Source: Tetramitus jugosus (taxonomy: Eukaryota; Protista; Heterolobosea). Taken from it: a stretch of DNA of 64,000 bases. Under the pieces are notes generated by a model. It saw only the letters and a list, made by a program, of their open reading frames with translations, ran no database searches and was not told the origin of the DNA. Within the stretch, counting starts at the first letter, position 1. Each line of letters starts with the position of its first letter. The DNA lies in contig OW569354.1 in the NCBI GenBank assembly GCA_937625935.1, positions 248,001-312,000 on the forward strand, given 5' to 3'. This document shows, one piece after another, positions 1-64,000 of the stretch. Position numbers and translations under genes: made by a program.

Positions 1-170
1 TACAACCTTACGATCATTTGATACTTCCTTCACTGTCAAATAAACTGAAAGTGGAGGCAGGAGAACAGCCGTGAACAAGGCAATGTCTTGTGTTTTCATT
101 TCTTGTTTCTGATTTTGAAGACACATCGGTCAAACAACAATTTCTATTCGATAGAGAATCAAATGCCCTA

Positions 171-1376
171 TCAATTCACTTGGTCCTCACTCTTTCTGAA
201 GTTGTCCTCCTCATCAGATTCTGATTGGTTATGAGCTGAGTTGTCATCATTGTCAGTTGCTCTTTGGAGTTCGAACGTTGCACTCTCATATCCATCTATC
301 ATAGTTTGAGCAGTGCGGGCACTGATTGGAGAAGCGCTCAAGCATGGTTCGTATCGATCCATGTTTCTACCGAGTGAAACTTCTCCTCTTACGTTGTACT
401 CTTCAGATTCATGAAGCAGCGGAGGTATAGATACAGTCACAGAGGCATTCTCGGCTTGTGTAGTTTCTTCAGAAGTGGATATTACGACTGATACCATTGG
501 TAGCGCACCACTATCATCTCGAGATGTTGATTGCTTGGGTTTTGGCTTTGACTTCTTTTCTTCACTGCCTCGTGATGTCTTGTTCTTCGTAGAGAGACGA
601 GTCACACAGCAACAGCACAATGTAGAAACAAACAAAAATCGCAACAGAGACCGAGAATGATAGTCTGTGTGATTGTCAATATCAGTATCCTTGTATCTCT
701 TCCACAGGCACATGCATCGCAATGCAACAAAGATGAGACCAACGAGCACACAGGCACCCACAAAGCTCAGAACCACAGATAGAACAATCACACCCGTGTC
801 ATTCAATCCCTTATGGGACACTTCAAAGTTCATCTGAACAGAGAATGTCTGTGCTTGAGTAGCGCTGATGGTCATTGCGGTTGCCATATCATCTGCATCA
901 ACAAAGCAAAAGCCTCCTTTGACACCGAGATAGTAAACAGAGCTGTTGTCTACCGTGTTGAATGTGAGAACTTGATCTCCTTCGCTAAAGGAACTTGCAA
1001 TGTGATGGTCGCTCTGATCTGTTGGCAGTTCATTCACTTGAACAAAAGAAGAAATTTGACAGTATTGCTGTTCTTTGACATTGACTATCATCTTGTATGA
1101 TCGACTCGACGAAGGAACAACAATCTTGAAATATTTCCATTCATTCTCTGATAGGGAAGCACTGAGAGACACTAGTTTCTCTAACTGTGGTGCATCAGTT
1201 AACAATTGAGCCATTCTCTCTGGTGATTGTTTGAATTGTAATGCAGTTCTCTCTTGAGATTCGTCGGTCATCGAGCTCCGTATCGTTGTCAAGATGATAC
1301 AGAGAGAACAGAGTAAGATGAACAGATGGCATCGACTGTATCTGGTGTGTGAGGATGAATGGTAGACGTGCGGCAT
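171..1376 (-). CDS. Hypothetical single-pass membrane protein
   Basis: 401 aa ORF with an N-terminal hydrophobic stretch (LFILLCSLCIILTTI), a TM helix (VIVLSVVLSFVGACVLVGLIFVAL), a CCCC cluster and a disordered acidic tail. Confidence 0.7.
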   Translation of the reverse strand: MPHVYHSSSHTRYSRCHLFILLCSLCIILTTIRSSMTDESQERTALQFKQSPERMAQLLTDAPQLEKLVSLSASLSENEWKYFKIVVPSSSRSYKMIVNVKEQQYCQISSFVQVNELPTDQSDHHIASSFSEGDQVLTFNTVDNSSVYYLGVKGGFCFVDADDMATAMTISATQAQTFSVQMNFEVSHKGLNDTGVIVLSVVLSFVGACVLVGLIFVALRCMCLWKRYKDTDIDNHTDYHSRSLLRFLFVSTLCCCCVTRLSTKNKTSRGSEEKKSKPKPKQSTSRDDSGALPMVSVVISTSEETTQAENASVTVSIPPLLHESEEYNVRGEVSLGRNMDRYEPCLSASPISARTAQTMIDGYESATFELQRATDNDDNSAHNQSESDEEDNFRKSEDQVN

Positions 1377-1693
1377 GATAAGGTCTCTCAGAAGAACTGT
1401 GTGACTTTGGTTATGTTAATGATGCTGGTGTTATCTGTTGGTTGTGTTTGTTGAATAGTGTTGACATGATGATGATGACTGACACACAACCACGCACAAC
1501 ACAGCGGCAATGGACATCGAATATTCGCACAGTTCCTTCTGGAAAGGCAATCAGAGAACAAAACTCTTTAGATTCAATGTCCGAAAATCGAACCCTGGTT
1601 GGCGGGAAAAATCTACAAGAGCTCAATTCAAATAATTTTCCAAGAAGAGGAAGATGATTGTATTTACAACGAAATGAATGAACCTTTGATAAC

Positions 1694-2500
1694 TTATTGC
1701 TGTTGTTCAACAAGCACTCTGTCAATGTACTGACCCAATGTTTCCTTGTCGTCCTTCATCCTTGTAGTTAAATACTCTCTGACGGTTGTGCCTTTCGATG
1801 CACCACCAAACTTTTCCAACAAATTCTCAGGAGTGTATCTGTTCTGCAACTCTTCATTCACATTCTTGGACAAGAATAAAAACTTTGACTTGGTCTTCTC
1901 ATCCAAAAACAGTTTCACAACAGCCCACACAGTGGAAAAATACCATGGTGGTTGAACCAAAATTGCCTCAATCAACCTCTCTGGATAGTTGTTTTGTCCG
2001 ACTGTGAGAATAATGTTGTCGACGCCCTTGTCCACATTTCTCAATCCCCATCCCTCATAGTCAAATATCAGAACAAAGTGCTCATTGTTGTTCTTCAGAT
2101 TTCGAATCGCCACCTCTAATGTCAACACCATCAATGCCTCTACTTGATCCAATGGCAGTGAACCAGGTGTGTGCTTTCCAGGTGTAATTACAATGGTAGG
2201 TCTGCCCAACTTGTCTTCACCCATGAACTGACATGCTTCAGTGTCTAGAACAGAGTTGCACATCTCCATCGAGTACTGTTCCACTCTTGTTTCCTCTCTC
2301 CAATCGCAGTGAGCCTTGGCCATGTCATATGCTTTCTGTACGTCGAATTTTCGAGCTCGGAGCCATCGAAGACACATGGCATCACTAAAGTCCTGATCTC
2401 TAAACTTTTGTTTGAGCCCGGTTTGTTCCATGGTTTGCTTGAAAGAGTTGAGAATGGCTGCTTGAGCTTCATTGAGTTGTGCTTCACTTGACTCGGTCAT
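1694..2500 (-). CDS. Sec14/CRAL-TRIO lipid-binding/transfer protein
   Basis: CRAL-TRIO-N motif DAMCLRWLRARKFDV, then GEDKLGRP, QNNYPERL, PPWYF...W...K.FLDEKTKSK and LLEKFGG. Confidence 0.95.
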   Translation of the reverse strand: MTESSEAQLNEAQAAILNSFKQTMEQTGLKQKFRDQDFSDAMCLRWLRARKFDVQKAYDMAKAHCDWREETRVEQYSMEMCNSVLDTEACQFMGEDKLGRPTIVITPGKHTPGSLPLDQVEALMVLTLEVAIRNLKNNNEHFVLIFDYEGWGLRNVDKGVDNIILTVGQNNYPERLIEAILVQPPWYFSTVWAVVKLFLDEKTKSKFLFLSKNVNEELQNRYTPENLLEKFGGASKGTTVREYLTTRMKDDKETLGQYIDRVLVEQQQ

Positions 2501-3299
2501 TTGTGTGCGTAGTTGAATATATAGTTGAATTCAGTTGTTTTTGTTGTTATACCTGGTTTATGATATGGTGATAATTGAAAAAAGATTGAGAACGGGTATA
2601 AAGGATGATGAAGACGCTTGTTTTCTTGTTTGCGAATACGGACCTGTACGGTATGACTGTTGTCGCTCTCGAGTGGTGCTTCTGCGTCCAATTGTTTTTG
2701 AGATCACACAAGGAAAAAATAAACTCAACCTCACACAATCCGCCATATGGAACAAAAATAGCATGTTATTTGCTCCGAAAAAAAGCCTAAATTCTCCATC
2801 TACAGCTTTTTCGCCAGATTGTTGGAATCCCCCAAAAATACGCCTAAAGTCCAACCCCAGAAAGAAACACTTGTTCCCGTGGTAGAAGCATTTGAGATTG
2901 TTTTTCGGCACTGTCACCAGTTGTTTGCTTTGCAGGAATTCATCGTACTTTCTCATCCGATAGATTCGTCCTTTCTTCCAGTTTACGTAAATGCGCTCTA
3001 CAACTTGTCACATGTCATCTCCCGGACAAACAACAACGAGAAAATTGTCAACGGTAACAATTTCCCGAACTGACCCAAACAACGACCAAACCTCCACATC
3101 ATCATCCACATCGTCTCCCTTTTTTCTTGCACACCACCACAAGAAAATATCATTTGTACAAAGCCCAACATTGCCATCCACCTCCATTCTCTCTTCAATT
3201 TTGCCAACAACCACACCACCAACATCGTAGTCGTCCGCACAATCTGACAACAATACACACAACAATTTTTTTCACCATACAAAAGTCATACGAACAATC

Positions 3300-6095
3300 A
3301 TGGATGCAACATCACCACCACCACCGTCATCATCAGTGGTACAAGAGTCAAGCAAAGCAGTGGGCGTGACACATCATCACAATGAGGAGGTCGGCGAAAG
3401 GAATCATCACAACGAAAATAACACTCACAACAATAATAATAATTTTAACGAAAAGGGAAATTCAACAACAACAACAACAGTACATCAACTGCAAGAAGAT
3501 ATTCCTTCGTCTGTTTCACAACAACAACAACAAGAACAACAATCATCATCATCATCATCAATAGAGCCTCAGTTCACAATTACTACCATTACCAATATTG
3601 ACTCGTTTGAAACAACTGTTGAACAATCACAACCACCATCAACATCAGAAAAAATGGAGGAACAAATTTTGTCATCATCGGTCGTTGTAGAAATAAGCAA
3701 TCACACTCATCATCATCATCATCATAGTAACAATAATAGTCATGTGATAACAAATGGAGGTGGTGATGATGCCAAACCGTCTCACTCACCCACCAATAAC
3801 CACAATAACAACCATATCAACAATAGTTCATCATCACTCTCCTCTACTTCCTCTTCATCATCATCATCTACCGATCAGGATGAATCAACCACTACTACTA
3901 CTGCTGTTGTTCATCATCATCATCAACAACAACAACAACAACACAACAGTAGTGATGACACAACAACAACAACATGTCATAGTGAATATGTCAATGTAAA
4001 GGACATGTCATGTATACTAGCAGTAGAACAAATTACATTGGATGGAGCTACTCCATCATCATTCACTACCATTACATCCACAACCATGGACAACAATAAT
4101 CAAATCATGGACATTGATGAAAATGGTCATGTTGTATCAGAAGAAGCACAAGAATCATCCAATCTCCGTATACAATTACCATCATCAAAGGAAGAAATAC
4201 AGGCAATCATTTACAAGTCATGTGAGAGTGGTGATATTTTCAAGTTGGCCACAACAGTGTCTCAACTCATTCATGACTCTATCAATCAACAACTCTCCAT
4301 CAATAGCAACAGTAGCAGTGACAATAAGGAACAACACTTGTATGATCAAATGGTTCAACAGTTTAATCTATTGGACTATATGAAACAATTGACTGCTTCT
4401 TCTTCTTCTGCTTCTTCTTCTTCCACTCCTACGACAACAACTGATGGTATCTTAAACAACAACAACAATAGCAATAGCAATAGCAATAGCAATAGTCAAA
4501 TGTTTCAATTGACAAGAGAAGCCCAGTTGGCAACCATCAACTTTATTGATCCACAATCGGGATATGCACCCATTCACATTGCCGTTCTCAACAATCACAT
4601 GGACTGTGTGTCATTTCTGAGCAAGTGTCAAACCATTGATCTCAATCTCACATGTACCATTCATGAACAGACTGCACTGCACAAGAGTGTCTTTTACAAT
4701 TTTGTAGGTATGACTCACATGTTGCTCCAGAGAGGAGCAAATCATGGATTGGCTGATAAGCATGGAGAGACACCAGTCATGCTCAGTGCACGACTCAATC
4801 ACGACAATTGTAGTAGTCTCATGGTGGAGTACGGTGCTGATGTAAGTCTATTGTATGACTCATCACGTCTCACTCTCAATGACAATAAGGATCATCATGT
4901 GAATAACAATAGTAGTAGTAGTAGTAGTAGCAGTAGTAGTACAGGTCATCATGACATTAACAATAGCAGTAGTAGTAGTGGAAATGTGGCTCAGTATGAT
5001 CGATATGGATGGACCATTGGATCTGGTCACAGTATTTTCAAGAATGGTAGTAATGCTAGTAGTAGTAGTAGTAATAATAATAATGGTGGTGCATCCTCGC
5101 GTCAAAGTCGAAAGATTCGAGTGCGCTCCGAAACACCCTTGCTCGACAAGTTTAGAGACGATCAAACAGACAGGGAGGAGGAAAGAGTGGCCAAATGGAG
5201 AAAAATGTTGCGCAAATCAGCAGAAAAGAGAAGAAAGAAGCCAGACTTCATTCATCGAAAGCTAAAGGAACGTGTCCGTAAGGGAATACCAGATGCCGTA
5301 CGAGGTCAAGCATGGATCATCATTACGCGGTCCGATGAACTCAAATTGGCCAATCCTGGCGTTTATCAACACTGTCTCAAGCAACCATCAGTTCATTCGA
5401 AACAGATTGATCTCGATGTGAAGAGAGAGTTTAGAGAGCATCGCCTATTTGCCAAGCGATATGGTCATGGTCAAATTATGCTGTACAATGTACTCAAGGC
5501 GTACTCTGTCTACAATCCTAATCTCGGTTACACGCAGGGCATGTCCATACTGGCTGCACTATTGCTCATGTACATGGAAGAGGAAGATGCATTCTGGACG
5601 TTTGCTACTGTTATGAAACATCCAAAGCATCTCATGGAGGCAACGTTTGCCGAGGGGTTGCCCCGATTGGCAGAATCATTCTATGTGCACGAGCGACTGT
5701 TGTCAAAGCACATGGGCAAACTGTTTGCACACATGAATGAACACTCGGTGTTGACTAGTGCTTATGCTACGAGGTGGTACATGCAGGTGATGATTGGTAT
5801 TCTGCCATGGGATGTCGCTCTTGTCGTGTGGGATCTGTTCCTCTCTGAGGGATACAAGGTCATTTACAGCATTGTTTACTCATTGATGAAGTTGCTGGAG
5901 AAGGACCTGATTGGGCAGGACTTTGAAGTATTGCTCACACGGCTCAGCCACTTGGACAAGCACGACATTGATGCAACAAAGCTCTTGAAGATATCAGTCA
6001 ATGATAAAATCAAGGCCAAGAAGTTGCTCAAGTATGAGAACGAGTATGCTAAGAAGCAGGCAGCACCTACCAACAACAATAAACAAAAGCGATAA
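3300..6095 (+). CDS. Ankyrin-repeat + TBC-domain Rab GTPase-activating protein
   Basis: Ankyrin repeats (GYAPIHIA, QTALH, GETPVMLS); TBC motifs KGIPDAVRGQAW, IDLDVKR (R finger), YTQGM (Q finger) and EEDAFW; long low-complexity N-terminus. Confidence 0.93.
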   Translation: MDATSPPPPSSSVVQESSKAVGVTHHHNEEVGERNHHNENNTHNNNNNFNEKGNSTTTTTVHQLQEDIPSSVSQQQQQEQQSSSSSSIEPQFTITTITNIDSFETTVEQSQPPSTSEKMEEQILSSSVVVEISNHTHHHHHHSNNNSHVITNGGGDDAKPSHSPTNNHNNNHINNSSSSLSSTSSSSSSSTDQDESTTTTTAVVHHHHQQQQQQHNSSDDTTTTTCHSEYVNVKDMSCILAVEQITLDGATPSSFTTITSTTMDNNNQIMDIDENGHVVSEEAQESSNLRIQLPSSKEEIQAIIYKSCESGDIFKLATTVSQLIHDSINQQLSINSNSSSDNKEQHLYDQMVQQFNLLDYMKQLTASSSSASSSSTPTTTTDGILNNNNNSNSNSNSNSQMFQLTREAQLATINFIDPQSGYAPIHIAVLNNHMDCVSFLSKCQTIDLNLTCTIHEQTALHKSVFYNFVGMTHMLLQRGANHGLADKHGETPVMLSARLNHDNCSSLMVEYGADVSLLYDSSRLTLNDNKDHHVNNNSSSSSSSSSSTGHHDINNSSSSSGNVAQYDRYGWTIGSGHSIFKNGSNASSSSSNNNNGGASSRQSRKIRVRSETPLLDKFRDDQTDREEERVAKWRKMLRKSAEKRRKKPDFIHRKLKERVRKGIPDAVRGQAWIIITRSDELKLANPGVYQHCLKQPSVHSKQIDLDVKREFREHRLFAKRYGHGQIMLYNVLKAYSVYNPNLGYTQGMSILAALLLMYMEEEDAFWTFATVMKHPKHLMEATFAEGLPRLAESFYVHERLLSKHMGKLFAHMNEHSVLTSAYATRWYMQVMIGILPWDVALVVWDLFLSEGYKVIYSIVYSLMKLLEKDLIGQDFEVLLTRLSHLDKHDIDATKLLKISVNDKIKAKKLLKYENEYAKKQAAPTNNNKQKR

Positions 6096-6193
6096 CAAAT
6101 CGCTTATTTTTGAGAGAGGAGAGCGAATGATTAACCAAGTAACTCTTTGTTTTATTGTTTTTATTATGGCTTGATGGACAGTAGATCGCCACC

Positions 6194-8269
6194 TTAAGCA
6201 TGTATTTGCTTAAGTTGATTCAATCGCTGTAGACTATCAATACCCTCTTGTCTAACAGATACGGATTCAGTTGGCAGCAATGGATAAGCTCTTGGAAGAG
6301 ACAATCCTATCAGGACAAATGAGAAGAACTCGGCATTCTTCAAATATTCCAAAGTGGCATTGTTGTGAGACAAGACAGCATTCATCTTGGATCTCAACTC
6401 GTTTGCCTTGGTCAGATCACCAGTCACCTTCTCACAATAGTTGGCATAACTGTCGTAGAGAAGTGGCAGCTTGTAACCATTGGTTCCCACTTGTTCAAGT
6501 GCAATGGCAATTGCATGGTTGTACACTTGCTCGACTGCTTCACTGTTGGCACCGTCCATTGCGAGTGCTTCTGCTCTGCGCTTCAACAAGTAAGGATAAT
6601 CAAATGAAGTGATTCTCAAGTGAGGAATACCACGGTTGGCAATCATTTGGTCAATGTACTTGTGAGCCTGTGCAGAATTGTTTCTGCTCATCAACAATTC
6701 AACCAACACCATTCTTGCATAGTGATTGATTTGAGCATTTTCTTCTGATGGTGGAGTACTGCTAGTGCTCTTTGTGCTGCTACTCTTGGTAGCAGAGGCG
6801 TTCAACAACAAGGAATCAGCAAGTGTCAAAATGTCCTGTCCAATGGTTTCACTGTCTCTCTTGCCCATTCGCACCTCACACAACAAGAGCATATTCTCAT
6901 AAATGGATCGAAGCATTTGAGTCTTTGGGAATGAGAGCAATTGTTTGATGGCACGTGAAAAGAGTGGTGCAGCACCCGAGTAGTCACCCATTCTGGCCTT
7001 GAGAGATGCCAATGCAGCCACATCCAACGCATTGACCAATGTATTCTCCAGTGTTGGATCCTCTAGTCGCTTCTGCAAGAATGACTCTGCTGCCTCACGT
7101 TCATTCGACAGTGTCAATATTTCAACCAGTGTCACATTGGCCTGTGCTTCATACTGTGCCACAGATTCGTACACAGAGTCAACATTGTGAGGCAGTTCAG
7201 TGCCCAACACTGGGTCAAACTCTGATGGAGAGACACCTTGTGGATTCCAACGGGAGGGCACAGTGTAGAATTGTTTGCGCAAGTGTTCGAGATCAGCCTC
7301 CACAGACTCAACACCCGATCCGACTTGACCATAGCGACCAGAGGACTTGAATTCAGCATTGGCCAGTGCCACTCGACGCTTATGAGCCAACACTGCTCTA
7401 TCAATCATTTGATTGAGTGATTTGAGACGAGTGAGGAATTGTTCGACTTGATGCTTGGCAAGAGTGTACTGTCCCAATTCGAATGCATTGATGACACTGG
7501 TCATGAACATGTCCAATGTGTAAATGAGTGGATAGTGATGATAGGATGTGGTGGATGAGGCACTGGTAGCCAATGTAGATGCTGCAACAGATGATGCTGC
7601 TGACACTGTAGTGGCAGTGGTAGTGGCAGAGGAGAGGGGTGGTGACAAGAGATTGAGAATGTTATTCTTGTTATCAGTGTTGTTGTTATCAGTGTTGTTG
7701 TTGTTATTGTTGTGACTATTGTGGTTGGAAAAGAGAGAGGCATGTGCCTGATGGAATCCCTGATTGGCAGCATGTTCATTCACTTGTTGGAACGTGTTTT
7801 GAACAAATAGGAATCGATCCAAGTATTGTTGATAAGAAGTGATTTGATTCATGATGGCTTCTTCTTCTTTTGCTGCTGCTGCTGATGATGATGATGATGC
7901 ATCATCTTCATCAGAGTAAACAATGCGCTTAAACGTTTCCAATGCTTCTTGTTGTTGCTTTGGTTCTACTTGTGCTTCTTGAATCATTTGATTCAATTGA
8001 GAGACGAGTGACTCTGCTTTTGTTTGCAAGTGTTGATTCAATGATTGGATCTGAACAATGGATTGCTTGTTGTTCAATTGTTGTTGTTTGTTGATGGTTT
8101 TGTTAACAGAGGAAACGACTGGTGATTCCACTGATTTCAATTGTTGTTGAATGAATTGAGAGGGAGATTGAGTAAAGTCAATCGTTGCTGCAGTGCTCAC
8201 TCTTCTCATTTGTTGTTGTTGTTGATTCAATCTCTTGGATGAATGAGACAATATCACACGCTTCATCAT
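6194..8269 (-). CDS. TPR-like helical-repeat protein, probably mitochondrial
   Basis: 691 aa; Arg-rich, acid-free N-terminus resembling a presequence; TPR-like segments (LASLKARMGDYSGAAPLFSRAI, YANYCEKVTGDLTKANEL). Confidence 0.7.
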   Translation of the reverse strand: MMKRVILSHSSKRLNQQQQQMRRVSTAATIDFTQSPSQFIQQQLKSVESPVVSSVNKTINKQQQLNNKQSIVQIQSLNQHLQTKAESLVSQLNQMIQEAQVEPKQQQEALETFKRIVYSDEDDASSSSSAAAAKEEEAIMNQITSYQQYLDRFLFVQNTFQQVNEHAANQGFHQAHASLFSNHNSHNNNNNNTDNNNTDNKNNILNLLSPPLSSATTTATTVSAASSVAASTLATSASSTTSYHHYPLIYTLDMFMTSVINAFELGQYTLAKHQVEQFLTRLKSLNQMIDRAVLAHKRRVALANAEFKSSGRYGQVGSGVESVEADLEHLRKQFYTVPSRWNPQGVSPSEFDPVLGTELPHNVDSVYESVAQYEAQANVTLVEILTLSNEREAAESFLQKRLEDPTLENTLVNALDVAALASLKARMGDYSGAAPLFSRAIKQLLSFPKTQMLRSIYENMLLLCEVRMGKRDSETIGQDILTLADSLLLNASATKSSSTKSTSSTPPSEENAQINHYARMVLVELLMSRNNSAQAHKYIDQMIANRGIPHLRITSFDYPYLLKRRAEALAMDGANSEAVEQVYNHAIAIALEQVGTNGYKLPLLYDSYANYCEKVTGDLTKANELRSKMNAVLSHNNATLEYLKNAEFFSFVLIGLSLPRAYPLLPTESVSVRQEGIDSLQRLNQLKQIHA

Positions 8270-8595
8270 TTTTTTTCTTGTATGACTGTTATTGATTATT
8301 ATTATTATTATTGTTTGTTTGTTTGTTATCAGCGCAGAAAAATGCTTTTATTGTTGATGCGTCCCAAAAAAAAATGATGTCTTGCTCTCTCTACCAAAGG
8401 ATGACTCGCCCAATTCTTTGCGTTTTTCTCTTGTTGCGTGTGAACTGGAAATCTCCGATGGCGGCAAAAATTGTTTATTGTAAAATGTGGGTGGTTGACC
8501 TCCGACAATGGAGTGTATGTACAATACTTTGGAAACAAGGCACGAGGGTGCGACAAGCACTCATGCCAAAAAGAAGCGATTCATCAAAAGTGGCC

Positions 8596-9420
8596 TTACA
8601 CAGTCAATGAGACATCACGACTCAATTCATGAATCGCGTGATTCATCAGTCTCAATTTGGATTTGCCACTACTGAATCGTCGAACACCATCTCGTGGCAG
8701 TGAGTTTGTAATATCAGTCAGTGGAGACCCTCTTGTTGACAGAGGACTGTTGAAGCGTGCGGGTGAATCGCTCATATCACTGCATGTGCTACTAATTGGA
8801 CTCATTGGAGCATTCTCTCCCATGGTACTGCTGAATGCATATGAACCGACACTCATGGGAGACATGAGTCTGGATGCAGTTGAGGAACCAGCAGACATTT
8901 CGTTAGCATGTCTCAAATACTCCAACTGTTTCTCCAATACACACAAATCAATCGATTGACTCTTCACAGTTTTCATGGACTCTTCCAACTCCTTGCACTT
9001 TTGTTCATACATGTCCTCCAACTCCTCATACTCACCCTTGACAATCTTCAATTCGGCAAAAGTTGTCCGAAGGCCCTGTTCAGTAGCTTTAGTCTTTTGA
9101 TTCAACAGTTCTGCTTGTTGTTCCAACATCATGACACGAGTTCGTTCCTCATCTCTCTCACTGGTCAATTGGAGAATGGATTCATTGAGAGATTGATTCT
9201 CCAATGTCAATTGCTGCATGGTTGACGAGTGATCCGACAATTGAATCCTTAGTTCATTCAACGTTTCTTCTAGTTGTTGCTTATCGTTTCTCAGAGATTG
9301 GATGACCACGTGTGGTGGTTGCTCTTGTGATTGCTCAGAGTCAGTATTCATTGATAGTGACTTGCGTATCTCTAGAATACTCTTGTACAGGAAGGATAGA
9401 ACAGAGGGTATACGATCCAT
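8596..9420 (-). CDS. Hypothetical coiled-coil protein
   Basis: Heptad-rich central region and SP-rich tail. Start placed at ATG 9420 (MDRIP) because the upstream part of the ORF overlaps the neighbouring gene. Confidence 0.65.
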   Translation of the reverse strand: MDRIPSVLSFLYKSILEIRKSLSMNTDSEQSQEQPPHVVIQSLRNDKQQLEETLNELRIQLSDHSSTMQQLTLENQSLNESILQLTSERDEERTRVMMLEQQAELLNQKTKATEQGLRTTFAELKIVKGEYEELEDMYEQKCKELEESMKTVKSQSIDLCVLEKQLEYLRHANEMSAGSSTASRLMSPMSVGSYAFSSTMGENAPMSPISSTCSDMSDSPARFNSPLSTRGSPLTDITNSLPRDGVRRFSSGKSKLRLMNHAIHELSRDVSLTV

Positions 9421-9556
9421 GGTTTTTGTGCCGGTGATGCTGTTGTTGAGAGTGTTTTGACCTTTCAATTTTTGCCAAATGAATTTCCTGTGAGAGAAAT
9501 ATGTAACGGTCATATTTTTTTGAAGTTCAATTCTCCGGAACGAATGATAAACCAGT

Positions 9557-10627
9557 TTATTGTTGTGGCTGTTTGGCCTGGAAGGAGGAAGTGGATTGTT
9601 GAAGCAATTGATCAGCATGTGATTCAGTGCCCTTGAGAATGATGCGATCTTCATCATCAGGGATATCAATGGCCAGAGAGTGGAATTTGAATCGATTGTT
9701 GAGCACATTCCAAATCCCAGATCTCCTAGACACTTCACATGTCACTGTGCACAACTTTCCACTGGCACCAGTCAATTGAAACATCATTTGCATGTGAGCA
9801 GGCTTCCAGAATTGAAGTTTTCTCATGAATGGAACATCTTCATCCATGACAATGTTGGATGCGACTGCATCAGGTGATGCAGCATTACCATTACCACCAG
9901 TACCATTACCACCAGTACTAGATGATGGTGATGAGACAATCAAGTCTGGATACTCGTACGAGTAGGCACGGAATTTACCTGGACGAATAGGGGCCTTGAG
10001 TGTTTGAACCACTTGAGCATTGTCCAACACACGTTTCAATGCCACTCTGTACACGGTCTTTGATGAGATGGTAAAGTATTTTTTGGCAAAGAGAGAGCAT
10101 GCACTGAGACCAACACCCATAATCAATCCAGAATAGAAACTCCACTTGGCTACATTCTTGAAATTGATGCTACTAAACATGTTACTGATCCAGTAGATGG
10201 AATAGAGAATTGCAATGACAATGACTGTCATGATGACATAACGAATAAAGTATTGTTTCCAAAAGGACATGAGAATACTCAAGTTGACTGATGATGATGA
10301 TGATTGTTGTTGTTGTTGTTGTTGTTGATGGTTGTTTGCCGAGTGATGGAATGAACAACGAATAGGGTGAGAAGCAAGATGATTCTTCTTGTTGTGATGA
10401 TTATTGTTCAAGTGTTGTTGTTGTTGTTGTTGTTGTTGAGATGATTTGAATACATGTGATGATGATGATGATGGAACAGATTGAAGGGTATGGTATTGTT
10501 GTTGTTTTAATTGTTGTTTTTGTTGTTGAGTAATGGTTGCTGAGGATGACAATGATGCTACAGCACAAGAAGAATAAGTGGACTTGCAAAGTCTTCTTCT
10601 CATAGCAGCAGTACTTTGCAACAACAT
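9557..10627 (-). CDS. Tim21-like mitochondrial inner-membrane protein (plant Tim21-like type)
   Basis: Presequence-like N-terminus and two TM helices, then FTISSKTVYRVALKRV...LKAPI...FRAY...MFQLTG...VTCEV...SLAIDIP, as I recall for the Tim21/Coa1-like family. Confidence 0.7.
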   Translation of the reverse strand: MLLQSTAAMRRRLCKSTYSSCAVASLSSSATITQQQKQQLKQQQYHTLQSVPSSSSSHVFKSSQQQQQQQQHLNNNHHNKKNHLASHPIRCSFHHSANNHQQQQQQQQSSSSSVNLSILMSFWKQYFIRYVIMTVIVIAILYSIYWISNMFSSINFKNVAKWSFYSGLIMGVGLSACSLFAKKYFTISSKTVYRVALKRVLDNAQVVQTLKAPIRPGKFRAYSYEYPDLIVSSPSSSTGGNGTGGNGNAASPDAVASNIVMDEDVPFMRKLQFWKPAHMQMMFQLTGASGKLCTVTCEVSRRSGIWNVLNNRFKFHSLAIDIPDDEDRIILKGTESHADQLLQQSTSSFQAKQPQQ

Positions 10628-10684
10628 GTTTGAGTGATGAGATGCGTGTGTGTTTTTTTTTTAATTGTTGTTCTTCTTCTTTTG

Positions 10685-11885
10685 TCAATTGGTGGTGGAT
10701 AATCTTCCTGTCGTTCCCTGTCGTCGTTGATGATGATCTTCCCTATTGTGGTGGTCCACATGATTCTTCTGACTCTTGTTTTTGAGATCATTTACTCGTG
10801 GAGGCTTTGCATCAACAATGGAAGATGTTTCTTCCTGCTTCTTTTGCTTAAGCAAGGACATTCTCTTGAGATTCAATTGTTTCAATCGATAGAACAAGAG
10901 GAAGAAGGAAGCTACAATGACATCTCCCATGATGGCACCGGTCAACGTTCCAGTGCACTTGTTGTTTCTAGGTCTCTCATACATCAGGTCTGCAAATATG
11001 TAGTACGAGAATCCGCACATGTCAACCACAAACTGCACCAGTTGAACATCGGTCAAGTACATTTTCCACCAAATGTCCCTCACGCCCACACTAATCAACA
11101 AGTAGTAGTAGTACATGATGACATGGACCCACACGTTCAACAGAATAATGACCCACTGACCCGTTCCTGTTGTCACCAATCCAAAGAACGTAATAAACAT
11201 GGTTGTTACATGATGGTACGAATGAATAAATCTCAGTTCACTCCTTCTCAATACAATGAACAGCGTATCAAAAAGTTCAATGTACTTGGATGCATAGTAC
11301 ATGTACATCCAGAACACAATCTTTCCCTTGTTGAATTGATGACTGGGATCACATATGAGGTGATACATGCCATGTGACCAGTACACTTTACTGACTTCCC
11401 ATGCGAGTCCCATCAGACAAACGAGTGAAATGAGCATCATGTTGGCATTGTGAAGAATGGAACCATAGTCCAAGGCTTGGTCGATCCACTGTTGTACTCC
11501 AAGCATAAGTGAATCACCGCCGCTACGATTCTTTTGGTTATTCTCGTTCCTCCTCTTCTGATTCTTGCTATGAATAATGTTTCTCTTTTCTCCCAGAATG
11601 AAATTCAGAGAATAGCACACCACGAGATATCCAATCAGTGTTACCTATTGTAATACATGAACTGTGAGAAAAGATGATCCTCGTAGCACCATTCCTTCTC
11701 AACAACTACAACAGCAATTGACGAGTACATACAAAAAGAGTGGTCCATGAGGACAGCGGTGTGACACCTGGTTTCCATGCAAAAGAACCGGCTAGATTTT
11801 CATACACGGAAGACCAAGAAGAAACACTCAATGGTTGCTTGGCTAATGTGTGCAGTGCTTGACTGAAATCCTGATATGTTGTCAT
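10685..11885 (-). CDS. ELO/GNS1/SUR4 fatty-acid elongase (2 exons: 11885-11733, 11644-10685)
   Basis: KYIELFDT, FIHSYHH (HxxHH), HVIMYYYY and TDVQLVQ motifs. An 88-nt GTATGT...TAG intron (11732-11645) joins MTTYQDF...FAWKPGVTPLSSWTTLF in frame. Confidence 0.93.
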
Positions 11886-12689
11886 AATGATTTTCTGTTG
11901 TTGTTGAATTTGACATGAATGTACGTGTAATTTGCTTGATTTATTAAAGACCCACTCTTTGGGTCTTGGTTTTTTAAGTTATATGGCTCAGAATTCTAAT
12001 TTTTGTCCACTAGTTTCTGGGCTTGTTGCCATGGGTACCGATCTAGCTAACATGGACAAGTGCGTCCATGGAGGATAACTCCCGGACAAACTTAAGAGTT
12101 TGTTGCCTAAAGAATACAGCTTCCTTAGTCCAACGAAGCCCCGATCCCTAGGACAAGATGGCCACTAAAACAAATCCCCGCAACGAAATGTTCCCAGCAC
12201 TCCGAGAGAGTTGACCCTTAAAAGTCAAACCTTCAGAAGAGGAAGGGATGATCCGTGGTAATCAGCGGCTAACTTTGAGAACAAGGTAAGTACAAGTTAA
12301 GAACAATTATGTATATTGATACTAGTATTTGAAAAAAGATTTACAGTACATGGTGTATTTAAACTTATCACATATGAATAGTTGAATAAAATCTCATTAA
12401 CAAATATATAAACATTAAAATATACATTGTTTATTTATAAATTGTTTAATATTTTGCTATGTTGCTTCATTTTGTTCATGGATGTGAATTTTCTTGGGAG
12501 GCCGCTTTTCAGAAAACTGAAGACGCAACAGTTAGAACTACTTCAAGTGACCCTTTGACGATCTCAAAAAAGGACTAAGAATACAAAAGCTCTGCTCTCG
12601 AGAGGACCCTGGTTGTGATGGGATGCTGCAATGAAGAAGTTGGTTACATTATTTGGATGACTTCATTCAAGCCTCCATGGATCTCACGT

Positions 12690-14444
12690 TTATTCATTTT
12701 GTTCTTCTGTTTCTTGTAGTTGTTGTTGTTGCTCTGCTTGTGATGTCATGGGAGTGGCAGGGAACACATCCTCGTCGTTCCTGAGTGTCGGAGTGCCCTC
12801 ACTTCCATTGCCAATCGCCAGAGAACTGTCATAGTGCACAACATCAACTGTGAGGTGAGGCTTTGATTTGAGCAGGTTGGCTTGTGAAGCAGTGTTTGTG
12901 GAAGCATCCAAACTACTCTCCTCCTGTTGTACTTGTTGATTGAATACTCTTGCTTGAGAATCATTGGTTTGTGTCCTCGGTGTTGTTCTTGGAGTCATTG
13001 AATTGTGTCGTTGTAGTTGATTGCTCTCCTCTTGAAGTTCCTCCATGGCTGACGGTTCCAACTCTGTGGCTTCACTCGTGTCCGTATTGTATTGACGCAT
13101 GTTGATAATTGGTTCCCAACAACTGGCAATACGGAATGGCCAATAGATGACAACAATGGCACTGATACCAAAGAAATCTGCTGCTCCTCTGGTCAAAATG
13201 GTCCACATGTACTGAGGTTTGTTAAAGTAGATGACAAGGAGACCTGCTGTACGGAGGTTGACTGCAAGGAGCAACAGAATCATGGCACAAGTGGACTTGA
13301 TGATGACCATTTTCTGTCGATTGTTGTTCTGACTGGGATTAGCACTGCCAACGACAACAACTCCACCACCACTTGTCATCGTCTTGTCATCTCCCACTGT
13401 TGTTGTTGTTGTTGTTGTTGGAAGAGTGCTGCTACTGGCATTCAATTGTTTGTTGAGTTGATGACTCCTGTACATCATGAAAATGACACGTATGCCCAAT
13501 CCGACAGCCACCAGCGTAATAAGAATGGTACCAATGGCAAATCCAAGTGCAGCAATAATGTTCCAGAAAATGTGCCAATATCTGGGAGAGGCCATGTGCT
13601 CCTTGCCAATCATGACACTCATGGCACCAGAAAAGAGTGCCAATGAGCTCTCAATGTTGATCAGAATGACAATGGTGTACAGTGCGACACGGAACCACTT
13701 TTCTCGTTCAGGAGTACCCTTGTACCACAAGAGTGCAATTCTCATCCACAGGATAATGAGCAATGAGATGAGTACCTGGTAGTACTGATGACAAAAGATG
13801 TGGATAAATGTGGCGACACGAGTCATGTAACGACTGGGTTGACCTGGCTTGTTGAAGAAGGCACCGATAATGGTGAGGATCTGGGCACCGATACGGATCA
13901 GAATATAGATGCACGCCATGAACAGAGTCCAGTTGAGAATGGCTCTCGTTCTATACCTTTCCAGTGTCTTGCTGTTGACTCTAAACTTTTTCTTATGGTT
14001 CCTATGTTGTTGGGAATGATTGGGATGGTGACGATGATTGTCTTCATTGTCCCTGTCTTCCGATGAAAAGAAGCAACACAGCAAGTATCCCTTGAGTCTT
14101 TCGAACCAGTGGTCCCTGGATCGAGAGCTCTCCTTGGGCATGAAGATGATGAAACTTCTGTTGCCGAAAAAGGAGGTAATGAGCAGAGCTGCTAGAATGA
14201 AATTGAGACAAATGCTCACACTGTCCACAATGACACTAATCATGACAGCTTTTGGTAAACCACCTAGCATTTCTACCGTTGCGTTGCCTGTTGAATTCGT
14301 GCTGTCGGTTGTTGCATTGCTTGCAATGAGCAACACAGTGTCCATGAGCCATGATGAATCAATGCCACCACTACGACCACTCGTTGGAGTGGTGGGTGCA
14401 GCTGTCGTCAATGTTGTTGTGAGGAGTGAATGATAAGGATTCAT
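12690..14444 (-). CDS. Seven-transmembrane serpentine receptor-like protein
   Basis: Seven hydrophobic segments, N-terminal NATT/NSTG/NATV glycosylation sequons, S/T-rich cytoplasmic tail. Confidence 0.75.
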   Translation of the reverse strand: MNPYHSLLTTTLTTAAPTTPTSGRSGGIDSSWLMDTVLLIASNATTDSTNSTGNATVEMLGGLPKAVMISVIVDSVSICLNFILAALLITSFFGNRSFIIFMPKESSRSRDHWFERLKGYLLCCFFSSEDRDNEDNHRHHPNHSQQHRNHKKKFRVNSKTLERYRTRAILNWTLFMACIYILIRIGAQILTIIGAFFNKPGQPSRYMTRVATFIHIFCHQYYQVLISLLIILWMRIALLWYKGTPEREKWFRVALYTIVILINIESSLALFSGAMSVMIGKEHMASPRYWHIFWNIIAALGFAIGTILITLVAVGLGIRVIFMMYRSHQLNKQLNASSSTLPTTTTTTTVGDDKTMTSGGGVVVVGSANPSQNNNRQKMVIIKSTCAMILLLLAVNLRTAGLLVIYFNKPQYMWTILTRGAADFFGISAIVVIYWPFRIASCWEPIINMRQYNTDTSEATELEPSAMEELQEESNQLQRHNSMTPRTTPRTQTNDSQARVFNQQVQQEESSLDASTNTASQANLLKSKPHLTVDVVHYDSSLAIGNGSEGTPTLRNDEDVFPATPMTSQAEQQQQLQETEEQNE

Positions 14445-15069
14445 TTGGAGAGGTTGTATAGTAGTAGTAAGTAGTCGTGGTAGTAAGTAAACGCAGTATG
14501 GATGGATAATAATTGTAGCTCACTGATATTGATTGGATTGTTATTGGTGTTGTTTGGTGTGTTGGTGGTTTTCAAGGAAATCACAAAACTCAACAGCAAA
14601 AGAGTGAATCTGTTAAAAACCAACTACCCTCTCAGGGGAGGAATGTCGCAGGTTCACGTGATAGGATAAGGACGAGTGTGTGATGTGAAAGGGGACTGTT
14701 GTTTCCCACCCCTGTAGTTCATTCCCAGTCAAACCACGAACGGGACTTAGACTAACAGAATCGTGAAATCCAACACACTACTTGATGATTAATGACAGCA
14801 GTTCAAAGCGGTTCACATGGTGAACTATGCAGTCAGAGGAAGAAGGTTCATTTATGGGTTTGTATTGCTGATTTTTGACACTTACGTTCTGGGAGAATTG
14901 CCATGATTGAAATGACAGATGAAAGATGAACTGAAGATGGAATGAAAATGTAAATGGGTTAAGCCCAATAGGAAAACTCGCGCAATAAACTGAAATTGTT
15001 TCTCCGCTTTCGGAAAACTTCAAACAAGGAAATCTGAACAATCCAAACGACACAAAAAAAAAACAAGCA

Positions 15070-15849
15070 ATGCCAAAACAATCATCATCATCATCACAAC
15101 CGAAACAACAACAACAACAACAACAGAATGATAAACAAGATAAGAAAAAGGGCATGTTTGGTCGTAGAACATGGGATGAACAAGTGTATGCACAAAAGGC
15201 ATCGGATCGTGAAGAACGAATGAACAGTGAAAATGATCACAAGAGAAAACTACCAGTCGCATCGTCAATGTTAGCATCAGAGAGAAAACCATTACAAGCA
15301 CGTTCTTCCACAACAACAACAACTACCACTGCCACTGCCACTACTACTAGTAGTAGTAGTAGTATGGGTGATTTGACAAGAAACGTGGGCAAGAGAACAG
15401 AATTACAGTTTCTGAGTTCAGAGGAAGCAGGAACAAGTGCAATCAGAAGAGTGAACACAAATGACAGTGGATCAACAGGTAGTGGTGGTGGTTTCTATTG
15501 TGACTTGTGTCAATGTTCCATCAAGGACAGCATATCCTACGTGGATCATTTGAATTCACGATTGCACATTTCGAACATGGGAATGGGAATGAGAGCACAG
15601 AGAGCTACACTTGATGCAGTGTTGAAAAAGTTGGATCAACCACCATTGCCTCACAGGAACAGAAACAGGAGAGGCGGTGGTGGAGCAACAGCAACAGCAA
15701 CCACCAGCAGTAGTAGTCGTAGTAGTCGTAGAGATCAAGAAGAAGCAGAATTGGAGCGCAAGGTATTGGAACGTCAATTCTCTCAGGCTCACAAGAAGAT
15801 GAAATTGCATAAAGCACGTAATCAACTACTGATGGATCAATCAGAATAA
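15070..15849 (+). CDS. ZMAT2: Snu23/ZMAT2 matrin-type zinc finger spliceosomal protein
   Basis: RRTWD, LQAR, GFYCDLCQCSIKDSISYVDHLNSRLH and MGM..RATL motifs. Confidence 0.9.
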   Translation: MPKQSSSSSQPKQQQQQQQNDKQDKKKGMFGRRTWDEQVYAQKASDREERMNSENDHKRKLPVASSMLASERKPLQARSSTTTTTTTATATTTSSSSSMGDLTRNVGKRTELQFLSSEEAGTSAIRRVNTNDSGSTGSGGGFYCDLCQCSIKDSISYVDHLNSRLHISNMGMGMRAQRATLDAVLKKLDQPPLPHRNRNRRGGGGATATATTSSSSRSSRRDQEEAELERKVLERQFSQAHKKMKLHKARNQLLMDQSE

Positions 15850-15994
15850 CAACAACAATTGTACATCCAGTGCACATCTCATCACACAATGAATGGATGG
15901 ATGGATACGAACAATGACGAACAACAAGAACAGATGGTGATTGAATCATCAATCATACAATCAGTCATGGTGCATTTTTTGTGGTTTGTTCATT

Positions 15995-18061
15995 TTATTG
16001 AATAATCAAGATGATACCGAGTCCATGAGGGGCCAACGATGATTCCTGAGTCAAATCATAGACGACACTGCTTGGCTTTGCTCGAATACCAATCGAGTAG
16101 GGTGGTAATTCGACTTGAACATTGGGTTCTTCTGATCTGAACCACCGAACTCCGCATCCATTGCCCAAATACGATGCGAACAAAAATCTTTCTTCAATGG
16201 TAGAAACCACTGGTTTCTGTTGTTTCTTGTTCTTGTTGTTGGATGCGAGTGATTGCTGACGAATGGTAATCTTGACAGTCTTCTTGTTGTTGAACTGACG
16301 AGCATAGACGGATGCCAAGTGTTGAACATCATTGACCCATGATTCCAAGTCATCTGAATGAATCTTCAAAAAGAACTCTGGATCCATCTTCAATTTTTGT
16401 TCTTCTTCTTCGTCTTCTTCTTCACCTTGCCTGTCTTCTTCATCATCATCTTCATCATTCTCATCTTCCCCATCTTCCAAGTCATCATAATCTTTACCAC
16501 TGTTCTTGCCACTCATGGCTCTTCTCTTCTTGTTGTTGTTATCGTTAGCTTCTTCTTCTTCTTCATCATCACTATCATTGTCATAGTATTCACCATAGTA
16601 TTTCATCATGAGCAATTGTCTCAATGTTTCTTCCACCATGGATCCAACATCGTTCACTCCAATCTTTTCAATCTCAATGGATGGAAACGTCTTGTACTCC
16701 ATGATCAAATTCTCCAAAAAGTGTTCCATTGTTTTCAATGAATTGCCATCACTGTTTGATTGTTGTTGTTGGCTTCTGTCTACAATGGTGAGATGCTTCT
16801 TCTTAACGTCCTTGAGTTGATCCAATGATGAAAAGACTTGAATATTCTTGTGTTTCTTTAACAGGGCAGAAGCAGAAGCACCAGCAGTTGTTGTTGATTG
16901 ATTCTTGTCCTTGATAGTTGTTGTTGTTGCTGTACTAGCACTAGTAGTAGTACTAGTAGTAGTAGTAGTAGCAGTAGCAGTAGTTGTCGTGTTCCATGCA
17001 GTGTTCTCAATGGCAAGAACAACTTGACTTTTGTTGAATCTTGCACTCTCAATCAAGAATCGATCATTCAATTCATTGTCAATCAATCGAGTACCAATCA
17101 CTCGAAACAAATCAACATTGCACTTGACTGTATCAATGACATGAGCGTGTTCCACTTGATTAATGACACTCAATTTCACTACGAGTTGATCCATTTGTTC
17201 CTCATTCAACAAATCACTAAAATTCAATAGAATGACACTGGATATGTCACATGCAAGTGACAATTTGGCATCATCTCTTCTCACATGAAAATTCTCATTC
17301 TTATTGTTGTTCATCATGTGTTGATGGAGAAAGTGAGCATTGGCAACAGAGACAATCGTATCGAGATAGATGGGTGATGAATACTCGGGGTTCAATTGCT
17401 CTTGTGATGAAATCTCATCAAAATACTCTAGAATATCAGTCAATTCATCCAATGTGTTGACATCTGTGACAATGGCATCAAATGGACAATTCTTTTTTAG
17501 ACCAATATTCTTCAATTGATTCAATCGATTACTCTTATTCTTGTTGTTGTCTTCTTTGAGTGCAAAAATCTTTGAGAAGCATGGTTTGTTTTCATCATCA
17601 GATGATGATGATGATGATGATGACTTTTGTGGTTGATGATTCTGAACAATATCATTGACCAAATCATTGGACAATAGGAATGCAATACTCAATCCCTGAC
17701 AATGATCAATCAAGTGTTGAATGAGTGAAGAACGACCTGCATGAGTAGTGATAGAGTTGAGAAGAATGACTGGAATGGGCAATGGAATATCATCAAGTGC
17801 CATTAATGATTCAAGCAATTCTTGTTTCATCATCATTTGTTGTTGTGGATGATTGTTGTTGTTGTTGTTGTGGTGAGACATTTTTTGTTTCTTATTGTTC
17901 TTGTTTTTTGAATGGGAATCAGATGATGGTGGAGGGACACTTCTCTTTTTGGTGTTGTTATTCTGAGTGTTCTTGTTGTTTTGATTGCTGATGTTCTTGT
18001 TTTTGGCTTTACTCTTGTTGTTGTTACTGCTGCTACTCTTGTTTTGAGTCAATTTTTTCAT
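15995..18061 (-). CDS. Degenerate CobW/COG0523 (G3E GTPase) domain fused to a DUF1826-like domain
   Basis: Segments IPVILLN..GRSSLIQHL, FDAIVTD, YLDTIVSVANA, VILLNFSDLL and INQ..AHVIDTVKCNVDL..VIGT follow the CobW order. C-terminal DVQHLASVYA...VKITI...RFLFASYLGNGCGVRW resembles DUF1826. First ATG is 18061. Confidence 0.65.
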   Translation of the reverse strand: MKKLTQNKSSSSNNNKSKAKNKNISNQNNKNTQNNNTKKRSVPPPSSDSHSKNKNNKKQKMSHHNNNNNNHPQQQMMMKQELLESLMALDDIPLPIPVILLNSITTHAGRSSLIQHLIDHCQGLSIAFLLSNDLVNDIVQNHQPQKSSSSSSSSDDENKPCFSKIFALKEDNNKNKSNRLNQLKNIGLKKNCPFDAIVTDVNTLDELTDILEYFDEISSQEQLNPEYSSPIYLDTIVSVANAHFLHQHMMNNNKNENFHVRRDDAKLSLACDISSVILLNFSDLLNEEQMDQLVVKLSVINQVEHAHVIDTVKCNVDLFRVIGTRLIDNELNDRFLIESARFNKSQVVLAIENTAWNTTTTATATTTTTSTTTSASTATTTTIKDKNQSTTTAGASASALLKKHKNIQVFSSLDQLKDVKKKHLTIVDRSQQQQSNSDGNSLKTMEHFLENLIMEYKTFPSIEIEKIGVNDVGSMVEETLRQLLMMKYYGEYYDNDSDDEEEEEANDNNNKKRRAMSGKNSGKDYDDLEDGEDENDEDDDEEDRQGEEEDEEEEQKLKMDPEFFLKIHSDDLESWVNDVQHLASVYARQFNNKKTVKITIRQQSLASNNKNKKQQKPVVSTIEERFLFASYLGNGCGVRWFRSEEPNVQVELPPYSIGIRAKPSSVVYDLTQESSLAPHGLGIILIIQ

Positions 18062-18194
18062 GAGTGGGTTTGTTTTTCTTGTGCGCTGTGTGTGTGAATT
18101 GTTGCGTTCATGCAATGTTTATGAATGTGATTGAACATTCAATATTTCACATCATGAAAAAGTGAGACCTCGCGTTTTAAAATGGAATAGTTTG

Positions 18195-19047
18195 TTATTC
18201 GTGGGTGAATACAACGCGCAACAGTGTGCAATCATTCATGATGGGTTCTGTTTCACTCAATCGTCTACCATCTTCTGATTCACAGTACCACTTGACTGTT
18301 GTACTCGTCGTGTGTTTCCTGTGCTTTGAATATTCTTGATGTTGCTGTTGTTCTAGCTGCTCTTGTTGTTGTTGTTGTCTGTGTCGATCAAACAGGGGAC
18401 GATATGCCTTGTGAACAAAGGATCGCACCGATGTTCCCTGCTTGATCATGACCACATCTTGAAACATGCCTTGTTTTTGTTCTTCACTCACATGATGTGC
18501 ATCATTGTTATTCTGCTGTTGATGAAGTGCAGTGAGACTGTATGACACGGGATACACTGCAATTTGTTTTTCAAGTTCAATGGCTTTGGCAACAGCTTGA
18601 TACACACCTGTGGTACCATATCGAAACAAGACAAAATCTCTGACATTGTCCAACATGGTCTCATGCTTTTGATTCTCAATGGATTTCAGAGTACTATCAT
18701 CATTCTCACTCTTCTCACTATTCTCACTATTATTATGATTGACACCATTCATGACATCCTTGAGTGTAATAAAGTCATCTGATCCTTCCAAGTAGTGAAT
18801 GTATCCATCAGATGCCATCTTTCTCAAAAAGATTTCAGAGAGTGCAGAAGTGAGAACGATGCGATCCTCGTCATACTTTTTACACAATTTGTCAATATTC
18901 TTTGCAGATGCCTTCATGTCAATCTTGTTGAGGGCAAACACTGTGGGGAATCGAATGCGCAGAAAGTCCCAAACAAATTGACGCACCATACTCTCATCCC
19001 ACGTCTCTATCAAATGTCTCGTCACTACTACTACTGCAGCATTATGA

Positions 19048-19082
<35 letters not shown>

Positions 19083-19909
19083 GTTGTTATTATTATTAGT
19101 AGTATGATTAGTATGATTAGTAGTAGTAGATACAGAGGAATCAAAGTGAGAAAAGCAAAGATTCAACTGCTCGCACAACTCTACCATAAACTTTTTGGAG
19201 CAACCATAGCCACTCAACTGATCAGTCAACGTCTCCACAATACTGCACTTTTTCCTCTTGTGCCTCGATATGATACTGCTCCATCGTTTCCACAAATTGT
19301 TGAATATCCATGCGTGCAACTCTCCATTCAACCAATCAATGTCATGAGAGGGATCGTAGCCCATGGTGACTTGTCCCTTCTCATCCGTTGTTCCACTCAC
19401 ATCCACCACATGGATCAACACGTGTGCATGTCTCAAATCATCTAGGAATTGATTGCCGAGACCTAGTCCTTCCGATGCACCTGGTATGAGACCTGCGACA
19501 TCTAGTAGTTCAACTGGAATGTAACGTGTACCGTCAACACACTTTCCATGATTTGGTCTGCAGTAGGGTTGGAAGAGTGGGAATTGAGAACAGGCACAGC
19601 GTGTTCGATAGAGATGAACACCACGGTTCGGTGCAATGGTAGTGAATGGATAGTTGCCTACTTTGGCTTTGGCTGATGTGGTAGCACTATGTTGGCAATT
19701 CACACATGTGAGTGAGTGAGAGTGATGAAATGTTGTATAATTGTCATAAAATTTACAATGATGATGATTTTGTATTATTATTATTATGATTGTGATTTTG
19801 TATGATGGTGCAAAAGAAGAGGCACATACTTGAGAAAGCTTGATTTACCAGCACTTGGCTTTCCGACGACACCAATGACAAGTGGTTTACTTTTGGAGGC
19901 GTGAGTCAT
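18195..19909 (-). CDS. YchF/OLA1-family P-loop NTPase, archaeal-type YGR210C subfamily (2 exons: 19909-19830, 19686-18195)
   Basis: GKPSAGKS (exon 1), GNYPFTTI, Cys-rich insert CAC...C.P..G.C, DVAGLIPGA..G.GLGNQFLDDLRHA, NKID and GTTGV. 143-nt GTATGT...TAG intron at 19829-19687. Confidence 0.93.
19047..19097. repeat. (AAT/AAC)n trinucleotide microsatellite encoding poly-Asn
   Basis: About 17 tandem TTA/TTG units inside the YchF-like CDS; representative of many similar tracts in the window. Confidence 0.95.
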
Positions 19910-20310
19910 CTTTGGTTGTGTTTTGTTTTTGTTTTTTGCTTTGAAAAAAACTGCTGCTGCCTAACCATCATTTTATCAAAATGGAGAACGCAGATGGAGA
20001 TTGAGTTTTTGTGCCCTAGAGTTTAGTCAAGATACGTGGATACACTAGTGGCCCACTCTGATTATCGAGAACCTTTCATTGAAACTTCACAGTAACTGTC
20101 AAGCAACATTTATCTGAATGCACGAACAACTAACCCAAACCACATAATAGTTAGGAAATGAAAAAGATCAGGCCCTCTCTGGACATGAATTGGCATAGGC
20201 AGTACTCACATATTGTTTTGTTCAAAAATGGGAACGATTTTATCGACTCCTTGCAACTGTTCGGTGAATTACTCCGATCGGCCTCTCTCATAAGAAAATG
20301 GCTATCACGT

Positions 20311-20382
20311 GGCCTAATAGCACAGCGGTAGTGCACCAGTCTTGTAAACTGGGGGTCCCGAGTTCGATTCTCGGTTGGGCCT
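20311..20382 (+). tRNA. tRNA-Thr(UGU)
   Basis: Cloverleaf: acceptor GGCCTAA/TTGGGCC, D arm GCAC/GTGC, anticodon arm CCAGT-CTTGTAA-ACTGG, T arm CCGAG-TTCGATT-CTCGG; no intron. Confidence 0.97.
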
Positions 20383-20385
20383 TCC

Positions 20386-20390
20386 TTTTT
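20386..20390 (+). terminator. Pol III oligo-dT terminator of tRNA-Thr
   Basis: TTTTT 3 nt after the discriminator base. Confidence 0.8.
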
Positions 20391-20393
20391 AAT

Positions 20394-21059
20394 TTAGAGG
20401 TGGAGCACTGCGAATACAACGGCAGCGAAGAGTGTAATGAACGGGGAAATCGACACTTTTCGTCCAGAACTTGATTGTTTTTGCTGTTGAAAGACAGGAC
20501 TTCCGACAACAGCAGCATTAATCTCTCCATTGCTGTCAACCAAGTCCTGATGAATCTGGGTGCTGACAATATTGTTCGCATCAAGGGAGGATGAATTTTC
20601 CCAACCTCCTTTTTCTCGATTGAAGAGTACAATATCCACATTATCGTTTGGAGACAGAAGATCCACCGCCTTGTAAAAGTAAATGAGCAGTCCCGTGAAT
20701 TGAGATGTAATGTTCAATGTGGTAAAACGAACAAATATCAAGTTCATGTTTCCAGGAGGTTTCGAGTCAGGAAATGGATTCTCTTCGAGTACATCAACTT
20801 TGAATGTGAAAGCTTGAGCAGATGGTAGGAGATCGACCTCCAAAAATCTGTTTTCTCTACCTGTCGAGAATTGATAACGAGCAACAACGAGCAAGGGAAC
20901 AAAATCGATGAACACACCTAGTGATGTTGGGGTAACATCACCTGGAAGCGGAGGACTGGTAATGGCGACGGTTGTTTTTGGGATACCCCAGTTCATAGCC
21001 AGTAATAGAATGAAGGAGAACAGTAAAAGAGGTATGAGGGGCCGTTTATGATTCATCAT
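20394..21059 (-). CDS. Secreted, probably GPI-anchored surface protein
   Basis: Signal-peptide-like MMNHKRPLIPLLLFSFILLLA, beta-rich body, then SSSG and a terminal hydrophobic tail (FITLFAAVVFAVLHL). Confidence 0.7.
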   Translation of the reverse strand: MMNHKRPLIPLLLFSFILLLAMNWGIPKTTVAITSPPLPGDVTPTSLGVFIDFVPLLVVARYQFSTGRENRFLEVDLLPSAQAFTFKVDVLEENPFPDSKPPGNMNLIFVRFTTLNITSQFTGLLIYFYKAVDLLSPNDNVDIVLFNREKGGWENSSSLDANNIVSTQIHQDLVDSNGEINAAVVGSPVFQQQKQSSSGRKVSISPFITLFAAVVFAVLHL

Positions 21060-21405
21060 CTTCTCGTAGGCGTTATGAAAGAAGAGGAGCGAACTTGGTT
21101 TTTTCTTGGTTGATGGTTCAGACAGCGGTGTGAGTTGAGTTGACTGCACCAACTGATCCCATCTTATATTTATCCAAAAATTTTTGTATTGTAAAGTATT
21201 CTCATTGAATACTTGACAAGAACTCTCAACTGTCATAATTCTGTTCCTCATGAACAGCAAAGTAGAAATCATTTGGTTCACAGGAAACTGTACAGTGGTT
21301 TTATTCACAACGATTAGTTGATTTCTGATGTGTGATCTACATCTGAGGTCTCATTCCCTCTTCACCAAATGGATCACACATCAAGACAGGTTGGTTTGAG
21401 ACCGT

Positions 21406-21921
21406 CTAGGCATTGCTTTTAACTTCACCAACTTGAATGTTTCTAACTCTCTTGTTCTCCCTTTGTTCCATCTTGGGAATGTCAACTCTGAGCAATCCAT
21501 TGCTCATGCTGGCCTTCACTTGTTCCATGTTGACATTGTCTGGCAATTTGAAGCATCTGTTGAAGGATCCGAAACTTCTCTCCTTGTAATAATACTTTCC
21601 TTCATCGCGCTTCTCCTCCTTCTCAAACTTCTTCTCACCCTTGATGGTCAACATTCTCTTGTCTTCGTCCAAGTCAATGTTAATGTCCTTCTTCTCCAAT
21701 CCAGGCATCTCCGCAACCAATTCAAATTTATTGTCCAATTCCTTGAGATCGACCTTCATGGTAGCAAAGTTTGTGCCACCGGTGGTGGTTGCCAATTGTC
21801 CACCACCAATATCATTGAAGAATGATCTCTCCAAATTGTCCAATCTTCTCTTAAAGGTGTCCATTCCCCAGTCCCAGTCCATCATTCCCCATTGATCAGT
21901 GTTTCTTCTTGCAAGTGACAT
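21406..21921 (-). CDS. Small heat-shock protein (HSP20/alpha-crystallin)
   Basis: VDLKE...AEMPGLEKKDI...LTIKGE...ERSFGSFNRCFKLPDNV...ASMSNGLLRVDIPK with C-terminal IQV motif. Confidence 0.96.
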   Translation of the reverse strand: MSLARRNTDQWGMMDWDWGMDTFKRRLDNLERSFFNDIGGGQLATTTGGTNFATMKVDLKELDNKFELVAEMPGLEKKDINIDLDEDKRMLTIKGEKKFEKEEKRDEGKYYYKERSFGSFNRCFKLPDNVNMEQVKASMSNGLLRVDIPKMEQRENKRVRNIQVGEVKSNA

Positions 21922-22024
21922 GTTTACGCTAGTGTGTGGTGCTTAATTAGTGGTTAAAGTTCTATACAATGCTTGTTGTGATTGTTTCTTAGTCCCAGAG
22001 TTTCGAAGAGAAAACCATGGTCGA

Positions 22025-22032
22025 ATTTATAG
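22025..22032 (-). promoter_or_regulatory. Candidate TATA box of HSP20
   Basis: CTATAAAT on the minus strand about 105 nt upstream of the ATG. Confidence 0.4.
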
Positions 22033-22281
22033 TGATGGGCGTGAAACTCTTGAGCAGATTGATCTCCGCCAATTTGTATTCCGAGGAATATTTTCACTCC
22101 TTCAAAACATTAAAAAAAACTTTGTCGCTCGTGATTCACGTTTTTCAGATCAGTGAGGGACCTTTTGAGTCCAAAACGATGAACAGTTAACCCAATCAGA
22201 TTGATCGAGTTATTTTGGTGAACCTAATCAGAGCAAGATTGCACTTGAAGAGATTTACGGAACTGACACGCTGTTCATTCA

Positions 22282-25200
22282 TCAGTCTCGAATGTATTGA
22301 GCAATTTTGTGAATGCTTTCGTTGATAGACGGCAAAACACTGCGTATAGACTCTTGTACCTTGCCCCTGATCCACAACGATGCTGTTTCGTCATCCAAAT
22401 CCAACCTTAACCGTTCCGTTAAATAGCGATAGCCCTTTTCTCCAAATAACACAAATGTAATATCAAGCAACACAGTTGCATACAGACGCATGATGTTGAA
22501 TGCAGAACCAATCTTTGAATGGAGCTCCTCAATATTTGGAATATGGGCAATCATGTTCTTGTTCACTCTCATTGGCGCGACTGTGAAGCTGGGTTTGGGA
22601 TCGTCACCGAATATAAACCCAAAATCAATATGAAACAAATGGCCACGTTCCGTTATCAACAAGTTATCTAAATGTCTGTCACCTATACCTAGTAAAAATG
22701 TTGCGACACTGTATGCAGCCAATGTATGCACATAAGTTTTCATGTTGGCTGTCTTGTGCTTCGCGAAGAACTCTGCAAAACTTTCAACACAAGATAATGG
22801 ATAGCACTTGGGAACCATTTGCATCAGACCACTTGTAGGACCAGTCGGTATCACTTCATACAGAGTTTCATCCATAAAAAAGTTAATTCCCTGAGACTTC
22901 CATATATAATCCATGACTTTGAACATGAGAACCACATTGCGATCCTGCCGTAAATCATCACCACACTTGAATATAAAGTTTCTTTGCTCACCATCAGCAG
23001 CAATGAAAGGAATAAGCAATGGAGAGGTCGCTGATTTGAATATGGACGCCGAACGGCAAGCAAATTCAACCATGTGATACCGTTCATTCTGTTCCTTGGA
23101 ATCTCCATCGAACAAAAGACATGGTAAAGCCAGTGGTGCATCCTTTGAGAAGATTTCTGCCCAGTTGTAAAATTTGCCCTCCATACGAGAGCTAGGTGAA
23201 TCAGAATTGAGAACAACTTTGAGCTGTGAAATCTTTTCCTTTCTGTCCAAGTCACGTGCATTTGGATTTTTTGCATTGTTGATACCCTTTGCAAAGTTTG
23301 CAGCCATTTTTGTTAGATTTTCAACCAACTTATTCTGTTGCATAAACAACTTTAAGTACGAAGCATCAATAGATGTATCACCCATTAGCTTGAGCATGTA
23401 TGATCGTATAAGACTAGATTCCGATATAGAACAGTACCATAGCATATTGTTATGCAACGCTATGGATTGGCGGCATCTCTCATGTAGCAGAGGAAATAAA
23501 TCAGGGAAAGACTCAATCAGACAAACCACAGGAGCAAACAGAAACTGTAGATCTTTGTTGTTGACTCTTGTCCGAAATATGGTTTCAATGAGCGGAAGCA
23601 TGATTGCATAACGTATCTGAGTTTCATATTGAAAGTTCGAAAGAGACCTTCGAGATTTTCGCGTTCCATCTTCAGATTTATCATCGATTGATGAGTGTGG
23701 TTTCTGGCATAGTAATGCTGTGTGGGCATGATTGTTATCAAATGAGTTAGCTTCTATCGCGATGCCATTACAACAACTTAAAAAAGCAATGAGTGTCCGT
23801 TCATACCTAGTTCGAACACATGTTGAAGGCCAACAAATTCTGGCAGAGCTTCCTTCATGTCAACATATGGAGTCAATACTTCAGGCATCGTTAATAAACA
23901 GGCACATATCGTAATCACAAAGAAACTTTCTTCCTTCAGGAGAATAGACCTGTATTGTGTCAGAATGGATATCTGTTCCTCCGTTAAATGATTGGCATGT
24001 GTATACAGAGTGGATTTGATCAATTGGAGACTCTTTCGATAAATTGCTTGCTGAACTTGCTCCTCCGTTGTTGTTACTGGTTGTTGTTGTTGTTGTTGTT
24101 TGTCTCTTGTTGAATTTGACTCCAACACTGCAGAGTCCCACAATTGACTGCTCAATTGATCAAATCGTGCATGATTATGAAACTTTTCCTTTACACTCTG
24201 TACCAGTTTCATATCCATATCCAACTCTGTGCCCCTGCTCATATTGTTGTTCTCCAAATTCTGTCTGACTGACAATTGAGTTTCATCCAAGTCCTTGAAT
24301 GTTGTTCTAGGGCGGAAAATCATGAGCTTTCCTGCTTCTTCACAGTCATCACCACCATCACTACTACTACCACCACTGCCATCTTGTGATTGATTGTGTG
24401 TAATAGTAGTAGTAGTAGTAGTAGTATCACTGCTGTTCATCGCCAACCGAAGTGTAGTCTTTCGGTTGTTGTACGATGATGACTGTTGTGGCAATGGACT
24501 CTTGGATCTCTGCGAATGGTGAATATTCTTGTTATTAGTATTATGATTGTTATTATTATTATTATTATTATTATTGGTATTAATATTATGAATCATATTA
24601 TTATTGTTCGTATTATACTTTGTATTCTTGTCTTGTTTGATGGATGGTGGTAGTGATGAGTGATGATGAGATGTAGTTGTAGTTGTTGTTGTTGTTGTTG
24701 ATTGAAAGACAAGAGATTTGACATCTGTTGATCGTCTAGTGTCTCCGAGAGTAGAGCTCTTGATGGTTGGTTCAGAGATGAAAGGAGTGGTACCACTCTT
24801 TGTTCGACTCGTTAGAGTAGTAGAATAAGGAGAACTCGAAGAAGCAGATGATGGTGAGGATGACTGAACATTACCACCACTATTATTATTATTGTTCGAT
24901 TGATTATTGAAATGCAACACTTGTTGAAGCACAGTTTTTGTTGCATTGTTGGGTAAGCTACTCCGAGAAGTATTGTTATTATTATTACTATTATTATTAT
25001 TATTAATATTTTTTTGATAAGTGAGATGATTGGAAGATGATAATGATTTGACTAGTGGTGGTGGTGATTGTTGTGATTGTTGTTGTTGTTGTTGTTGTTG
25101 TTCGCCAACATGAATCATGACAAATGTTAAAAATGATTTCATTGCTTTTTCATTGCCATTGATCACATCACTCGAATTCAAATAGAGACACTCGATTGAA

Positions 25201-25904
25201 ATGTTCAAGTAGTGAGCCAATTGTTTCAACAGTGATTCAATGAGACTCATTACTTTAAATTTGTTCATAAAATGACAAGTACTATTATTACTATTAATAA
25301 TATCCTTATTATGATTCACATTGTTGAGCAATGTTGAATGACCAGTAGTATTAGTTGATGTTGTACTATTATTCGTGTTGTTGTTGTTGTTGTTGTTGTT
25401 GCCTTGTTCGAGTTGATCAATCAATGATTGTAGAAACGTGAGAAACACTTGTGGTGTAATCATTGCAATGGATGATATGGATGGTGGTGGCGTATTATTA
25501 TTATTATTATTGTTGTTGTTGTTGTTGTTGAATGAGCGAACAGAGTACTTGTTCAGTCGTGGTGTGACATCACTACTACTACTACTGATGCTGCTGCTGC
25601 TCTTGTCATCCATACTACTACTACTACTACTACTACAAGTACAATATCGATTCATAAACGAGAGCAAGTCATCGTCAGAATATTTTGCTGGTGATACTGG
25701 TGATGATGACAATGATGATGAATGACGCTTGTAATTATTATTATTCACAGTAATCAACATGGGAGAAGTTGTTGTTGTTGTTGTTGTTGGAGTGAGAGTA
25801 CGGTTCGTTGTTGTTGACGATGGCCCTGCTGTTGTTGTTATGATTGTTGGCTTATTTGTTGACAATGATTTATTGTTGTTGTGGTTGTTCAGGTAGGGTC
25901 TCAT
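22282..25904 (-). CDS. Vps34-like (class III-type) PI 3-kinase with CH-like N-terminus (2 exons: 25904-23807, 23717-22282)
   Basis: FKSATSP, FKCGDDLRQD, GIGDRHLDN, FHIDFGFIFGDDPKP and C-terminal IHKIAQY. An 89-nt GTATGA...CTAAC...CAG intron (23806-23718) joins the two ORFs in frame (FEL-A-LLCQK...YAIMLPL). Confidence 0.85.
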
Positions 25905-26174
25905 TTTGTTTTGTTGTTGTTGTGTTTGTTCGAAGAAGGACCCAAACTTCTGCCAACCACAGAACAAGTCTAGCGGAGTTATCCTGTTTGAAACAATCAT
26001 TTTTTGCTTTCGGAGGGAAAAAATCGCAACTTCAAATTCAAAAATAGAGCGCCATGATATAATAAACATGACTGATCTATACCACCGCTTAGCTAAGTGC
26101 TCCTTATATGCTTTGTGTTCATGAGTTCAATCAAAAAAAAAGCGTGATACACACGATAGTTCATAAATCTGACA

Positions 26175-29100
26175 ATGTTTGAGGATTTAGCCAGTAATAT
26201 TCTCACTCGAATTCTGGGTGATTACATTGATGAGACAACGTTGGATCCCAAGTCTCTCAAGATTGCTGTTCAACAAGGTAATGTTCTGGTTCATGACTTG
26301 AAGGTGAAACCAACTGCTCTTGATGCATTTGAGTTGCCCATTGTAGTCACATGGGGTTACGTTGGTGAAGTGTTTGCTCTCGTACCATGGAACAGTCTCG
26401 GTTCTTCACCTGTCAAAGTACGCATACGTGATGTGTACTTGTGTGTTCAACCGAGAAAGTGTAGTCATTGGAACAGTGCAGCAGAGAAGGAGAGACAAAG
26501 AGAGGCAAAGAAAACTCGACTCAAGAATTATGAACTGAAGAGAATATCGAGATGGAGAGAGAGGTATGGTGATGGTGGTGGCGATGTGGATCAGAGCAAG
26601 AAACAAGATGATGAGTTGCAACCACCACGAAAAAATGACACCTTCTTGTCACGTATCACTGAAACCATACTGAACAATTTGCAATTGTGCATTGAGAACA
26701 TTCATATCCGGTATGAGGATACATCATCTCCTGATCGTCCCATCGTATTTGGTGCTCTATTGGAATCATTTGTCGCAGTGTCGTGCAACGAGGACTGGCA
26801 AGAGGTTTTTATTTCAAAGGTGCAGAATCAAGTGTACAAATCAGCGGCATTGCACGGTCTGATGGTGTATATGAATCGAGGAGATGGCTTCCTGTCTTCT
26901 TCTCACAAGAACCTGATTGGATTTCGAGATGCAATGAAAACCTTTGCAAAGGTCATCCCGGAAGAAAAGTTCAAACCAGTGTTTAAGCAAAAAAACATTG
27001 CAACGAGAGCCATTTTACAAAAGGAGGGAGCCGTCAATCCGAGAAACCCCAGATTGCGAGTCTTTTTGATGCCAGGGAAGTCATACATTACTCTAGATGA
27101 TACTCAATATCTCGATATACTGATCACAGCCGAATACATGTTGGCCTATAAAAAGTATGAGCGGTTTCGAGAGATTCGGCCCATGAATCTCGGTAACATT
27201 ATGCACAGTGCAATGTCGAGAAAGAGACTTTGGAAGTTTGCTATTACGGCAGCCAAGAAAACACTCGAAGGCCAAAAGTTCACATGGAACGATTTTGAAA
27301 CGAAGAAAAAGAATAGAGAACGCTACACTGAATTGTTTAAGCGGAGCAAGCACTTGTCCTTTATTGATCCCTTGACGGAGGAGGAAAGAAACGAGTTGGA
27401 TGATTTGGAGTCTGTAATGAGCACAAATGATTGTATTTTTGCAAGGAGAATTGCTGAACAACAATTGGAAGAAGAAAAACTGAAACACCCCGGATACTAC
27501 TATCGAACAAAAACGAATCAAAGTTGGTTAGAATGGCTGTTGGGTTACAATTATCAGAAAGATGCCGCATTGGAGGACCTGGAAATTTCAAAAGAACAAC
27601 TAGAAGAGCTGAACAGGGAAATTGGTTATGACGAGTCAGAGGCGACATCTTGGCGTCAATTTCCTCCTGATTATGTGCAAGCGCGATTTGAATTTCAATT
27701 GAACAGTTGTGTCATGACACTTGTGGACTCTCAATACAATAAGAACATTATCCGAGCAGAGGGAACCGATTTGCAGATCATTGTTGGAGTTAGAAACAAC
27801 TCATCGATTGTCTCTCAAGTCACATTGGGTGGACTTGTGATCAAGGATCACTACACATCCGATACCTATTATCCTCATATCTTATCCAAGTATCCAACAA
27901 GAGCATCTCGTGAACAGTCAAACGAAAAGAAAAACCTAGTTTCAATCTTGATTGAAACCAATCCTGTGTCAAGGGACACAGATTTGGCACTTGATATTGT
28001 ACTAGGTCGAATGAATGTGATAGTCAATGTGCCTCTATTCCAGAGGTTGATCAGTTTCTTCTGTGTACCAACAACAGTTGATCTATCATTTTTTGAGGAG
28101 AAGGCGAGCAAGACCTTTGACACTTTTCGACAACAATTGCGAGCTCAACTGTCATCAGCTCTTCAGAATCGAGTCAGTTATGAGCTGTATATGAAAATTG
28201 AAGCGCCAGCATTTATTATTCCAACGGAACCAAAGAGTAAATCAAAGCCTATCTTGATGATCGATTTTGGTATCTTAGCAATCAAGAGCATGACAAATCA
28301 TTTCTCACGAAAACAAAGAGTATTGCGCGGTATTGAGACTGAGGATGACATGTACGATGATTTTTCTCTCAACTTTCAAGGGATTCAAGTATCAATGATT
28401 AATTATCAACAGCTGAAACGAGAACAGTTCATTCGGGAGTCTGATACACAGATATTGGAGAAGGTTTCTGCTCAACTTCTCCTCCAAATTTTGATTACGG
28501 ACAACACAGAGTTCCCCATAACTAAATTAACTGCAGAAACTGAGAAGAAAATTGATGCAAGTTTGTCTCCGCAAAAGTTAAAAACGATCATGGAGGCAGT
28601 GAATAACTTAATACAACTGGCATCGATGCCATCCGGCACAAGATACACATCGCTTCTTGCGGATGGATACTTGAAAATTCGTGATGCTGGCCATGACAAA
28701 CTCTTTAAGAACGAACGATATTGGGTAGAGTTTCGCGCGGATGGAAATCTGTTTGTATTTGAAAAGAAAGGAGCTGAGCAGCAAATGGCCTCCTTTTATA
28801 TCAAGTCGTCTTATGTTGATTTGTTGAATTATACGCGTGATAGACGAATAGGCCGAAATGAGATGGTGCTTGTTTTGCCTCAAAAGAATGGAACTGAGCT
28901 CAAATTTATTTTCACCGCAGATGACCAGGATGAATGTGAGCACTGGTACAATCTATTACACTATTGTATTATCGTAAGTCATCACTCTGGCTCCATGAAT
29001 GTAAAAGAAAAACAAGGAAAAACAGAGCGAAAGAACAGTGACCAATTATGGTTTGCTCTCGATTTTAAAATTGCGTCCTTGTCTTTGCTGCTGCGTTACG

Positions 29101-32100
29101 AGGAAAGCTCAATGGACTCCGAACTCTATAAAGAGCAAACACTGAGTGAGATATCTGGTCAAGATGTGGGTATACGGTTGGGAGTGGCTGAACATGACAT
29201 AACAACTGATATCACTTTGGGTAGCGCATATCTGAAGGACTATATCAATTCTATCACAGAAAATTATATTCTTCGTTCGAATAGTGATGTCCTTAAGAAG
29301 GATTCAGTTGCTGCTCGATTTGTTGTTGTGTTCGATGAAGAGTCCACGTATGCTGATCGACACAGTGATTATATTTTAGATGTCCACTTTGACTCTGTGA
29401 ATTTTCTGTTCGATCCAGTTATGACTTCTGCACTCATTCAAGTGGTGTTTTATTTTGTATCAATACCCGAAACATTGTACATCCCTCCTGTATATACTGC
29501 CAGCTCATCCGAGCCTAATGCTACCAAAGACAATTGGACTCTATTCCAATTGAACACATCAATGCAACGATTGGCAGTGGTTTTATCTGAGTACGGTTCT
29601 ATGATTGCAGAATTATCAGCGGAGAATGCAACAATAGCTTACGAAATCGATGATCGAAAATCTGTGATTGAAGGGAGATTGGACAATTTGATCTTACTCA
29701 GCAAATTGGGTAAAACTGTATATCAGGAAATTATTGGTGTCAAGTCGAGAACAGACGAATCGCTCCTAACCTTTACCTATGAACAAAATGCGGAAACAGT
29801 TGGAAATCCTGCCGTGACAACACTGAGAGCTCATTTTGCCCACACGCGTATAGTATACCTTCAATCATTTATATCAAAGTTGCAATCATTCATTTATGAT
29901 GGTCCACTTGTGCCCACGTTATCTGACGGTTATCAGAGAGCAACTAAAAAATGGAAGGAGCGACCTGACATTCCAGAGAAGGCAGTAACTGGAGAAGCAA
30001 AATTCATCTATTTCTTGTCATGCTCACAACCTCATATAATCATACCCGCCTCCAAAATGTCTCGAGATTGCCTCGTACTAAATCTCGGCGACATCGCATT
30101 CGACAATTCGGAGAACTCCCCAGCAAATATGGACCAGACTTTTTCAATTTCTGTTTCTGGAGTCAATTTGAAAACGAAAATTCAATCCAAGAGTCACAAT
30201 TTCGTGACAAAGTTCTCTTTCAAGGTTAATGTTGAATTTTCTCCTCTTGGTCGAGCAGATAACAAAGCCCCAGAACTTCGTGTCACTGGTTCAGTCGATC
30301 AAACCATTAACATCGAGATTGATCAACTCGATATAATACTTTTTACCAGAATATTGAAAGAAAATATTGCTGAGCCCATTAGATATCCCAACAGACAGAA
30401 GCAGCATTTGTTCATCATATGTTCGGATCCTAATAGTGTGTTAAGTGATATTCTAGGATTAGGCAGGTACCATCCGAATCATCCGAAAGGAGAAGCAATG
30501 TCCCCAGTTTTATTGGCACCAACACCACTAAATGATCATGATGATGGTGCTAACACAGACAGTTTTTTCAAGTCTTACAGCTACTATATGAAGTTCGATT
30601 TGAATCGCATTGCTGTGTTATTTCGAAGAGCTGACCAAGCTGATCTATTGAAATTTGACCTGCATTGCATCACTGTGGGATTTGATTGGCCTTGTGGTGG
30701 TCGTTCCAATTATTTCATGCGAATTAACTCTATTAGTGCTGTTGATGTTCGGCCATCGGTTCCTATGTGCTTTAGGAGAATCATTCACTCTCAAACCAGT
30801 ACTTCAGGTCATTCATATTTTGATTTCAAATTCTTCTCTGATGAAAATCAGAATGAATTTGCTTTTGATTTACAAAATACCTCCATTATGTTGACTACTG
30901 ATTTAATCCAAGAATTCAATCGATACACATCAACGCTGCAAATTAGAGATACCAACACTTCTCCTCGACCATCGGACACAATACCAAGTGCATCAGACTT
31001 AATTATATCCTGCGATACAGTCTTTGGTGAAGACATAACTCTCAATCCCTCCAGAAAGCTCCGTATTAAGAGAAATACCAAGGGGTCGGTAGTCATAGAA
31101 GGACAAGGACACATGATCGATTTATTTACAAAACAGAAGGAGCAATTGATAGAAGTTGATGGCGGTATGAAACTAATATTCAAAGACGTAATTCTTCGTT
31201 ATTCAATGGATTTGGAGGACCTGCTCGTTTATGATCCTAAATTATCTGAAGTTGATTTCACAGACACAGTGTTCCACGAAAAAATTATCCCAGATACTCA
31301 TGAACGTTTAGTGATTGAAGCTAGTCCAACAGAATCAAGAATTACTCATGGGCATCAATCGAAAAAAGTGACAATCGTGAAGGGCAAGTTCGGAGACGCA
31401 GTAGTTTCTCTTCCTGACACTTCTCGGAGTGATTGCTCAAGCGAGCATACCTTTTGTTTTTCTCTCAGTGGGTGCATAGAACTCAGCATGAAGAATACAG
31501 AGTTCCTACTCTATATTCTTTTGAAGATGTCCGCTTATTCTCTCACTAGAGAAAAGGAGAAACCCTACCTGAAAACAACCATACTATCTCCCCTGGGCAT
31601 GGAATTTTCTCTTCACGAATTCAAGGAATCTGGCCATGATATGGATCACATTCAACGTAAAATTGTTTGTCAGTTGGATGATGTTGACTGCTGCATATCA
31701 AATAATCTCGTCCGAACTGTTGCTGGAATCTATAATACTGTTCGTATTGTTGCTGGAAAAGAACGCCCTGCATCTGAAATTCATGATACCTCTGACTACG
31801 ATGTTATTGACGATCTTGAGAGTGATATAGCTACTTTTGAACAATTCTTTGAAGTCCGTAGTGAGAAGGATTCACACACACAAACTTCTCCACATCGTAA
31901 AGCTGTGCATTGTGAGAATGATTTCCAGCTACAGAGAATTGGACGTTTGCAAGTGGTAGTCTTCGACCATTTCAATGGCGTCAAGGTACCTTTGACATCT
32001 TTTAAGATGGACAATATTCAAGTCTCTAATATGAGAATGACATCTGTCGATCAACAAATGGTCTATACAGCGGACATGGAAACACGCTTGTCGGTGGATT

Positions 32101-35100
32101 ATTATAATCAGCTGCGTGCTTCGTATGAGCCAGCAATTGAACCGTGGAGTTTTCGAGTTAATACTGAGTTGCGCACAGCTCCGCTTTATTATCGTGTATA
32201 TGTGAGCGGAATCGACATTAACCAATTTTTAAATTTTAATATTTCACGAGCAATGGTCAACGCTCTATCAACTACTTATGATAGATTAACAAATGTATCC
32301 CATATGTCATCAGTCTCAATTGTGGATCTACCAAGCAATACTATTCGAAATCACGCTGGTACAAACGTTCATATTGTGCTAGAAAATAGGTTATACCATC
32401 TGCAGCCATGGGAAAATTTGGACATATCCAGCTTGCAATGTGCTGGTGATAAGAGAATGTATATCGGTGTGCATCTACCAGAATATTATACGAACGAGAA
32501 CCTTATCGATGTGAGCGTACCGAAAACATTACTGCTTGCAGGTAATCCTACTGAATACAAAACTGTTTTGGATGTTGAATTGCAGCATGGAAGAAAAGTA
32601 GTGACATTGTTTTCAGAATGCAAAGTTATCAATTGGACCTCTCTCCCGCTATCTCTAAACTTTGAAGGAAACAACTTGATCCATGTTCTTGCTCCAAATG
32701 AGAGCCTAGGAGCTCCACTGAAGACAAATTTCTCTCTAAGTTGCAAGCCCAATTTAACAGATACATATGCATCATTTGTTCAATTTGATTATCGAGCTGT
32801 CCCTGGAAGATATGTGATATCCTGCGGTTCAACTTCAGTTGTGATTCATACCACTCAAATGTTAGGATATGTGCGATTAGACATTAGTGCGCCCATCAGA
32901 ATCTATAACAAATTACCGTGTCCTATCAGATGTGTTGGTGTTTGTAGTTCATCAAATGCTCCCATGTTAGCGATGGGAGATTACACTGATATTTTTGATT
33001 CGGTACAGGCTGGTTGTGTTCTGCGTATGGCAGGATATATGTCTGATCCAATCGACTTATTAACCAAACCAAACTGTGTGATGTTCCGTGAATGTGACTG
33101 TGTCATCAATATTGACTATCACGAGAAGAAGAATGGACAGTTTGAGGCATACTTCTATGCTCAGTACTTGATGATTGACCATACAGGACTACAACTCTTC
33201 GTGAGTGGTGGTAGACAAACTCTAATTTCAAATGATGATCAAGGAACTCAGATTTACGCATTGAATATATCTTCCCGACCATTGACGCCTCGCATTCGAG
33301 TTTTAGTTGCGGACAGTAAACCGTCCGACAAGTTAAAACTTGATCGCATTGGCTTCTCGGGACATATTTCTCTTCCCATACTCAATAGAAGAAATTTGTC
33401 AATTGGCTATGATATTAACATCGGAAAGGACGTGTTGTATCGATCCACCATTGTCACATTTGCTCCTAGGCATATCATATTCAACAACTCTTCTATTTCA
33501 CTCAGATTTCGGGAGGTCCATTCGAGTGAAGAGTTGAAAATTGACTCGAATCATTACATGTATCTCCCATATAGTGACAAAAAGGACATTAGAGGTTTCA
33601 TGTATATTCAATTTACAACAGAAGATGAGCAGTACTCATGGTCTGCTCCTCTCGTATGCTCTCATGCAGGGGAATATTCATCCAAAATTCTTCGGAAACA
33701 AATGTCAAGAGAAGGGGAGCATGAAGCTCTCTTATTTTCTGTGCTAATAGAACAGAAGCAAGGAGCATGGATCATGTCTCTGTTTGAAACTAAAGAGTTT
33801 CCATATCAAATTTTTAATCATACCAACGAATTGATGTATATTAGTCAGACAGATGTTGGAAGGTGGTGGACAATTGGACCTGGTTCATACCTCTCTTATG
33901 CGTGGGAGGTGTCCGAGGACGAACACCAAATTCAGATTAAAATCAGAAACGAAAAATCTGAACCAATTGAGTTGGACAACATTACAACAGTACGCTTAGT
34001 CTCCTTACCAAACGGAGATCAACTCAAGTGTGTCTTTAATCTGAAGGGTACTGTAATTGAAGCTCATATATATGAAGATACACCACTTCCCCGATTCGTC
34101 AACACAGTGTCTGCTATTAATTTCAGTCAAATCCCAACACAAGCATCATGTTTCAATACCCATAACGTGAGCTTTATTGCATTTGGTGCTGCGCACATTG
34201 GAGTCTCATTGATTGATGATAGTGTACCTCAAGAAATATTGTTCATGTCATTCGAGAATACTGTGGCGAAGATCTCATCAAAGGGTCACTACTACACCGC
34301 TGATTTATCCATTCAGAGAGCCCAAATTGACAATCAAACGAATGATGACTTGTATCCTGTGTTTATTAGTCAGAAGCCATGTGAGAGTTCTTCGAACCCT
34401 TTCCTACAGGCTAGTGTTACAGTTGTGCCTGCGACTGACATCTATCCCACAGTGTTTCCCTATTTATCTCTAAGGTTATCCGAGTTAAATTTCACAGCAG
34501 AATATTCACTTATTGAAAAACTCGTGGCAGTATCCACAGACCTGCTGTACTCTGACTCTACTGTTACTCAACCAACCGAGGAGCTTCTGAGACGACCTAC
34601 ACCAGATACCAGCATTGCGGATCCCAAACAACTTCAATTTTTGTTTGTCAAATTCTATCCAATCAAACTGAACGTATCTGTCCGTTTGGATAGAGATCAG
34701 CACGAAGCTCGGTACGATGTAACGAATGTCAACTGGCTCTTCACTTACATGGATAAGTTACATTTGAGAACAACATCTATTCGCCATGCGCCCCTTTACT
34801 TTGAAGGCATAACTATTTGCCATCCATTGCTCACACCGACCACTCTCACGAACCGTCTAACAACTCATTATGCTCAAGAACTATCAGACAACTTATTCAA
34901 ACTCGTCGGCTCGTGGAATGCGATCGGTCAACCTGTTGGAATAGCCTCAAAATTTTATTCCAAACACAAAACCTCTCTCACAGACAATGAATATGCTGAT
35001 GCTCATAACTTGGATGACATTCAAGAATTTACCAAAATATGCTCTACAAACAAGAATGAAATGGTCAGATATGATTTGGAGGAATATCTACGGATGAATA

Positions 35101-35769
35101 CCATCCAGCAATCGGAACACGCACGATCATCTTCACTAAATTTGAGACGAGAAACTGGGATAGCAATATTTGCAGGGTACGTACATTTTCAGCCTTCTTG
35201 ATTGATTCATGCTTCTAATTCTAATTTGTTCTTATTGATTTAGCCCACTGAAGCAGATGAGAAACGAACAACTGCAAAAATTGAGTCTTAAGAACTTTAT
35301 GAAAGATTCTCGCATTCGCTTACCTCGTGCTTTCTTGAATTATTCAGTACTAACAAACTATCAAGCCCCCGAAGCCTTTTCCGATTATGTAATGAGACAA
35401 ATTTGCAAGAATAACCCCTCCATGAATGGTGAAAAGGCGTGGTTTGTGGTATCAAATCACATTGTCACCCATTTGTTTGTCATTACCAACAACTATCTCT
35501 TGAAAGTCAAATTTTCCGACTATACTGTCAGATGGAGGTATTCTCTCAGATCTATTGTCAAAGTGAAGCACAAGTATCCAACTATCATTTTGTACATGCA
35601 AGAGCCATTTCACACCATACCAAACAGAGGAAAAGTAACCAAAAAGCGAATTCAGCATCCATTATGCCAGAATGTTGATTCCTTTGTCGATAGAGTTCAG
35701 CTCGCAATCCAAGAGGAACAGAATAATCGAAAATACCTTGATCAACTGCAGGCAACATCCAATCCTTGA
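26175..35769 (+). CDS. VPS13: VPS13 bridge-like lipid transfer protein (2 exons: 26175-35176, 35244-35769)
   Basis: Chorein-N (MFEDLASNILTRILGDYI...PWNSLGSSPV...IHIRYED), YEPAIEPW, VAB repeats, APT1 (QIDNQ...YPV), RIRLPRAF and terminal PH. 67-nt GTACGT...TAG intron (35177-35243) keeps frame. Confidence 0.95.
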
Positions 35770-35972
35770 AATTGAAATTGCAAATAGCTACAACATTTTT
35801 TTGTATCCTTTCTCCGCTTCATACAACCATTCTAAAAATATGTTGCCCAAAATACAACAGCAGAGAACTTTATTCAGATCAACCAGACCTGAAACATGGA
35901 GCACGCTGAATAATAACACTCTCTGTCAAAAATCAATTAATTACAACTATCCAGCAGCGTACTCTCTCCAAC

Positions 35973-36947
35973 ATGAGCCAACCCACTTCTCCCACCATTG
36001 TCACAGATTCATCCACTACTGCCCCAGACAGCCAAATTCAAACAGAAGAAATATTCCAGAAACGATCATCTGAGGATCAAACACCACTAGAACAACAAAG
36101 ACCTCAAGATGCATCTATAGCACCATCCTCTTCTGGAACAGTGTCTCAATATCTTGAAAATCAAGAAATGACTGCATCCACAGGTGATTTGTTATCGAAA
36201 CAGAGACTCTCTTTGGTCAGTAAACCTCTCATTCAGAAGAAGAGACGCTTGCCAACTCACAACAAGGGCAACACTGACACTCTACTCTCTCATTCTGAAC
36301 ACGAGTTGGACAAGCACAGTTTCTCTCATATGCCCGAGGAGAGGACAACAGTTGTAGATCAAGAACTGAACATCATCAAGGGTGATATCAAGGAGGTTGA
36401 AGAGAGTGAAGGTGAATCCACATCTGAAGAGGAAGAGGAAGAGGAAGCAACCGAATCAGAAGAGGAAAGTGAAGAGGACGAAGATGAAACAATGGAAGAA
36501 TCAAACTCTGAGGAAGTGAATGAAGCAGAAGAAGAGAAGGAGAAAACCTCGCCAGAGGAGGAACACCCTCTAGAGAAGAAAAAGTCCTACAAGGAAATGG
36601 GAGTGAAGCTACCAGTGCTCGGTGCCATACCTGTTCTCAGAAAAACGCAATCCATGTCGAGCACGATGATGTCTCATCACAAAGCAGGAGACACCAATGA
36701 CGAGAACCAACAGCAATTGCAGGAAGAAAACCCTATTACCTTTTCCCTGAGAAAAACATCCGATGCTTCCCGAAGTCAACCTGAACCAGCACCGAGTCAA
36801 TCGAGCGAGCCCAATCAAGTCGATTTCAGATCGGTGTTGAAGAAGGTGAATCGACCAGAGCCAACAGAATCTGCAAGTGAAAAACCAACCCCAGAATCTT
36901 GTACTCAAATCGATTTCCGAAGTGTTCTGAAGAAGAGAGAATCCTGA
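35973..36947 (+). CDS. Acidic disordered protein with two DFRSVLKK putative actin-binding motifs
   Basis: 324 aa; Glu-rich centre; QVDFRSVLKK and QIDFRSVLKK near the C-terminus. Confidence 0.75.
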   Translation: MSQPTSPTIVTDSSTTAPDSQIQTEEIFQKRSSEDQTPLEQQRPQDASIAPSSSGTVSQYLENQEMTASTGDLLSKQRLSLVSKPLIQKKRRLPTHNKGNTDTLLSHSEHELDKHSFSHMPEERTTVVDQELNIIKGDIKEVEESEGESTSEEEEEEEATESEEESEEDEDETMEESNSEEVNEAEEEKEKTSPEEEHPLEKKKSYKEMGVKLPVLGAIPVLRKTQSMSSTMMSHHKAGDTNDENQQQLQEENPITFSLRKTSDASRSQPEPAPSQSSEPNQVDFRSVLKKVNRPEPTESASEKPTPESCTQIDFRSVLKKRES

Positions 36948-37310
36948 TCATCAAACGAACTGAACTTATGCACGATGTACCATAAATTATTTATTGTTTT
37001 TGTGTTTGTGTGACCCTAATGCTCCATCACATCAGCAGTGTTCCTATCTGTGTTGCGGCGCACCTCGTAAAACTCATTCAAGATACAGCCCACATTTGGT
37101 CAGTCAATCATTCTTCTGACCATTGAATAATCTCCACCTCGACATTATCCATGATTGTGACATAATTATGTGACATAAATGCGTTGACTACTGCGTGAGA
37201 TCTCCTTGTCCGGATCAAAAATGGTCTTTCAGAAGCCAGCACCTTTGTTCGCGATTGAACATTCAACTACTCTTCCTATCTCTCTCTACCTCATTCCTAA
37301 AGTAGTCTCA

Positions 37311-37952
37311 TCACTGCAACATGAGACTCCTTCTCTCTTCCCACCACTCCAAAATCTTTTTTCGTCGATAGAGTCCATACACTGTCAACCCTATTGTCTC
37401 CAGTATGAGCACTGACAGATTACACAGGAAAGCAATCAACACCAACCGTCCAAACATGAAGTGAACATTTGTTTCTCTCAAATAAGACACCATATCACTC
37501 CTGTACGCATCATAATAGCAAGTCACTCTCTGATTGACTGAATACAGGGCAAATTTCGATCCCATTTTGAATTGATTGTGCGTCATGGCAGTCACTTCTT
37601 CACCATTCATTAGATTCTTGTATTTGACGAGTCCTCTGCACAAATTGACACCACCACTATCACTCGAAATGTTGTTGTGAACATGTTGAGTCCTCTCAAT
37701 CATTGCAGTCATTGAGCAATTGACGAGTGGATTCATGACAATGCACTCCAATGCCTCTGTTTCAATCTTGTAGTAAACAGGATTGTGATAACCTTGTTTT
37801 TGAGAGGATGGTCGACTCTCATACATGTGAAAAAACACCATTCCAAGTGTAATGATGGCACTAATGACAATCACAATGGCAATGTTGATGACAATGAGCT
37901 TTGCAACCAGAATGCTCAACGGATCTCTGTTCAAATAATTCCGAAGCTTCAT
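37311..37952 (-). CDS. Two-TM membrane protein with Cys-containing extracellular loop
   Basis: TM1 (LIVINIAIVIVISAIITLGMVFF), loop with four Cys ending VTCYYD, TM2 (LVLIAFLCNLSVLILETIGLTVYGLY). Confidence 0.7.
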   Translation of the reverse strand: MKLRNYLNRDPLSILVAKLIVINIAIVIVISAIITLGMVFFHMYESRPSSQKQGYHNPVYYKIETEALECIVMNPLVNCSMTAMIERTQHVHNNISSDSGGVNLCRGLVKYKNLMNGEEVTAMTHNQFKMGSKFALYSVNQRVTCYYDAYRSDMVSYLRETNVHFMFGRLVLIAFLCNLSVLILETIGLTVYGLYRRKKILEWWEERRSLMLQ

Positions 37953-38469
37953 GATGGCGATATATTGTTGATGATTGTTTTTTTGTTTTATTGTGTGCGT
38001 GCTCGTATTCTGATGACATAAAATGTTCTTGGACCGCACCCAACAATGCTTTTGATGAGTGTGTGGATTCCGCGCATGTTTGGCTTTGGGCGAAAGCAAT
38101 CGGAATTCTTTTTCACCGCTTCGAGGAACAATAATAATTCACACTGGAATGTGATCCCTCTCTTGAAGATGGAAACAACAAGAAGAGGAATGACATTCCC
38201 AGAAGAATGAATCCTGTGACAATGTACCCATCACTGAAAATTGTTCTTCTATGACATCTTTTTTGATAACTTCCGGGATAAATTAGGTGTTGAATTTGAA
38301 ACTAAATTACCCAGTAATTTTAGGGTTGATTTTAAGATAGATCAATCATGGTGTGGGTGATGGGTGTATGCTAACATTTTCAGTCGGTTTGAAACCCAGG
38401 ATGAACCACTAATTCCAATCAGCACATAACAACCCATCTCTTTTACAACAATCCGATTACAACCGAGTT

Positions 38470-39054
38470 ATGGCCACTTCTCCTCTGAGCGCTCAACAAC
38501 AAGACTATCACTTTTCGACTCTGAGACCCAAGAAACGTTCGAGTTTTGTTTCTCTACCTGACAAAGCCAGTTTTCCATCCGGTTTCCAACCTGCTTTCCT
38601 GACCACTCAACTCGCAAGGAATGCTCGACCTTCTCCCTTGTTCCCCAATCTCTCCGTCTATGAATTGCAGAGAGCATGGGAGAAGACATTGGACTATCAC
38701 TATGGAAAGAGATTTTCTCTTCTATCCAATCCGACTGACCTGTGTTCCGTGTATCGATTCAAACAACACTTCTTCTCAAGACCGTACTACATTATTGTTC
38801 AATTCATGCAATTGAATGAACAGGAGACCACAATGGCTCTCTATGTTCATTCTCAGTTCCGAATGCGGAATCACTCGAGTAAAGTCGGAGAGTTTGGTAG
38901 TCGTCTCGTTCGACAATTCAGAGAAGAAATCAAGGACTCCTTCACAACCACAAACGCTTCAAACAACTTGATTGTTCCTGTTCAAACCATAGACACAAAC
39001 CACCACGAAGCAGGATCGACCTTTGATGATCTCACTACAAGAACCGATGCATGA
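38470..39054 (+). CDS. DUF1499-like protein
   Basis: FSTL.P...SPLFP.LS..ELQRAW...FFSRPYYIIVQF...TTMALYVHS...G..G.R.V follows the layout I recall for bacterial DUF1499. Confidence 0.5.
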   Translation: MATSPLSAQQQDYHFSTLRPKKRSSFVSLPDKASFPSGFQPAFLTTQLARNARPSPLFPNLSVYELQRAWEKTLDYHYGKRFSLLSNPTDLCSVYRFKQHFFSRPYYIIVQFMQLNEQETTMALYVHSQFRMRNHSSKVGEFGSRLVRQFREEIKDSFTTTNASNNLIVPVQTIDTNHHEAGSTFDDLTTRTDA

Positions 39055-39190
39055 TGACCATTCATGCATCACACCATACAACACCAGAAAATAAAGGAAA
39101 AACAACAGAACTCGACTTCTCCTCGCAGCGGAATTTTTGTTGTCAACGATAAATTTCACACAAAACAGCATTCCACACAACAAATCAATA

Positions 39191-40534
39191 ATGAATGCAA
39201 ACACTGAGCTCTATTGGAAAAAATTGGTTGATATAGTGACTGCTGCTGCTGCTGCCTCTGACAACAATGATGAATCCAATCATGACAAATTCATGAGCAT
39301 TTTGAGATTGTGGTGCTCATTCAACAATGAAGAACAAGATGAACAAATGTTGTTCAACAATAGCAATAATCATAGTCATAATCATGGTGGTATTCATCCA
39401 TTGATTACGAGAACAAATTCAGAGTGTCAAGATGAAATCATTGCGGACATGAGAGACCATTTGGAGAAGCTTGCAACAATGAATGCAAATGATGATACGA
39501 CTATGGTGAGTGATACGACAGTTGATAGAGTAAGGATTGAGAAATGGTTGTGCACATGGGCCATTCAATTCAGTTACATTGAATATGGAGTGGATTTTGA
39601 TTTGGTTCATGACACTTTGAAAGAATTGATGATGATGATGATGATGCATGAACAACAACGAGAACAGCAGCAGCAGGAACAAGAGAAGCAGCAATGGTTG
39701 CGACTAATTGTGTGCATGTATGATTGCTTGTTGGGCCAAGCGTACTATTCAGAGTATCAATACGAGGAATCTGTGGATTATTTGAGTCGAGCAATCGAAT
39801 TGGATCCCGTGTTTCAAAGTGCTATCTTTTACCGGTCACAAGCCAATCAACAACTCAAGAATTATGATTTGGCATTGAATGATCTCACTACACTTATTGA
39901 ACAAACAAGCAGAGATGATAAAGTTGAGAGAGACATGTTGTTTTATGTGGAACATCGTGCAAATCTTTATCTATTGATGTCAGACAAGTACTCTGAATCG
40001 ATTGCTGATTTTTGTGTACTGATAGACAAGACGACAACAACAGGCAATCAATATTTTGTGGACTCACTGTGGTATCACAACAGAGGCAGAGCATATGATC
40101 AGAATAAGCGGTACAGAGAGGCTAATGATGATTATACGTGCTACTTGAAATTGATCAACAACGACGCCAACAATTGGCTCTATGTGCCCACTTTGCTCTA
40201 TAGAGGATCCACATTCTTACGATTGAAACAATACGCTGAAGCAATTGCTGATCTCAATGTCGTAATCGACAAGAAACCAAACGCATTTTCTGCGATCATG
40301 TACCGTGGTACAGCTGCAATGGCGAGCGCGGATTACAACCAGGCTGTGAATGACTTCTCAAGATTGATCCAAGCCGATGAAAACAATCATTTTGCTTTGT
40401 ATCAGAGAGCCATCGCCCAAGGTCAGCTAGGCAATGTTGACAAGGCAAAAGAGGATGTAGTCATGGCTCTTCGATTAGTTCCAAACAACAAGGCATATGA
40501 AAACTTATTGCAGAAACTGGTTGCTTTGCAATAA
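39191..40534 (+). CDS. TPR-repeat protein
   Basis: About 7 TPRs (YLSRAIELDP, YHNRGRAY, YRGSTFLRLKQYAEAIADL, ALRLVPNN). Confidence 0.92.
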   Translation: MNANTELYWKKLVDIVTAAAAASDNNDESNHDKFMSILRLWCSFNNEEQDEQMLFNNSNNHSHNHGGIHPLITRTNSECQDEIIADMRDHLEKLATMNANDDTTMVSDTTVDRVRIEKWLCTWAIQFSYIEYGVDFDLVHDTLKELMMMMMMHEQQREQQQQEQEKQQWLRLIVCMYDCLLGQAYYSEYQYEESVDYLSRAIELDPVFQSAIFYRSQANQQLKNYDLALNDLTTLIEQTSRDDKVERDMLFYVEHRANLYLLMSDKYSESIADFCVLIDKTTTTGNQYFVDSLWYHNRGRAYDQNKRYREANDDYTCYLKLINNDANNWLYVPTLLYRGSTFLRLKQYAEAIADLNVVIDKKPNAFSAIMYRGTAAMASADYNQAVNDFSRLIQADENNHFALYQRAIAQGQLGNVDKAKEDVVMALRLVPNNKAYENLLQKLVALQ

Positions 40535-40556
40535 AAACCCTAATTTATTAGAGTTG

Positions 40557-43249
40557 TTAATTGAAGTCAAATAGACGCACGGAAGTGTCTGTTGAGCAAG
40601 AAACTAATTGCCACGAGTATTGGTCATTCTCCTTCTTGATTTGTCTCCATTGAAGTCGTCTGACAGTTTCAACATGACACAGTTGTGGCTCAATCTTACA
40701 AACAATCTCTGGAGTGGTTCCATCAACAATTGTGCAGATAACAATATTACCGTCTTCAAGACCCACAGCAAACAAATATTGATGCTCTGGCACAACATGT
40801 CCATACTTCTTAAAATCAACAAATTCACAAGCAGTAACTGGGCTGTCGAATGACATCTTTGCAAGTAGAGGGAATGGAGAAACAGACTTCTTCTTCTTTG
40901 GCTTGTCATCTGATTCCTCATCAGTTATCTTGCTTGCAGATGCAAGATAGATCTTCTTTGCTTCTTCGATGTTGTCCATCTTCCAAATCTTCACAGTCTT
41001 ATCTCTTGATCCAGTGATGACAAAGTTGTTGTCATAACTCCATGAACAGCCCCACACAATTCTCTCATGTGCCTTCGATTTAATCACTGGAGTGTAGGTG
41101 ATGCCACCATTTTGTAGCTCTTGTTGCTCATACATGATAAGATGACGATCTCTGGAAACACTGATCATGTACTTGTCGTTTGGTGAGAATGAAATTTGAG
41201 TGACAGTTAGGGAGTGTCCTTGAAGCACATCCAATTGGCGCCAAGTGTTTGTGTCCCACAGACGAATAGCGGCAACATCGGCTGTCTTTGCCTTGCAGGC
41301 AGAAGCAATGATAGAACCTTTGTTATTGGAAGAGACACATACCAACTCATTTGCATGACCATACAACTTTTGAGTTTCTGGCCATAGAGTATTTTGTAGC
41401 AGAGTTTGTTCAAACGGTGGTTGTTCAAGCGTAACTGGAACGAACACACTTTCATCATCCTCATCCATAATACTTCTAAATTCGTGCTTCGTATTAGGAT
41501 CTTGCTCACCAGATTGAATAGGCTTATTGGACAAACCAAGAGCAGGAACAGATGCTCCCAATGCTCTGTCAACAGTCATATCGGATTGAACACCAGAAAT
41601 ATTTTGCAAACTTTGCAAGAAGCTCGCAGGTGCTTCAAATACTCTCAACACCTTCTCATCAGCACCAGTCACCAACACATGTTCCTTCTCAGCATTCACA
41701 AAAGTCATACACATCAAGTCATAACCATGAATTTGTGGTCTTCCAATCTCGTGCCAAGAGTTTTGATTGTGTACCCATGGAGCAAAGAGACGAGTCGTCT
41801 GATCCACAGATGTACTAACAAAATAGTTTTGATGTGGATCCCACGAGCAATCCATAACAGCGTTTGCATGACCAGAAATACTGACTCGGGGGACCCATTC
41901 ATTTGTCTCTGTTTCATACTTCCACAAATGGAAGCTACCGTGGTATCCATGACCCATGACCATTGTTCCACCTGGTGCAAAATAACCTCCAAAGTAACCC
42001 ATTTGTCCAAACAAACCACTCAATCCACCAAACTCACCCATTCTGACCTTATCGATCCAAATACCGGATTCTGCGTGAGGTTCCCATATCATCATAGTTC
42101 TATCCATGCTGCTCGTGAGCAATTGAAGAGGTTGAGTCACCACTCCAGTTGTTTCATCCTTAATCTTTGGATGCCAGTTCACAGAATGAACCCAATCTTC
42201 ATGACCAGTCAACAACGCTTCGAAAATAACAGAATAACTCAATTCACTTTGATCAGCAACTCGAATGATATGACCAGACTTGGACAGAGCCATTCCCTTC
42301 TTGTTGCCCACTACCTTTCGACTATCGCTTGACAATAAACTGTTTTCACTTGGGTCATTGATTTGACTACTGCCATTTTGTTGCAGCTTTGAAAACTTCC
42401 AAAGTCTCACTCTATAGTCCTGACTGGCACTGGCCAACATGACACTACCATCGTCCAATGTTGTGAATTCCATGGCTCTAATCCAATCCTCATGACCCTG
42501 CAACACACAAGCTTGCTTGAACTCAGTGTACTCTTGATTGATTGTGTTCATAGGCAAATACACGTGAATCACAAAATCCAATCCACCAGTAACGACACAA
42601 GGAATCGATGAATTTGGCAAAAAACTCAATGCACAACTCTCCATCATCTTGTTTCCAAATGAGAGAACACTGTTCAACACAAATGATTCACTATTGTTGT
42701 TGTTACTATTGTTACTATTTCTTCTGCTCCAAATTGAAACTGTTCCATCAGCACTCGTGCATCCAATAAAGGAACACTCGGTATTCGAAATGACAGAAAC
42801 ACTGGTTACGCTCTGAGAATGATTCTTCAACACTTGATGTGATTCATATTGAAAGCTTTCCTTGTTCAGTGTCCACACAATCAACAAACCATCGACACCA
42901 ACGGAAACCAATTGATGTTCATGACCAAAATTCGAATCAGAGTCATGTGGTATCCATCGCACACCATTTACTCTCTCCAAATGACCCTTCAATGTCGCAA
43001 TCACCTTATTTTTCTGTCACATTGTGGTAGGTATCAAAAATGATGATGATGATTAGTACATCAAACTCACATGGAAACAAACAACCAATAGGGAAAAAAA
43101 GGAGGAACATATATGATTGCACGTACGATTGGATCATAGAGGGCAACGAATTTTTGAGCGGCGTATGCAAAAATGTTGTTTTTTCCCCATTGAGAACAAC
43201 CAGCAATACGGTTGCAACCTATTGAGATGAATGACAGTTCTGGATTCAT
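40557..43249 (-). CDS. ELP2: Elongator complex protein 2 (2 exons: 43249-43127, 43013-40557)
   Basis: WD40 protein with GHEDWIR, WHEIGRPQIHGYD, GADEKVLRVF, ASVPALGLSNK and TLWPETQKLYGH. Exon 1 (FISIGCNR) joined through a 113-nt GTACGT...TACTAAT...CAG intron. Confidence 0.96.
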
Positions 43250-43581
43250 TATTATATTGTGTTCGTTTTTTTCACTGTGCGTCTTTGAGCTCTAATTGTG
43301 AATCAAATTTGGTTTTGTGTGTTCAAATCCCTTGTTTTTCTTCATCTTTCGGCGAAAATGCCACTTCAATCGAGTGCATGAACTGCATGGAACAAATTGA
43401 ATCTACCCGCAAAAGAAGCCCGCGTCGGATTTCATTTTCCTTGTTGACTCGTCGGCCTTTCCAAAACTGTCGTTTAGCTTCGAATGCTATCCAGCTGCAT
43501 TTCGCTGTTGGGAGCTCAATTCACAGTTGTGTGGAAACAACAATTAACCACCACCAACAACAACAAACAAGAGAGAAGACC

Positions 43582-44607
43582 ATGGCATCCATAACGACAA
43601 CAACAGACACAGCGCTCATCAGTGGCAGCAGCAATACAACGGGCAAACAAGCCAACCATCAGCAGAACAATAACAACAACCAGGTGCTTTCAGAGTTCAT
43701 GGGTGGTACGATGGGAGGCTTATGTGGAGTCATTTGTGGTCATCCTGCCGATACGATACGTGTTCGGCTTCAGAACAACAATGGACATCAATTCAAGGGA
43801 TTTTGGGACTGTGCAAGACAAACTGTTCTCAAAGAGAGAATAGGTGCACTGTACAAGGGACTTTTGCCTCCACTGGTTGGTGAAACTTTTAATAATTGTG
43901 TTCTGTTTGGTGTGTACGGTTATTTGAAACCCTTTCAGGAACAATTCTCAAGAAAGAATGCTCAGCAACAAGGCAATGAACATCAGTATTCGATATACAA
44001 GGACCTTGGGTCAGTTGCATTGAGTGGAGCCATTGCCGGTTTGAGCATTTCATTGATAGTTTGCCCCACGGAATTGGTGAAGATTCAATTCCAGAACAAT
44101 ACAACCGTTGTCAAGGAGACCATATGGCAATGCATAAGGCGGTGTCAAACTGAGAAGAACAATCGATTCATGTCAGGTCTCTTTCACGGTTTTTGTTCCA
44201 CGATATACAGAGAGATTGCATTCGGTTCCAGCTACTTTTTATTCTATGAATCTTCAAAGAGAATATTGGCACACTTACAATATAATGACAGTACAGCAAC
44301 GGATCGACTAGGCATGTTGTCTCTACTGTTGTCAGGTGGAACGGCGGGCACTAGTGCCTGGGCATTGGCCTATCCAACTGATTATATTAAATCTCGTGTT
44401 CAGGCCAACACGAGTATGAACACGAGAAAGGTGCTCAAGGAATTGTATCAACACAATAAGATGAGTGGAGTTCGATTGGCGTACACTGGCTTCCTACCGA
44501 CAGTGCTCAGGGCATTCCCTGTCAATGCCATTACATTCCTCACGTATGAATATGTTGTTGGTGTATTAAACAACAACAACAATAACAGCAATAAGAGTGA
44601 GCGATGA
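43582..44607 (+). CDS. Mitochondrial carrier (SLC25), carnitine/basic amino acid-type
   Basis: Three PxDxx[K/R] signatures (HPADTIRVRLQ, CPTELVKIQFQ, YPTDYIKSRVQ), plus YREI and LRAFPVNA. Confidence 0.93.
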   Translation: MASITTTTDTALISGSSNTTGKQANHQQNNNNNQVLSEFMGGTMGGLCGVICGHPADTIRVRLQNNNGHQFKGFWDCARQTVLKERIGALYKGLLPPLVGETFNNCVLFGVYGYLKPFQEQFSRKNAQQQGNEHQYSIYKDLGSVALSGAIAGLSISLIVCPTELVKIQFQNNTTVVKETIWQCIRRCQTEKNNRFMSGLFHGFCSTIYREIAFGSSYFLFYESSKRILAHLQYNDSTATDRLGMLSLLLSGGTAGTSAWALAYPTDYIKSRVQANTSMNTRKVLKELYQHNKMSGVRLAYTGFLPTVLRAFPVNAITFLTYEYVVGVLNNNNNNSNKSER

Positions 44608-44642
44608 TCTCAGCAGAGTAACAATCAAGATCATCTTGCTCA

Positions 44643-45395
44643 TCAAATAAAATCATTTTGATTGACTACTCTTGCATTCTGCTTCAAATATTGAATCAAG
44701 TATTGAAAACTGGATAGTATTCCACCACTTCCATTGGCTACATTCATCTCCTTCATAAAAAATAACTCATTTCTCGTCATCATCCTCTCAATAATCCCTT
44801 GTGTCTGTTCCGTAAACAACCGATCCAATTCTCCGTTTTCCTTCCGTTCTTGACCCTTCCAATTGAAAATGATCATCATGGGGACATGATTCAATTGTTC
44901 ATGATTGGAAAGTTGGTCAATTTTTTGAACATCTGCTCGTATCGAGTCCATATCATCCGAATCATAATCAATCAAGTATATGATGGCATGACAATCTGCA
45001 TAGTAGTCATCCCAAATGGGTTGAAGGTCCAATTGTCCACCTAGATCCCACATGACAATATTCGAATCGTCACACATGAATTTGATGACGTTTAATCCCA
45101 CTGTTGGAGCATAGGGTGATGCATCTACGACACTTGTTGTTGTTGATGGATTGCTCATGTTTTCAGTAGTATTCGTGGTGGTCATACTTGTCGTATTGAT
45201 TTGAAAGCTAAGATTCTTCTTCTGATTGTTGTTGTTGTTGGTTTGATGGTTGTTTGAGTGTGTTGATGACGATAACAGTTGTTTGAGTGTGTTGGTGAAT
45301 GTTGTTTTTCCTGATTTTGCATTGCCTAGTACGAGTATGTTGAACTGAGACCGTTGGGTCATAAATTGATACATGCCTTGAACAAGTGAGAACAT
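44643..45395 (-). CDS. ARFRP1: ARFRP1/yeast Arl3-like small GTPase (divergent)
   Basis: N-terminus MFSLVQGMYQF, GNAKSGKTT, PTVGLNV and WDLGGQ..LQ.IWD.YY; G4 reads NWKG. Confidence 0.8.
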   Translation of the reverse strand: MFSLVQGMYQFMTQRSQFNILVLGNAKSGKTTFTNTLKQLLSSSTHSNNHQTNNNNNQKKNLSFQINTTSMTTTNTTENMSNPSTTTSVVDASPYAPTVGLNVIKFMCDDSNIVMWDLGGQLDLQPIWDDYYADCHAIIYLIDYDSDDMDSIRADVQKIDQLSNHEQLNHVPMMIIFNWKGQERKENGELDRLFTEQTQGIIERMMTRNELFFMKEMNVANGSGGILSSFQYLIQYLKQNARVVNQNDFI

Positions 45396-45529
45396 GCTTG
45401 GTTTTTTTTGTTTGGTTGCTCGTTGTTTTTTTGATTCTGGTTTTGTGGGATGCAATTTTGGGTGATGGATCTTTCATGAAAGATTTGGGAGCAAAGTGTG
45501 ATGTCTCTTTACTGTGTTGCTTGGTATAT

Positions 45530-48337
45530 TTACATCCAGTTGAGACTACGGCTCTTAAAGTACACCAGATTCTCAAATTCGTGCAAGTACTGCTCGCCCT
45601 TCTCTGTGAAGAGCTGGTCACTTGTGCTCATTCGGAGTCGGGAGAGATTTCTGAGTTGTTTCAAGTAGAACACACCTCTATCGTCGACTGGTAGCTCATA
45701 CAAGTTGAGGGCATTCAACTTTGGAAAGCCCTTGCTGATGATACGAGTACAAGTTGGACCTTGCAACTTTTTGCAATTCATCACAGACAAATCGGTGAGA
45801 TTGTACAGACCAGATGCTAAAATATTCAAGCCCTCGTTGTCGATATTGCTTCCAGAGAGATACAAGCACTCTAATTGATGCATAGTAGCCAATTCATTCA
45901 CTACTTGCTCAATATTTATACCTGGACAAGCAGATAGAGCCAAATGGGATAATAATCTCAACTTGACAATACTATCCAATATGCAGAGAGCAGTGATTTT
46001 GCTACAACTAGTCAAGTCAAGCCATGTTAGGCACTGCAAGTGTGGCAATACTTCATTCAATAAAGCATCTGTCAAGCTCTCTTTGGAGAAACTCAGATCA
46101 AGTATTGTTAAGGTGTCTTTCAACATAAGAATTTCTAAGAAGTGTCTCTCAGACAAGTCGGCATCATCACATAAGCATCCGGGAATTGTCAACGTGTGAA
46201 GCAGCTTACAATTCCGAAAGAGGTGTTTCCATCCATGTCTCATCGATATCTGATTTAGTGACTTTCCATAGAAGTACTTTAGCTGTGTACATCGACTGAT
46301 CACGTTCTTGAAGCATGCATCTGTGATGCTTTTACAAAATGAAATATCCAGATACTCGAGAGTGTCATGGCATTTCAGCGATTGCAACGTGACATCTGAA
46401 GTTAATGTAGAACATAGCTCCAAATTAGTTAAAACAGGGCACTGAGTGATAATCGATCCGAGTAATGTCGGACTTAGCTGTTTGCAGTAATTCAACGCAA
46501 GATGTTTCAATGATGTAAATGCTTGGGAGCTAACTATTTGATCCATGTATCGCGAGATGACATCAGATGTAATAGGATTTTCAGACATGTTCAAGTAGCA
46601 AAGATTGCTAAAAGATGCCCTCACCTTCTTTGGGGTATGCTCATCCTCATCACTGCCGGATGAATGACTCAGTTCAAAATCACTATCATTATCGCTGCTA
46701 CTACTTTCATAGTCATTAGGAGAGGTGTCATCGCGGAATCGTATTGACTTCTTCTGTTGATTTCTCAGCATATTCAAATGTTTCTTATCTCTTCTCCGTC
46801 TCTTATACTTTCGTTCTCTGTCTTGAAATAGAAAGTCTAATGATTGCAGCTTTTCAATTCCACTCACATCAATCATGTTCAGTGATTTGCACTGTCTCAA
46901 ATGCTTCAGAGCAGAGCAGGTAACTTTTGCATTGTTTCGAATGTTCAAGCTTGTTAATTGGTGAAGGGCGTTACCAATGTACTTGATTGAATCGTTGGAT
47001 ATCTTTTCGTTATCCGCAATATTTAACACTTGTAAGTTCTTCAGGGCTGTCAAATGTTTAATTCCTGCGCATGATATCTTTCGACAGTGTCTGATATTGA
47101 GCACTTGCAAACTTTTTCTAAATCGTTCACAATTTCCATTGCCACCATGACCAAATAACTCCAAACACTTGTTTGATATGCTGTGACAACCCTCCAAGAG
47201 CAACACTTTCAGATTTACCATCGAATACACGATACTCTTCAATCCATCATACGATATCTCATGACATGAAGATAAATTCAAGTATGTCAATGTGTTCGTA
47301 ATCTCAAATACATTCACATTTGCAAGTATCGTGTTGTCACTAATGGTTGCATTCATCGACTTGGAAGAGAGTGAAGAGGATGGAGCGGGGGCATGAGATG
47401 AAGATGGTACGACTGGAGACGATGCACTCCTTCGTCTTCCAGTGTCGCTATTCTCTTGATTGTGCTTTCTATTGTTATTCTTATCCTTATTGTTGTTGAA
47501 TAGTGGAGAAGAGGAATTCTTTTGTTGATTTTTCTTTCTCTGATTTTGCTTGTGATTCTGGCTATTATGATTATGACTATTGTTATTATTCTTGTTGTTA
47601 CGACCGTGTTTTCTATTGTTGTTGATACTATCTGTCTTGTGATCATCAGCAGCAACCTCATCAATGTTCAACGTGTTGTTCGTGCTATAGGATGACGCAC
47701 TGTTGCCCCTCCGTCTTGTTGTTGATTCTTTCTGATCATGAACATGCATTTCACCAGAATTGTTACTGTTCGCATTATTGTTATTGTTATTGTTACTGGC
47801 TGATTGTTGCGGTTGTTGTTGTTGTTGTTTGAAATACATCATGCTCTTGTTACTCAACAAACAATGACTCAAATTCAATCGAGTCAAAGGTAAATCTCTC
47901 AACAGCACCATCCACTCATCTGTCACTCGACCACACATGCTCAAATTCAAGTTTGTGAATTGACTGCTTCTCAGATTGAGCAACATGGGTAAGGTGAGTG
48001 ATTGAATCCGACACAATGAATCTAACAATTCCTGACATGTTTGCTTTGGAATGTGTTGCAACAATATGCCGCCACTTCCACTCTTGTCAACAACGGCATC
48101 ATGACTCTCATTCTCATCATCATCATCATCCATACTAGAGTAAGGAACGTCCTTTAATTGCTGTTGCAGTTGCAGTTGCTGTTGTTGTTCCAATAACTCA
48201 TAATTGGCAAAGTGAGTGGCATGTTGAACCAAGTACAAGATGCATAGTTCCTTGAGTGAATGGCCACCTCCACCATTGTTATTGCTGTTACTGTTGCTTC
48301 TATCAGAGTGAAGTCTAGGACTATTACTCGGACTCAT
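45530..48337 (-). CDS. Cys-containing leucine-rich repeat (AMN1/FBXL-type) protein with N-terminal BC-box-like motif
   Basis: Many LxxLxLxxCxxIT repeats; SLKELCILYL ... LQHIPKQTCQELL at the N-terminus. Confidence 0.88.
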   Translation of the reverse strand: MSPSNSPRLHSDRSNSNSNNNGGGGHSLKELCILYLVQHATHFANYELLEQQQQLQLQQQLKDVPYSSMDDDDDENESHDAVVDKSGSGGILLQHIPKQTCQELLDSLCRIQSLTLPMLLNLRSSQFTNLNLSMCGRVTDEWMVLLRDLPLTRLNLSHCLLSNKSMMYFKQQQQQPQQSASNNNNNNNANSNNSGEMHVHDQKESTTRRRGNSASSYSTNNTLNIDEVAADDHKTDSINNNRKHGRNNKNNNNSHNHNSQNHKQNQRKKNQQKNSSSPLFNNNKDKNNNRKHNQENSDTGRRRSASSPVVPSSSHAPAPSSSLSSKSMNATISDNTILANVNVFEITNTLTYLNLSSCHEISYDGLKSIVYSMVNLKVLLLEGCHSISNKCLELFGHGGNGNCERFRKSLQVLNIRHCRKISCAGIKHLTALKNLQVLNIADNEKISNDSIKYIGNALHQLTSLNIRNNAKVTCSALKHLRQCKSLNMIDVSGIEKLQSLDFLFQDRERKYKRRRRDKKHLNMLRNQQKKSIRFRDDTSPNDYESSSSDNDSDFELSHSSGSDEDEHTPKKVRASFSNLCYLNMSENPITSDVISRYMDQIVSSQAFTSLKHLALNYCKQLSPTLLGSIITQCPVLTNLELCSTLTSDVTLQSLKCHDTLEYLDISFCKSITDACFKNVISRCTQLKYFYGKSLNQISMRHGWKHLFRNCKLLHTLTIPGCLCDDADLSERHFLEILMLKDTLTILDLSFSKESLTDALLNEVLPHLQCLTWLDLTSCSKITALCILDSIVKLRLLSHLALSACPGINIEQVVNELATMHQLECLYLSGSNIDNEGLNILASGLYNLTDLSVMNCKKLQGPTCTRIISKGFPKLNALNLYELPVDDRGVFYLKQLRNLSRLRMSTSDQLFTEKGEQYLHEFENLVYFKSRSLNWM

Positions 48338-48567
48338 ATTGTTCGTTGATCAACCGGAAGTGCCGTTTGAAAAGGGGCTCAAAGGATTGTCTGTTTTTTT
48401 TGCTGCTGCAGTCGTGTGTGTGAAAAGGTGATCACAATTGGGTGTTTGATGGGGTTACTCGGAGCTCGAGCAGCTGGTCACAGTGATAACAATCGAACTC
48501 TGGTTGGTTGTTTGGTGCAGCGACAATCTTTTTCGAGATTGAATATTCGGACAATATTAAACTGCAT

Positions 48568-48581
48568 TTTGGCGCGCCAAA
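48568..48581. promoter_or_regulatory. Palindromic E2F-like site TTTGGCGCGCCAAA
   Basis: Perfect 14-bp palindrome matching TTTSSCGC on both strands, in the divergent LRR/BRAP2 intergenic region. Confidence 0.5.
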
Positions 48582-48691
48582 GTGTTGAGTTCCAAACGAG
48601 ACTGAAGATCAAACAAAGACTGCCCTCGTTGAACCGGACAGTTTAAAATAAAGACAAAAAATAACCAACAGCTACCACACAAAAGAACTGA

Positions 48692-50860
48692 ATGTTTGGA
48701 GCGAACGACAGCAGCAATAGACTCAATCGCCATTACTACTCCATTGTCATTGACCGTCACCCACCCCTCATCCAACAATTGACTCAAAACATTTTCTCCG
48801 CTCGTCCATTCGATCAAAGAATCAAACTACGAAAACAACAATTGGATCAAGTCATATCACAGAATCAATACATGAAAATGTCAAACGTTTTTGGAAGTGG
48901 TGAAATCTCAGTCGATCATGTTGTTGAAAAGGGAGAAGAGAATGACGCTGTTGATCACACCAACGATGACAAGGATGATAGCACAATGTATCATGTGAAA
49001 CACATTGCACATACAATGTCAACTGATATGGACTCTTTTGTCAATTCAAACCATAAGAGTCACACAAGTTCGTCATCATCACCATGCACAGAAGACCAAG
49101 CAACAATCGCATCATCATCATCTGATGAAACAACAACCACAACAAATCCTCTGTTTTTCAGTTGTGGAAATCCAAGAGTGGAGATTGTGACTGGATTTAT
49201 TCACTTGTACACAAACCATCGCGTACCTCGATCAAGTGCCACTTCTCCGACAACTCCAACGACACCAGTGACAACAGCAACAACAATTTTAGAAGAGGAT
49301 GATGTGGATGAAGATAATCACAAGAATGCTTCATTGAAAGAATCACAGAATGATCAAAATATGTTGTGCGTGGTTGCTGTGCCCAGTTTTATCAGTATCA
49401 GTGATTTCTATACGTTTGTCCAGAGTTTTAGTTCTCACATTAGTCACATGACTATTCTGAGAGATGAAATGCCGAACCGGTACATGATTTTGTTGACATT
49501 CGACAATGAATCATCAATGAATGATTTTTATGAACAATTTAATGGAAAACCGTTCAATAGTTTTGATCCTGAACAGTGTCAACTCGTTTATGTTCAATCT
49601 GTAGAATATAGTAACAACAATAACAATAGTAATAGTTGTAGTGCTGCTGACACTAGTGCTGTTGGTCCATTGATTGAAATGCCCAAATGTCCTGTGTGTC
49701 TCGAACGGTTAGACTCTGAAACATCTGGCATCATCACAACAGTTTGCAATCACGAGTTTCATTGCGAATGCTTTACGAAATGGGGAGATGGAACGTGTCC
49801 TATTTGTCGTTACAATAGCTTTGATGACACGAACAATAGTCGAGTGCAATGTTTTGAGTGCAATGACACGACATCGAACTTGTGGATTTGTTTGATGTGT
49901 GGTCACGTTGGTTGTGGTCGCTATGAACAAGGTCATGCAAGACAGCACTATGAGCAAACCAATCATATCTATGCCATGGAAATTGAATCACAGAGAGTGT
50001 GGGATTACATGGGTGATGGTTATGTGCATCGAATTGTACAAAATGCGACCGATGGAAAACTGGTTCAAGTCATGAGCAACAACGATGACGAAATGAGTCA
50101 ATTCTCAGAGTCCAACCGCAATCAGAGCACAAGTATTCGAATGAATAGTAGCACAGCAGGAACAATGGGTAATTTTAGTGAGTCAATATCAGGCAAAGCT
50201 TGTCCCTTGACCTCATCGGGAAATAGCAACTTTGTTGGGGCGAGTAGCAGTGGTAGTAGCAGTAGTACTTATAACGACTTTTCTAGTAATGCTGGCGGTA
50301 GTAGTAGTGATGATTATTATCGGCCCACCTCCACTAGTTATGACATTGACATGTTGGAGGCACGATACAATTCAAAAATCGATGCCATACTTCAGGAATA
50401 CAACAATCTGTTAACCAAGCAACTGGTGAGTCAGAGAATTTATTTCGAGGGAAAGTTGAATGAATTAACAAGAACAAGCGATGATCAACTCAATAAGTTA
50501 TCTCATGAACTGGATGACGCAAAACAAGATTGCAAAAAATTGAGCTCGCAAGTGGAAAGACTCCAGGTAGATAAGAAGAAACAAGACAAGGAGTTTGAAT
50601 TCATCAGTGAATTGAACAAAACTTTGATTGCAGAACAAAAGAAGTTCAAGGTAAAGTACGAGACACAACAGAGGATTTATGACAACAAGTTGCAAGACAA
50701 GGATAAGACGATACAAGACCTGCAGGAGCAATTAGCGGACTTGATGACTCACTTTAACACACAAGAGAGCTTATCAAAGGATATGAAGGAAGCTAGTTTA
50801 TTTGTTCTGCCGGGTGGAGGCACCCACAAGAGAAAGGGAAAATCGAAAACCAATAAATAA
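48692..50860 (+). CDS. BRAP: BRAP2/IMP (ETP1) RING + ZnF-UBP E3 ligase
   Basis: GNPRVE...G.IHLY, BRAP2 domain (PNRYM...FNGKPFNS), RING CPVCLERLD...CNHEFHCEC...CPICRY, ZnF-UBP WICLMCGHVGCGRY...RVWDY.GDGYVHR, coiled coil. Confidence 0.96.
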   Translation: MFGANDSSNRLNRHYYSIVIDRHPPLIQQLTQNIFSARPFDQRIKLRKQQLDQVISQNQYMKMSNVFGSGEISVDHVVEKGEENDAVDHTNDDKDDSTMYHVKHIAHTMSTDMDSFVNSNHKSHTSSSSSPCTEDQATIASSSSDETTTTTNPLFFSCGNPRVEIVTGFIHLYTNHRVPRSSATSPTTPTTPVTTATTILEEDDVDEDNHKNASLKESQNDQNMLCVVAVPSFISISDFYTFVQSFSSHISHMTILRDEMPNRYMILLTFDNESSMNDFYEQFNGKPFNSFDPEQCQLVYVQSVEYSNNNNNSNSCSAADTSAVGPLIEMPKCPVCLERLDSETSGIITTVCNHEFHCECFTKWGDGTCPICRYNSFDDTNNSRVQCFECNDTTSNLWICLMCGHVGCGRYEQGHARQHYEQTNHIYAMEIESQRVWDYMGDGYVHRIVQNATDGKLVQVMSNNDDEMSQFSESNRNQSTSIRMNSSTAGTMGNFSESISGKACPLTSSGNSNFVGASSSGSSSSTYNDFSSNAGGSSSDDYYRPTSTSYDIDMLEARYNSKIDAILQEYNNLLTKQLVSQRIYFEGKLNELTRTSDDQLNKLSHELDDAKQDCKKLSSQVERLQVDKKKQDKEFEFISELNKTLIAEQKKFKVKYETQQRIYDNKLQDKDKTIQDLQEQLADLMTHFNTQESLSKDMKEASLFVLPGGGTHKRKGKSKTNK

Positions 50861-50865
50861 ATGGA

Positions 50866-53314
50866 TTAGTTTTCTGCAAAGAAGGAGCGGATTTCGTTAT
50901 CTATGTCTCTCTCTTGTAGTTCCTGTTGGATGTACATTGGTTGCGATTGTTGCTGACCCATCCAGCTGCTTGCAGGAGTCGATCCTGTCAAGGAAGACAA
51001 AAATGATGTGTTGCCTTGTTGAGCGAGTGTGTTTTGTAGCACTTGCTGCTGACCACATATGAGCGCTTGATGTTGCTGTTGTTGTTGGGTGAGTGTTTGT
51101 TGTTGAGTAGATGTTGTCAAAATTACATCACTGCATAGTGCTGTGGCTGTTGATGATGATGATGACGAAGAGATGGGTGGTGATGATGTCATGGTTGCTG
51201 CCGAGGTAGAAGATGTTTGGTTGATGGATGTACTTGCACCACCGCCCGAATTCGTAATCATGGGCAACATTTGTGTCTGTTGTTGCTGTTGAACTTGTTG
51301 TCTTCTCTGTGATCGGATGGCCTTTAACTGGAACAGAGCGTCCAACAGTCTCTGGAATGTTGTCATGGGAACGGATGCCAAGGATGCAGGCTGACACACA
51401 GTACCAGGCAATACTACTTCACCATCATCAATCACAAACTCGTCGATAAACGTGTCGCTCATACCACGCACTTCAACCCAAATAAACGAATTCTCAAATT
51501 GTCGACTGAGGTGAAACGCTCGTTTTCCTTCCTTCTTATCGAATTGAAGCAGTCCAATGCCTTCGAGCTTTCGTATCGTACTGGCCAACCCGTACTGCAA
51601 CAAATTTTTCCACGGTGTGAGTGACTCTTGTGGTATCATGTCAAACAGTGACAGTGATCTGCATTGTGAATCCGAAAGGTTTGTCATTCTCCTAAACAAA
51701 CGATTGCAACCAATCAGTTCAAAATTGCTGCTGTTCAACACAAAGATTGGATTCTGGAGTTGGTCGTTGGCTGACCAGAGATCAATAGAGATTTCATTGC
51801 GACTCGATAGATTCACAATGGTGGATTGTAATTGTTGATTCTGCGCTTGTAATTGACTCATTTCCATCTTTAGTTTCTGTACTTGATTCCATAGCATCAT
51901 TGTGTTGGTCGCATGACTGTCGTTTGCATTGTTGGATGCATTTGTGATGGTTGTGATGGTGTTGTTGTTGTTGTTCGTAGTAGTAGTAGTAGGAGTAGGA
52001 GTAGTGGAGTTTGCTATTGTTGTTGTTGCTGCTGCTGTCATGGTATTATTATTGTTGTTGTTTTCATCTTGTTTGACAGTGGTTGGATTGAAATGATGCT
52101 GGTGGTGAAGATGATGATGATTGATTGACACATTATTCATGTGATTGTTGTTGCTGCTACTACTACTACTATTGTTGGTAGTCCTATCGTTATTAGTAGT
52201 TGTCGTACTAATTGTATTGTTCATATTGTTAATGTCATTACTATTGGTGTTGTTGGAAGATGTAGGAGTCATAGTCATTACACTATTACTACTACCACCA
52301 CTACCACTACTGTTATTGTTCGATAGAGTCGCATTGCTTGCTTCAATCTTGATTGGATGATTGTTTTGCCCGGGCAAAACAACATGGAAATACGACTCTT
52401 GATTACTACTACTGCTGCTGCTGCTGCTGTTGCTATTGTTGTTGTTATGACTCGTACTACTCACACTACTGCTAGTCGCATTACTGCTGACACTCATTCT
52501 TCTTCTACTGTTATTACTAGCAGTAGCAGTGCTCTTTGTAATCATACACTTATTCAATTGATGTCCCTTTTGTCTCATTAACAATTGCCTATTGAAATCA
52601 AAACATTGTCGATGCTTTTTGGTACAATTGGAGCATGGTCGCTGTTTATCACATCGAATGTGGTTCCGACGACAGTGATGACAACTTGTGCCAACTGTAC
52701 CACAATTCAAACTAATAGTATTGCTACTCCTATTATTCGATAACAGATAAAAATGGGTTAATATTGTGTTAAAAAAAACAAGAGTTAACATCATTTGGTT
52801 TCAATCAACAAACATACTCCAAATCATGATTGTTGTTGTTGTTCGTGTTATTTGTATTGTCTTCATTATCAATCACAACATCTTCATTCTCGTCCTCTTC
52901 ATTCTCATACTCGTTACTGCTGTTGCTACAGTTGCTATTACTCCGTTGTTTCTGATGGTGGTTGTGGACTGCGATATGGGAAATTGCATGATGATGGTGA
53001 TGGTTCTGATGATGATTAGTACAGTTATTGTCTTCTTCTATTGTTGAAGTAGTTGTGGTGACACCATCGTGATGCAACTGATGAAAAATAAGTGGTTTTG
53101 TATTGAGTTGCTGTGACAATTGTCCTCTCACTAATAATCGAAAAGGATTGTTCTCAAAGCTTTTGTTGTTGTTTGCATATATGTTATGGTTGGTGTTGGT
53201 CGTGGTCGTGGTGGTGGTGGGAATGTTCGAAATGTTTGGTGATTGATGATTGTCGTTAGAATTATTATTGTTTTTTGTATTGTTGATGTTATGGTACTTG
53301 AAGGGTGGATTCAT
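50866..53314 (-). CDS. Zn(II)2Cys6 transcription factor with coiled coil and PAS-like domain (2 exons: 53314-52818, 52729-50866)
   Basis: CHHCRRNHIRCDKQRPCSNCTKKHRQC; coiled coil; PIFVLN..LIGCNRLFRRMT..S....SLFDMIP (PAS-like). 88-nt GTATGT...TAG intron (52817-52730) keeps frame. Confidence 0.88.
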
Positions 53315-54433
53315 GTTGTTGTGTGTATATTCTTGTTGATAGTTATATAAAATAGATATCAAGCAAGAGGAAGATTTTGTATCGAGGTGAATTTGAGGTG
53401 TGTGGAATGAGTGAGAGAGAGATTGCGTTTGTTTCGCTTGAGCTTTTTGCTCAGAGGATGAATTGTGTTCCGGTTTTTTTTGGTGTCGGTTGTTTCTAGC
53501 CGCACACAAGGAATTTCTTTATTATACCTCCGCCAAATCGGAAAAACTGTTCACTTGACCAGATTCGAAGAGCGGGTGCACGTGGACAAATCAAAATGGA
53601 CAAGTGCATTCAAATATCCCACAATTCCCAGGAGTTCCACGAACACGTACTCCACTTCAGATTATTCCTGTGAACATTTGTCTGAATCGAGCAGGAGGTG
53701 ATTCCATAAAGAACCTGCATGAAGAATAAGTAGGTGTTCCAGTGGAAGAGAATGAAGCGTTTTGGTTGTGATATTTGGAATCTTTAAGACATAAAGAGGG
53801 ATGCTTCCTTTCACGATCAAATTCTCTGGAATGCGCGTGTCCAGCCCATCATTAAACACTGGTTTCATTACGTAGAGCTCTATTATTCCCTCATTTTCCA
53901 TGGAAAATTAATCGACAAACAAATCTACATTGAGGTTTACATAAAATATCTTACTCAGACAACCTGAATTTTCCAGAGGAGAATGTGCTTCGCTGGGGCA
54001 CAAAACTGAAATAGTAGTAACAGTCAAGGAATTCAGTCCTTGTCATTGAGGGTTGTGTGCATATGGAAGATCCGTTTTTGGATAGAACCAAAAATAATAC
54101 TGGACATTTTTGAGAATAAGTCATCTTATGATCCCGCTAAGTATGTTAACTGAGCGGTGAATTCCCAATGTGAATTCCTCTTAAGTTTGCCATTGAAGCC
54201 AGTGATGAAACTGGAAAGGATTCTACAGTGATCCGCCGACCGCTACAGTAGAACCAGTCATCTGTCTTGCTCATGTCAAACATCAATCATGTTTCGGAGT
54301 GTCACAATAATCCAGCTTGCCAAAAAGCTCGGCCAAAAAAACCAGTGACACAAACATTGCTTGCAGAGAATCATTCACCTCGACACAACAACAACAATCA
54401 CATCACAACTAAAACACATTTCATTTTCAAAAT

Positions 54434-57400
54434 ATGGAGAGAACCAATATTTTCAATGAAATTGTTGAAACCGAGAGTAAATACCTCGATTCATTGACTC
54501 AGTTGAACACAATTTATATTCAACAGATTCAATCAAAGAAATTCTTTGAGTTGAAGAAGGATATGAACGAAACTGTGAAGAATCTATCCATCATTATCAA
54601 TTTCAACGGTTTTCTTCTCAAGGGCTTAAAGGAAGAAACAGCAAAGGAGAATGTTGGTGCCATTTTTTGTAAAATAATGTACGTCAACACTACCAACAAA
54701 CACACATCAAGTTTTCCTTTTTTGTTTGTTTGCTATTTGTTGAATGTTTCGTTTTTTGTGCTCACCACATGCCATTGCTTTGAACAACAACATTACATTT
54801 CATACATGGAATGATGATGATGATGATGATGATGAATTACTCTGTTGTGTCTGACATTTGCAACTTTTAAAACCCGAATCCGAACAATGAACGATGCCAA
54901 CTCAAAAATTACAATCTATTTATATGTTATGTGTGTGTGTGTGTAGTCCCTTCTTGAAGACATACACTGCCTATTTCAATCATTACACTGGTGCAACGAG
55001 TCAAGTGCGTGAGGAACGAAAGAGGAACAAAGCGTTTGACGAATGGTTGAAGAAGACTGAGACTGCAGCGAAAAAAGACGGAAAACAACCTTTTCTCTCC
55101 TATTTGATCATGCCTGTGCAGCGTATACCTCGATACTCTCTGTTGTTGAAGGAGTTGAAGGGCAGTACGGATCAATCTCATCCGGACTATCCCAATTTGG
55201 ACAAGGCACTCGATGAGACAAAGAAGGTTGCTGATTATTTGAATGAAAGAATTAAAGATCAGGATTTGCAGTCCAGAATGCTGTTCATTGAGAGAAATGT
55301 GATGAACATGGGTAATTACGAGAAGGTTTCTCTCACTGCACCACATCGTCGCTTCGTTCATGAACTAGTGGTTGTATTTGACGATATGGAGCAAGTTCAG
55401 TTGTTTGTCTTCTCTGATTTATTGCTCGTGTGTAGCAAAGCATCAGAAGAACAGCGTACACAGTACCTCATGTATCATGACAATGCAAAGAATGGTGTCA
55501 ACAGTGGAAGTCAATCTGCCAGACGTAAGAGCGGCAAGAGACAGTCATCCAGTCTATCCAACATCGATACAAAGAATGCTCCAGAGTTCTGCATCATGTT
55601 CTTTATCGAATTGAGTTGTACTCCTGCTCCTTCCGTGCAGAACTTTGCCGGTTTTCCAAGCCGATCCAATGTCTTGTTGCTGTCGACTGAGAATGAAAGT
55701 CATTTGATTGTGGCACAAGATAAAGAGTCAGCCGCAGAGTTAGAAGCATGTCTCACCAAGGTGTTGGCCAAGCTAGTATCCAATGCAGGATTAGATCCAT
55801 CAGACAAATCGAATTATGCGCCTGTTTCATACTATAATCTGCCATCAGACATGGTAGAGTATGTGATTCAACAGAATCAGATTGCAACATCATCTCCTAT
55901 CACTCCAGTCGAAGAGAAACACACCAAGATAGTTTTGGACTCACCATCCGAAGCATCGTCGAGTGATTCTACGTCATCTATTGTTCCTCAAATTCAATTG
56001 ACCGCTGATTCTTCTGCAGAGTCGATCTTTGGTGAAAGAAAGAGAGCTCCATTGGATGTTGTCACAAAAACGAAAATGAAAACACCAAGACGTAAGGCTA
56101 CCGTACAAAAGTCTCCAGTGGATATTCTAGATACATTGGAGAACAAGGTTGAACTGCCTGACAGCGACAAGAAATTCGTAGTCGAAGAAGCACTTGTGAA
56201 GGTTGAGGAGGAACCAAAGGACAATGTACCAAAGGCTGCTCGATTCGGAGGTATTGCTATGCCAGGCATGGGTATGCCAGGTCTAGGAGATGCCTTGAAG
56301 CGAAGACAGGCCAAAATGGAAGAGAAGGCAGAACCAGAACAGAAATCTGAACCTGTTGAAACAAAGTCTGAACCTGAACCTGAGTCTAAGCCTGTAGAAC
56401 CACAGCCAGAGACTCAACAAGTGGAGCAAACTCCTGTCGAGCCGATTCAAGTCGAAGTGAAACAACCTAAACCTGTTGTTGAGACGAAGGACTCTCCGAC
56501 TGACTCACCAACTCAAGAAGGTGGTAGAAGAAGAAAGAAGAAGCTTGAATTGAAACAAAAACAGAAGCAACAAGAAAAGGAGAGATTGGAGAAGGAGAAG
56601 AGAGAAGTCGAAGAGGAAAAGAACCGACAACAACAAGAACAGGCTGCTGCTGAAGAAGAGGAGAGAAAGAAACAGGCGATTGCTGCTGAAGAAGAGGAAA
56701 GAAAGAGACAGGAAGCACAACAACAAGCTGCTGATGAGGATCAGAGAAAGCTCGAAGAGCTTGAAAAGGAAAGAGTAGAAAACGAAAAAGCAGCACAGGA
56801 GAAAGTTGAAAAGGAACGACTCGAACGAGAAGCAAACGAGAAACTTGAGAGAGAAAGAACAGAAAACGAAGAAGCTGAGAGACTTGAGAGAGAGAGACTC
56901 GAGAAGGAAAGAGTTGAGAAAGAAGAGACCGAGAGGCTCGAGAAGAAACGAGCAGAGGTCGAAGAAGCACAAAGACTTGAGAAGCAGAGACTCGAAGCTG
57001 AGAAGGAGCAACTTGAAAAGGATGAAGCACAAAGAATCGAAGATGAGAAACTCGAAACACAAAGAATTGAATCCGAAAGACTCGAAAAGGAGAAGCTTGA
57101 AGCTGACAAACTCGAGAGTGAGCGCTTGGAGAAGCAGAGGTTGGAAGAGGAGAGACTCGAGAAGGAGAGAATCGAGAAAGAAAGGCTTGCCAAGTTGGAA
57201 GAAGAGAGGCTTGAAAAGGAGAGAATCGAGCAAGAGAGACTTGAAAAGGAAAAGCTCGAAAGAGAAAGAGTCGAACAAGAAAGAGTGGAACAACAACGCT
57301 TGCAAAAGGAACAGGATGAAAGAGATAGATTGCAAAGACTCAAGGAGGAGCAAGAAGCAGCTTCAGAGGCTGAGAGACAACTACTTATCCAAATTGAAAA

Positions 57401-58781
57401 GGAGAGAGTTGAGCGCGAAGAAGCCAGAAGAATAGAAGCAGAGAGACTCAAGGCAGAAAGAATTGCTGAGAAGAAACGACAATACGAAAGGGAGCAAGCA
57501 TTGATACGAGAGCAAGAACTTCTTGAGTTGATGAGACAAAAGAAGGAAGAACAAGATAAACGTGAGAGAGAGCGTATTGAACAACAGAGACAACAACAAC
57601 TTCTGGAAGAAGAGGATCGAAAGAAGCTTCAAGCTCAATTGAACGAGATACTGTCCAACATTAAGCGAGTTGAAAAGAAGATTCGCGAAGAGAAGGATTC
57701 AGCTGAAAACTGGATGAAGGAGGCCAAGAAACAAGGTACAACATTGTTCCAATTGAAGACTACTAATGAGCAATTGCAACAACAAATCAACGATGCCCGC
57801 CATGGTCTTTCTAGAGACGAATCAGTTAATAATGAGAGAGTGAACTCTTTTGAGGAAAGAATCGCAAACGTCCAGAACGAAATTGAGGGATTCAAGAAGA
57901 GTATTGAGGAAGAAAAGGCTGCATCAGACGAGTTGTCAGCTCGCGAGAGTCACTTGAATGAGGAATTGAGAAAGATTGAATCTCGTATTGACAAGGAGAG
58001 AGCATTACAAGCTGATATGAAGAGCGAGCGGGTCAAGTTTAACAAACTCAGTGCGGATGTAAATATTGAACTTGTTAAGTATGGAAGTCGGTTGACTCGT
58101 GAGAATACCTCAAAGGTTGCCCTTGACAAGGAGTTGGCTGACTTACAGATGAACTTGGATAGAGAAAAGAAGCTCATATCCAGATTGGAAGATCAATTGA
58201 AGAAAGAACAGCTCGATCGTGAAGAATTGTATGAAGAGGTGCAAAGTTCAACACAGGAGTACAAGGAAACTGAATCAGAAAACGCAAAACTTTTTGAGCA
58301 GTTGAGCTTCCTCAAGGGTCAACTCACTGGCCAGACCAAGTCTAAATCTACTTCAAAGTATGATCTTGAAACTCAAACCTATCAACTTCAACGACTTATC
58401 AGAGACGCTGAATACAAACTGGACAGAGAGAAGCAAGACCAAAAAACAAGCTTGCAACAGAAGAGAAAGATAGAACTTCAATTGGAGCAAGTGAGAGAAG
58501 AAGTAGAGGAGTTGAGAGAAGAAACGTCCTCTCTTCAACAATCAATTGTTGATAATGAAAAGGATATTGACAAATTCAACTCCAAGATTGATGAGCACAT
58601 GACTAAACAGATCATGATGAAACGAGAGATTGAAAAGTTGAAGAATTTGGAACGAGATCTGTCTTCAAAGATCACCAACGCAGAATTTGAGATTCGCAAG
58701 GAAAGCCGTGAAATCCAGTCATTGAGAGCTCAACTTAGAGCCTTGGAAATGCGTGCTAGCATAACTCCATTTAACTATTAA
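54434..58781 (+). CDS. DH-PH RhoGEF with E/K/R-rich helix and long coiled-coil tail (2 exons: 54434-54678, 54947-58781)
   Basis: [43 protein letters not shown] and PH (FVFSDLLL). 268-nt GTACGT...TAG intron keeps frame. Confidence 0.92.
56553..57625 (+). repeat. E/K/R-rich coding repeat (ERLEK-type units; single alpha-helix-like)
   Basis: Iterated [15 protein letters not shown] pentads in purine-rich DNA. Confidence 0.85.
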
Positions 58782-58841
58782 ACGATCAGGTATAGTGTGT
58801 AACAATAATGACATTTTATCTTGAGCCTCCTCGGATCACGA

Positions 58842-61742
58842 TTACTTCACTTTTCTGGTTGTGCGAGTGGTTGTTGTCTTTTTTGTTGGTGGTCGTCCTC
58901 TCTTCTTTGCTTTTGGAGTTGGAGCGTAATCGGATCCCGACTCGTTATGGCTCTCTTCCTCAGTGTCTGACTCTACAATGATTTTCTTTGTTGCCCTGAC
59001 CCTGGTTCGTGCCACTTTCTTCACTGGTGTACCTTCCTTCTCTTCGAGCAGACTTTTCACGCCAGCTCTTCTTAACCGCATAATTCTTGTTTTGCCCTTG
59101 GGTTCTGCTGCACGTGCTTTGGCTCTTTCAGGTTGAGGCGATTCATTCTCTTTTGTGGTTTGAACTTTCTTTGGCACTTTTGGAGAATCGCTGGTACTCG
59201 TGTCTGTCGTTGCCAACTTAATCTTCTTTGCTTGTGATTGTTCCAGAGGTTGTGTATCATCATTTTCTGTTGCGGGTTCGAGTTGATCACTCTTCCGCTT
59301 GCTACCCACAGCAGGTTGTTTGGCAGTAGGTTTGTTAGGTGTTCGATTTTGACTCAATGAGAACTTTTTCTTGATACTATTTGCCAACGCCTTGAAGGGT
59401 GAGATTAAGCTGCCTCCTCTTCTGATAGGAGTTGCGGGAGATGATAGTACAATTTTTAGTGAATTTTCATTTTGATTTGTAACTCCATTGTAAGCATCAC
59501 GGAGTACCTTATTATCATTCACTAAGGTATTGTATTTGGCTTCCAATTCCTTCAGCTCTTGTCGAACATTTTCAGTCTCAATTTGAGCTTTAGCCTCGAA
59601 TTGCTTGCGATACTTCTCTTTGATCTCACTTTCAAAGGAGTCCTGATTCTCAATATAGGTTTGCAGTTTCGTTTTTTCCACTTCAATGTCACAACTATTT
59701 CTCTTTTCTAGTTCTTCGAGTTGGATCGAGTGGACTTCACATACTTGTGTTATCTTCGCTTCCAGTTGTTTAATTTTGTGTCTCAACATTTCGTTTTCCC
59801 GTTCATATTTTGTATATGAGGACAACTTGTCACTCAACTCGTCTATCTCTCTCTGCAGAGCGAGTTTTTCCAATTGATATCGTTCCAGATTATTCAGATC
59901 AGCTTCTCCAATACAACTTCGCAAGTTGGATATGTCTTTCTCTAAATCAGCAATGGTCTTGTCCTTTTCAGAAAGCATGGACATTAGTTCAGAATTCAAT
60001 GGATCTCTCATGTGATCGCGCATTGCACCAATTGTCTGATTCAGATGATCCACAACTTTTAAGTACCTTTCTTCGGCTCGAGAAAGCTCATCTTGCAGTC
60101 GAGATTGATGTTGAGTTTCCATCTCTTCAATTTGAAGGGCAAATTCACTGGCCATCTCTTCTCTAATAGTTCTTTCCATGTGCACTCGAGACATGCTAAA
60201 TTCTTTACTTTCCAAGAGCTGTCTTACTGCATCTTCAATCATAGTCACATTATCTACTTTGTCAGTGTCATCATTCTGGAAGAGCAGTTTAGGAACGAGC
60301 CCTTTCTTCTTGATCTCGGATGCTCTTGTTTGAACAGTTGTCTTAGTTTTTGGAGTGACAAATGGAAGTCTAGACACATTTGGACTCATGAAAGCCCTCC
60401 TAGCAATCTCAACTTTTGAGTTAGTCTTGATATCTTTCACAATATCGGCAAGCTTCATGATATTTGCAGTCTCCTCTGAGTCATTCATTGACGGTGACAC
60501 GTTGGCAATCATACAAATCTTGGCATTACCCAGGAGTTCATTCTTAAAGATTTTGGTGATATCGCTTTCTCTGTAAGGTATTTGCATCGATTTACCTGAC
60601 CTGTTTTGCTTCTGGGCTATTGCAGTCAGACATCGACTCAACACTAAAAGAGACATGTTGATCTCACTCGCTTCCTTTAGTTGGTCAGCCTCTGCACCAG
60701 ACTTTGACGCACGTTCAGCACCAGCTAAATCGACCAATGATATCTTACCAACTTCTTTCAGCTGATCGTCATTATACTTACGAAGAACAGTAACAGTGAA
60801 TACACCATGAGATCGACTAGATTGCTTGTTGGCAGCTGTACCACCAACAATACGCAATTGGTTACCTTTCATCAGCAGTTCCTTACCCTGATGAGATGAA
60901 TCAATGTGCCTCTGCATCAAATCTTTGATCACAACTCTGTTGTTCTCTTCAGCAATACGCAATTGCTTCCGCTTTGCTTCATTGAAATCTGAAGCATTTG
61001 TGTCATTTTGAGGATTCAATAAATCATAGATCCTTCCCTTATAAAGTTCAAAGTAAGAAACAGCAACACATAAATCAGGTTGGCCCTGTACTCTCTTCAA
61101 TATCTCGGTCATCACTCTAGGGATAATTCCATCTTGTTTTTCATCCTTATTTACAATCACTTTCTCTTGCTTTCGCTTCTCATATTCCAATTTACCCATG
61201 ATCGTATACGTCTTACCAGCATTTGTGACACCGTAGGCAAACAACAAACTGGTAGATCCATGGAACACGTTGTCTATCAGAGGCATCGTTGTCTTATCAA
61301 AAACCTGCTGTTGGTCGGTGAACTGAGGAAACACATGAGTAAAGGAATAGACCTCACATGAGATTTGTCTGTTGGTTCTAAAAGACACTATTCTATCATC
61401 TATCACTTGTATTGACTCTTCAATGTTGTTGGTCGATTCAGAGCTATCTTCCAAATTCTTTGTCTTATCAACAACAGGATTCGGTCGTATTCTTAAGAAC
61501 ACACTCACATGCTCCGAGGACGAATTATCCACCATAACCGAGCTACTGCTTCTTCCAGGTGTGGAAGCAACTACATTCGGCAGAATGCTTGCTCTTGTGA
61601 CAATATCAGATTTGGTGGTACGAGCAAAGGTTGTTTGTTGAACAGGAGGAGATGATGAAAATTCTAATTTACGAATAATATCCTTCACATTAGGCCTGTT
61701 ATTGCCCTTGTCAGTGGGTGAATAAGGTGCTTTCTCAATCAT
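58842..61742 (-). CDS. Kinesin motor, kinesin-6-like
   Basis: VFLRIRP, FAYGVTNAGKTYT (kinesin-6-like P-loop), NKQSSRSH, LVDLAGAER and IPYRES; E.TIREE coil and basic tail. Confidence 0.9.
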   Translation of the reverse strand: MIEKAPYSPTDKGNNRPNVKDIIRKLEFSSSPPVQQTTFARTTKSDIVTRASILPNVVASTPGRSSSSVMVDNSSSEHVSVFLRIRPNPVVDKTKNLEDSSESTNNIEESIQVIDDRIVSFRTNRQISCEVYSFTHVFPQFTDQQQVFDKTTMPLIDNVFHGSTSLLFAYGVTNAGKTYTIMGKLEYEKRKQEKVIVNKDEKQDGIIPRVMTEILKRVQGQPDLCVAVSYFELYKGRIYDLLNPQNDTNASDFNEAKRKQLRIAEENNRVVIKDLMQRHIDSSHQGKELLMKGNQLRIVGGTAANKQSSRSHGVFTVTVLRKYNDDQLKEVGKISLVDLAGAERASKSGAEADQLKEASEINMSLLVLSRCLTAIAQKQNRSGKSMQIPYRESDITKIFKNELLGNAKICMIANVSPSMNDSEETANIMKLADIVKDIKTNSKVEIARRAFMSPNVSRLPFVTPKTKTTVQTRASEIKKKGLVPKLLFQNDDTDKVDNVTMIEDAVRQLLESKEFSMSRVHMERTIREEMASEFALQIEEMETQHQSRLQDELSRAEERYLKVVDHLNQTIGAMRDHMRDPLNSELMSMLSEKDKTIADLEKDISNLRSCIGEADLNNLERYQLEKLALQREIDELSDKLSSYTKYERENEMLRHKIKQLEAKITQVCEVHSIQLEELEKRNSCDIEVEKTKLQTYIENQDSFESEIKEKYRKQFEAKAQIETENVRQELKELEAKYNTLVNDNKVLRDAYNGVTNQNENSLKIVLSSPATPIRRGGSLISPFKALANSIKKKFSLSQNRTPNKPTAKQPAVGSKRKSDQLEPATENDDTQPLEQSQAKKIKLATTDTSTSDSPKVPKKVQTTKENESPQPERAKARAAEPKGKTRIMRLRRAGVKSLLEEKEGTPVKKVARTRVRATKKIIVESDTEEESHNESGSDYAPTPKAKKRGRPPTKKTTTTRTTRKVK

Positions 61743-61814
61743 TTTGTTTCGGATTCGGTTTTCTGATTAAATTTTACTCTCCCGGGTCGACCATTTAAAA
61801 TGTGGTGCTAACGA

Positions 61815-63272
61815 CTAGTTTTTGGCGCCAAACCAACTCCGATCATTGGTGAAAGTCTGAGTTAACATTGCTTCGTTCTCATTCACTTGTTGGAACAATT
61901 CAAGGTAGATGGAAATATTATCATTCACCTCCATTCCCTTGATGTCATCACAGAGTTTGGGACCCAACACCCGTATCATTGCTTTGGTTGCGATGGCGGG
62001 GATACCGTCGTTCCTCTCTTCGAAACGGAATAGCTCCTGTCGATATGCCAAGTGGAGAGTTAGACACAATCTGATTGCATGTTTGAGTGGTGATCTTCTA
62101 CATACCCGAATACAATTAGATGATTCTTTAAGCATGGAAACAACTGTCCCGTCTGTAATTGTCTTCTCAGGTTTTGCAGGATGACCAGTTGATTTAGAAG
62201 TTGCAATGATAGAATCTAGAAGTAACAAGTGAAACTGAGAATCAATCAAGAATTCGCTGACTTTTGAAATGGATTCTTTTTGAAGAAGTCGTGAAACAAA
62301 CCGAGCTATATCTGCTACTCTCTGTGAGGTTTCATGTTCTGACAGTTGTCTCAGAGTGACTATGGTTTGATAGAAAGAACTCTCCTCATCATACCTTGCA
62401 TACTTGGTCAGAGTGGCAATAATCTTTTGAGAAATGAACTGAACAGTGTCTAACTCTTCATCTGATTGCTGTGCAGCCACCAGAGCAATTATAATCAACT
62501 CTTGAATTTCGAGTTGCACATGAGTGTCCTTATGAAACAAATGAGGAAACAATGAATTGATAGCTTCTCTCTTCGCTAGTTGTCCCATATGATGGTTTTT
62601 TGCAATACCTTTCAGGATAAAACAAGATATTAGGATGGGTGTTGGAAGCTCGATAGTTCGGATGAGGTCAATGAGGCTCTCGATGGCGTTTGGAATAATA
62701 CCCCTATTCGACTTAAAGCCTATTAGCTCATAAATATGATTAAGGAGCTGAAATCAATCACTTACCTCTAATAGGGATAGATATAATGAACGGCATAGTT
62801 GTTCACTTTCGTCATCAATCATCAATCTCATACTTTGAGCCAACATCTTTAGTCCATTGTTTGTACAAACGAGCTCAACATCCGAACTATTACCAGAACT
62901 TGCAATTTTGTGAAGAATCTGCAGAACAATCTTCTGTGCCTTTTTTTGGCTCTGCTTAGTCGGTTGCATCAGGAGCACATCGAGTAACACAGTGGCCCCA
63001 CCGACATACAAAAATTGAGTATGACACATCTGATCTCTTAAAAAGAGCTGAAGCACAAGTAGTTGTAAGTCCAAACTATTTCGATCATGCATGTAGTTCA
63101 TTCGAAAGAATGCGGAGACTCGGGCGAAAATTAACATCATTTCAGGGTAGAGTTGTGCTTGAAATTGATGCAGTGGCATATTCTCGAGTTTGGAATAGAA
63201 GTTCTGTAACATCTTAATTCGATGCCTAACACTCACTCTATCCCACTCTTTCGTGTCGAACATTGAAGACAT
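61815..63272 (-). CDS. Armadillo-like helical protein (ARMH1/C1orf228-like), probably 2 exons (63272-62766, 62711-61815)
   Basis: EWDR...RIKMLQNF...LIFARVSAFFRMNY...FLYVGG...LLDVL. Probable 54-nt GTAAGT...CTAAT...AAG intron restores frame. The 5' end is uncertain. Confidence 0.65.
61821..61832. promoter_or_regulatory. E2F-like palindrome TTTGGCGCCAAA upstream of the kinesin gene
   Basis: Perfect 12-bp palindrome about 80 nt upstream of the kinesin ATG; CHR-like TTTAAA at about 61794-61799. Confidence 0.4.
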
Positions 63273-63362
63273 TGTGTGTTTTGGAGATCTACGTTTGGCA
63301 CCTGTCCAAATAAATAATAGTTTATTGTTTTCATTGATTTGTAAATTTGTGAAAAGTTCCAA

Positions 63363-64000
63363 TTAAGTTGGAGCTCCTGTGCTCTCCTCACCTCCTACAT
63401 ACAGGAATCCGTTCCGGTTTCTTTCTTCCATGATCTGTCTCTTCTTCTCTTCCCATTTTCTTTTACTTTCCTCTTGGTGTTTCATCATTCTCTCTGCACT
63501 TTGAGCTTTGGTAACAGTGTGTTTAGGTACAATCGGGCTTGTAGTTCTTCTTCTCAATTGTTTTGTAATTGAGTGTGAGTTTCTCAATACAGATGCTAAA
63601 TCTCCTCGAAACTCGGGGGCTTTTCTCTGAATGTTCTTTTTGTATCGAAACTGTTTGATGCCCAAATAGAGCTTCACCATTAAACCAGTAATAGATTTAC
63701 AAAGATATTGAGTATTTCTCTTCATTCTTATTTCATCATTTTCTCCATCAATCACATATGTTTGTAACTCTCTCAAGTACTCTCTATTGGATACGTGTTT
63801 TGTTTTGTCTCTATCATTCCTCTCTTGAGGTGAGAGAGTGTCCCCTTCGTTGATAGTGTCCTCTTTTGGATCATCGAGAGATATTCTCCTTCGATTTCTG
63901 TCCAATCTCCGATTTAACTTCGCCCAATCGGATACAAAATCTTCGTGTGAGTAATTCTTCTCGCCAGATTGATCGGAATTGATGAAACTATTCAAAAACT
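63363..64000 (-). CDS. Hypothetical protein, probably truncated at the window edge
   Basis: Open frame of at least 210 aa, charged and helical; no family recognised. Confidence 0.6.
   Translation of the reverse strand, partial: FLNSFINSDQSGEKNYSHEDFVSDWAKLNRRLDRNRRRISLDDPKEDTINEGDTLSPQERNDRDKTKHVSNREYLRELQTYVIDGENDEIRMKRNTQYLCKSITGLMVKLYLGIKQFRYKKNIQRKAPEFRGDLASVLRNSHSITKQLRRRTTSPIVPKHTVTKAQSAERMMKHQEESKRKWEEKKRQIMEERNRNGFLYVGGEESTGAPT

Follow-up and report, generated by a model that had tools for sequence, protein, structure and literature searches.

Putative double pseudoenzyme in Tetramitus jugosus: a degenerate COG0523/CobW G-domain joined to a degenerate DUF1826-like domain

The gene described here is encoded on the reverse strand of the window, i.e. 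the complete stretch of 64,000 nucleotides of Tetramitus jugosus DNA that was analysed. The open frame extends over 15995..18115 (-), and its first ATG at 18061 gives a protein of 688 amino acids with the following features:

15995..18061 (-): complete coding sequence, 688 amino acids plus stop, a single exon without intron; RNA-library contigs are collinear
17798..18061 (-): basic Lys/Asn-rich N-terminus, residues 1-88, with the NLS-like KKR...KKQKM
17060..17791 (-): degenerate COG0523/CobW G-domain, residues 91-334, from hhalign, weak family matches and ESM features
17726..17758 (-): broken Walker A, residues 102-112, NSITTHAGRSS for GFLGAGKT(T)
17453..17464 (-): broken Walker B/switch II, residues 200-203, DVNT for ESTG within VTDVNT
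17213..17224 (-): broken G4, residues 280-283, NFSD for NKxD
16859..17002 (-): Thr/Ala-rich low-complexity linker, residues 354-401, from the ortholog comparison
15998..16858 (-): most likely a degenerate DUF1826-like domain, residues 402-688, from profile statistics, a collinear MAFFT alignment and a biased model
16394..16588 (-): Asp/Glu-rich insert, residues 492-556, modelled with pLDDT 55-67 and placed in a loop of the DUF1826-like half
16202..16210 (-): VVS where DUF1826 carries its H-x-D metal motif (MAFFT alignment), followed by R625 and Y-x-G-x-G-x-x-W
16028..16039 (-): SLAP where DUF1826 has HRSP (manual alignment; MAFFT is three columns off, and either way no His is present)

The preliminary description assigned both halves to one gene, which is supported by the uninterrupted frame and by an RNA-library contig that runs across both of them. 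The contigs from soil metatranscriptomes are collinear with the genome from 15705 to 18075 and cover both halves; one of 1908 nt from an oligo-dT metatranscriptome spans 15705-16915 and 16996-17530, and the RNA depth is about zero at 18066-18338. Joints in RNA contigs at 16417-16554 were rejected as introns and are read as repeat artefacts or as sequences of other organisms, because they fall inside the acidic repeat, with little sequence on either side.

A HMMER search with the ortholog P0001 against 1.84 billion protein representatives retrieved two clusters only, its own and P0002, a partial sequence nearly identical to the window protein. P0001 is the sole ortholog found; it is full-length (540 codons), 38% identical to the window protein and free of its low-complexity inserts. 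The locus is syntenic on both sides, where a YGR210-like GTPase is 59% and a U1-type zinc-finger protein 47% identical, and the C-terminal domains of the two orthologs share long identical blocks. No match was obtained for the window protein in a PDB sequence search or for its N-half in a word search. Judged from these searches, the gene is conserved and lineage-restricted, with two lineages known as carriers. The same genome harbors three canonical COG0523 members as well as a true DUF1826 protein. A word search with the latter matched only a near-identical copy of itself, a related-locus search found none, and BLASTP of the C-half against it was not significant. A weak cobW match in the same genome (L006) was rejected as a paralog; it is SRP54.

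The N-terminus of P0001 is likewise basic (KRRNKKKK...RKKQKM), and this conserved NLS-like stretch is the sole pointer to a possible nuclear or nucleolar location. The adjacent domain was compared as a family profile with 80 COG0523 proteins, and hhalign returned a probability of 95.5 and an E-value of 1.6e-8 over 208 columns, with P0001 57-275 corresponding to CobW 3-239. Single-family matches are far weaker. For P0001 the only NCBIfam match of the N-half is ZigA (E 0.019; 13.9 bits versus a cut-off of 600), Pfam cobW is sub-threshold (E 0.054; 12-13.5 bits versus 20.7), and FeoB_N, another GTPase family of Pfam, scores better with HMMER. The window protein has no above-threshold match in Pfam or NCBIfam for either half, and Pfam lists neither cobW nor DUF1826. 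A structural match to YjiA (Z 7.0) was obtained on a low-confidence model.

The motifs of the N-half were mapped by the profile alignment to the 80 COG0523 proteins and by the ortholog alignment. In the Walker A segment the Walker Lys is replaced by Arg and one residue is inserted, and P0001 reads NSLTTKCGRKT; the segment aligned to GCxCC contains no Cys in either protein; DVNT is identical in P0001, and its G4 reads NFVD. The earlier claim of a retained COG0523 scaffold with all motifs broken is thus sustained by the hhalign E-value and by the same degenerations in P0001, and on these alignments the N-half is a degenerate COG0523/CobW G-domain. Since a Gly-Arg remnant of the P-loop and the G4 Asp survive, nucleotide binding may persist. 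An unlikely alternative is that the protein is not fully dead: a G-domain that binds nucleotide without hydrolysis (class ii/iii pseudoGTPase) would use it to switch conformation, and a ligand or client would be bound by the DUF1826-like half. The conserved Gly-Arg-(Ser/Lys)-(Ser/Thr) at the P-loop, the conserved Walker B Asp (TDVNT) and the Asn and Asp kept in NFxD speak for such a switch, and nucleotide-binding pseudoGTPases are documented (PMC5593906, PMC12490416), but against it stand the Arg in place of the Walker Lys in both orthologs, the Lys that one of them has for the Mg-binding Ser/Thr, the loss of the two P-loop glycines from a loop with an insertion, and the Phe in place of the G4 Lys.

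Downstream of the G-domain, the Thr/Ala-rich linker, in which a Pfam match to New_glue is a spurious low-complexity hit, corresponds to a short, Pro-rich linker in P0001. It offers too little space for a CobW_C domain before the DUF1826-like half begins. This domain, present in normal COG0523 proteins, appears to be absent or unrecognisable here, a point missing from the preliminary description.

The assignment of the C-half is based on several comparisons. DUF1826 is the sole Pfam match for two different cuts of the P0001 C-half (E 0.031-0.054), with 13.8-14.6 bits below the gathering cut-off of 22 bits. A purpose-built HMM gave p 6e-4 and hhalign P 5e-4 to 4e-3 against DUF1826, values around 1e-3 to 1e-4, obtained with a profile that effectively comprises two sequences. 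The real hhalign score of 31.1 was reached by none of 160 column-shuffled controls (maximum 21.4, mean 13.6, sd 2.65), and in a reverse search among 5713 ORFs the DUF1826 ORFs occupied ranks 4, 12, 14 and 23. The alignment of the C-half with DUF1826 is collinear from end to end in both MAFFT and hhalign, and the blocks aligned by the two programs are the anchor strings of the earlier note. A search of five DUF1826-bearing bacteria with the C-half alignment lacked the necessary sensitivity. The invariant Arg of DUF1826 and the nearly invariant G, G and W of Y-x-G-x-G-T-E-W were determined from 26 sequences including the protist family. CPxFHxD is lost, with VVS at the position of FHxD, and P0001 has STAP at the HRSP position in the manual alignment, in agreement with the earlier statement that the C-half follows DUF1826 without these two motifs. 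The acidic insert comprises about 25 residues in P0001.

AlphaFold (AF2) modelled the C-half with a pLDDT of 82.8 from a mixed alignment including DUF1826 rows; this confident model is biased, because it was obtained only with those rows. The family-only alignment gave a pLDDT of about 25-30 with the same helices and strands. The mixed-alignment model matches the 2OG oxygenases AtDAO1, AlkB, FTO and PHD2, and it also matches DUF1826 clusters of the ESM Atlas (TM-score 0.67). The most likely identity of the C-half is a degenerate DUF1826 domain that would fold as a double-stranded beta-helix of the 2OG-oxygenase type. We consider it quite improbable that it represents instead a divergent CobW_C with extensions, which would make the protein a degenerate full-length COG0523 paralog, or another lineage-specific fold. 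CobW_C (PF07683) reaches an hhalign P of 0.2 over only 5-9 aligned columns, in contrast to the full-length collinear match of DUF1826. The ESM features of the whole protein point to CobW families including CobW_C-containing clusters (0.88), and those of the P0001 C-half weakly to CobW_C-containing clusters (0.84), but scores under 0.9 (122 shared features) are leads only. The low confidence of the family-only model, the position of every DUF1826 score under the curated thresholds, and an unrelated and equally weak GrdB-like match of the C-half in NCBIfam (E 0.024) would fit a C-half other than DUF1826; the shuffle control, the exclusive Pfam match and the fact that DUF1826 is the family most expected next to COG0523 argue for DUF1826.

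That the gene is a functionless, decaying relic on its way to a pseudogene is very improbable: the loss of all catalytic motifs, an evolution faster than that of its neighbours (38% identity versus 47% and 59%) and a metagenomic strain variant (contig L155) in which three stops interrupt the frame (residues 443, 449 and 450) point in this direction, but two diverged lineages retain intact frames of 688 and 540 codons, conservation of the C-terminal domain is strong, strain indels listed inside the ORF are all multiples of three (intergenic ones are not), synonymous exceed non-synonymous changes between strains in the structured parts (4 versus 2 in the C-terminal 144 codons), and RNA of the gene is present in several soil metatranscriptomes, where the contigs covering the stop positions list no such changes.

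The proposed pairing has a bacterial counterpart. A COG0523 gene is located within 1.5 kb in 38 of 52 bacterial DUF1826 loci, and in 30 of these 38 the COG0523 gene precedes DUF1826 on the same strand, matching the domain order of the fusion; DUF1826 is found in the flank of 14 of 80 COG0523 loci. The bacterial neighbourhood of the two genes, on which the preliminary description relied, is hence retrieved here and has been reported previously (PMC2770081 Fig. 4; PMC5786701). The proposal that they were fused in a eukaryote is not supported. The ESM Atlas contains a cluster of 58 bacterial proteins of 617 amino acids from Pseudomonadota that match cobW, CobW_C and DUF1826, so the fusion may predate the protist lineage. 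A sample of about 60 bacterial DUF1826 loci, drawn from 866 genomes, contained no true fusion; one candidate, L130, where DUF1826 is covered by an open frame of 612 aa, was rejected, with the COG0523 and DUF1826 genes adjacent in different frames.

The protist protein shares with COG0523/CobW proteins (ZigA, YjiA, YeiR, ZNG1) a homologous G-domain of about 210 residues in which the order of G1, switch and G4 is kept. It differs from them by degenerate Walker A, CxCC, ExxG and NKxD motifs, an undetectable CobW_C, scores below the Pfam and NCBIfam cut-offs, and the addition of the basic N-terminal extension and the C-terminal DUF1826-like domain. With DUF1826 (PF08856; bacterial and Zur-linked, e.g. 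Francisella FTN_1758) its C-half shares collinear similarity across the whole domain, the Arg after HxD, the Y-x-G-x-G-x-x-W block, the hydrophobic C-terminal strand and, in the mixed-alignment model, a fold predicted to be 2OG-oxygenase-like; in contrast to DUF1826 it lacks HxD and the His of HRSP, stays under the Pfam cut-off and is joined to a G-domain, an acidic stretch of 25-65 residues is inserted, and about 20 residues ahead of the KG strand are missing. The bacterial 617-aa fusions have the same order of GTPase and DUF1826, and the model of the protist C-half aligns with a TM-score of 0.65 over 173 residues; they match three Pfam families including CobW_C, whereas in the protist protein the motifs are gone and CobW_C is not recognisable. 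The YjiA-like domain of Shulin/DNAAF9 counts among the pseudoGTPase domains that serve as scaffolds, and Shulin (6zyw_Y) is a weak structural match (Z 4.9). A GTPase fold with degenerate G motifs and a binding role is also known from p190RhoGAP pG1/pG2 and AAGAB (PMC5593906, PMC12490416). The likeness of the protist protein to these scaffolds is one of fold, a GTPase fold kept with degenerate G motifs, and of putative binding role; its own pseudoGTPase belongs to the COG0523 type and has another dead enzyme domain as its partner.

The best explanation, which we regard as probably correct, is an expressed and conserved double pseudoenzyme of G-domain and DUF1826 that derives from a bacterial zinc-starvation gene pair and acts by binding. 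The order is a basic N-terminus, a degenerate COG0523/CobW G-domain, a low-complexity linker and, most likely, a degenerate DUF1826-type domain with an acidic loop; the two domains would descend from the COG0523 and DUF1826 genes that are also fused in some bacteria. In both orthologs the G-domain has lost the Lys/Thr of Walker A, the metal site CxCC, the switch motif ExxG and the Lys of NKxD, and the DUF1826-type half its HxD...H metal triad; GTP hydrolysis, metal chaperoning and oxygenase chemistry would accordingly be gone, as far as the motifs tell. Because both halves are without catalytic motifs, the protein probably acts by binding and not by catalysis. It may be an adaptor or regulator, possibly nuclear, that keeps old surfaces for partners or clients, and a role as scaffold or sensor is conceivable.

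What is new, as read from the sequence, is a real degenerate variant of the known COG0523/DUF1826 pairing, and it would be a rare instance in which a single polypeptide holds two unrelated enzyme domains that have each become a pseudoenzyme. The reach of the finding is limited by the occurrence in two known lineages and by a function that is deduced. With this protein the pseudoGTPases gain a member of the COG0523 type. DUF1826 is uncharacterised, and its sole functional lead is that its genes adjoin those of COG0523 zinc metallochaperones within Zur regulons; the fusion, intact in some bacteria and degenerate yet conserved here, is classical evidence of joint action, and the predicted fold suggests that DUF1826 may be a 2OG-Fe(II)-oxygenase-like protein. 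A more speculative and in our view improbable extension is that COG0523 GTPase and DUF1826 are obligate physical partners, and that the protist keeps the dead, long-conserved single-chain complex as a nuclear regulator or sensor, with zinc status or a former client protein as conceivable targets. If true, the protein could be regarded as a living "Rosetta stone", which would also place DUF1826, as a 2OG-oxygenase-like protein, among the clients or co-factors of zinc metallochaperones.

The gene belongs to a eukaryotic, intron-poor assembly of 26.35 Mb in 56 contigs with many Asn, Gln and Thr runs, and no paralog of it was found in its own genome. The fusion gene and its two neighbours in the window are:

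15995..18115, minus strand, whole open frame of the fusion gene, uninterrupted; the first ATG at 18061 gives a protein of 688 aa
18195-19703, minus strand, gene for a YGR210-like Obg-type GTPase, upstream neighbour on the same strand
15070-15849, plus strand, gene for a U1-type zinc-finger protein, downstream neighbour, convergent to the fusion gene

Searches of Pfam, NCBIfam and PDB sequences with the window protein yielded no real match. A word search with the C-half retrieved one full-length relative, P0001 (540 aa, JGI/Logan soil samples, JGI label "G3E family GTPase"), which shares 38% identity with the window protein over the full length and has none of the low-complexity inserts. Both flanking neighbours on its contigs match those of the window, namely, the YGR210-like GTPase (59% identical) and the zinc-finger protein (47%), thus indicating that P0001 is an ortholog from a related species. 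A run of about 17 Asn residues in the window copy of the GTPase has no counterpart in its ortholog. An HMMER search with P0001 through the full set of 1.84 billion representative proteins retrieved nothing beyond the cluster of P0001 itself and P0002, a strain-derived fragment nearly identical to the window protein; the family is accordingly known from two lineages only.

The N-half was compared with 80 aligned COG0523 proteins, 79 of them bacterial and one from this genome. The family profile matched it over 208 columns (hhalign Prob 95.5, E 1.6e-8; P0001 57-275 to CobW 3-239). Weaker, independent pointers agree with this assignment: ZigA was the sole NCBIfam match of the ortholog N-half (E 0.019), every top cluster by ESM features was a CobW family (0.88), and a structure search with the moderately confident part of the family-only AlphaFold model placed YjiA at rank 2 (Z 7.0). 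In Pfam, cobW was found with the ortholog at E 0.054, and FeoB_N, another GTPase family, scored better by HMMER (E 0.0036). The profile alignment bears out the motif losses proposed in the preliminary description: Walker A GFLGAGKT reads NS(I/L)TT(H/K)(A/C)GR(S/K), with Arg in place of the Walker Lys and one residue extra, the segment aligned to GCxCC has zero Cys, ESTG reads DVNT and NKxD reads NF(S/V)D. These losses are common to both orthologs and hence old and tolerated. A dead COG0523 G-domain is thus a well-supported reading of the N-half sequence; a link between COG0523 and pseudoenzymes was not found in full-text searches of the literature. Three canonical COG0523 genes whose motifs are intact also occur in this genome:

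L001:865-2631, minus strand, canonical COG0523 gene
L002:1489-2880, plus strand, canonical COG0523 gene
L003:268-1791, minus strand, canonical COG0523 gene

One of them has an N-terminal TPR region, and two have acidic tails and a G-domain with inserts rich in His, Asp and Glu.

The single true DUF1826 gene of this genome is located on the same contig as the fusion, about 75 kb from it and about 28 kb past the window end:

L007:1045-1821, DUF1826 gene, standalone and intact, 258 aa, Pfam E 3e-26, CSKFHFD and VHRSP present

Its protein showed no significant BLASTP match to the C-half; the match that had been proposed from the sequence is better supported by profile comparisons. DUF1826 was the sole Pfam family for two cuts of the ortholog C-half (E 0.054 and 0.031), with a score of 14.6 bits, below the cut-off of 22. 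We gathered bacterial DUF1826 proteins from genomes and built an HMM from 13 of them; tested one-to-one, it matched the ortholog at p 6e-4 and the window protein at p 0.04. By hhalign, the family matched DUF1826 at P 1.1e-3, and under a less strict setting with 23 sequences at P 4.4e-3, collinear over the full length (15-235 to 6-211). None of 160 column shuffles of the family alignment reached the real score of 31.1 (maximum 21.4, mean 13.6, SD 2.65), and when the search was reversed, over 5713 ORFs of the bacterial loci (42 of them DUF1826), DUF1826 ORFs came at ranks 4, 12, 14 and 23. The rival assignment to CobW_C, the usual C-terminal domain of COG0523 proteins, is weakly indicated by ESM features of the C-half (0.84, only 122 shared features) and obtained P 0.2 against the C-half.

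MAFFT alone likewise aligned the family collinearly with the 23 DUF1826 proteins, pairing LKDVKKKHLTIVDR with the L..IY..vNlavW.R block, the WVNDV..LASVY helix with D..L...F, VKITI with vgLRL, ERFLFASYLGNGCGVRW with DRVxxRLxTYxGxGTEW, and the C-terminal hydrophobic strand with RLLLTLD. In the DRVxxRLxTYxGxGTEW block all 26 rows share the Arg, with G, G and W nearly invariant. The FHxD position reads VVS and HRSP has no His-bearing counterpart.

Run on the family alignment only, AlphaFold reached pLDDT 38.7, with the C-half at about 25-30. Run on A4, the mixed alignment of family and DUF1826 rows, it reached pLDDT 82.8 and pTM 0.81, and this model retrieved a DUF1826 cluster in the ESM Atlas (TM 0.67) and the 2OG-Fe(II) oxygenases AtDAO1, AlkB, FTO and PHD2 in the PDB (E from 1.7e-4, TM 0.25-0.43), a test that is biased by the DUF1826 rows in the alignment. 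The model documents that the C-half is compatible with DUF1826 and indicates the fold of DUF1826, but is no independent proof of homology; the low-confidence family-only model has helices and strands at the same places. DUF1826 itself (structure model m680509e9f536; loci L100-L154) is modelled as a 2OG-Fe(II)-oxygenase-like double-stranded beta-helix, in which its HxD...H motifs fit a facial triad; full-text searches turned up three papers that mention DUF1826, and no paper stating either was found. Altogether, the C-half is quite probably a dead DUF1826 domain.

The bacterial neighbourhood of the two families was recovered as expected: a COG0523 ORF lies within 1.5 kb of DUF1826 in 38 of 52 loci (Pseudomonadota, Myxococcota), in 30 of these 38 upstream on the same strand and thus in the order of the fusion's domains, and DUF1826 occurs within 6 kb in 14 of 80 COG0523-centred loci. 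These counts agree with Haas et al. 2009 (Fig. 4; PMC2770081) and with the Zur regulation of the Francisella DUF1826 gene (PMC5786701). A sample of 866 genomes provided about 60 loci, none of which showed a true fusion. The one candidate, the proteobacterial locus L130, was rejected because it comprises two adjoining genes in different frames. There (L130:101-3487), a DUF1826 gene is flanked on either side by a different COG0523 gene; the upstream one ends about 5 bases ahead of the DUF1826 start. An ESM Atlas cluster of 58 bacterial proteins (617 aa) carries both domains (cobW 98%, CobW_C 95%, DUF1826 86%), documenting that intact fusions exist in bacteria.

The target sequence is present in several soil metatranscriptomes. 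Among the contigs placed on 15700-18400, one of 1908 nt from an oligo-dT RNA library spans 15705-16915 and 16996-17530. It reaches from the 3' end through the entire C-half and the linker into the N-half, half of which it includes, and so upholds the claim of one gene rather than two; a second contig covers 16996-18005. As contigs, they document presence in RNA libraries and not transcript ends; the depth of about zero at 18066-18338 is consistent with transcription starting close to the ATG. At 15705-15994 the RNA-library contigs extend past the target 3' end, cross the intergenic gap of 145 bases and enter the zinc-finger gene at its 3' end, suggesting overlapping 3' UTRs of the convergent genes.

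The indels listed among strains have lengths of 3, 6, 12, 6 and 3 bases within the ORF and of 1, 2 and 4 bases in the intergenic sequence 3' of it. Non-synonymous changes between the metagenomic strain contig L155 and the window gene are concentrated in low-complexity parts, and the last 144 codons contain four synonymous and two non-synonymous changes. At L155:411-440 (about 16712-16735 of the window), in a putative stop allele, three single-base changes within eight codons each create an in-frame stop (residues 443, 449 and 450), where the gene caller split the gene into two; none of them is listed in the RNA contigs covering that position.

Its conservation and its presence in RNA libraries indicate that the gene is not a relic. 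The fusion may have arisen in a eukaryote or been inherited from a fused bacterial gene. A basic N-terminus with NLS-like KR/KKQK clusters in both orthologs suggests a nuclear location. The C-terminal domain is the most strongly conserved part of the family, and the fact that neither ortholog keeps any of the nucleotide, metal or oxygenase motifs points to a protein that would act by binding.
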